A stretch of 37,417 nucleotides of DNA from an uncultured Nitrososphaerota archaeon (GTDB lineage: Archaea > Korarchaeota > Korarchaeia > Korarchaeales > Korarchaeaceae), in assembly GCA_964594835.1 (NCBI GenBank), contig CAZQNA010000008.1, positions 64,432 through 101,848 on the forward strand, written 5' to 3'. The first letter of the stretch is position 1. Each line of letters opens with the position of its first letter. A program made the position numbers and the translations under genes. Of the stretch, positions 1 through 37,417 are shown piece by piece. A model generated the notes under the pieces. It had not been told where the DNA came from and made no database searches. It saw only the letters and a program-made list of their open reading frames with translations.

Positions 1-66
1 CCCCCGCAGGGAGATGAGCTCGGGTAGGGGAGGCTTCTCCACCTTGGGAAGACCAGGGAAGTGCAT
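1..66 (-). CDS. 5' part of a gene running off the left edge (MHFPGLPKVEKPPLPELISLRG...), possibly a short-chain dehydrogenase/reductase
   Basis: ATG at 66, frame open to position 1; TTATAA at 98-103 upstream; 'LPELISLRG' resembles SDR N-termini. Only 22 codons visible. Confidence 0.35.
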   Translation of the reverse strand, partial: MHFPGLPKVEKPPLPELISLRG

Positions 67-197
67 CTCCGTCTCTGGCCCACATGCCCGGCCGTCGTTA
101 TAACCCGGGTTCGGCCGACGGGACCGACGGCATCGAATCGGGCCGGAGTTCGCGCGGCGGGGGCCATGTTATTATCCACCCGGGCGGCCGAGGCTCT

Positions 198-1328
198 ATG
201 CGGGGGTTCGACCCCCGGGCGTTCGCCGAGGGGGCTGTCGCCGAGATAAGGCGGGTCGTTCACGGGAGGGCCCTCGCCGCCGTCTCGGGAGGGGTCGACA
301 GCGCGACGGCAGCCGCCCTGGCCAAGGCGGCCCTCGGGGACGAGCTGGACGCCGTGGTGATCGACACAGGCTTCCTAAGGGAGGGGGAGGCGGCCCGGGT
401 AGCCGAGACCCTCCGGGACCTGCTGGCCCCCGAGGTCCTCGACCGCTCGCGCGACTTCCTCGACGCGGTCAGGGGGCTGTCTGATCCTGAGGAGAAGAGG
501 AGGGCGTTCAGGGAGGTGTTCTACTCCACGCTGGCCGAGGCCGCCCGGGAGAGGGGGGCCACCTGGCTGGTGCAGGGGACCATAGCGCCGGACATCATAG
601 AGACCGTGGGCGGGATAAAGACCCAGCACAACGTTCTGGAGCAGGCAGGGATCAGGGCCCTGGAGAGGTACGGTTTCAGAGTGCTGGAGCCCCTGGTCGA
701 ACTCTACAAGGACCAGGTGAGGGCCCTGGCCGAGCACCTCGGCATCCCAGAGGAGATAAGGCTCAGGCAGCCGTTCCCCGGGCCCGGGCTCCTGATAAGG
801 TGCCTTGGGGAGTGCACCAGGGAGAAGCTGGAGCTGGTGAGGGCGGCCACGCCCGCGGTGGAGGAGGCGCTGCTGGGCCTCGGGGCCTCCCAGGTCCTCG
901 CCGCAGTGTTCGAGGACTCCTGGAGGGAGAGGCCCGACCTCGCCGGGGCGGCGGGGGTGGGGTGGGTCAGGGAGCTGGGGGCCAGGGCCACGGGGGTCAA
1001 GGGGGATCAGAGGAGGTACGGGGCGATGCTGGCCGTCCCCGCGGAGGCCTACCGGGACTCGGGGAGAGTCAGGCGGTCGCTCATCCGGTCCGAGCCGGGG
1101 GCCGTCAGGGTCCTGGTCGAGGTTGCCAGGGGCCGCGAGGGCGGCCTGGCCGTTGCGGTCAGGGCAGTGAGGACCGAGGACTTCATGACGGCCTCTCCCG
1201 TCCTGCCTCCAGCGGGGCTGCTCGAGGGGCTCGCGGAGACCCTCTTGGATTCGCTGGCGCCGAGGGGCTGCTCGGCCGTCTACTACGACATCACCCCGAA
1301 GCCCCCCGCCACGATAGAGTTCGAGTAG
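198..1328 (+). CDS. guaAB: GMP synthase, ATP pyrophosphatase subunit (B)
   Basis: PP-loop SGGVDS, QGTIAPD, IKTQHNV, RQPFPGPGL, C-terminal YDITPKPPATIEFE. Start moved to ATG 198, downstream of TTATTAT at 169-175. Confidence 0.95.
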   Translation: MRGFDPRAFAEGAVAEIRRVVHGRALAAVSGGVDSATAAALAKAALGDELDAVVIDTGFLREGEAARVAETLRDLLAPEVLDRSRDFLDAVRGLSDPEEKRRAFREVFYSTLAEAARERGATWLVQGTIAPDIIETVGGIKTQHNVLEQAGIRALERYGFRVLEPLVELYKDQVRALAEHLGIPEEIRLRQPFPGPGLLIRCLGECTREKLELVRAATPAVEEALLGLGASQVLAAVFEDSWRERPDLAGAAGVGWVRELGARATGVKGDQRRYGAMLAVPAEAYRDSGRVRRSLIRSEPGAVRVLVEVARGREGGLAVAVRAVRTEDFMTASPVLPPAGLLEGLAETLLDSLAPRGCSAVYYDITPKPPATIEFE

Positions 1329-1356
1329 GGGCAGGGTAGGTGGGGGGGCGGGGTCG

Positions 1357-1917
1357 GTGAGGGTCGCGGTCGTGTTCTTCGGCGGTCAGTACAACCACCT
1401 GATCCTCAGGAGGCTCCTCGAGCTGGGGGCCGACGCGTTCTCGACGGGCCCCGACGTCCCGGTCGACGAGCTGGACGCCGACGCCCTGGTCCTCGGAGGG
1501 GGGCCCCAGAGCATCCCGTCCGACCTCCCAAAGATGGGGAGGGCCCCGGAGTACGTGACGGCCGGGATCCCCGTCCTGGGGATTTGCCTGTCCCACCAGC
1601 TGATAGCCCACGTCCTCGGCGGGCGGGTCGGCCCCTCCCGGTCCCCGGAGTTCGGGGAGGTCCTAGTGGAGGTCAGGTCGGACTCGACCCTCTTCGACGG
1701 GGTTCCGAGGAGGTTCTGGGCCTGGGAGTCCCACAACGACGAGGTGATCGAGCCGCCCGACGGCGCGGAGGTGACGGCCTCCAGCGAGTCCTGCAGGGTC
1801 CAGGCGCTGGAGGTCCCGGGGCGCCTGGTGTTCGGGGTCCAGTTCCACCCCGAGGTGACCCACACCGAGCACGGGGCCCGGATCCTGGGGAACTTCCTCA
1901 GGGCCGCCAGGAGGTGA
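1357..1917 (+). CDS. guaAA: GMP synthase, glutamine amidotransferase subunit (A)
   Basis: FGGQYNHLI, PVLGICLSHQ (catalytic Cys), SHNDEV, GVQFHPEV; adjacent to guaAB. Confidence 0.95.
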   Translation: MRVAVVFFGGQYNHLILRRLLELGADAFSTGPDVPVDELDADALVLGGGPQSIPSDLPKMGRAPEYVTAGIPVLGICLSHQLIAHVLGGRVGPSRSPEFGEVLVEVRSDSTLFDGVPRRFWAWESHNDEVIEPPDGAEVTASSESCRVQALEVPGRLVFGVQFHPEVTHTEHGARILGNFLRAARR

Positions 1918-1941
1918 CCTCAAAAAAGCGGGGGGCGGGGG

Positions 1942-3411
1942 TCAGGTCCAGCCCCTCTCCAGGGCCCACTCTATCGGCCTGACGTCGTGGGGCGCTATCT
2001 CCCTCAGCCCGCTCTGGGTCACGGCGGCGAACCTGGCCACCCTCCACAGCTCCGGTATGCTCGTGGCGCCAGCGTAGCCCATCGCCGCCCGCAGACCGGC
2101 GGCCAGCTTCCTCACGACCGTCTCCAGGTCCCCCCTGTAGGGGACCAGGCCCTCTATACCCTCGGCTATCTCCTTGGAGGGCCTGGAGTACCTGTCGAGG
2201 GCGTACCTCCGCCTCCTGGCGGAGGGGCTCCCCATCCCCCGGTAGACCTTGTACATCCTCCCCCCCAGGATCACGGGCTGTCCCGGCGCCTCCCTGGTCC
2301 CCGCCAGGGCGTAGCCCAGCATCACGGCCGACGCCCCGGCGGCCAGGGCCTTGGCGGCCTCCCCCGGTCCCCTTATGCCGCCGTCCGCTATCACCGCTAC
2401 CCCGCCGCCGTGCTCCGCCACGGCGTCGGCGGCCTGGGCCACGGCGAAGAGCGTGGGCGCGGCCACGCCCGTGACCTCCCCCGTCGTGCAGATGCTCCCG
2501 GAGCCCACGCCCACCCTCAGCGCCCTGACCCCCTCCACCCTGGTGATCGCCTCCACGGCCGCCTCCCTCGTCCCGACGTTCCCGACGACCAGCTCGGCGG
2601 AGACCTCCCTCGCCATCCTGGCCGTCGCCGACATGACGTTCTCGTTGTGGAAGTGGGCCACGTCGATGACCAGGAGGTCCACCCACGGGTCCAGCGCCCT
2701 GGCCCTCTCCAGGTCGAAGGGGGACACCGCGGCCGCCACCCTCAGCCTGCCCTCCCGGTCCCTCGTCGAGTTCGGCCTGCTCTCCATGGCCGCAACGTCC
2801 CTCGCCGTTATCAGCCCGAGGAGCCTGCCCTCGGAGTCCACCACCGGGAGCTTCTCCACCCTGTGCTCCCACATTACCTCCCTGGCCCTCTCCAGGGTCA
2901 CGTCGGGGCCCACGGTCACCGGGTCCCTGGTCATCACCTCGCGCACCCTGGCCCCGTCGTCGGGCGCGAAGGAAACGTCCCTCCTCGTCACTATCCCCAG
3001 GAGCCTCCCCGACTCGACGACCGGGAGGCCCGAGATCCCCCTGGACTCCATGACCTCCCTCGCCTCGGCCACGGTCGCGTCGGGGCCCACGGTCACCACG
3101 CTCGTGATGATGAAGCTCTCCGCCCTCTTGACGGCCCGTGCCATGGAGACCTGCTCCTCCAGGCTGCAGTTCCTGTGGAGGACCCCCAGCCCCCCGAGCC
3201 GGGCCATCCCGACGGCCATGTCAACCTCTGTCACGGTGTCCATTGGGGAGGAGAGCATCGGAAGGCTGAGCCGGACCTCGGGGGTGAGCCTCGTGGAGAT
3301 GTCCACCTCGGAGGGCTCTACCCTCGCCTTCCCCGGGAGGAGGATGAAGTCCCCGAAGGTCGCGGCCAGGGGCGCCGAGGACAGCCTCTCGAAGAATCCG
3401 AAGGGGCCCAT
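1942..3411 (-). CDS. guaB: IMP dehydrogenase with tandem CBS domains
   Basis: SSPMDTVTE, GVGSGSICTT (catalytic Cys), IADGGI, YRGMGS, AEGIEG; CBS pair in the middle. Confidence 0.95.
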   Translation of the reverse strand: MGPFGFFERLSSAPLAATFGDFILLPGKARVEPSEVDISTRLTPEVRLSLPMLSSPMDTVTEVDMAVGMARLGGLGVLHRNCSLEEQVSMARAVKRAESFIITSVVTVGPDATVAEAREVMESRGISGLPVVESGRLLGIVTRRDVSFAPDDGARVREVMTRDPVTVGPDVTLERAREVMWEHRVEKLPVVDSEGRLLGLITARDVAAMESRPNSTRDREGRLRVAAAVSPFDLERARALDPWVDLLVIDVAHFHNENVMSATARMAREVSAELVVGNVGTREAAVEAITRVEGVRALRVGVGSGSICTTGEVTGVAAPTLFAVAQAADAVAEHGGGVAVIADGGIRGPGEAAKALAAGASAVMLGYALAGTREAPGQPVILGGRMYKVYRGMGSPSARRRRYALDRYSRPSKEIAEGIEGLVPYRGDLETVVRKLAAGLRAAMGYAGATSIPELWRVARFAAVTQSGLREIAPHDVRPIEWALERGWT

Positions 3412-3486
3412 TACAGCAGCGCCTCTGATCAGCTCATAAAGGCTCCCGCCCCCGCTTCTCCTCCGTCGGGGTCAGAATCAGGGGGG

Positions 3487-3563
3487 TGGCGCCCGGGCCG
3501 GGATTTGAACCCGGGTCTGGAGCTCGACAGGCTCCTATGCTGGCCTGGCTACACCACCCGGGC
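3487..3563 (-). tRNA. tRNA-Asp(GTC), CCA encoded, no intron
   Basis: Reverse complement GCCCGGGTGGTGTAGCCAGGCCAGCATAGGAGCCTGTCGAGCTCCAGACCCGGGTTCAAATCCCGGCCCGGGCGCCA folds as a cloverleaf; anticodon arm GGAGC-CTGTCGA-GCTCC. Confidence 0.97.
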
Positions 3564-3589
3564 ACCGCGAGGACCGCCGGGCTGGCCGG

Positions 3590-3601
3590 AATATAAATTT
3601 A
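3590..3601. promoter_or_regulatory. AT-rich TATA region shared by divergent tRNA-Asp and PUA gene
   Basis: AATATAAATTTA in a GC-rich context, about 25-30 nt from both gene starts. Confidence 0.6.
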
Positions 3602-3623
3602 GCCCGCCCGGCCGAGGGCGGGG

Positions 3624-4142
3624 ATGCCGGCGAAGCCCAAGAGGTACTTCATATCCTCCAGGGAGAGCAGGGAGTTGGTGGGCTCCCTCCTGGAGCGCCA
3701 CCCCGAGCTGTCCCCCCTGTTCCCCAGGCTCAAGGTCTCCCTGGAGGCAGTCGAGTACGAGACCGGGAAGGGGACGGAGAGGGTCCTCCTCTACGAGGGC
3801 AGGCCCGTGCTGGTCCAGAAGGCCACCGGGGAGGTAGTCCCCTTCGTGGGGGCGGTCAGGTCCCCGGGGCTCAGGATCAAGCGGGTCGTGGTCGACCAGG
3901 GGGCGGTGAGGTTCATCCTGAACGGGGCGGACGTGATGGGCCCCGGGATCGTGGACGTTGACGGGGACGTGGGGGAGGGGGACCTGGTGGTCGTGGTGGA
4001 CGAGAGGTACGGGGCCCCCCTCGCCGTTGGATACGCCCTGAGGTCTGCTTCCGATATGAGGGAGAGGGGGAAAAGCGTCAAAAACGTCCATCACGCTAAG
4101 GACAGGGCCACCGAGGTGATCCGGGAACTCCTGGGAGGATGA
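3624..4142 (+). CDS. PUA-domain RNA-binding protein (pre-PUA/PUA, Tma20/MCT-1-like)
   Basis: VVVDQGAVRFILNGADVMGPGI...GDLVVVVDE...GKSVKNVHHAKD PUA signature. Confidence 0.9.
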   Translation: MPAKPKRYFISSRESRELVGSLLERHPELSPLFPRLKVSLEAVEYETGKGTERVLLYEGRPVLVQKATGEVVPFVGAVRSPGLRIKRVVVDQGAVRFILNGADVMGPGIVDVDGDVGEGDLVVVVDERYGAPLAVGYALRSASDMRERGKSVKNVHHAKDRATEVIRELLGG

Positions 4143-4203
4143 GCTCCGGCATGGAAAAGATTTTACCCATGTGGCGCGCACGCCCGTGAGGAGGTCGCGG
4201 GCG

Positions 4204-5580
4204 TTGGAATCGGTAAGGGCCCTGGACGCGCTGTTCAGGCCTTCATCGGTCGCGGTGATCGGGGCCTCCCGGACCCCGGGCAAGATCGGCCACGAGATCC
4301 TCAAGAACCTGATTGAGTACGGCTACCGGGGGAGGATCTATCCCGTCAACCCGAAGGCCGACGAGATAATGGGGCTGAAGTGCTACCACTCCGTCTCGGA
4401 GATCCCCGGGGAAGTGGACCTCGGGGTGGTCTCCATACCCGCCAGGTACGTGCTCAACGCCATAGACGAGCTGGGTGAGAAGGGGGCGAGGGCCGCTGCC
4501 GTCATCTCGAGCGGCTTCTCGGAGGTGGGCGAGAGGGAGCTGGAGGAGGAGCTGGTGAGGAGGGCCAGGGAGAGGGGCATGAGGGTCCTGGGCCCCAACA
4601 TATTCGGGGTCGTCTACACCCCGGCGAGGCTCAACGCCACCTTCGGGCCGACCCAGGTCCTCCCGGGCTCCATAGCCTTCATCACCCAGTCCGGGGCCCT
4701 CGGCATCGCCCTGATGGGGTGGACGATCACCGAGAGGATAGGCCTCTCCGCCGTCGTCAGCGTGGGGAACAAGTCGGACGTTGAGGACTCGGACCTCCTC
4801 CTCTGGCTGGCAGAGGACGAGGACACGGACGTGATCCTGATCTACATGGAGGGGGTCAAGGAGGGCCGGAGGTTCATGGAGGTGGCCAGGGAGGTCACCC
4901 CGAGGAAGCCCGTGATCATCCTGAAGGCTGGGAGGAGCAGGAGGGGCAGCATGGCGGCCTCCTCCCACACGGGCTCCCTCGCCGGCATGGACGCCGTTTA
5001 CGAGTCGGTCTTCAGGCAGACAGGGGTGCTCAGGGCCTACAGCGTCGAGCAGGCCTTCGACTGGGCCAGGGCCTTTGCCTCCAAGAGGGCGCCAAGGGGC
5101 ACCAGGACGGTCATAGTCACAAACGGCGGCGGGGCCGGCGTCCTGGCCACCGACGCCGCCGAGCTGGCCGGGCTGGATCTGATAGATCCCCCCGAGGACC
5201 TCAAGGAGACCTTCAGGTCCTACATGCCCCCGTTCGGGAGCCCCAAGAATCCGGTGGATCTCACCGGCCAGGCCGCCGAGCCGGAGTTCGAGGGGGCCGT
5301 GAGGGCGGCCCTGGAGCACGACTCCGTGGACAACGTGATCGTGCTCTACTGCGAGACGGCCGTCACCGACCCGGAGGGGATCGCGAGGTCGGTCCTGAGG
5401 GCCGCAGAGGGGACGGACAAGCCGATCTCCGTCATGCTCATGGGAGGGGAGAGGTCCGAGAGGGCGGCCGACCTCCTGAACTCCCGGGGGATACCCGCCT
5501 TCCCGACCCCGGAGAGGGCGGTCGGGGCCGCGGCCGCCATGGTCGAGTGGTGGAGGAGGACGCGCTCTCTCCGAGAATGA
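4204..5580 (+). CDS. acdA: Acetate/acyl-CoA ligase (ADP-forming), alpha subunit
   Basis: SVAVIGAS, YPVNP, GFSE, LGPN, QSGALG, SHTGSLAG (phospho-His), NPVDL. Start placed at TTG 4204 after GAGGAGG (alternative 4171). Confidence 0.9.
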   Translation: MESVRALDALFRPSSVAVIGASRTPGKIGHEILKNLIEYGYRGRIYPVNPKADEIMGLKCYHSVSEIPGEVDLGVVSIPARYVLNAIDELGEKGARAAAVISSGFSEVGERELEEELVRRARERGMRVLGPNIFGVVYTPARLNATFGPTQVLPGSIAFITQSGALGIALMGWTITERIGLSAVVSVGNKSDVEDSDLLLWLAEDEDTDVILIYMEGVKEGRRFMEVAREVTPRKPVIILKAGRSRRGSMAASSHTGSLAGMDAVYESVFRQTGVLRAYSVEQAFDWARAFASKRAPRGTRTVIVTNGGGAGVLATDAAELAGLDLIDPPEDLKETFRSYMPPFGSPKNPVDLTGQAAEPEFEGAVRAALEHDSVDNVIVLYCETAVTDPEGIARSVLRAAEGTDKPISVMLMGGERSERAADLLNSRGIPAFPTPERAVGAAAAMVEWWRRTRSLRE

Positions 5581-5659
5581 GCCCGGAAGGTGGGTGGTAC
5601 GGGCCGAGTGGCCCCGTCGCCGCCCGCCCGGCCCCGCGGCCCGCCGCCGGCAATCGCTC

Positions 5660-5675
5660 AAAGTTTAAACAAAAT
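5660..5675 (+). promoter_or_regulatory. BRE/TATA promoter of iorAB
   Basis: AAAGTTTAAACAAAAT about 35-40 nt upstream of ATG 5706. Confidence 0.55.
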
Positions 5676-5705
5676 AGCCCCCAGCCCCTCAGGGGAGCTG
5701 ATAGC

Positions 5706-7601
5706 ATGCCAAGGGCGGTTCTCTCCCCCCCTGGTTCGATCGTGCCGCTTCTCGGGAACGAGGCAATTGCCAGGGGGGCGATAGAGGCAGGTCTGGACGT
5801 GGCTGCCGCCTATCCCGGGACCCCCAGCACCGAGATCGGTGAGACCCTGGCGGAGGCCGCCAGGGAGGTGGGGTTCCACTTCGAGTGGGCGACCAACGAG
5901 AAGGTCGCCTCAGAGGTTGCGATAGGCGCCGCGTGGTCCGGGCTCAGGGCCATGTGCTTCATGAAGCACGTTGGCGTGAACGTGGCCGCCGACGCGCTCT
6001 TCACGCTGACCTACGCCGGCACGATAGGGGGGCTCGTGGTCGTGAGCGCGGACGACCCCCACGCCCACAGCAGCCAGAACGAGCAGGACAACAGGCACTA
6101 CGCCGTGGCCATGGGCCTTCCGATGCTCGAGCCCTCCACGCCCCAGGAGGCCAAGGACCTGGTCTACAGGGCCTTCGACCTCTCGGAGAGGTACGCCATG
6201 CCCTTCCTGGTGCGGTCCACCACCAGGATAAGCCACACCAGGGCGCCCGTGAGGCTGGGGGAGATCAGGGAGAGGAGGGGGAAGGGCAAGTTCAGGCCTC
6301 CCGAGCCCGACAGGTACGTGCAGGTGGGCGCGATAGCGAGGAAGCACCACAGGGAGTTCCTGGAGAAGCTGAGCAGGATTGAGAGGGAGCTGGCCCCGGA
6401 GCTGGCGGAGGTCAGGGGCGGGGGCGGGGACCTGGGGATAATCACATCAGGGGTGGCCTACACCTACGTCCTCGAGGCGGCCAGGGCCATGGGGCTGGAC
6501 GTCCCCATCCTCAAGCTGACCATGACCAACCCCCTGCCGGCGGAGAGGATCGGGGAGTTCCTCAGGGGAGTCAGGAGGGCCCTGGTGGTGGAGGAGCTCG
6601 ACCCCTACCTGGAGGAGAGGGTCAAGGCGATAGCCAAGGACCGCGCGCCCGACGTTGAGATCCTCGGCAAGGCCCAGGGGCTCCTGCCGAGGGTCGGGGA
6701 GCTGAACATCAGGCTGGTCGTGGGGGCCCTCTCGAAGGTTACGGGCAAGCCGTCGCCGATCGACTTCTCGACCCTGGAGGAGAGGGCCAAGCCGGCGCTG
6801 GAGCTGGCCGTGAACAGGTCCCCCGTGATGTGCCCGGCCTGCCCGCACAGGGCCTCCGGCTACGTGATAAGGCGCGCCGCCGGAACTGCGGTCTACCTGA
6901 ACGACATAGGCTGCTACGCCCTGCTGTTCCAGAGGCCGTTCAACCTGGGGGACGTGACCCACGCCATGGGCTCCGGGGTTGGCTTCGCAAACGGCATCAG
7001 CCTAGCCACGGACCAGAAGACCGTCGCCCTGATAGGGGACTCCACGTTCTTCCACGCCGGTATCCCGGCGCTGATCAACGCGGTGCACCACAAGAGGAAG
7101 TTCCTCCTGGTGGTGCTCGACAACAGGATAACGGCCATGACCGGCCACCAGCCGCACCCAGGGGTGCCCGTCTCGGCCACGGGCGAGGAGGTCCCGGCCC
7201 TCGACATAGAGAAGGTGGTCAGGGGCCTGGGCGTGGAGCACGTTCAGATCGTCGACCCCTTCGACTTCAAGGCCGCCGAGAAGGCGGTAAGGGAGGCCAT
7301 GAAGCACGACGGCGTCTCGGTCGTGATAATGCGCAGGGAGTGCGCCCTGCTCACGGTGAGGAGGCTGAGGAGGGAGGGCGTCAAGATCGTCCCCTACCGC
7401 GTCGACCCCGAGAAGTGCACCTACTGCAGGGTCTGCATCAACACCTTCGCGTGCCCGGCCTTCGTGGACACGGGCAAGATCGTCGAGATAGACCCGACCG
7501 TCTGCTTCGGCTGCGGCTCCTGCGTCGACGTGTGCCCGTACGGGGCGATAGAGCCCATGGAGGGCTCCCTGGATTGGAGGGGTGAGAAGATTGGCGTCTG
7601 A
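5706..7601 (+). CDS. iorA: Indolepyruvate:ferredoxin oxidoreductase, alpha subunit
   Basis: LLGNEAIARGA, YPGTPSTEI, MKHVGVNVAAD, SSQNEQDNR, CPACPHR, TPP motif GDSTFFHAG, C-terminal 2x[4Fe-4S]. Confidence 0.95.
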   Translation: MPRAVLSPPGSIVPLLGNEAIARGAIEAGLDVAAAYPGTPSTEIGETLAEAAREVGFHFEWATNEKVASEVAIGAAWSGLRAMCFMKHVGVNVAADALFTLTYAGTIGGLVVVSADDPHAHSSQNEQDNRHYAVAMGLPMLEPSTPQEAKDLVYRAFDLSERYAMPFLVRSTTRISHTRAPVRLGEIRERRGKGKFRPPEPDRYVQVGAIARKHHREFLEKLSRIERELAPELAEVRGGGGDLGIITSGVAYTYVLEAARAMGLDVPILKLTMTNPLPAERIGEFLRGVRRALVVEELDPYLEERVKAIAKDRAPDVEILGKAQGLLPRVGELNIRLVVGALSKVTGKPSPIDFSTLEERAKPALELAVNRSPVMCPACPHRASGYVIRRAAGTAVYLNDIGCYALLFQRPFNLGDVTHAMGSGVGFANGISLATDQKTVALIGDSTFFHAGIPALINAVHHKRKFLLVVLDNRITAMTGHQPHPGVPVSATGEEVPALDIEKVVRGLGVEHVQIVDPFDFKAAEKAVREAMKHDGVSVVIMRRECALLTVRRLRREGVKIVPYRVDPEKCTYCRVCINTFACPAFVDTGKIVEIDPTVCFGCGSCVDVCPYGAIEPMEGSLDWRGEKIGV

Positions 7602-8202
7602 CGTGTCCGAGTTCAACGTCATAATAGCCGGCGTCGGGGGGCAGGGCATCCTGTTCTCCAGCCGGGTGATCACCCGCGCCGCCTTGGACTCCGGCCTGAA
7701 CTTCGTGCAGAGCGAGGTCCACGGCCTGGCCCAGAGGTACGGCTCCATCAAGACCGAGATAAGGATCGGGAGGGACGTGGTGAGCCCCCTGATAATGGAG
7801 GGGACCCTCGACCTCCTGGTGGCCATGGAGCCGATAGAGGCGCTGAGGTACGCGGGCTACATAACCGACAGGACCTCAATAGTCATGAACACACACCTTG
7901 TGGCTCCCATAGGCGCCTACCTCGAGAGGAAGAGGATCCCAACCGTGGACGAGATCCTGGAGGCCCTCAGGTCCCTCGGGCCCAGGAGGCTGGAGGCCCT
8001 CAACGCCGTGGAGGTGGCCGAGAGGGCCGGGGACATAGTAGTGACGAACTCGGTCCTCCTCGGGGCGGTCGACGCCCTCAGCGTGCTCCCGTTCCCGGAG
8101 GGGGCGCTCAGGAGGGCCCTGGAGAGGGAGGCGCCCGAGAGGTACCGGGACCTGAACCTGAGGGCCTTCGACATGGGGAGGGAAGAGGTTCTAAAGGGGT
8201 GA
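7591..8202 (+). CDS. iorB: Indolepyruvate:ferredoxin oxidoreductase, beta subunit
   Basis: AGVGGQG, SEVHGLAQRYGS, MEPIEALR, NLRAF; overlaps the end of iorA; TTG after GGGTGAG. Confidence 0.92.
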   Translation: MASDVSEFNVIIAGVGGQGILFSSRVITRAALDSGLNFVQSEVHGLAQRYGSIKTEIRIGRDVVSPLIMEGTLDLLVAMEPIEALRYAGYITDRTSIVMNTHLVAPIGAYLERKRIPTVDEILEALRSLGPRRLEALNAVEVAERAGDIVVTNSVLLGAVDALSVLPFPEGALRRALEREAPERYRDLNLRAFDMGREEVLKG

Positions 8203-8217
8203 GCCGCCCCCGGAGCG

Positions 8218-10008
8218 GTGCCGGCGGTGGACGCCAGGAGGATAGCTGTAGTCGACAGGGACCGCTGCAACCCGAGGAAGTGCGGCCAGGAGTGCATCAA
8301 GTTCTGCCCCAGGGTCAGGGCGGGCGAGGAGGACACCATCAGACTGGAGGACGGCTTCCTGGTCATAGATGAGGATCTCTGCGTGGGCTGCGGGATATGC
8401 GTCAAGAAGTGCCCGTTCTCGGCCCTGTCGATAGTCAACCTGCCGGCGCCGCTCGAGGGGGAGGAGATCCACAGGTACGGGGTCAACGGGTTCGTGCTCT
8501 TCAGGCTCCCCGTTGTGAGGATGGGGAGCGTGGTCGGGCTGGTCGGCCCCAACGGCACCGGGAAGACCACCATAATGAGGATACTCTCGGGAGAGCTCCT
8601 GCCAAACCTCGGGGACCCCAAGGCCGAGCTGGACTGGGGAGAGGTAATCAGAAGGTTCCGCGGGACCGAGATCCAGAACTACCTGGAGAGACTGGCCGGC
8701 GGGCGGATAAGGGTGGTCCACAAGCCGGAGAGGATCGACCTCCTGCCGAGGGCATTCCCCGGAACCCTGAGGGAGGCCCTGGAAAAGGCCGACGAGAGGG
8801 GCGTGGCCAGGGAGCTGGCCGAGGAGCTGGGCCTGTCGGACCTCATGGATCGCAGGCTCTCCGATCTCAGCGGGGGGGAGCTCCAGAGGGTGGCCGTGAT
8901 AGCCGCCTCGTCCAAGGAGGCCGACGTCTACATGTTCGACGAGCCCTGCAACTACCTGGACGTCTTCCAGCGCATGAGGGTCGCCTCGGTGATCAGGGAC
9001 CTGGCCCAGGCTGGCAGGGGGGTGCTGGTCGTGGAGCACGACCTGGCCGTCCTCGACTACCTGAGCGACTACGTCCACATCCTCTACGGCGTCAGGGGAG
9101 TCTTCGGCGTGGTGAGCCACCCCCACGGCACCAGGGAGGGGATCAACATATTCCTGGACGGCTACCTGCCGGACGACAACGTGAGGTTCAGGGAGTACTC
9201 CATATCCTTCGGCAGGAGGTCGGCGGTCGAGAGGGTCGAGACCCTCCCCCTGGTGAGCTACAGCGGGCTGGTGAAGGAGTACGACTCCTCCTTCAGGCTG
9301 TCGGTGGAGCCGGGCGAGCTCAGGGCCGGAGAGGTCGTCGTGGCCGTTGGGCCGAACGGCATAGGCAAGACCACGTTCGTGTCCATGCTGGCCGGCGTGA
9401 TAGAGCCCACCAGCGGCGAGGTCCTGGCGGAGGACGTCAGGGTTGCCTACAAGCCCCAGTACGTCAGGCCGGAGCAGGACGGCACCGTCTACTCCCTGCT
9501 CAAGTCGACGGCGGGATCCCAGCTGAGCTCGAGCTTCTTCAGGGCGGAGGTCCTCCACAGGCTCGGGGTGGACGGGCTCATGGATCGCAGGCTCTCCGAG
9601 CTCAGCGGGGGGGAGCTCCAGAGGGTGGCCGTCGCGGCCACGCTGGGGATGGACGCCGACATATACCTGCTCGACGAGCCCAGCGCCTTCCTCGACGTGG
9701 AGATGAGGCTGGCCCTGGCCAAGGCCATCAAGAGGAGGGTGGAGGGCGAGGACAGGGCCGCAATAGTGGTCGAGCACGACCTCGTGACCGTCGAGGCCCT
9801 CGCCGACCGCATAATCCTCTTCACGGGGGAGCCCGGGGTCGAGGGGCACGCCTCAAGCCCCATGCCCGTGGAGGCGGGCATGAACGAGTTCCTCAGGGAG
9901 GTCGGCATAACCTTCAGGAGGGACCCGAAGACCGGCAGGCCCAGGGTCAACAAGCCCGGATCGAGGCTCGACGTGGAGGCCAGGGCCTCCGGCCGATACT
10001 ACGTGTGA
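8218..10008 (+). CDS. rli: ABCE1/Rli1 ribosome recycling ATPase
   Basis: N-terminal Fe-S domain (CNPRKCGQEC...CVGCGICVKKCP), two NBDs (GPNGTGKT, GPNGIGKT; LSGGELQR twice), C-terminal TFRRD...RPRVNK. Confidence 0.97.
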   Translation: MPAVDARRIAVVDRDRCNPRKCGQECIKFCPRVRAGEEDTIRLEDGFLVIDEDLCVGCGICVKKCPFSALSIVNLPAPLEGEEIHRYGVNGFVLFRLPVVRMGSVVGLVGPNGTGKTTIMRILSGELLPNLGDPKAELDWGEVIRRFRGTEIQNYLERLAGGRIRVVHKPERIDLLPRAFPGTLREALEKADERGVARELAEELGLSDLMDRRLSDLSGGELQRVAVIAASSKEADVYMFDEPCNYLDVFQRMRVASVIRDLAQAGRGVLVVEHDLAVLDYLSDYVHILYGVRGVFGVVSHPHGTREGINIFLDGYLPDDNVRFREYSISFGRRSAVERVETLPLVSYSGLVKEYDSSFRLSVEPGELRAGEVVVAVGPNGIGKTTFVSMLAGVIEPTSGEVLAEDVRVAYKPQYVRPEQDGTVYSLLKSTAGSQLSSSFFRAEVLHRLGVDGLMDRRLSELSGGELQRVAVAATLGMDADIYLLDEPSAFLDVEMRLALAKAIKRRVEGEDRAAIVVEHDLVTVEALADRIILFTGEPGVEGHASSPMPVEAGMNEFLREVGITFRRDPKTGRPRVNKPGSRLDVEARASGRYYV

Positions 10009-10024
10009 TCGAGGTCAGGTCAGG

Positions 10025-11143
10025 TCAGTAGTGCCTGATCACCCCTGTCCTCAGGGCCAGCTTCCTGGCGGCGTTCTCCGTGAGGCCGCCCTCCCCCAGT
10101 ATGGTGTACCTCCTCCTAATGGTGTGGGCGATCGTCAGGGCCTTCACGACGACCTCCGGATCGAGCCCCGCCTCCTCGGCCGTGACCGGGGCTCCGACGG
10201 CCCTCAGGCTGTCCCTGATCCTCTCCCAGTCCTGCCCCTGGAGGTAGGCCATCATTATGGCGCCCAGGCCGCACTGTATCCCGTGCGGGGCGTTCCTGTA
10301 ACCCTCCTCCCTGGCCAGCTTGTCGAGGGCGTGGCTGAAGAGGTGCTCGCTCCCGCTCGCCGGCCTGCTGCTCCCGGCTATGCTTATGGCGACGCCGCTC
10401 CCTATGAGGGCCTTCACCAGCAGCCTGGTGGACTCCTCGGTCCCCGGCCTTATGTCCTCCGCGTGCTGCATGGCCAGCTGGGCGCTGAGCAGGGACATGC
10501 TGGCGGCGTACTCGCTGTAGGGCTCGTCCTTCAGCTTGTGGGCCAGCTCCCAGTCTCTGACGGCGGTTATCTTGGCCACCAGGTCCCCGAAGCCCGACTT
10601 CCTCGTGACGTCCGGCGCCTCGGTGATCACCCTGGTGTCGGCTATCACCGCGGTGGGGGACTCGGGCTTGGCCCACCTCTCTCCCCTCACCTCCTTGACG
10701 GTCTCCGCCAGGAGGAAGCTTATGGACGGGGACGCTATGCCGTCGTGGCTGGCGCTGGTCGGCACGCTCACGTACCTCACGCCAGCCCAGTGGGCCGTCA
10801 GCTTCGCCACGTCCAGGACCCTGCCTCCCCCGACCCCCAGCACGAAGGCGGCCTCCACGTCCCTTAGCTTCCTGAAGGCGGCCTCCACGTCCCTGACGTC
10901 CGGGTGCCGGGAGGTGACCTGGTGGACCTCGAACCGGTACCCGTCCCCCTCTATGAACTCCCCGAGCCTCCAAGCTATCCTGGAGGTCCGCTCCCCCCCG
11001 GTGACTATCAGGGCCCTCCCCTTCAGCTCGAGGGACCTGAGGGTCTCGCTGGTCTTCCTCAGGGCGTCGGGGCCGAAGAAGATGTAGCGGGGGCTCTCTA
11101 TCAGCTCCAGATCGCCCACGTACTTCTCTCCCAGTCCCCTCAA
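10025..11143 (-). CDS. egsA: sn-glycerol-1-phosphate dehydrogenase
   Basis: GVGGGRVLDVAK, PTSASHDGIASP, SSRPASGSEHLFSHALD, HGIQCG, RYTILG. Confidence 0.95.
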   Translation of the reverse strand: MRGLGEKYVGDLELIESPRYIFFGPDALRKTSETLRSLELKGRALIVTGGERTSRIAWRLGEFIEGDGYRFEVHQVTSRHPDVRDVEAAFRKLRDVEAAFVLGVGGGRVLDVAKLTAHWAGVRYVSVPTSASHDGIASPSISFLLAETVKEVRGERWAKPESPTAVIADTRVITEAPDVTRKSGFGDLVAKITAVRDWELAHKLKDEPYSEYAASMSLLSAQLAMQHAEDIRPGTEESTRLLVKALIGSGVAISIAGSSRPASGSEHLFSHALDKLAREEGYRNAPHGIQCGLGAIMMAYLQGQDWERIRDSLRAVGAPVTAEEAGLDPEVVVKALTIAHTIRRRYTILGEGGLTENAARKLALRTGVIRHY

Positions 11144-11227
11144 CGTCAGTCGGGTGGCCGCGGCGGGCGCCGGTAAAAACGGTTCCCACAGGTCAACCTT
11201 AATTTTGGGAGTCGGCCGGGCCGACCC

Positions 11228-11986
11228 GTGAGTTCAGTGAGCCTAGCCGGGAACAGGAAGCTCCAGCTCGCTATCGCCCTCAACTTGGCGCTCGCCCTCA
11301 TCCTCGTAGTCCCCCCGCTCGTCATGAGGGGGCCGGGGGCCGAGGTGGTCGTCGACCCCGAGGACATCCCCCTGAACGGGAACGCCACGGTGAAGGTCAG
11401 GTTCGACGACGTGCCCTCCAGCGCCAGGCTGGAGATCCTCCAGGGGCCCGACCTGAGGCCCGTCCAGGTGTTCCAGCTGGGCCAGTCCAGGGAGGCGTCG
11501 GTCACGGTCTTCGCGGAGGAGGGGGTCTACTCGGTCGGCCTGCACGTTGCCAGGGTCGTGGCGACCGTGGGCGGGAGGGAGGTCACCGCCGAGGTCCCCT
11601 TCTCCGTGTACCACGGGGGGGAGCTGAGGGTCGAGGCCTCGGTCAGCCCGGAGGAGGTGGTGGCCAGGTCTCTCCCGGACGCCAGCGCGAACGTCTCGGC
11701 GACCATCACCGTGACAGTGAGGAACGAGCTTGGAAGGCCCGTGGAGGGGGCCCTCATCTTCTCGAAGTCGAGGGGCAGCCAGACGGGGCACGTGGACCTC
11801 TCCCCAAACCCCGCCAAGACCGACCCGGACGGGGTGGCCACGGTGACCTGGACCCTGACGGTGCCGGCCAACCTCACCGAGGGAAACCTCACGGACGTCG
11901 TGAGTATGGTCATAGGGGCCCCGGGGCACCCAGTGGCGAGGGCGAGCGTGGAGGTCAGGGCTCGGGTTGAGCCCGCGAGGCCCTGA
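11228..11986 (+). CDS. Membrane-anchored/secreted beta-rich (Ig-like) protein
   Basis: N-terminal hydrophobic segment; 'ITVTVRNELGRPVEGA...KTDPDGVATVTW' is Big_1-like; several N-x-S/T sequons. Confidence 0.65.
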   Translation: MSSVSLAGNRKLQLAIALNLALALILVVPPLVMRGPGAEVVVDPEDIPLNGNATVKVRFDDVPSSARLEILQGPDLRPVQVFQLGQSREASVTVFAEEGVYSVGLHVARVVATVGGREVTAEVPFSVYHGGELRVEASVSPEEVVARSLPDASANVSATITVTVRNELGRPVEGALIFSKSRGSQTGHVDLSPNPAKTDPDGVATVTWTLTVPANLTEGNLTDVVSMVIGAPGHPVARASVEVRARVEPARP

Positions 11987-13658
11987 TCTCCTCCAGCCTC
12001 CTCACCAGCTCCTCGCTCTTCACCTTCCTGAACAGGGGCCTGGGCTCGCCTATCTCGTGCCCCTCGGGTAGGGGATCGAAGGCCCGATCCCACGAGGCCT
12101 CGTGAGGGCTGCCGTCGAGCCTCAGCATCTCCCAGAGCCTCTCGGAGGTGTCCGGGAGGAAGGGCTCGAGGTAGTGCGCCAGGCCCTTCACCAGGGCGAG
12201 GGCGGCCGAGGTCGTGGTCCCGGCCCTCTCGACCCTCCCCTCCTTGAGGTCGGCCCAAGGGGCCCTCGCGTTCAGGAAGGCGTTTCCCTCCCTGGCCACG
12301 TCCATCACCCTGACCAGGGCCTCCCTCATCCTGAACCTCCAGAGGCTGTCCTCCGCCCTCCTGGCCAGCTCCTCGGCCCTGGAGATCACGGAGCTGGCCC
12401 CCTCGTCCGACGGGTCCAGGGCTGGGACCTTACCTCCAAACCTGCTGGCGGTGAACGTGAGGGTCCGGTGGACGAAGTTCCCCAGCACGTCGTTCAGCTC
12501 GTTGTTGATCTTGGCCTCGAAGTCGGCCCAGGTGAAGCTGGAGTCCTTGGTCTCGGGCCTGGTGGCTATCAGGTAGTACCTCCAGTAGTCGGCCTCGAGG
12601 AGCTCGAGGGCCTCGTCCATCCATATCCCAATGCCCTTGGACTTGGAGAACTTCTGCCCCTCGTACATCAGGAACTCGGTGGAGCTGACGTTGAAGGGGA
12701 GCACGTAGCCCTGGCCGCTGGCCATCAGCAGGGCGGGGAATATGATGGTGTGGAACGGGATGTTGTCCTTCCCTATGAAGTAGACGCTCCTGGTCTCGGG
12801 GTCCCTCCAGAAGGAGTCGAAAAGCTCGGGCCTTCCCTGCCCCTCGGCCCACTCCTTCACGGCCGACACGTAGCCCAGGACCGCCTCCATCCAGACGTAG
12901 ATCGTCTTCCCCTCGGCGCCCGGGAAGGGGGCCGGGATGCCCCACTCGTTGTCCCTCGTGACCGACCTGGGCTTGAGCCCCTCCCTTATCATGGCGAGGG
13001 ACATGTTCCTTGCGTTCTCCGGGAAGTTCTCGTTCCCCTCTATGTACTCCCTCAGGGCGTCGGAGAACTTGGGGAGGTCGAAGAACCAGTGCCTGGTCCT
13101 CTTGACCACCGGGGTTGAGCCGCAGAAAGCGCACCTCGGACCTATGAGGTCGAGGGGCGTCAGCAGCCTGCCGCAGACCTCGCACTGGTCGCCGTAGGCC
13201 TTGGGGTTTCCGCAGTAGGGGCAGGTCCCCACGACGAACCTGTCCGGTAGGAATATCCCGCAGTTCTCGCAGTAGAGCTGCTCTATCTCCTCGTCGAAGA
13301 CGTGCCCGTTCTCGTAGACCCTGGAGTAGAACTCCTGAACGAATCTCACGTGCACCCGGCTCTCCGTCCTGGTGTAGTTGTCGTAGCTGATCCTGAAGGC
13401 CTCGAACAGCGAGGATATCCTGGCGTGCATCTCGTCGGTCAGCTGCCTCGGGCTCACCCCGCGCCTCCTGGCCTCGGCCTCTATGGGGGTCCCGTGCTCG
13501 TCGCTCCCGGAGACGAACACCACATCCTCTCCCTTCCTCCTGAGGAATCTCGCGTAGACGTCCGCCGAGAGGGGTGCGCCGATCAGGTTCCCCAGGTGCG
13601 GAAGGGAGTAGACGTAGGGCCAAGCGCTAGCCACTATCCACCTGCCCAGCCCTCGCAC
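11955..13658 (-). CDS. metG: Methionine--tRNA ligase (short form, no C-terminal tRNA-binding appendage)
   Basis: AWPY...HLGN, GSDEHGTPI, Zn knuckles, YVWMEA, GKDNIPFH, KFSKS. Confidence 0.96.
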   Translation of the reverse strand: MRGLGRWIVASAWPYVYSLPHLGNLIGAPLSADVYARFLRRKGEDVVFVSGSDEHGTPIEAEARRRGVSPRQLTDEMHARISSLFEAFRISYDNYTRTESRVHVRFVQEFYSRVYENGHVFDEEIEQLYCENCGIFLPDRFVVGTCPYCGNPKAYGDQCEVCGRLLTPLDLIGPRCAFCGSTPVVKRTRHWFFDLPKFSDALREYIEGNENFPENARNMSLAMIREGLKPRSVTRDNEWGIPAPFPGAEGKTIYVWMEAVLGYVSAVKEWAEGQGRPELFDSFWRDPETRSVYFIGKDNIPFHTIIFPALLMASGQGYVLPFNVSSTEFLMYEGQKFSKSKGIGIWMDEALELLEADYWRYYLIATRPETKDSSFTWADFEAKINNELNDVLGNFVHRTLTFTASRFGGKVPALDPSDEGASSVISRAEELARRAEDSLWRFRMREALVRVMDVAREGNAFLNARAPWADLKEGRVERAGTTTSAALALVKGLAHYLEPFLPDTSERLWEMLRLDGSPHEASWDRAFDPLPEGHEIGEPRPLFRKVKSEELVRRLEEIRASRAQPEP

Positions 13659-13838
13659 CTCCCGCCAGCGCCTTGGGGCAGGTCACCCGCTCCGCATTAT
13701 AACGTTGATTCTGGGGCCTTTCGGAGAGCAGGGGACGGCGGCCGGGGACAAGTCGAGCGTGGGGCTCCTCAGAGGTCTGCCAGCACCCACCCCGGCCGCC
13801 GCGCGGCCCCACCGGGGGGCGATAATAGTCTTTCCGCC

Positions 13839-14288
13839 TCACTGGGACCCGCCCCGGCAGAACACCTCGACGATCCGGCGCACCACGTCGGTCGTCGAGT
13901 CGTGGGGGGAGCCGAACTTCGGCAGCCTGACGACCTCACACCTCAGGTTCCTCCTCTCCAGCTCCCCCCTGATCCAGTCCTCGTCGGGCCACTGATCGTA
14001 TCCTAGGGCGACTATGTCGGGCCTCTCCCTCTCCACCGTGGCCAGCGGGTCCTCGGGGTCCCCTAGGATTGCCCTGTCCACGGGCTTGAGGCAGGAGACC
14101 AGGAAGGCCCTCTCCTCCTCGGGGAGGATGGGGTCCCTGCCCTTGAACCTCCTGACGTTCGAGTCCCTCGCGACCACCACGACCAGCTCTCCATCTGGCC
14201 CGGCCAGTCTCTTGGCGTGCTGGAGCATCCTGGCGTGCCCGGGGTGGAGAATGTCAAAGGTCCCCGCGACCAGAACCTTCCTCCCCAT
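13839..14288 (-). CDS. ribL: FAD synthase (cytidyltransferase family)
   Basis: VLVAGTFDILHPGH, VVVARD, PDIVALGYDQ, STT; start moved to ATG 14288. Confidence 0.85.
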   Translation of the reverse strand: MGRKVLVAGTFDILHPGHARMLQHAKRLAGPDGELVVVVARDSNVRRFKGRDPILPEEERAFLVSCLKPVDRAILGDPEDPLATVERERPDIVALGYDQWPDEDWIRGELERRNLRCEVVRLPKFGSPHDSTTDVVRRIVEVFCRGGSQ

Positions 14289-14351
14289 CGGCCTCCCGAG
14301 CCCCCACTCGCGAACTATATTTACCCGAGGCCGCACCGCCGTCGCGGAGGA

Positions 14352-15320
14352 GTGGACTTGCCGCCGCGCGGGGCCGAGATACTGGACTGGCTGACGGCCG
14401 TGGCCGACCCGCCGTACTCGGTGCTCTCCCACGGAGAGGACCTCGACGGCCTCGCCTCGGCGGCCCTGATCTACGCGGCTCTGGGCGGGGAGGTGGAGCT
14501 GAGGTTCGAGAGCCCCGACAGGGCGGCGAGGTCCGGGAGGGGCGCCCACGTGGTTGCGGACCTGCCCCCGCCGGCCGGGGGAGCCCTCCTCCTCTTCGAC
14601 CACCACCGCTCAAACGTGGAACTCGCGAGGGAGAGGGTGAGGCTTGCTGTCTTGGATCCCTCGGCCCCGTCGACGGCCCTGGTGATATGGAGGGAGCTGT
14701 CCGAGAGGATAGACGTCCCCGACCTCCTCGGGCTGGTGGAGCTCACCTCGAGGGTGGACTCCGGCGACATGGGGTTCCACGCGGCGGCCTTCACGGCGGC
14801 CGTGAAGAGGATCTTCTGGACGGACAGGAGGGACCGGGCCCTCCGCTCCATAGCCACCTCGCTCCTCGAGCTCAGGCCGAGCAGGGAGGAGGAACTCCTG
14901 AGCATCCCACAGGTCGCGAGGGTCTGGGAGGAGCTGGAGAGGCGGAACTCCGACGAGATCGAGTGGATACTCTCCCTCCCCGATCTGCTTGGGGCCGGGG
15001 GCCCCGAAGGGCTGGTCGCAGTTGTGGACGCCCGCCGCATCCCGGGCTACCTCTCCCCCCTCATACACCACGCCCTGAGGGGGAGGGTAGACCTCCTCGT
15101 GACCCTGGGGAGGTGGAGGGGGAAGGACTCCAGGGTCTCGCTCAGGTCGAGGCCGGGCGGGGCGGTGAGCGCCCTGGAGATCGCCAGGTCCTTCGGCGGA
15201 GGTGGCCACGCCAACGCCGCCGGGTTCACCCTCCTGGCCAGGGACCTCCCGAGGCTCCTGGAGATGGTGCGGGCGAGGGGAGGGAGGGTGGTCCTCCTCC
15301 GGCCGCCCGAGAGGGCCTGA
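14352..15320 (+). CDS. DHH/DHHA1 family phosphoesterase (NrnA-like)
   Basis: HGEDLDGLASA, VADL, FDHH, SLRS...FGGGGHANAAG; start GTG 14352 after GGAGG. Confidence 0.85.
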   Translation: MDLPPRGAEILDWLTAVADPPYSVLSHGEDLDGLASAALIYAALGGEVELRFESPDRAARSGRGAHVVADLPPPAGGALLLFDHHRSNVELARERVRLAVLDPSAPSTALVIWRELSERIDVPDLLGLVELTSRVDSGDMGFHAAAFTAAVKRIFWTDRRDRALRSIATSLLELRPSREEELLSIPQVARVWEELERRNSDEIEWILSLPDLLGAGGPEGLVAVVDARRIPGYLSPLIHHALRGRVDLLVTLGRWRGKDSRVSLRSRPGGAVSALEIARSFGGGGHANAAGFTLLARDLPRLLEMVRARGGRVVLLRPPERA

Positions 15321-15436
15321 CGGCCGAGATCCTCAAGCGATGGGCTGAACATCATTCGATAAGACTTAATTATTTGACGGGACGCTTCCATTCAAAAAGT
15401 GTAGAGGGATTGGCGGGAAAAGGAGAGGAAAACGCA

Positions 15437-16849
15437 ATGGCGGGGGATGGCCTGAGGCGGCTTGGGGAGGACTGGCTGATTCCGGTTGGGACCGCCTTGT
15501 GCTGGATCGTGCTCGGAATAGCGTTCACCATATACGACTCTGGAAACTGGATTCCCAAGTCCTTTGAACCATCGATCCTGCTCCTCAGGGTCGGCGCGGT
15601 TATGGCGACTGTGGTCCTCCTGTTCGCCTTCTTCATGGCGTGGAGGGAGAGGCTGGAGTCCTTCCTCCTCCCGGACTGGGAGAGGTCCCTGTCTTCGGCC
15701 CTCCTGGTGGCGTTCGGGGGATACGTCGCCCTGATGAGCTCGGTGTTCGAGGTCACCCCGGCCACCAGGGCCCTGGGGCTCCTGAGCCTCACCGTGGGGG
15801 CGATCGGCTTCTCTTGGTTCATGTCGGCGGCCGTGACCAAGGTGGCCGCCTTCCTGAGGTACCTCAGGCCGCCGCCCCGCGTCGACCTGCTGGGCGCGGC
15901 CGGCCTCTGGGCCCTCGGCGCCCCCGTCGTCGCCCTGGCCGAGTGGGCGCTGGGGTGGAAGTACGCCCTCAGGCCGGCTCCTCAGATGCCCGACTCCATC
16001 GCCCACCTCGTCCTGGTACTGATGCTGTCAGTGCCCACAATGAAGCTGGCCTCCCTGTTCCCGAGGATGAGGGGGCCGAGCCGCTGGTTCGTCTCCAGCA
16101 TGCTCGGCGGCTATCTGGCCGGCCTCACGGCCGCCTTCGTCGCCCTCGCCGACGACCTCGTGTACCTGCCCACCCTCCTGACGGACCTGTGGGTCCACGG
16201 CTCCGTGGTGGCGGCCGGGACGTTCGCCCTGCCGCCCCTCCTCTACTTCTCAGGCTCCACCTCGCTGATATCCGCCGGGTCCCCCGCCCCAGAGCGGCTG
16301 GAGGGGTCGGGGATCTACCTGGGACTGGCGTCCCCCGGGTCCAGGTACGTGGAGAGGCTCTACCTCCGCCTCAAGGTGGGGCTCGACGACGGTCGCCCCG
16401 TGATCGTGATGACGAGGCGCGGGTCCCCCCTGGACCTGTTCGAGCCGCTCCTGAACGAGGCGGAGCTGGTCATACACCTCTCGACGGTCGAGGAGACCCG
16501 CGACTACTGGGATCCGGGGAAGCCGCCCATGAAGGTGTCCGCGGACATAAGGCACGTGGGGCGCGCGATACGGGGGCTGGCCGAGGTCAGGGGGGCCGTG
16601 ATAGTTCTGGACAGCCTGACCGACCTAGTGGCCATAAACGGGCATGAGGCAGTCGTAGACATGCTTTCCTCCGTCAGGTCCAGGCTGGCGTCGTCGGGCG
16701 TCATCCTGCTCGCCACCATATTTCCAGAGGCGCACGAGGAGTCTGAACTCTTCGAGCTTGAGGCCCTGTCCACGGAGCTGCTGGACCTCAGGGTCCCCGC
16801 CGCGCCGAGTAAACCGAGGAGAGAGATTGCGCCGGCCCAGGAAACATGA
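15437..16849 (+). CDS. Multi-pass membrane protein fused to an inactivated KaiC/RecA-like (DUF835-type) C-terminal domain
   Basis: About 8 hydrophobic segments, then degenerate P-loop ASPGSRYV, Walker-B-like VIVLDSLTDL and 'FPEAHEESELFELEALS'. ATG 15437 after AGGAGAGG. Confidence 0.7.
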   Translation: MAGDGLRRLGEDWLIPVGTALCWIVLGIAFTIYDSGNWIPKSFEPSILLLRVGAVMATVVLLFAFFMAWRERLESFLLPDWERSLSSALLVAFGGYVALMSSVFEVTPATRALGLLSLTVGAIGFSWFMSAAVTKVAAFLRYLRPPPRVDLLGAAGLWALGAPVVALAEWALGWKYALRPAPQMPDSIAHLVLVLMLSVPTMKLASLFPRMRGPSRWFVSSMLGGYLAGLTAAFVALADDLVYLPTLLTDLWVHGSVVAAGTFALPPLLYFSGSTSLISAGSPAPERLEGSGIYLGLASPGSRYVERLYLRLKVGLDDGRPVIVMTRRGSPLDLFEPLLNEAELVIHLSTVEETRDYWDPGKPPMKVSADIRHVGRAIRGLAEVRGAVIVLDSLTDLVAINGHEAVVDMLSSVRSRLASSGVILLATIFPEAHEESELFELEALSTELLDLRVPAAPSKPRREIAPAQET

Positions 16850-16894
16850 GGAACCCAAAGGGCCGATCCGCGGCGCAGCAGCCGCCGCCCTCGT

Positions 16895-16912
16895 TAGAAA
16901 ACTGAATAAAGT
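16895..16912 (+). promoter_or_regulatory. Putative BRE/TATA for the C/D sRNA (and possibly kaiC)
   Basis: TAGAAAACTGAATAAAGT, with AATAAA 21-26 nt upstream of 16931. Confidence 0.5.
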
Positions 16913-16930
16913 AGATCGAGTTGGAACACT

Positions 16931-16992
16931 GGGGCCGATGAGGTCGGAGGTGATCACAGAGGCATGATGAGGCTCGAAAGGTCCGAGGCCCC
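16931..16992 (+). ncRNA. Box C/D methylation-guide sRNA (candidate 1)
   Basis: Terminal stem GGGGCC/GGCCCC; C CCGATGA 16935-41; D' CAGA 16957-60; C' ATGATGA 16964-70; 12-nt guide; D CCGA 16983-86. Confidence 0.8.
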
Positions 16993-17001
16993 CGCAAATC
17001 G

Positions 17002-17727
17002 GTGGTGATAGCGTTGTCTGGGGAGGAAAGGGCCGAGATAGAGAGGGTCGACACCGGGGTCCCGGGTTTCGACGAGATAGTCGGGGGCGGCCTGCCGAGG
17101 CCCGGCGCGATACTGGTGGCAGGGAACCCGGGTACCGGGAAGACTACCCTGGCCGGTCAGATCGCCTACCACAGGGCCACTCGGTACGGGGAGAGGTTCT
17201 ACTACATGACCCTCTCTGAGCCTGCCGACCAGATCAAGCTCCACTTCAGGCTGCTCGGCATGGACCTAGAGGAACTCGAGAGGAGGGAGCAGGCCAAGTT
17301 CCAGGAGCTGATGCCCTTCACGGCCTCCACCGAGTACGTCCGCTCTGCCCTGGAGAACATGATAGCGGCCGTGGAGAACGCCAAGCCCGACCTCTTGGTG
17401 GTCGACAGCGTCTCGGCCATGCTCCAGTTCCTCCCGCCCGAGCAGGTCAGGCCGCTCCTGAGCATGATAGTCAGGATCACCCACGAGGTTGGGATGCTCA
17501 CCCTGCTCATAGCGGAGCTGCCCATGCTCGGCCCAGTCAGACTATCGGGCGTGGAGGAGTTCATAGCCGACGGCCTGATCATCCTCAGGCACGAGGAGAC
17601 GCGGGAGGGGCTGACGACCCGGATAAACGTGGTTAAGCTGAGGCTCTCCAGGCACAGCAGGGAGCACTACGGGGCGGCCATCACGGACACCGGCTTCATA
17701 GTCCTTGGCCCGATGAGGCTCGAGTGA
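17002..17727 (+). CDS. KaiC-like (RAD55/COG0467) single-domain ATPase
   Basis: RVDTGVPGFDEIVGGGLP, Walker A GNPGTGKT, Walker B LLVVDS, EFIADGLI, VKLR. Start may be GTG 17002/17005 or TTG 17014. Confidence 0.9.
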   Translation: MVIALSGEERAEIERVDTGVPGFDEIVGGGLPRPGAILVAGNPGTGKTTLAGQIAYHRATRYGERFYYMTLSEPADQIKLHFRLLGMDLEELERREQAKFQELMPFTASTEYVRSALENMIAAVENAKPDLLVVDSVSAMLQFLPPEQVRPLLSMIVRITHEVGMLTLLIAELPMLGPVRLSGVEEFIADGLIILRHEETREGLTTRINVVKLRLSRHSREHYGAAITDTGFIVLGPMRLE

Positions 17728-17742
17728 TGGGGGGCTCGCCGG

Positions 17743-18516
17743 ATGCCGGACGTTCCTTTTCCCGCCCTGGCCCGACCCCGCGAGGGGGAGGTCGTCGTCC
17801 TCGGCCTGGCGCTCGAGCCCGGCAGGCCCCCGCTCTCCGAGATCCTCGGGCTGATCGAGGCCGAGGGCGGGAGAGTCCTGGGCGGGATTCAGGGGGGAGT
17901 CGGGGGGGAGTACGCCGCGGTCTTCGTGGTGGAGCTTCCGAGGGGCTCGGGGAGAGAGGAGCTCAGGTCTAAAATCTCCGGAATCCCGGGAGTGAGGGAG
18001 GTCCGCATCCACGGGTCGAGGGTGGGGGACCTCTGGGTCAACGACGCAATGTGCGGGCTCGTCCTCATGGGGGCGAGGGCCGGTGTGATCCCGATCGACT
18101 CGACCAGGGCCCTGTTCGAGGCCGTGAGGAGGTACTGGGGACCAGCTGGGGAGGCCTTCCTCTACCACATGGGGGTGGCCGCGGGGAAGGACTCCTACGG
18201 CAAGCTGGCAGCCATGGCCAGCCTGGACGGCAGGGACATGCTGGAACTTTTCCTCGGCATGCTGAGGACCTCCGGCTGGATATCCTGGTACGAGATCGTC
18301 GAGTTCGACGAGGGGGAGAGGGTGGTGATACGGCTCAGGGGGTCGTTCGAGTGCGCTGGGCAGAGGAGCGCGACCAAGAGGAGCAACATACTCAGGGGGG
18401 TCCTCACCGGCTTCGTGTCGGCCATCTGGGGGACCCCGACCGTCGGGGAGGAGGTGAAGTGCGAGGCCGTGGGCGACCCCTACGACGAGATCTCGATCAG
18501 GGCCATGAAGATCTAA
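17743..18516 (+). CDS. ACT-like + V4R domain ligand-binding protein
   Basis: N-terminal ACT-like fold (..ISGIPGVREVRI), then V4R features: FLYHMG..AG, GW, SFEC, RGVLTGF, EEVKCEAVGDPY. Confidence 0.8.
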   Translation: MPDVPFPALARPREGEVVVLGLALEPGRPPLSEILGLIEAEGGRVLGGIQGGVGGEYAAVFVVELPRGSGREELRSKISGIPGVREVRIHGSRVGDLWVNDAMCGLVLMGARAGVIPIDSTRALFEAVRRYWGPAGEAFLYHMGVAAGKDSYGKLAAMASLDGRDMLELFLGMLRTSGWISWYEIVEFDEGERVVIRLRGSFECAGQRSATKRSNILRGVLTGFVSAIWGTPTVGEEVKCEAVGDPYDEISIRAMKI

Positions 18517-18541
18517 GGGCGGGGCGGGGGGAGTTCGGCCG

Positions 18542-18931
18542 GTGGGGGGTGCGGAGAGGTCCGAGCTTGAGGTCATACTATGGAGCCTCCTGGGGGACCG
18601 CGCGCCGGACCCAGGGGCGGTCTCGGAGAGGGCCTGGCGCCTGATGTCCAGGCTGGGGGAGGAGGGCCTAGAGCTCCTCGCCGACAGGGAGCTCCGCCCG
18701 GCCTGGGAGCGACTCATCGAGGCGGGTATCCTGTCTGGCGACGAGGACCTCTACCGCCTCGCCGACAGGTGGGAGATACTCAGGAGGCTCGCAAGGCGAG
18801 TCCTCTACCTTATGTCGCCCCGAGACGTTGAGGCGGGCGCGAGGGCCGTTCTGGCCGGAGACCTCGAGTCCACCTCCCTCGGCAGGGAGGTCCTGAGGAG
18901 GTCGGCCGCCCCTGGAGGGCGACGGCGCTGA
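18542..18931 (+). CDS. Hypothetical protein, possibly winged-helix-like
   Basis: Codon usage like neighbours; 'WERLIEAGILSGDEDLYRLA' resembles a wHTH wing. Confidence 0.55.
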   Translation: MGGAERSELEVILWSLLGDRAPDPGAVSERAWRLMSRLGEEGLELLADRELRPAWERLIEAGILSGDEDLYRLADRWEILRRLARRVLYLMSPRDVEAGARAVLAGDLESTSLGREVLRRSAAPGGRRR

Positions 18932-18942
18932 GGAGTGGGGGG

Positions 18943-19063
18943 TGGTCCCCCGGCCGGGATTTGAACCCGGGACCTGCCGGTTACTGCGCGAGCGGCCGCC
19001 GACGGAGGTCGGCGAGTTCGCCAGACCCTACAGCCGGCCGCTCTGCCACTGAGCTACCGGGGG
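18943..19063 (-). tRNA. tRNA-Tyr(GTA) with a 46-nt intron at 37/38 (18982-19027), CCA encoded
   Basis: 5' exon CCCCCGGTAGCTCAGTGGCAGAGCGGCCGGCTGTAG; 3' exon ACCGGCAGGTCCCGGGTTCAAATCCCGGCCGGGGGACCA; CTGT/GCAG central helix; TTTTATTT upstream. Confidence 0.95.
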
Positions 19064-19107
19064 ATTGATCCAACCCACCTCAACCCCGAAATAAAAGGTT
19101 TCTGAGG

Positions 19108-19389
19108 TCAGGAGATCAGGAGGTCAGGGACGCCCTCCGATACGCCGTACCTCCGGCCGCACCTCTCGCACACGAGCGAGCCGGCCACCACGTCCCTCTT
19201 CATGCACTCGGCGCAGGTTGAGGGATCCTCCGGGAGCGGTCCGCCGTTCAGGACGCAGTAGACCTCGCACAGGGGCCTCGATGGCGTGGGCCCGCTCCAC
19301 TCCACCTCCTCCTCCGAGTGGACCTCCAACTTCAGGGGGTGGTGCCCGCAGGCCGGGCAGGCTAGGACATCCAAGAGCCTCCTCCTCAA
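19108..19389 (-). CDS. trm112: Trm112 family methyltransferase activator
   Basis: LLDVLACPAC..PLKL ... GSLVCERCGRRYGVSEGVPDLL. Confidence 0.85.
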   Translation of the reverse strand: MRRRLLDVLACPACGHHPLKLEVHSEEEVEWSGPTPSRPLCEVYCVLNGGPLPEDPSTCAECMKRDVVAGSLVCERCGRRYGVSEGVPDLLIS

Positions 19390-19390
19390 C

Positions 19391-20101
19391 TCAACTCAAC
19401 CACCCGAGTTCCCTCAGGACCCTTAAAAGGTCTCTGAGGTCCTCGACGACTGCGTTGGCCTCCTTGGGCGGAGGTACCCCCTCCCTCGCGACCCAGACGG
19501 CCCTCATGCCGGCCGCCCTCGCCCCCTCGACGTCGGCGATAGGGTCGTCCCCCACCATGACTGCGTCGGCCGGCTGGACGCCCATCTCTCTGAGGATCGC
19601 CTTGAAGGCCGCCGGGTGGGGCTTTCGGTAGCCGACGTCCCCGGAGCACACGATGGCCTCGAGCGAGTCCGACAGGCCAGCCTCGCTGAGCCTCCTCCTC
19701 ACCATATCCCCGTGGGGGGAGTTGGCCAGCACCCCCAGCGTGAGGCCCGCCGAGCGGAGGGTCCTCACCACCTCCGCGGCCCCATCCCTCATGGCAGTCA
19801 GCCTCAGGAAGGGCTCAGCGTACGCCTCGAGCTGATCTGGGCCCACCTCGCACCTGACCCCGAGCCTCCCGAGGAAGGCCGAGATCTCCTCTGCCGCGCT
19901 CACCTCCCTGAGGGTCTCCCTTCTAACGCCCTCCACCTCCTCCTTGACCTCCATGTAGACCCTCAGGGCGTCTGAGGCGAGGTCTCCTGAATCGAGCCCG
20001 CAGCTGTCGAGCAGCCTCCGGACCCTCAGGCCGTAGTACTCCTCGTCCCCCGCGATTGGATCCAGGAGAGTATGCCAGACGTCGAATACGACTGCCAGCA
20101 T
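19391..20101 (-). CDS. HAD-superfamily hydrolase, subfamily IA
   Basis: AVVFDVWHTL, RKPHP, MVGDDPIADVEGA. Confidence 0.85.
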   Translation of the reverse strand: MLAVVFDVWHTLLDPIAGDEEYYGLRVRRLLDSCGLDSGDLASDALRVYMEVKEEVEGVRRETLREVSAAEEISAFLGRLGVRCEVGPDQLEAYAEPFLRLTAMRDGAAEVVRTLRSAGLTLGVLANSPHGDMVRRRLSEAGLSDSLEAIVCSGDVGYRKPHPAAFKAILREMGVQPADAVMVGDDPIADVEGARAAGMRAVWVAREGVPPPKEANAVVEDLRDLLRVLRELGWLS

Positions 20102-20168
20102 CCTTCGGTGAAGACGGGCGGAGTGAATCCCTAAAAATTGGTTCTCCGCCGACCGGCCGGAAAGGGAG

Positions 20169-20429
20169 ATGTCGTCGGATCACAGGTACGAGGTCGAGGT
20201 CATGAAGCTCGAGAGGGCGCTGAGGGTGAGGAGGGAGCTGAAGAAGAGGATAGAGGACATGCTGGGCAAGAGCACCGTCAGGAAGTTCGCCAAGGACGCG
20301 GTGGACTGCCCGGTCCTAGGGAAGAGGGTCTCGTTCATCTTCTGCTACGCCTGCCCCAACTTCGTCAGGAGGTACCGGGGAGTCGTCCACTGTCGGGGTG
20401 ACCCTCTGCCTCCGGACCTCCGGCCGTGA
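20169..20429 (+). CDS. Small basic Cys-rich protein
   Basis: Strong coding bias; CPV...CYAC...HC motif; ATG after GGGAG. Confidence 0.75.
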   Translation: MSSDHRYEVEVMKLERALRVRRELKKRIEDMLGKSTVRKFAKDAVDCPVLGKRVSFIFCYACPNFVRRYRGVVHCRGDPLPPDLRP

Positions 20430-21110
20430 CCTGGCCGCAGCCCAGAACACGACGGCCCCGGCCGCCGCCGAGGAGATGACCGCCACCGCGACGACCACGA
20501 ACTCCACCCCCCTCCTTGCCCGCTCGGTCTGGTCACCGAGGGCGCCGTACTCGGCCTCACCCCCCGGAGGACCCCTGGGCTGGGGGGCGGTCGTCGGAGG
20601 GGCCGTCTGGGGCGGGGGGGTCGCGGCGGCCCCCTTGACTCCAGCCATGGCCGCGGGGGGCGAGGTGGCCGTCGGCAGGAGCTGGTTCGCGAGGAGCCCG
20701 GACCCCAGCCCTACCGCCAGGGCGGCCAGGAGGCCGGCAAGAACGGGCCTCCTCAGGGAGATCACGGCGCTGGCCCTCTCCAGGACCCACCCCCTTATGG
20801 CCCTTATCGCCGCGCCCTCGCTGCTGGAGGGTATTATCACGAGCGCGGGGGACCTGAGCGCGTAGATCCGCTTTCTACCCTTCCTGCCGGGGGAAGTCTC
20901 CACCAGACGGGCTATTCCAGCCGAGACCAGCCTGTCCACGTGGTGCTTCACGGTTGTGAGAGGGAGCCCGAGCTCCCTGGCTATGTCGCTTGGGCTCTTG
21001 GGACCGCTGGCCAGGGAGGCGAGGACCCTCCTCCCCGTCTCGTTGGCCAGGACGGAGCCCAGGATCTCCACAGCGGGGTCATTGAGGTCCAGTACAGCGG
21101 GCCTATCCAT
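20316..21110 (-). CDS. ArsR-type HTH regulator with two C-terminal transmembrane segments
   Basis: LANETGRRVLASLASGPKSPSDIARELGLPLTTVKHHVDRLVSAGI; two hydrophobic helices separated by a Pro/Thr/Ala linker. Confidence 0.8.
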   Translation of the reverse strand: MDRPAVLDLNDPAVEILGSVLANETGRRVLASLASGPKSPSDIARELGLPLTTVKHHVDRLVSAGIARLVETSPGRKGRKRIYALRSPALVIIPSSSEGAAIRAIRGWVLERASAVISLRRPVLAGLLAALAVGLGSGLLANQLLPTATSPPAAMAGVKGAAATPPPQTAPPTTAPQPRGPPGGEAEYGALGDQTERARRGVEFVVVAVAVISSAAAGAVVFWAAARSRPEVRRQRVTPTVDDSPVPPDEVGAGVAEDERDPLP

Positions 21111-21149
21111 CCGGTCATGGGGGCTGGCGAGCCATATTACCTTGCCGGA

Positions 21150-21818
21150 TCAGGTGCGAGGGTCGTCGCACCAGTCCAGGACCGCGCGGGTCACGTCGAC
21201 TAGGCTGCCGGATCGAACCACCACGTCGGCCTCACGCTCCAGCGCCTCTGAGGTCGGGTTGAAGGCCACCCTGAGCCCCACGGGCAGCCTGAACATGCCC
21301 AGGTCGTTCTCCGCGTCTCCAACCACGGCGACCTTGGAGGGCGGCAGGCCGAGCCGCCTGACCGCCCGAAGGAGGATGTCCCCCTTCGAGTGGAATGGGA
21401 CGTTGACCCTCCAGCCCACGAGCCTTCCACCCTCGAGGACAAGCTCGTTGGTGAAAGCGAAGTCGAATCGAAAGCCCAGGACCTCCTCTATCCTCCTGAG
21501 CACGAGGTCTAAGCCAGAACTCACAACCCCGACGACGAGGCCAGCGGACCTGAGGAGGCCGAGCGCCTCACCCGCCCCCTCGACGGGTTTTACCCCCTCT
21601 ATGGCCCTCAGGGCCGGGGAGAAGTCTCGCCCGATCCAGAGCGACACGTCGAGGTTGGCCCACTCGTCGTACGATATCTCCCCGCGCATGTACCTCTCCA
21701 TGTTCGCCCTCGCGGCCTCCTCCGTCCCCATGGCCCGGTGGATGAGCGTCCAGGAGCTGTCCACCCTCACGAGCGTCCCGTCCATGTCAAAGGCGACTAG
21801 GCCCTCGCACCCTCCCAA
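21150..21818 (-). CDS. HAD IB phosphatase (phosphoserine phosphatase-like)
   Basis: AFDMDGTL..SSW, VVSSG, FTNEL, K, VGDAEND, AFNP; start moved to TTG 21818. Confidence 0.85.
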   Translation of the reverse strand: MGGCEGLVAFDMDGTLVRVDSSWTLIHRAMGTEEAARANMERYMRGEISYDEWANLDVSLWIGRDFSPALRAIEGVKPVEGAGEALGLLRSAGLVVGVVSSGLDLVLRRIEEVLGFRFDFAFTNELVLEGGRLVGWRVNVPFHSKGDILLRAVRRLGLPPSKVAVVGDAENDLGMFRLPVGLRVAFNPTSEALEREADVVVRSGSLVDVTRAVLDWCDDPRT

Positions 21819-22120
21819 CCCACGACCCTCCTCACGAAGTCCAGGGGCACGACGAGGGACGGCTCTCCGTCGTCGACCAGCCGGAGGGGCGGCTCCGCGC
21901 AATCTTCGAGGGCGTCAAGGAGCCTCCTGTATCTACCCGACGGTGAGAAGTAGCGAAACAGGGCCCTCAGCGCGATTTTCACCTCGGTCTGCCCCGAGGG
22001 GGCCGATATCTCCAGTATCCGCCTCCCGTGAACCCTCAGGTAGGCGAGGAGGGCGGCCTCGACGAGCGCGCACGGGTCGACGCCCCCGGCCTTTTCCCCC
22101 CCGCCCCCCGGGTCGTCCAA
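21797..22120 (-). CDS. Hypothetical protein
   Basis: Fills the gap in a co-oriented run; TTG 22120 preceded by AGGAGG. Confidence 0.5.
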   Translation of the reverse strand: MDDPGGGGEKAGGVDPCALVEAALLAYLRVHGRRILEISAPSGQTEVKIALRALFRYFSPSGRYRRLLDALEDCAEPPLRLVDDGEPSLVVPLDFVRRVVGWEGARA

Positions 22121-22136
22121 CCTCCTACCCCGCCCC

Positions 22137-22364
22137 TCAGTCGCCCTCCTCCCCAACCCTCTGGGCCGCGACGATCTCCTCCGCGAGCTGAGATATGTCC
22201 TGAATGGCCAGCACCCCCTCCAGGAGGGCGCAGGTCCCCTCCATTCCGTCAGCCCTCTGGTAGAACACGCACCTCTCCCCGAGGCACCTGACGGGAGATC
22301 CGCTGCCGAGGCTGAAGAATGGACAGTACTTCTCCTCGATCATCCCGATCAGAGCCTCCCCCAT
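22137..22364 (-). CDS. Small Cys-rich hypothetical protein
   Basis: CPFF..C.GERC..C motif; TTTAAA about 11-16 nt upstream (true start may be ATG 22343). Confidence 0.65.
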   Translation of the reverse strand: MGEALIGMIEEKYCPFFSLGSGSPVRCLGERCVFYQRADGMEGTCALLEGVLAIQDISQLAEEIVAAQRVGEEGD

Positions 22365-22427
22365 CCCTCTGATCTTTAAATGTGCGTTGGCCGGCCCCAG
22401 TCTCGAAAAGTTTGGGGAGGGTATGAG

Positions 22428-23639
22428 TTGCTCCCCAGTTTGTTGTTGGAAAAGGGACTGCTCGAATCGCTCACCGGCGCCCAGGCCGGCGATCTGGGGG
22501 ACAGCTGGCTGAACTGGATCCTATTCATGATAATGATAGCCGTCCTCAACATCTACGGCAGCAAGCTGCAGGTCCAGATGTGGATGAACCAGATCGCCAG
22601 GGCGCTCGGCCAGCTGCAGCAGCTCACGAGGGAGGCGTCCAACGCCTTCCTCCAGGAGGCCTCCAAGTTCGGCGGAGACGGCGAGGGCGTGAAGAAGATC
22701 CTCCAGGAGGCAAAGGGGTTCTTCACGATATCCCCGGTCACGCTCGACCCGACCGGCGCCATAAGGAGGCTCGAGAACATACTGGACGACGCAGAGGACT
22801 CGCTGGACAGGTTCGTCGAGAGAGCCGCGCCCAAGGCCGACAGGGTGAAGCGCGCCAACCTGAGGGACCAGCTTGAGGGCGTCATAGTCTTGGACCTCAT
22901 CTTCAGGATAGTGAGGCACTTCTACCTCTTGGGGAGGAAGACCCAGAACTGGATCTACATAGCTCAGGTCCAGATGCAGCTCCCGGAGATCATGAGGATA
23001 GCCAGGGCCTACTGGAGGTCGTCCACGGCCTTCCAGAAGGGCGTGCCGGTCGGGGACAGCATAGGACCCCTGATAGCACTGAGGCTGATCGGGGACTCTC
23101 CGGTGGAGGAGGTGGCCAAGAACGTCGTGGCGGCCGAGGTCGAGATCGAGGACAGGAGGGTCATCGTCGTCAAGGCGAAGGGTCCGGGAGGCGAGGTCGG
23201 GAAGCCGGGAGAGGCCATCAGGAGGATAGTGGAGTCCAGGGGAGGGAAGGTGGCCAAGATCATCATGATAGACGCCGCCACGAAGCTCGAGGGAGAGCCT
23301 ACGGGCGAGGTGGCGGAGGGCTCTGGCGCGGCCATAGGGGACCCGGGGCCCGAGAAGTGGAAGATAGAGGAGGTCGCGTCGCAGTACTCCATCCCGCTGC
23401 ACTCCATAGTGATAAAGCTGGACCTGCTGGAGGCGATAACCCCGATGGCCCAGGACATAGCGGAGTCGGTGGACAGGGTTATCGAGAGGGTCAGGAGGTC
23501 TATAAGGGAGGGGACCAAGCCCGGTGACCTCGTGATAGTCGCCGGGATCGGCAACACCGTCGGCGTCGGAAACACGCTCAGGGAGTCCCACCGCGGGCCA
23601 GAGGCCGGCGGGACCGAAGAGGTGGTGAGCGTTGCCTGA
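22428..23639 (+). CDS. DUF1512 family membrane protein
   Basis: PVTLDPTG, VRHFYLLG, GVPVGDSIGP, KAKGPGGEVG, IDAATKLEGE, AGIGNTVGVG; start uncertain. Confidence 0.85.
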   Translation: MLPSLLLEKGLLESLTGAQAGDLGDSWLNWILFMIMIAVLNIYGSKLQVQMWMNQIARALGQLQQLTREASNAFLQEASKFGGDGEGVKKILQEAKGFFTISPVTLDPTGAIRRLENILDDAEDSLDRFVERAAPKADRVKRANLRDQLEGVIVLDLIFRIVRHFYLLGRKTQNWIYIAQVQMQLPEIMRIARAYWRSSTAFQKGVPVGDSIGPLIALRLIGDSPVEEVAKNVVAAEVEIEDRRVIVVKAKGPGGEVGKPGEAIRRIVESRGGKVAKIIMIDAATKLEGEPTGEVAEGSGAAIGDPGPEKWKIEEVASQYSIPLHSIVIKLDLLEAITPMAQDIAESVDRVIERVRRSIREGTKPGDLVIVAGIGNTVGVGNTLRESHRGPEAGGTEEVVSVA

Positions 23640-24072
23640 AGCCGGGGGCGGCGAGGAGGAGAGGGAGGGCCCGACACTGGCCGCGACGGCCCTCATGATA
23701 CTCATGTCCCTGGGCCTGGCGGCCTTCTCCCTGATCATCATCTACTACGGAGTCAGGACGGGCTCCAGGGCTGAGACCCCGGGGATGGACGCCTGGTTCC
23801 AGGTGCTCTTCGGGGTGACGGGACTCATGCTCTCGCTGAAGATGGTCTACGACGTTCTGAGGATGAAGATCTCCCCCGAGGAGGAGGAGCCCACCATGAT
23901 CTCCAGGCTGCAGTGCGTCGAGTGCGGGCACTGGACGGAGAGGGAGTTCAAGCAGGGTGAGTACGTCGGCCTCCTGACGGGGGAGAGGTGTCCCAAGTGC
24001 GGGGGAGAGATGTTCGTGGCAGCGATATACGCGAAGAGGCCGAGGAAGCAGGCGAAGAGGCCACTCCTCTGA
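23632..24072 (+). CDS. Two-TM membrane protein with C-terminal Zn ribbon
   Basis: Two hydrophobic helices, then CVECG...REFKQGEYV...CPKCGG; overlaps the DUF1512 stop. Confidence 0.75.
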   Translation: MPEAGGGEEEREGPTLAATALMILMSLGLAAFSLIIIYYGVRTGSRAETPGMDAWFQVLFGVTGLMLSLKMVYDVLRMKISPEEEEPTMISRLQCVECGHWTEREFKQGEYVGLLTGERCPKCGGEMFVAAIYAKRPRKQAKRPLL

Positions 24073-24091
24073 GGGAGTCGAGGCGGGGGTA

Positions 24092-24544
24092 TTGAGGAAG
24101 AGGAAGATCCACGTGGTCCCCTGCGTCGTGGTCTTCAACGGGCAGGGGGAGGTCCTGCTGCTGAAGAGGTCCAGGAAGAAGAGGTACGGGGGCAAGTGGG
24201 AGATACCTGGAGGCAGCCTCAAGTTCGGGGAGACCCCGCGGGAGGCGGCGTCGAGGGAGCTGGAGGAGGAGACGGGCTTCAGGATACGCCCGGTGGACCT
24301 GATCCCAGTGGACACATTCTCGTTCGTCTACGGGTACGGGTCGGTCCAGTTCATCATCCCGCTCTACGCCGCCTTCCACGGAGGTGAGCCGGTGCTCAGG
24401 CCCGAGGAGCACGACGACTGGGGCTGGTTCACCGTGGAGAACATAAGGCAGATGGAGACGAGGGGGGAGACCCTCCGGGGGGTCTACCTGATGACCTCCG
24501 TGGCAAGGAGGGTGGCCCAGGGTAGGGCCGGTGAGCGGGGTTGA
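24092..24544 (+). CDS. Nudix hydrolase
   Basis: Nudix box GGSLKFGETPREAASRELEEETG; WEIPGG; EHDDWGW. Confidence 0.9.
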   Translation: MRKRKIHVVPCVVVFNGQGEVLLLKRSRKKRYGGKWEIPGGSLKFGETPREAASRELEEETGFRIRPVDLIPVDTFSFVYGYGSVQFIIPLYAAFHGGEPVLRPEEHDDWGWFTVENIRQMETRGETLRGVYLMTSVARRVAQGRAGERG

Positions 24545-25335
24545 GCGAGGAGCTGGCTACTCTACTGGCTGGCCTGATACAGGGGCTGCTCGAGTGGCTC
24601 CCCGTGAGCAGCGAGGGCCAGGTCTCGATCTTCCTGTCCCTTGTGTGCGGCCGGGCCCCGGCGTCCGCGGTCTCCACTGCCCTCTGGCTGCACCTCGGCA
24701 CGGCCCTGTCCGCGGTCGCCTACCTGCGCGGCGACGTCTCCTCGGCCCTCGAGGCGGCGTTCCGGAGGGAGAAGGGGGATTGGTGGACCCTCAGGTACCT
24801 CATCGTCGGGACCCTCGCCACGGCCCTCACCGGGGTGCCCGCGTACTACCTGACCGTGGGCCTTCCGTCCACGACCGCGCTGGTCCTCCTTGTCCCCGCG
24901 CTACTGACCCTGCTGGGCCTCTTCCTCCTCGCGGCGGAGAGGAGGTCTCGGGGCCCTGGGTCGAGGCGGTCGGGGGACCCGGTCAGGCTTGGGGGCCTGG
25001 TCGGGCTGCTCCAGGGGGTTGCGGCCATTCCCGGAGTGAGCAGGTCCGGGATAACGGTTCTGGCGCTTATTCTGCTCGGGCTCGACGTGGGCGAGGCTCT
25101 CCGCCTCTCCTTCCTGCTGGCGATACCCGCCTCGGTGGGGGCCGCCGCTCTGACAGCCGCCTCCGGGTCCACGGGGTTCGGGACGGCCCAGCTCCTCTCC
25201 GCCGCGGCGGCTGCGGCCTCAGGCTACGCCTCGATGCACGCGCTGATGGGGCTGTCGAGGAGGGTGAGCCCCGGGGCCTTCGCGCTGGCATTTGGGCTGA
25301 TGGGCCTGGCCCTGGGCCTGGCCATCGTCCTCTGA
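24541..25335 (+). CDS. uppP: Undecaprenyl/polyprenyl-diphosphate phosphatase (BacA/UppP family)
   Basis: QGLLEWLPVSSEG, LHLGT, QGVAAIPGVSRSG, SFLLAIPA; multi-TM. Confidence 0.88.
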   Translation: MSEELATLLAGLIQGLLEWLPVSSEGQVSIFLSLVCGRAPASAVSTALWLHLGTALSAVAYLRGDVSSALEAAFRREKGDWWTLRYLIVGTLATALTGVPAYYLTVGLPSTTALVLLVPALLTLLGLFLLAAERRSRGPGSRRSGDPVRLGGLVGLLQGVAAIPGVSRSGITVLALILLGLDVGEALRLSFLLAIPASVGAAALTAASGSTGFGTAQLLSAAAAAASGYASMHALMGLSRRVSPGAFALAFGLMGLALGLAIVL

Positions 25336-25352
25336 GTCCCTCTCCCGGGGGG

Positions 25353-26690
25353 TCAGTCGAACACGACCGACTCCCTCCCGAAGAACTTCGCGCTCGCCAC
25401 GAGGAAGGCGATCAGGTAGGCTAGCGAGGCCGCCCCGGAGATAGCGAGGGCCGCCATGTCCCCGGGGTTCACAATCAGGTCCCTCGCGAGCATGGCCACG
25501 GATGTTATCGGCAGCACCCTCATCGGACCGAGCAGCCTCGCCGGGGCGTAGGGGACCGCTATCATCGGGAGGACCATGATGCCCGTGATGGCCCCGACGT
25601 ACTGCTGGGCCTCCTTGAAGCTCCTCGCGAAGCTGGCCCCCATGACCACGATCGCGTTGCCCGTGAGCGCCGCCAGGAGCATCGCGGCCCCTATCCCCAG
25701 TAGGATCGCGGTCGGGCTCGCCCCCTGTGGGAATATCTTAGAGAGGGATGCCAGGCCGAAGCCCGCCCTCTCGGCCGCCTCCGCGGCCTGGGGAGGCACG
25801 AACTCCTCCATGGGGACGGCGACGGCCATGAACCCGACGCTGAGCACAACCGACACTATGGTGGATGCCCCCATCACGGCCGCCAGGGCCGTCAGGGCGA
25901 CGTACTTCCCAGTCAGGATTGAGAGCCTGCTTACTGGGGCCGTCAGGAGGGCCTCGATCGTCCTCCTCTCCCTCTCCCCGGCCACCATGTCCAGGGCGAA
26001 CGAGCTGGCCCCGGTTATCGCCAGCACCCCGACCATCATCGGCAGGAGCATGACCCCGAACATGGACTCGGTCGTTGCTGCCGCACCGGTCGCCGTCACC
26101 TGGTAGCTGATCGCCCTTATGGGCTCCACGAACTCCTCTGAGAGGTTGAGGGACCTGAGCCTCTCGCTGACTATCTCCCTGCTGTACTCCTCCACCACGC
26201 CCTGGACCAGCGCCATGGCCGTTGAGGACTTGAGCTGGTAGGGGTCATAGAGGTAGATCACCCTGGCCGAGCCTCCCCTGGATATGTTGTCGGAGAAGCC
26301 CCCGGGTATGACCACGACGAGGTCGACGAGGCCCCTGAGGATGGCGTCCGTGGCGTTGAACCCGGGGGTCCTCACGGTGAAGTTCCCCGGCACCTCGCTC
26401 GTTATCCTCTCCACGAGGGGGAGGGCCCCAGGGTCGGCCGGCACTATGGCTATCCTGGGCGGGGACGTCTTCGGGCTGATGAACAGCATCGGTAGGCCGA
26501 CGGCGATCGGCATGAGGATCATCGGGAGGAGGATGGCGTTGAATATCGTCCTCCTATCTCTTATGGCCTCCGTCAGCTCCTTCCAGGCGACGACCAGCCA
26601 GGGCCTGTTTGGGAGCGAGTAGCCGAAGTCGGCAAGCCCCCTCGTGAATCTGACCACGCCCCCGGATCCGGAACCCCTCCTGAGCCTCAC
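25353..26690 (-). CDS. ABC-2 exporter permease (NatB-like)
   Basis: KELTEAIRDRRT, AGERERRTIEALLTAPVSR..ILTGK, ARSFKEAQ. Confidence 0.88.
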   Translation of the reverse strand: MRLRRGSGSGGVVRFTRGLADFGYSLPNRPWLVVAWKELTEAIRDRRTIFNAILLPMILMPIAVGLPMLFISPKTSPPRIAIVPADPGALPLVERITSEVPGNFTVRTPGFNATDAILRGLVDLVVVIPGGFSDNISRGGSARVIYLYDPYQLKSSTAMALVQGVVEEYSREIVSERLRSLNLSEEFVEPIRAISYQVTATGAAATTESMFGVMLLPMMVGVLAITGASSFALDMVAGERERRTIEALLTAPVSRLSILTGKYVALTALAAVMGASTIVSVVLSVGFMAVAVPMEEFVPPQAAEAAERAGFGLASLSKIFPQGASPTAILLGIGAAMLLAALTGNAIVVMGASFARSFKEAQQYVGAITGIMVLPMIAVPYAPARLLGPMRVLPITSVAMLARDLIVNPGDMAALAISGAASLAYLIAFLVASAKFFGRESVVFD

Positions 26691-27427
26691 TCCGCCGCCT
26701 CACCCCTTATCAGCCTGACGAAGACCTCCTCGAACTCCTCCTCCCCGGTCAGCCTCTCGAGTTCCTCAACCGACCCGACGTAGATCAGCCTGCCCCGGTT
26801 TATGATCCCAACCCGCGTGCACAGCTGCTGGACCTCCCACATGTTGTGGGTGCTTATCACCACGGTCCTGCCCTCGGAGGCGTACTCCGAGATCATGGAC
26901 CTGATCTCCCTGGCGCTCATCACGTCGACCCCGGATGTGGGCTCGTCCAGCAGGAGTATGTCGGGCTCCTGGAGGACGGCCCGCGCGAAGGCCAGCTTCC
27001 TCTTCATTCCCTTTGAGAGCTTGTCCGCGAGCACGTACCTCTTCTCGGCCAGCCCGAGCCTCTCAAGGAGGGCGAGGACCCTCCGCCTCAGCTCGCCCTC
27101 GGGCATCCCCCTAAGCTTTCCGAAGTAGACCAGGTTCTCCTCCGCAGTGAGCCTGGAGTATATCCCGGTGTCCTCCGGCATCACGCCGAGGTGCGCCCTC
27201 GCGCCCACCGGATCCTCGCGGACGCTCCTGCCCATCACCACCACGTCGCCCGCCGTCGGCCTAAGCACCCCGTAGATCATCCTGAGGGTGGTGGTCTTCC
27301 CCGCCCCGTTCGGGCCGAGGAAGCCGAAGATCTCGCCCTCCTCAACCTGGAACGTGACCCCGTCGACGGCGGTGAGGTCTCCGAACCTCTTCGTGAGGCG
27401 CAGAACTTCCAGCGCGGGCATCCCCAC
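26687..27427 (-). CDS. ABC exporter ATP-binding subunit (NatA-like)
   Basis: GPNGAGKTT, LSKGMKRK, LLDEPTSG, STH. Confidence 0.92.
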   Translation of the reverse strand: MGMPALEVLRLTKRFGDLTAVDGVTFQVEEGEIFGFLGPNGAGKTTTLRMIYGVLRPTAGDVVVMGRSVREDPVGARAHLGVMPEDTGIYSRLTAEENLVYFGKLRGMPEGELRRRVLALLERLGLAEKRYVLADKLSKGMKRKLAFARAVLQEPDILLLDEPTSGVDVMSAREIRSMISEYASEGRTVVISTHNMWEVQQLCTRVGIINRGRLIYVGSVEELERLTGEEEFEEVFVRLIRGEAAE

Positions 27428-27477
27428 TTGGCTCGCGTCGCGAGCTGCTTAAAACTGTAGTCGGTGGAGGGGACCAG

Positions 27478-28776
27478 ATGAGGGTCAGGGGGGCCCTGCT
27501 GATCGCCGTGACCGTCGCCGCGCTCCTCACCTCGGCCGCGGGGCCTGCCGCGGCTCAGGAGGTCAGGCCGTACCTACCGGTGCTCTGGGCCTACCCCGAG
27601 GCCGTAAGGCAGGGCGGGGAGTTCGTCGTCGAGTACAACCTGTCGAAGAGCGTCCTGATTGGAGGAGGGACCCTGAGGTCGACCAACACCATGAAGAGCG
27701 CGGAGGTGAGCCTGATGATCCCGCTGAACATGCCCTATAACATAACGCGGGTGGCCGTCCTAGACCCAGACTTCAACCCCATAACCAATGCCACGGTCGA
27801 GGGCTCCACGATCAGGGTCTCGGCCCAGAAGATTGGCGTGATCTCCGTGAGGGCCAGGGTGATAGTCCCGCTCTCCGTCGCCCCCGGGGACTACACCATC
27901 TACGTCAGGGCCAGGGCGGAGGAGGAGACCCCCAACGGGACGATCATCGACGTGGACCACTCGAGGAGCGTGAAGGTCTCCGTGGTACCCTGGGCCCCCG
28001 GGGTGACGCTGGAGGTCCAGCCGAGGGAGATCGAGCCCCCGGGCACCCTGACCGTCAGGCTGACCATAGCTAACGTCGAGGACGCGTGGGTCCTCGACCC
28101 TGAGACGGGGCTCCTGTCGAGGAGGGGACTGAGGGTGACCGGGTGCAACCTGACGATCCGATCCACGCTCCTGGAGGAGCCCATCGTGGAGAGCGTGGGG
28201 TCCGTGGGGCCGTCCGAGGTGAAGTTGGTCAGCAGGTCCTTCATGATCGGCTCGGACGTTCAGGCTGGCAGGCACACCCTGATACTCATCCTGAGGTACT
28301 CGTACGACGGCTCCAGCTCGGCCGCGGCGCTCACCAGGGAGGTGAGGGTGGTGAAGAACGCCCAGCTCTCGATTCAGCCCGTCGGCGACGGGCTGGAGGC
28401 CGTCTCCGGGGGCCAGCTTAACCTGACCCTTAGGGTCTCAAACGACTCCCCCTGGAACGTGTCCTCCGTCTCGCTCTCGGTCGCCCTGGGGGATCAGAGG
28501 AGGGAGGTTGAGATCGGCCCACTCAGGTCCTACGAGGCCAAGGTGGTCTCGGTCATCATGCAGGCACCAGAGCCTGGGAACTACACGGCGAGGGCGACGG
28601 CGACCTGGGTGAACCCCTACCCGGCGGTCGAGATGAACTCCACCGTGGAGATACCGGTGAGGGTGAACCCCTCTGCCGGCGTGTCCGCCAGGCTCGTCGT
28701 GGCGGCCGCCCTGGCCGTTGGAGTCGCCGCGGCGGCGGTGAGGCTGATTGGCTCGAAGAAGGCAGGTGAGCACTAG
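27478..28776 (+). CDS. Secreted cell-surface protein with Ig-like (COG1361/CARDB-like) domains and C-terminal membrane anchor
   Basis: Signal peptide (..AAAQ), beta-rich repeats with PGDY/PGNY, sequons, C-terminal TM followed by KK. Confidence 0.7.
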   Translation: MRVRGALLIAVTVAALLTSAAGPAAAQEVRPYLPVLWAYPEAVRQGGEFVVEYNLSKSVLIGGGTLRSTNTMKSAEVSLMIPLNMPYNITRVAVLDPDFNPITNATVEGSTIRVSAQKIGVISVRARVIVPLSVAPGDYTIYVRARAEEETPNGTIIDVDHSRSVKVSVVPWAPGVTLEVQPREIEPPGTLTVRLTIANVEDAWVLDPETGLLSRRGLRVTGCNLTIRSTLLEEPIVESVGSVGPSEVKLVSRSFMIGSDVQAGRHTLILILRYSYDGSSSAAALTREVRVVKNAQLSIQPVGDGLEAVSGGQLNLTLRVSNDSPWNVSSVSLSVALGDQRREVEIGPLRSYEAKVVSVIMQAPEPGNYTARATATWVNPYPAVEMNSTVEIPVRVNPSAGVSARLVVAAALAVGVAAAAVRLIGSKKAGEH

Positions 28777-29482
28777 GCTGCTGGACGAGGAGGTGAGGAG
28801 GCTCTCGTCGATCCTCGAGGCGGAGCGGGCGGAGTTCCTCGAGCCGGGGAGGTACGAGCTGCTCAGGGCAAGGGTCGACGGAGAGCTGATCGTCGTCTAC
28901 AGGACGGGCAAGGCCGTGTACCACGAGGGCCTCGTCAGCCTGGTGGAGAGGGCCATGATCAGGCCCCAGGGGATCGAGGTGGGGTCTGACGAGGCCGGGA
29001 AGGGGGAGTCTGAGGGGCCGATCGTGGTGGCCGCCGTGGCCCTCGACCCGGAGGCGGCCGTGTGGCTCAGGGCCAGGGGGATGACCGAGACCAAGTCCAT
29101 CCCGCGGGGCGAGATCTCCGCCGTGGCTGCCATGATAGAGGAGAGGTGCCTGAGCAGCGCCTTGAGGCTGGTGAGCCCAGAGGAGTTCTCCGAGGTCTGG
29201 GTGAGGGGGAACCTGAACAGGCTTCTGGCGGAGTGGCACCTGGAGGTCCTCGAGAGGGTGCTTGGCGAGGTGGAGAGGGTGGACGTCGTCGCCGTCGACG
29301 CCTTCGACGCGGGCGGCCTGGAGTCCCGGCTCAGGGAGGTCGTCCCGGCCGGCGCCGCGCTCGTGGTCGAGCCCAGGGCGGACGAGAGGTTCCCGTCGGT
29401 GGCCGCCGCCAGCGTCCTGGCTCGGGCCAGGAGGGAGGAGGCCATGAGGTCGGGGCTCACGGGCCGGAAGTGGCGATCCTGA
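28766..29482 (+). CDS. Type 2 ribonuclease H with an RNase HIII-like N-terminal domain
   Basis: GSDEAGKG..GPIVVAAV, NLNRLLA, VDAF, ADERFPSVAAASVLAR; N-terminal 'IVVYRTGKAVY'. Confidence 0.8.
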   Translation: MSTRLLDEEVRRLSSILEAERAEFLEPGRYELLRARVDGELIVVYRTGKAVYHEGLVSLVERAMIRPQGIEVGSDEAGKGESEGPIVVAAVALDPEAAVWLRARGMTETKSIPRGEISAVAAMIEERCLSSALRLVSPEEFSEVWVRGNLNRLLAEWHLEVLERVLGEVERVDVVAVDAFDAGGLESRLREVVPAGAALVVEPRADERFPSVAAASVLARARREEAMRSGLTGRKWRS

Positions 29483-30743
29483 CGGCCTCGGCGTGGGCGG
29501 TAAGCCCCTCCAGCCTGGCGAGCCCGGCCACCAGCTCGGCGAGTTCCCTGGCGCCGGAGGGGCTGACCCTCCCGTGGGCCACCGGCCTGAGGAAGCTGTG
29601 AACGGTCAGGGCCCCGTACCTCCGGGCGTGCCCCCCGCTGGGAAGCAGCTGGTTTATCCCGAGGGCGTAGTCGCCGAAGGCGCTCACGGTGTACGGCCCC
29701 ACGAAGACGGCCCCGGCCTTCCTTATCTCCGGGGCCAGCGAGGAGTCCCTGGCGGAGAGGACCGTCACCCTCTCGGGGGCTATGACGTTAACGGCCTCGA
29801 CAGCCTCCTCAAGGCTCTCGAAGAGCAGTATGGCCCCCCTGCCGTTCAGGGCCTCTCTGGCGACGCCCCCCCTGTCGAGGGAGGACGCCATCTCCTCCAT
29901 TATCTCGACGACCTCCTCGACCAGCCGCTCGTCGTCGGTCAACAGGAGGACCATGGAGTCCACGTCATGCTCGGCCTGCGCTATCATCTCCGCCGCGACG
30001 ACCCTAGGGTTGGCGGTCGAGTCGGCCAGGACGGCCGTCTCTGAGGGGCCAGACGGCATGTCCACGGGAACGTCCGAGGCTACCAGCTGCTTGGCGGCCA
30101 TGAAGTAGCTGTCCCCGGACCCGAAGATCTTCTCGACGGCGGGTATCTTGGAGGTGCCGTAGGCCATGGCGGCCACGGCCACCGGCCCGCCCACCCTGTA
30201 GATCTCGCCTATCTCGAGTATCCCGCAGGCGGCCAGGAGGGTGGGGTGGACCCTCCCCCCGGGGAGAGGGGGGGTGAAGACGGCCACCTCCCTCACACCG
30301 GCCACCGCGGCCGGTATGGCGGCGAAGAGGAGGGTGGAGACGTAGGCCACCTCGTCGTGCTCGGGGACGTGCACCCCAACCCTCTCAAGGGGCTCCCAGG
30401 AGATCCACGCCTCTCCCCACGGGTACTCCTTCGAGTACCTCCCCGGGACCTGCCCCCTGTGGAAGTCCTCGATTATCTCGGCGGCCTCCTCTATGAGCCT
30501 CCTGTCATCCGGGGAGAGCTTGGAGAGGGCGTCCTCAATCTCCCACCTGGAGACCCTGAAGTCCTCAGGCGAGAGCTCCACCCCGTAGAACTTGACGAGG
30601 TGCTCGGCCACGGCGGAGTCTCCCCTTATCCTCACATCCCTCATCACGGGCTCGACGGCCTCCCTGAAGAGCCAGCTCTCAATATCCCTCGTCTCCAGAG
30701 ATGCGACGTACTTCCAGGCCTCGTCTCCCCTGACTACCCTCAT
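29457..30743 (-). CDS. hisD: Histidinol dehydrogenase homologue (divergent active site)
   Basis: VRIRGD.A, PLERVG, IPAAVAGV, DMPSGPSE, QAEHD, GDY, EGLTAHA; key substitutions described in findings. Confidence 0.75.
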   Translation of the reverse strand: MRVVRGDEAWKYVASLETRDIESWLFREAVEPVMRDVRIRGDSAVAEHLVKFYGVELSPEDFRVSRWEIEDALSKLSPDDRRLIEEAAEIIEDFHRGQVPGRYSKEYPWGEAWISWEPLERVGVHVPEHDEVAYVSTLLFAAIPAAVAGVREVAVFTPPLPGGRVHPTLLAACGILEIGEIYRVGGPVAVAAMAYGTSKIPAVEKIFGSGDSYFMAAKQLVASDVPVDMPSGPSETAVLADSTANPRVVAAEMIAQAEHDVDSMVLLLTDDERLVEEVVEIMEEMASSLDRGGVAREALNGRGAILLFESLEEAVEAVNVIAPERVTVLSARDSSLAPEIRKAGAVFVGPYTVSAFGDYALGINQLLPSGGHARRYGALTVHSFLRPVAHGRVSPSGARELAELVAGLARLEGLTAHAEAVRIATSGP

Positions 30744-30779
30744 GAGAGCCACCGGCCCACGGAACACTCCCGGCTTACC

Positions 30780-30786
30780 TTTTATA
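30780..30786. promoter_or_regulatory. TATA box (TTTTATA), likely for sRNA candidate 2 and possibly the divergent hisD
   Basis: 22-28 nt upstream of 30808; reads TATAAAA on the minus strand. Confidence 0.6.
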
Positions 30787-30807
30787 CCGAGCTATCGGCC
30801 CGTCGAA

Positions 30808-30866
30808 GGGGGATGAAGAGGCCATCCCAGAGTGAACGGTGATCGCACCTGGGGTAACGGACCCCC
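30808..30866 (+). ncRNA. Box C/D methylation-guide sRNA (candidate 2)
   Basis: Stem GGGGG/CCCCC; C ATGAAGA 30813-19; 12-nt guide; D' GTGA 30832-35; C' GTGATCG 30839-45; 12-nt guide; D CGGA 30858-61; TATA upstream. Confidence 0.75.
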
Positions 30867-30930
30867 GGAATCCACATTCGCCGCTTGGCGGTTCATGCTT
30901 ATAGCGTGGGACGGCGGACTGAGCTCGTCC

Positions 30931-32448
30931 ATGAGGGCGCGACTGGCCGCCTGCATAGCGCTGCCGATCCTCCTACTGGCAGCAGTACCGTCGGTCGCTC
31001 AGCCCCTGGAGCTGAGGGGGATCTGCCCCCTCTCGGCCCTCCTCACGGTGTCCGGCTACCCCAGGGCGACCATCGTGGTCGGGGACTCCGCCGCCGAGGA
31101 GGACTGGGCGGCGGCCGCGGAGCTCGCCGACTACGTGAGGTACAGGCTCGGCGGAGAGGCCGTGGTCCTCTCAGCCTCGAACGTCACGCCCTCGGACCTC
31201 CGGGAGAGGCCCGTGATCCTGGTGGGGGGACCTGTGGCCAACAGGTACGCCGAGCTTCCGAATGAGGAGGCCCCCCTCAGGTTCGTCATGGTGGGCAGGC
31301 TGTGGACCGTTCGGACCCCCGACAACAGGCACTTCGGCGGGATGTACCACTTTGGCTTCGCCCAGGCCACGGTGAACCCCTGGAACCCGGAACTCCCCCT
31401 AGTCTGGGTGGCCGGGGTCGACAGGTACGGAACACTCGGGGCCGTTCGGGGCCTCCTGGCCTACGAGTGCAGGAACTCGCGGGTCGGCGCGGTCCTGTTC
31501 GTCACCTATGACGACGGCAGGGTCAGGGTGAGGGACGAGTTCCTGGCCCCCAGGAGGCCTGCCATCTGGAGTTCACCCCCGATGTCCGCGGCCTTCCTGA
31601 ACGCCCACACGAACTGCTCCTCCGTCCTTTTGACGGACGCGGAGGAGAGGGTCTGGATGATCAACGCCTCCTACAGGGGGTGGCTCGTGCCCTGCATGGT
31701 GGATCAGGACACCTTCCCCATAGACTCCAGGTTCAACGCCGTTCACATCTCCAACTCGAGCGGCAGCACCGTTAAGATCTACCTCGGCGTCTACGCCGAC
31801 GCCGACGGCCGGTCCGCCAGGATCAGGCTCACCCCAGAGGATCTCCTGAGGTGGAGGTCCTCCTGGCTCACGGCCGTGCCCGGCAGGGGGTGGGTCACCC
31901 TATACGCCGACAGCGAGAGGATGTTCGAGGACGACGTCGCCACCCTGCCCTGGACCGGAGGCCGGGTGGCCGTCAAGCTGAACACCCTGAGGACCGATGG
32001 CCTGACGGAGTTCGTGTTCTACGTCATGCCCGACGAGCTGGCGTTCAACTGGACCACCGTGAACATAAGCGAGGTTCAGTTCTTCGACGTGAAGCTCGAC
32101 GTCGGCCCGGACGGGGAGCCGACCACCATGAGGATAGAGCTCCTGGATCGAGACCCTAGCAGGGGGTGGATAACCATGAGGGTCTCCTTCACGCTCGACC
32201 TCGGAGACGGGCACCTCAACCTCTCGGACCCCGGGTCGGTGGGCGACGAGCTCCGGCTCGTCGACTCGGTCGGTGCCTTCCTGGAGATCGTGAGGAACCG
32301 CCTCTTCCTGGCCAGAGAGGGCCCGATCACGGTCCCCGTCTGCGTGGGCCTGGTGAGCCCCGGCGGGTCGGTGGACGTGAGCAGGCTCAACGTCTGCAGC
32401 GTCGCCAGGGTCGGCCTTTATGATTCAGTGGTGGCATACTCACCCTGA
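30931..32448 (+). CDS. Secreted protein with an archaeal S-layer-type domain
   Basis: Signal peptide; IVVGDSAAEEDWAAAAELA, VILVGGPVANRY, VAGVDRYGT resemble S-layer domains; TTATA about 30 nt upstream. Confidence 0.7.
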   Translation: MRARLAACIALPILLLAAVPSVAQPLELRGICPLSALLTVSGYPRATIVVGDSAAEEDWAAAAELADYVRYRLGGEAVVLSASNVTPSDLRERPVILVGGPVANRYAELPNEEAPLRFVMVGRLWTVRTPDNRHFGGMYHFGFAQATVNPWNPELPLVWVAGVDRYGTLGAVRGLLAYECRNSRVGAVLFVTYDDGRVRVRDEFLAPRRPAIWSSPPMSAAFLNAHTNCSSVLLTDAEERVWMINASYRGWLVPCMVDQDTFPIDSRFNAVHISNSSGSTVKIYLGVYADADGRSARIRLTPEDLLRWRSSWLTAVPGRGWVTLYADSERMFEDDVATLPWTGGRVAVKLNTLRTDGLTEFVFYVMPDELAFNWTTVNISEVQFFDVKLDVGPDGEPTTMRIELLDRDPSRGWITMRVSFTLDLGDGHLNLSDPGSVGDELRLVDSVGAFLEIVRNRLFLAREGPITVPVCVGLVSPGGSVDVSRLNVCSVARVGLYDSVVAYSP

Positions 32449-32454
32449 GCCGAG

Positions 32455-34203
32455 ATGAAAGAGGAGATCCGCAGGCTAGCCCTCGTGCACGCGGTGAGGA
32501 ACGCCCTCAAGTACGGCAGGGCGAGGCCAGGCCCAGTCATCGGGAAGGTCTTGGCCGACAGGCCGGACCTCAAGCAGAGAATAGCCGAGATCAGGGAGAT
32601 AGTTCAGCAGGTCGTCGAGGAGGTCAACTCCAAGCCCGAGGGGGAGATCCGGAGGATCGCCGAGGAGCTGGGCGTCCTGAGGGAGGAGAGGAGGGAGAAG
32701 GAAGAGAGGAAGTGGCCTCCACTGCCGAACGCCGAGAAGTACGAGAGGATCGTCACTCGGGTGGCCCCTGAGCCCAACGGGTATCCAACGCTGGGGCACG
32801 TGAAGGGGCTCATGGTCCCCTTCGTCTACGCCAGGCAGTACGGCGGAGAGTTCCACCTCAGGTTCGAGGACACAAACCCCAGGGTCGAGAGGCTCGAGTT
32901 CTACGACGCCATAAGGGAGGAGTTCCTCTCGATCACCGAGGCGGCAGAGAGGGTCCTCGGACTCGCACCCGGTAGGTGGGACCGCGAGATAGTCGAGTCC
33001 GACCACCTCCCCGAGCTGTACGGCCACGCGGAGCGGCTCATCAGGCAGGGCGACGCGTACGTCTGCACCTGCCCAGCCAGCGAGGTGAGGCTCAACAGGG
33101 CCCGGGGGAGGGGGTGCCCCCACAGGAGCCAGTCGGTCGAGGAGAACCTGGAGCTCTGGCAGGGGATGCTGGAGGGTAGGTTTGGTGAGGGGGAGGCCCA
33201 CCTCAGGCTGAAGACAGACATGAGGCACCCGAACCTGACCATGAGGGACCCCGGCATCTTCAGGATCATCGAGCACCCCCACCCCATCCACGGCGACAGG
33301 TACCGCGTCTACCCGAACTACGACTTCGCCGTCAGCGTGATGGACTCCCTGACCGGAGTGACCCACGCCTTCAGGAGCAAGGAGTTCGAGCCCCACGTGG
33401 ACGTGCAGAGGACCATCCTGGAGAGGCTGGGGCTCAGGCAATACGAGATGATCCAGTTCGGCAGGATAACCGTGGAGGGACTTCCGCTGTCCAAGAGGCA
33501 CATACGCCCCCTCATATCAGCGGGGATGCTGTGGGGGTGGGACGACCCGAGGATCCCCACGCTGAAGGGGCTGAAGAGGAGGGGCATAACGCCGGAGGCC
33601 CTCGTCCTGCTCATGTACGACATGGGGCCGAGCAAGGTCGACGCGACCGTGACCATAGACGCCATCGCGGCCTACAACAGGAAGTGGCTCGACCCGAGGG
33701 TGCCAAGGTACATGTTCGTGGCCGACCCCATCAAGGCCGAGATCGAGGGCGTGCCGGGGGACCTCGTGGCCGAGGTCAGGGTCCACCCGGACAGGCCGGA
33801 GATGGGCACACGCAGGATCGAGGTCCCGGGGAGAGACGGGGTCGCGAGGGTCTACGTCTCCTGGTCCGACCACAGGTCTCTGGAGCCGGGCCAGGAGATC
33901 AGGCTGAGGGGTCTGGCGAACGTCAGGGTGAGGAGCGTCATGCCCGACGGCCTCGCGCTCACGTACCTGCCCGAGGTCAGGACCGACGTGAAGATCATCC
34001 ACTGGGCCCCGATCGAGGGGGCCGTCCCTGCCGTGGCCATATCTCCCACGTCCGCCTACAGCTTCGAGTCCATCGGGGGGTTCGGCGAGCCAGCCATGTC
34101 CGAGCTCCGTGAGGGAGATCTCGTCCAGCTGATCAGGTTCGGGTTCGCTCGGGTGGACGGGAGGGACGGGGAGACCGTCAGGTTGATACGCTCTCACGGC
34201 TGA
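32455..34203 (+). CDS. gltX: Glutamate--tRNA ligase (archaeal type)
   Basis: RVAPEPNGYPTLGH, LRFEDTNP, YVCTC, MRDP, YPNYDFA, THAFRSKEF, LSKR, GWDDPR, QLIRFGFARVD. Confidence 0.95.
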   Translation: MKEEIRRLALVHAVRNALKYGRARPGPVIGKVLADRPDLKQRIAEIREIVQQVVEEVNSKPEGEIRRIAEELGVLREERREKEERKWPPLPNAEKYERIVTRVAPEPNGYPTLGHVKGLMVPFVYARQYGGEFHLRFEDTNPRVERLEFYDAIREEFLSITEAAERVLGLAPGRWDREIVESDHLPELYGHAERLIRQGDAYVCTCPASEVRLNRARGRGCPHRSQSVEENLELWQGMLEGRFGEGEAHLRLKTDMRHPNLTMRDPGIFRIIEHPHPIHGDRYRVYPNYDFAVSVMDSLTGVTHAFRSKEFEPHVDVQRTILERLGLRQYEMIQFGRITVEGLPLSKRHIRPLISAGMLWGWDDPRIPTLKGLKRRGITPEALVLLMYDMGPSKVDATVTIDAIAAYNRKWLDPRVPRYMFVADPIKAEIEGVPGDLVAEVRVHPDRPEMGTRRIEVPGRDGVARVYVSWSDHRSLEPGQEIRLRGLANVRVRSVMPDGLALTYLPEVRTDVKIIHWAPIEGAVPAVAISPTSAYSFESIGGFGEPAMSELREGDLVQLIRFGFARVDGRDGETVRLIRSHG

Positions 34204-34218
34204 GTTCGACGGTCAGCC

Positions 34219-35181
34219 ATGCCCACCCCCGTCGTCGTGGTTCACGGCGGAGTTCGCGTGTCCGCCCCCAGGACTGAGGATCCGGAGGCCGACGAGGAGG
34301 CGGTCAATAGGCTCAGGTGGATAGCCCAGTCGGCCTACAGGGCCATGGAGGCCGGTGGGAGCGCCTTGGATGCGGTCGAGCTTGCGGTCAGGCTCATGGA
34401 GGACGACCCCAGATTCAACGCGGGCTACGGGTCGGCCCTGAACCTCCTCGGGGAGGTCGAGGTGGACGCCTCCATAATGGACGGCCACCGGATGAGGGCC
34501 GGCGCCGTTGGCGGGGTAAAGGGCGTCCGTCACGCCGTGTCACTCGCGAGGGCGGTCATGGAGCGCACCCCCCACGTCCTCCTGGTCGGGGAGGGAGCCA
34601 GGGACTTCGCCGGAAAGCTTGGACTGGGGGGAGACGACGACCTGATCCACGAGAGGAGGGTTGAGTACAGGAGGAGAATGCTGGAGGCCCTGAGGTCTGG
34701 GAGGGGGCCGGAGAGGCTCAGGAGCCTGCTCGACCTGATGCCCATGTACGGCGTCGCCGACACGGTCGGGGCGGTGGCGGTGGACTCCGAGGGCAGGCTC
34801 GCAGCCGCGACTTCGACCGGGGGGCTCACGCTCAAGCTCCCGGGGAGGGTGGGGGACTCAGCCATAATCGGCGCAGGCACCTACGCCAGCAGGGCCGCCG
34901 CCTGCTCCGGGACGGGCATAGGGGAAGCCGCGATGCTGGTGCTTGGCGCCTACAGGGTGGTCAAGGGGGTCGAGGACGGGAAGAGCCCCCAGGAGGCCGC
35001 GGAGGAGGTTCTCGTGGAGATACACAGGACGACGGGCTACGCTTTCGGCTTCATCTCCGTTGGCGCGGACGGAGAGATAGGGGTGGCACAGACCGGATAC
35101 GGCCTGTTCTGGGCCGCCAGCGGCGACGGCTGGGTCGACGGAGGCGTGAAGAAAGAGAGGCCGAAGGGACTCCTCACTTGA
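34219..35181 (+). CDS. Isoaspartyl peptidase / plant-type L-asparaginase (Ntn hydrolase)
   Basis: VHGG, EDDPRFNAGYGS, DASIMDG, autocleavage D|TVGAVA, ATSTGG, GRVGDS, TGIGE. Confidence 0.92.
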   Translation: MPTPVVVVHGGVRVSAPRTEDPEADEEAVNRLRWIAQSAYRAMEAGGSALDAVELAVRLMEDDPRFNAGYGSALNLLGEVEVDASIMDGHRMRAGAVGGVKGVRHAVSLARAVMERTPHVLLVGEGARDFAGKLGLGGDDDLIHERRVEYRRRMLEALRSGRGPERLRSLLDLMPMYGVADTVGAVAVDSEGRLAAATSTGGLTLKLPGRVGDSAIIGAGTYASRAAACSGTGIGEAAMLVLGAYRVVKGVEDGKSPQEAAEEVLVEIHRTTGYAFGFISVGADGEIGVAQTGYGLFWAASGDGWVDGGVKKERPKGLLT

Positions 35182-35419
35182 GCCCCTCGAAGATCACGAC
35201 GGCCTGGGTCGGGCAGACGACCTCGCAGGCCTTGCAGCAGAAGCAGCGCTCGTTAGCGCCCTCCGTGGCGAAGGCCTTCTTGGCCCCGTCCACCTCCCTG
35301 ATCTCGAAGTTGTCCACCGGGCAGACCTGGGTGCAGAGGCCGCAGCCTATGCACCTGTCCAGGTCGATCTGAACCCTGACCTCGTGGACCATCTCCCTGA
35401 TCGCGGGCACGTCAACCAC
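35174..35419 (-). CDS. 2[4Fe-4S] ferredoxin
   Basis: CIGCGLCTQVCP and CFCCKACEVVCP. Confidence 0.9.
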   Translation of the reverse strand: MVDVPAIREMVHEVRVQIDLDRCIGCGLCTQVCPVDNFEIREVDGAKKAFATEGANERCFCCKACEVVCPTQAVVIFEGLK

Positions 35420-36596
35420 CTCCCACTCCCTCGGGGATCACCTGGTCGATCTTGCGCTTGATGACGATAGCCTTCTCCATCTCCACGGCCTTGGGCCCTA
35501 TGTCCCTGCTGGACACCGAGCTGAAGCCTATCACCCGCCTGGTGTCCTTGTCGTAGACGATGTACGCGTGGTCCCCGAACTCGGTCCCGCTGACGTCCAC
35601 CCTCTCCACGTTGAAGCCAGCCTTCTCGGCCTCGGTGCTCACCAACCCCGCCCTGAACACGAAGTTACCGCCCATGAAGGCGTCCTTGATGTACGCGGGG
35701 GTCTTGACGGCGGCCTTGCTACCCTGCATCGCCTTTACCGCGTTGAATGCCATCAGGGTGGCGGCGGTCCCTATGCCGAGGTACTCGGGCTTGTTCGTGA
35801 CAGGGCAGTAGCAGTTGGCCACGTCGCCGATGGCGAATATGCTGGGATCGGAGGTCCTGCCCTGCTCGTCCACCTTGACCGCCCAGTCCCAGATGAGCTC
35901 GAGCCCCGCCTCCCTCGCCAGCCTGACGTCCGGGTTGACGCCCGCCGCGGCGACTATGAGGTCGGCCTCCACCTCTTGGCCGTCCGCCTCGACGGCGCCG
36001 TCCTTGACCCTCTTGGGAGTGGCGTGGACGAACTTCACCCCTACCTGCTTCAGCCTCTCCTCGAGGATCTGAGACAGCTCGGGCTCCAGCGACTTCCTGA
36101 CGAGCCTCGACCTCACGATGATGATGGGCTCAGCCCCGACGGCCAGAGCGGAGTCTGCCACGTGGAGGGCGACGAAGCTGGCCCCGATTATCGCGACGGT
36201 GCTGGGCTTCTCCTCCCGGAGCCTCCTGGCGTCCTCGAGCCTCCTGAACCCCATGGCCTTCTCTATCCCCTCTATCTTCCTCGGCCTGCTGGGCTGGGAC
36301 CCCGTGGCGAGGATGAGGTAGTCGTACTTCAGCGTCTGGCCGCTCTTCAGCACGACCTCCCTCTGCTCTCGCCTTATCCGCTCGACCTCGTCCCAGACGA
36401 ACTCGACGCCCAGGTTCTCGACGTGCTTCGTCGGCACCAGGATGTCCTTGCCTGCCACCGCGACCCTGAGCTTGTGCCTCACGTAGGGGGGCTCGTCTCC
36501 GATCACCTTGATCTTGTAGTCGGGCAGGAACCTGGCCGCGTCCCAGGCGGCGGCCAGCCCGCCGAGCCCGGCTCCCACTATGACCAGGTCAGCCAA
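35412..36596 (-). CDS. FAD-dependent pyridine nucleotide-disulfide oxidoreductase family protein
   Basis: IVGAGLGG, YDYLILATGS, IIGASFVA, GVNP, TSDPSIFAIGD; overlaps the ferredoxin start. Confidence 0.88.
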   Translation of the reverse strand: MADLVIVGAGLGGLAAAWDAARFLPDYKIKVIGDEPPYVRHKLRVAVAGKDILVPTKHVENLGVEFVWDEVERIRREQREVVLKSGQTLKYDYLILATGSQPSRPRKIEGIEKAMGFRRLEDARRLREEKPSTVAIIGASFVALHVADSALAVGAEPIIIVRSRLVRKSLEPELSQILEERLKQVGVKFVHATPKRVKDGAVEADGQEVEADLIVAAAGVNPDVRLAREAGLELIWDWAVKVDEQGRTSDPSIFAIGDVANCYCPVTNKPEYLGIGTAATLMAFNAVKAMQGSKAAVKTPAYIKDAFMGGNFVFRAGLVSTEAEKAGFNVERVDVSGTEFGDHAYIVYDKDTRRVIGFSSVSSRDIGPKAVEMEKAIVIKRKIDQVIPEGVGGG

Positions 36597-36764
36597 ATGG
36601 GACCCCGAGACGGGCCTCTGACCGTAGAATTAAAGGTTTAAATGATTTAAAATGTTTACTTTAATGGCAGATCTCAGATCGATAGAAGTGAAAAGAAGGA
36701 CGTGATGTCAGCATCACGGACCAATTAATAAGGTTTCGTAAAATCCGATCGAGTTAGCCCTCAG

Positions 36765-37184
36765 CTAACCCCGGTCCCTCAGGGCCAGCACCTTGGACTT
36801 CAGCGAGGCCCAGGCCTCGTTTATCTCCTCCCAACTCAGACCTCGGTGCTTCTTCGGGTCGTATTTCGCCTTTCCCACCTTCTCCACGACCTTGACGTAG
36901 AAGGCCTCGACCTCCTCGGGGGTCAGCTCGACGATGGGTCCCGAAGGCTTGCTGGCAGCCCTGGCCTCCTCGACCTCCTCCCGTGACACCAACCCCCTGC
37001 CCAGCAGGTACTCGATCACCTCGTCGGGAGCCTTCCCCAAGCTCCCAAGGCTGTGCTGGACGTACTTCGGCCCGCCTTCATCTTTCTTCAGGTAGTGCGA
37101 GATGTAAACGTACTTCCGGCCCTTTATCTCCCTGACAAAGACGCTCGTGGCTGGCCTCCCGCACCTCGGACAGGTGAGCCTCAA
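36765..37184 (-). CDS. Zn-finger DNA-binding protein of the kind found in archaeal viruses/integrated elements
   Basis: CPRCG...GRKYVYISH...HSLG motif; Lys-rich; flanked by AT-rich DNA. Confidence 0.6.
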   Translation of the reverse strand: MRLTCPRCGRPATSVFVREIKGRKYVYISHYLKKDEGGPKYVQHSLGSLGKAPDEVIEYLLGRGLVSREEVEEARAASKPSGPIVELTPEEVEAFYVKVVEKVGKAKYDPKKHRGLSWEEINEAWASLKSKVLALRDRG

Positions 37185-37201
37185 CGCAAACCCTGATCAT
37201 G

Positions 37202-37268
37202 TGTAACCCGGTTACAATATAAGTGTAACTTGCTGGTAAACGATACACTTAAGTGTAACTCGTTGCAC
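37202..37268. promoter_or_regulatory. Cluster of TGTAAC operator-like repeats in a divergent promoter
   Basis: TGTAACC-C-GGTTACA (37202-16); TAAGTGTAACT at 37220-30 and 37250-60; GTGTAAC-TC-GTTGCAC (37253-68). Confidence 0.65.
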
Positions 37269-37289
37269 GTAGCATCGGGGCACGGGCAC

Positions 37290-37417
37290 ATGGGGTGGAG
37301 GTACCGTTGGAACCTGAACGTCGACCCAACCCGATTTAGGAGGATCAGCTTCCGGGCGATAAACAAAGAGAAAGAGACTCATAGGGAGTTAAGACAGACT
37401 GCGGCCCACGCGCTCAT
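37290..37417 (+). CDS. 5' part of a gene running off the right edge (MGWRYRWNLNVDPTRFRRISFRAINKEKETHRELRQTAAHAL...)
   Basis: ATG 37290, frame open to the window end, divergent from the Zn-finger gene; product not established. Confidence 0.45.
   Translation, partial: MGWRYRWNLNVDPTRFRRISFRAINKEKETHRELRQTAAHAL

Follow-up and report, generated by a model that had tools for sequence, protein, structure and literature searches.

A predicted box C/D sRNA in a korarchaeal genome, with guides complementary to the anti-Shine-Dalgarno tail of 16S rRNA and to tRNA-Glu(UUC)

Does a short gap between two open reading frames of an uncultured archaeon hold an RNA gene, and if so, which RNAs would its guides select? 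The gap lies in the window, by which we mean the whole 37,417-nt stretch of DNA that was analysed (positions 64,432 to 101,848 of contig CAZQNA010000008.1, assembly GCA_964594835.1); the host assembly is archaeal and comprises 1.82 Mb in 24 contigs, with 65% G+C. The data sets listed as containing this DNA are hydrothermal-vent metagenomes and an 'organism A', among which its source may lie, and they include no RNA run. A sequence-only reading of the same stretch had proposed a box C/D sRNA with a C/D'/C'/D layout and a terminal stem, whose D' guide is complementary to the anti-Shine-Dalgarno (anti-SD) end of 16S rRNA. The best explanation, to which we assign a probability of roughly three in four, is a box C/D RNA of about 62 nt, whose D' guide would direct formation of a 2'-O-methylated C (Cm) in 16S rRNA and whose D guide would direct methylation of U34 in tRNA-Glu(UUC).

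Anatomy of the RNA and its locus

The 62 nt from 16931 to 16992 are arranged as GGGGCC-G-AUGAGGU-CGGAGGUGAUCA-CAGA-GGC-AUGAUGA-GGCUCGAAAGGU-CCGA-GGCCCC and contain the GAUGA core (Table 1). The register of the C box follows from a copy in a genome of another genus (G011), which reads AGGCC-G-AUGAUGA-CGGAGGUGAUCU-CAGA-...-CUGA-GGCCU; alignment with this copy (GAUGAUGA) places the C box at AUGAGGU and not at the upstream CCGAUGA. With the C box AUGAGGU paired to the D box CCGA, the D' guide has the canonical length of 12 nt, not 15 nt, and both guides are exactly 12 nt long once the C box is re-registered. The D' guide reads CGGAGGTGATCA, ends directly at its D' box, and encloses the 10-mer GGAGGTGATC (16946-55). 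The length of 15 nt given by the sequence-only reading has therefore to be corrected, because the GGU at its start belongs to the C box, while the complementarity of this guide to the anti-SD tail, described below, stands with 10 nt.

Table 1. Features of the predicted sRNA and its surroundings (window coordinates)
Feature	Coordinates	Strand	Remarks
Putative BRE/TATA-like promoter element GAAAACTGAATAAAGTA	16897..16913	+	about 24 nt upstream of the sRNA 5' end; A/T-rich
Terminal stem, 5' half, GGGGCC	16931..16936	+	pairs with 16987-92
K-turn bulge G and C box AUGAGGU (16938-44)	16937..16944	+	assigned from the G011 comparison and the 12-nt spacing
D' guide CGGAGGUGAUCA	16945..16956	+	positions 2-11 complementary to the 16S 3' end GAUCACCUCC
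D' box CAGA	16957..16960	+	CCGA in G001, G003 and G004
C' box AUGAUGA	16964..16970	+	preceded by the 3-nt linker GGC (16961-63)
D guide GGCUCGAAAGGU	16971..16982	+	complementary to tRNA-Glu(UUC) of the same genome, nt 30-41
D box CCGA	16983..16986	+	invariant in genus g1; covaries with the C box
Terminal stem, 3' half, GGCCCC	16987..16992	+	pairs with 16931-36
KaiC-family ATPase gene, downstream	17002..17727	+	Pfam PF06745, E 8e-46; not part of the sRNA

In a K-turn, tandem G.A pairs are followed by a pair between position 5 of the C box and position 2 of the D box. The boxes AUGAGGU and CCGA each keep the GA that this geometry requires, and the U.U usually found at the following pair is replaced by G-C, a form that resembles the K-turn of U4 snRNA. 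The internal D' and C' boxes are joined by a short linker (CAGA-GGC-AUGAUGA), as a K-loop requires, and for both guides the complementarity to a target reaches at least 9-10 bp with a Watson-Crick pair at N+5, the fifth nucleotide upstream of the following box. Counting against the assignment, two of the boxes, D' (CAGA) and D (CCGA), deviate from the consensus. The single-strand fold is no better than that of shuffled sequences (z 0.32) and gives no support, an unremarkable fold energy relative to shuffles being usual for C/D RNAs.

At the Rfam gathering thresholds the window yields two tRNAs and no C/D family. The best matches below threshold, whose E-values range from 0.05 to 2.4, are to generic C/D models, namely sR14 (16.4 bits, threshold 38), sR-tMet (17.3 bits, threshold 50) and sR47 (14 bits, threshold 40), and a search of 18 loci of family members gave no Rfam family either. 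As a side observation, the tRNA match at 18946-19063 (-) spans 118 nt for a 71-position model, and this tRNA probably contains an intron; the second tRNA of the window lies at 3490-3563 (-).

The predicted sRNA is located in a 152-nt gap downstream of a 720-aa ORF that ends at 16849 and has a weak DUF835 match. The promoter suspected by the sequence-only reading is backed by conservation: the columns AA.TGAATA.A.TA are invariant in four genomes of the same genus (g1), while their flanks diverge and the sequence between this block and the sRNA varies. In genus g2 a different, conserved block, TTGATTTATATG, is found at a similar distance upstream. The TATA-like conservation of GAAAACTGAATAAAGTA suggests promoter function, and with it transcription of the RNA. 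On the 3' side, a KaiC orthologue directly follows the sRNA in all genus-g1 loci, and with a spacing of 10-22 nt co-transcription of the two is possible. The start of the KaiC-family gene is probably TTG 17014 rather than GTG 17002; an SD-like GGTGGTGAT at 17001-09 precedes this TTG, and G003 reads GGAGGTGAT at the same spot. A KaiC-like gene of about 25% identity also lies directly downstream, on the same strand, in two contigs of named metagenome-assembled genomes (MAGs) that hold distant family members (L078, L094), and this may reflect an old linkage or chance. ARAGORN found no tRNA in locus L040, and we do not claim the G011 copy to be tRNA-adjacent.

The genome also encodes the proteins expected of a box C/D particle: fibrillarin (PF01269, 297 bits) and Nop5 (PF01798, 229 bits) in adjacent genes, and L7Ae (PF01248, 105 bits). 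We picture an RNA of about 62 nt, transcribed on its own, that would fold into a box C/D K-turn (AUGAGGU/CCGA) on a 6-bp stem and a C'/D' K-loop, and that would assemble with L7Ae, Nop5 and fibrillarin.

Conservation, covariation and the chance background

A DNA search of 40 relatives recovered the region in three of the four other genomes of the genus; the genome that lacks a match (G002) is 72% complete. In all three cases homology begins at query base 52-53, which corresponds to window position 16931-16932 and thus to the 5' end of the predicted RNA. In the resulting four-way alignment the C and D boxes are unchanged and the guides are nearly invariant, each showing a single change (at position 1 or 12), while the flanks diverge, so that the boxes are conserved together with the guide in related genomes, as the earlier reading had proposed to check. 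The C' box is conserved in G001 and G004 and degenerate in G003 (L038), where CUGGUGUGGA replaces AUGAUGA with both guides intact.

Beyond the genus, the pattern ATGANNNNGGAGGTGATCNCNGA matches 10 of the 43 genomes of the phylum, distributed over four genera (g1, 4/5 with our own genome counted; g2, 4/5; g3, 1/21; g5, 1/4), and the reversed control gives no match. When the C' box is added to the pattern, 55 contigs are found in a collection of genomes from 185,579 species, all of them archaeal, and the C/D layout is visible in each of these named loci. By record title, 21 belong to Desulfurococcales or Desulfurococcaceae, 7 to Njordarchaeota, 5 to Sulfolobales and 7 to Thermoproteales, Thermoproteus, Thermofilaceae or Thermoprotei; 6 are titled 'Thermoproteota' or 'Crenarchaeota archaeon', 6 'uncultured Nitrososphaerota', and one each Heimdallarchaeota, Methanomethylicia and 'archaeon'. 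The form seen in genus g1 recurs in two contigs with the record title 'Thermoproteota archaeon'. Guide positions 2-11 read GGAGGUGAUC without exception in the 10 phylum loci and the 55 named loci, positions 1 and 12 vary (C, U, A or G at position 1 across the family), and the D guide differs between lineages. An invariant core of ten positions with variable edges and a changing second guide fits selection by a universal 10-nt target, and judged by these loci the D'-guide family is very widespread.

The boxes themselves vary in a coordinated manner. From 58 loci, one exact duplicate was dropped and two without a heuristic D box were skipped, which left 55 distinct rows. With A at C-box position 5 the D box has G at position 2 in 7/7 rows, and with G it has C in 6/6, although some heuristic D-box calls are doubtful and each of these two classes stems from only two or three lineages. 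The 42 rows with U divide into 39 U/U, 2 U/C and 1 U/A. These counts indicate that the box positions covary as the K-turn requires. Terminal stems of at least 3 bp are present in 27/55 rows, compared with 8% after the 3' sides had been exchanged among the rows.

How much of this could be fortuitous? With both strands counted, the 1.82-Mb genome contains 53 copies of the 10-mer GGAGGTGATC, which by itself is not beyond chance. The strict regular expression C/12/D'/C'/12/D finds five sites in the genome, the sRNA at 16931-16992 included, and none in the reversed genome, and the full architecture is beyond chance. That the motifs came together at random in GC-rich DNA between genes, as the abundance of the 10-mer might suggest, is excluded by conservation, covariation and the empty reversed controls, and we regard it as hardly credible. 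The layout put forward by the sequence-only reading, with its terminal stem, is thus borne out by the architecture, by the five sites against none and by the conservation within the genus. Further box C/D candidates from the same expression are located at G000:C2:1, C6:123880 and C9:1880 (G000 is the present genome). Two other candidates of this genome likewise have G at C-box position 5 (AUGAGGU/AUGAGGA) together with a CCGA D box. The true number of sRNAs in the genome is surely higher than the number of sites found by the regular expression.

It could be argued that GGAGGTGATC is simply the Shine-Dalgarno sequence of a leader ORF of 14 codons (ATG 16964 to TGA 17006-08), translationally coupled to the KaiC-family gene, and that no RNA gene exists here. 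Indeed, 13 of the 53 copies stand immediately before ORFs of 60 aa or more, in the place of a Shine-Dalgarno site, which indicates that the organism uses the 10-mer in this way; most of the remaining copies have no such ORF start downstream. At our locus the ATG begins 8 nt past the motif, and the stop of the leader overlaps GTG 17005. However, the leader ORF is not conserved: in G001 and G004 its length is 10 codons, and in G003 the change in the C' box removes its ATG. The element is moreover present without a KaiC orthologue, since a KaiC match of at least 70% identity is found only in the five genus-g1 loci among 64, and the covariation of the boxes and the 12-nt spacings would be meaningless for a Shine-Dalgarno site. 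We consider this explanation very improbable.

Predicted targets of the two guides

The 16S gene of our assembly is cut at a contig end and covers model positions 4-747 only, and therefore the target of the D' guide was read in relatives; two primer-site motifs of the 16S 3' domain were not found in the assembly, nor was a 23S gene. In 13 relatives the 16S rRNA ends with ...GGAUCACCUCC, one reading CGAUCACCUCC, and the 3' ends of all 13 contain GAUCACCUCC. Against the last 10 nt of this conserved end, as seen in the same-genus genomes G003 and G004, the D' guide forms 10 Watson-Crick pairs, and within the rRNA genes of these two genomes GAUCACCUCC is its best match. The duplex, of only 10 bp, has a calculated energy of -19.7 kcal/mol at 37 C and is bounded by a mismatch on each side in genus g1. 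A 12-mer match to the guide of G004, located 620 nt behind its 23S gene, was rejected as chance, being apparently coding and absent from our own genome.

At N+5 the guide has G16952, whose partner is the C of GAUC. We take this C to be C1533 in E. coli numbering, and the target nucleotide named by the sequence-only reading is thereby upheld. The number agrees with PMC5389701. A second proposal, that an extra 5' GGUC of the guide pairs with the pre-16S trailer, fails: the GGU lies in the C box, the first guide position is variable, and in place of the expected GACC the 16S end of both G003 and G004 is followed by CUUUU. The base after the 16S end is C in seven loci of the same family.

The D guide has a target of its own. 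In the host genome it is complementary to GCCUUUCGAGCC, nt 30-41 of tRNA-Glu(UUC) (G000:C9:31833-31910), with 11 Watson-Crick pairs, one G.U pair and an energy of -21.1 kcal/mol, and its N+5 nucleotide faces the wobble base U34 in an A-U pair. The D guides of G001, G003 and G004 read ...GGC, with C at position 12, and thus form 12 Watson-Crick pairs with tRNA-Glu. This match, which points at U34, is new. In G003 the D guide also has a perfect 10-bp match (L100:5437), located some 870 nt past the 23S gene, where ARAGORN finds no tRNA; it was set aside because the match to tRNA-Glu is better.

Taken together, we propose that the D' guide pairs with the ten conserved 3'-terminal nucleotides of 16S rRNA, that is, with the extended anti-SD tail, and that fibrillarin would be placed on the C of GAUC to yield Cm. 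For the D guide, the partner would be the anticodon stem-loop of tRNA-Glu(UUC) or of its precursor, with U34 as the nucleotide to be 2'-O-methylated. A possible effect on the ribosome would be a stiffer anti-SD tail that resists hydrolysis and nucleases, in a hot-vent organism with long Shine-Dalgarno sequences.

A further complementarity was noticed after the fact. Three nucleotides behind the encoded CCA of tRNA-Glu(UUC) the genome reads GATCACCTCC, the complement of the D' guide (G000:C9:31833-31923, L107). Within 40 nt downstream, GAUCACCUCC is found for only one of the 41 tRNAs, tRNA-Glu(UUC), and the expectation for one given tRNA, calculated from the 53 genomic copies of the 10-mer, is about 6e-4. 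The trailer motif occurs in 5/5 genomes of genus g1, always 3 nt past CCA and with the rest of the trailer diverged, and in none of the 38 other genomes of the phylum, which either lack the sRNA pattern match or, in the six that were read, have a different D guide. Because both the anticodon region and the trailer of tRNA-Glu are matched, both guides could bind a single precursor, at sites separated by about 45 nt. Could the D' guide then serve mainly as an anchor or chaperone and not as a methylation guide? In genus g1 it would hold the precursor at the trailer GAUCACCUCC, and the D guide would meanwhile open the anticodon stem for methylation of U34. As another possibility, the D' guide would mask the anti-SD of immature 30S subunits. 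Sequential or chaperone roles have been proposed for Nanoarchaeum equitans sR13 (PMC5389701) and, in a 2021 review, for dual guides generally. However, the same D' guide is kept in dozens of lineages with D guides unrelated to tRNA-Glu, which excludes the trailer as the target of this guide in general; the co-occurrence in genus g1 represents a single evolutionary event, spotted post hoc; and methylation at the same C has been measured in Ignicoccus hospitalis (PMC5389701). We thus judge a main role as anchor or chaperone to be unlikely, and treat the trailer match as a lead from one lineage that does not define the main function of the guide.

The preferred reading, with methylation of 16S rRNA by the D' guide, can be extended to include the trailer. 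In genus g1, one sRNP might clamp pre-tRNA-Glu(UUC) at two sites, the D guide opening the anticodon stem-loop for methylation of U34 and the ancient anti-SD guide docking on GAUCACCUCC, a copy of the 16S tail evolved in the trailer behind CCA, so that the trailer would be a landing pad which borrows a guide kept for the ribosome; the family as a whole would at the same time be the guide for Cm1533 of I. hospitalis and other Crenarchaeota. We offer this combined proposal tentatively, as a possibility that is less likely than its negation. If true, the clamp could couple maturation of tRNA-Glu to the pool of 16S-free sRNP, and the D'-guide family would be among the most widely conserved archaeal guides.

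Relation to known guide RNAs

That a box C/D guide can act against the anti-SD tail, and that a methyl group resides there, is already established, and the sequence-only reading overrated the novelty of the guide: Pyrococcus furiosus sR26 has the same one, and Cm1533 and Am1534 have been measured in two archaea. The D guide of wild-type P. furiosus sR26 is CGGAGGUGAUCU, and its RNP methylates GUAGAUCACCUCCG in vitro (PMC4836650). The same RNA is a standard of box C/D structural work (PMC4836650 and PMC7089733), and according to figure legends of PMC3124441 its abundance in P. abyssi allows its use as a loading control on Northern blots. A comparison of CGGAGGUGAUCU with CGGAGGUGAUCA shows 11/12 identical positions in the same register before the following box, so that the same C of GAUC is selected. 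The two RNAs differ in other respects: the anti-SD 12-mer is the D guide in sR26 and the D' guide in our RNA and the 55 contigs; the other guide is GUGAUGGGCGAA in sR26 and directed at tRNA-Glu here; and sR26 has the canonical boxes AUGAUGA and CUGA in place of AUGAGGU and CCGA. The same pair of guides at the same positions, which would mark orthology, is thus not present. We suggest by analogy that our guide works like the D guide of sR26, a likeness that need not imply common descent of the whole RNA. In the text searched, '16S' is absent from PMC4836650 and PMC7089733 and 'Shine' from the latter, and our literature search did not yield a link between sR26 and the anti-SD.

For I. hospitalis, Cm1533 was measured and said to involve 'a presently unknown sRNA' (PMC5389701, Seistrup et al.). 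Although the organism is different, this is exactly the nucleotide selected by the D' guide of the window. The order of Ignicoccus contributes 21 of the 55 family members, titled Desulfurococcales or Desulfurococcaceae, and we predict by analogy that the D'-guide family is the obvious candidate for the guide of Cm1533. The same paper reports Am1534 in N. equitans and assigns it to sR13, the guide of which is complementary to 16S nt 1531-1540. Like our RNA, sR13 is a box C/D RNA that methylates within the anti-SD; in contrast, its register is shifted by one, which leads to Am1534, and its second guide is directed at helix 44 (Am1408) and not at a tRNA. With respect to the D guide, the closest parallels are Pyrobaculum sR26, sR27, sR45 and sR46, whose N+5 is position 34 of a single tRNA species (PMC6009581). 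Those guides target tRNAs for Trp, Gln, Val and Thr, and the accessible text describes no second complementarity to a trailer.

Our literature search returned no named conserved sRNA family tied to Cm1533, though the supplementary tables of Dennis 2015 and Lui 2018 and Fig. S3 of Seistrup 2017 may list such RNAs. A 2021 review states that no methylation site is common to all seven species analysed, and a term search of the available text of this review and of a 2015 analysis returned no mention of the anti-SD. What the present comparison would add to the known systems, going by genome data, is a widespread D'-guide family, a candidate guide for Cm1533, and a probable U34 guide for tRNA-Glu with a matching trailer in one genus. 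The known mechanism of box C/D guides is unchanged by these findings.

It is through the anti-SD tail that the ribosome selects mRNAs, and the organism uses Shine-Dalgarno sites of up to 10 nt. The guide is invariant across orders of Thermoproteota, MAGs labelled Njordarchaeota and the present lineage, and it is found also in Pyrococcus sR26, which suggests that archaea of hot habitats have widely retained methylation of C1533. If functional, the trailer match of tRNA-Glu would bring a box C/D RNP to a pre-tRNA in a new manner.

One more C/D candidate of the host genome touches on sR26. It is located on contig C5 near 102625 (-), has the boxes AUGAGGU ... CCGA and a stem GGCGCC, and its D guide UUGAUGGGCGGA matches 10/12 positions of the P. 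furiosus sR26 D' guide GUGAUGGGCGAA. By this resemblance, the two guides of sR26 would be carried by separate sRNAs in G000.
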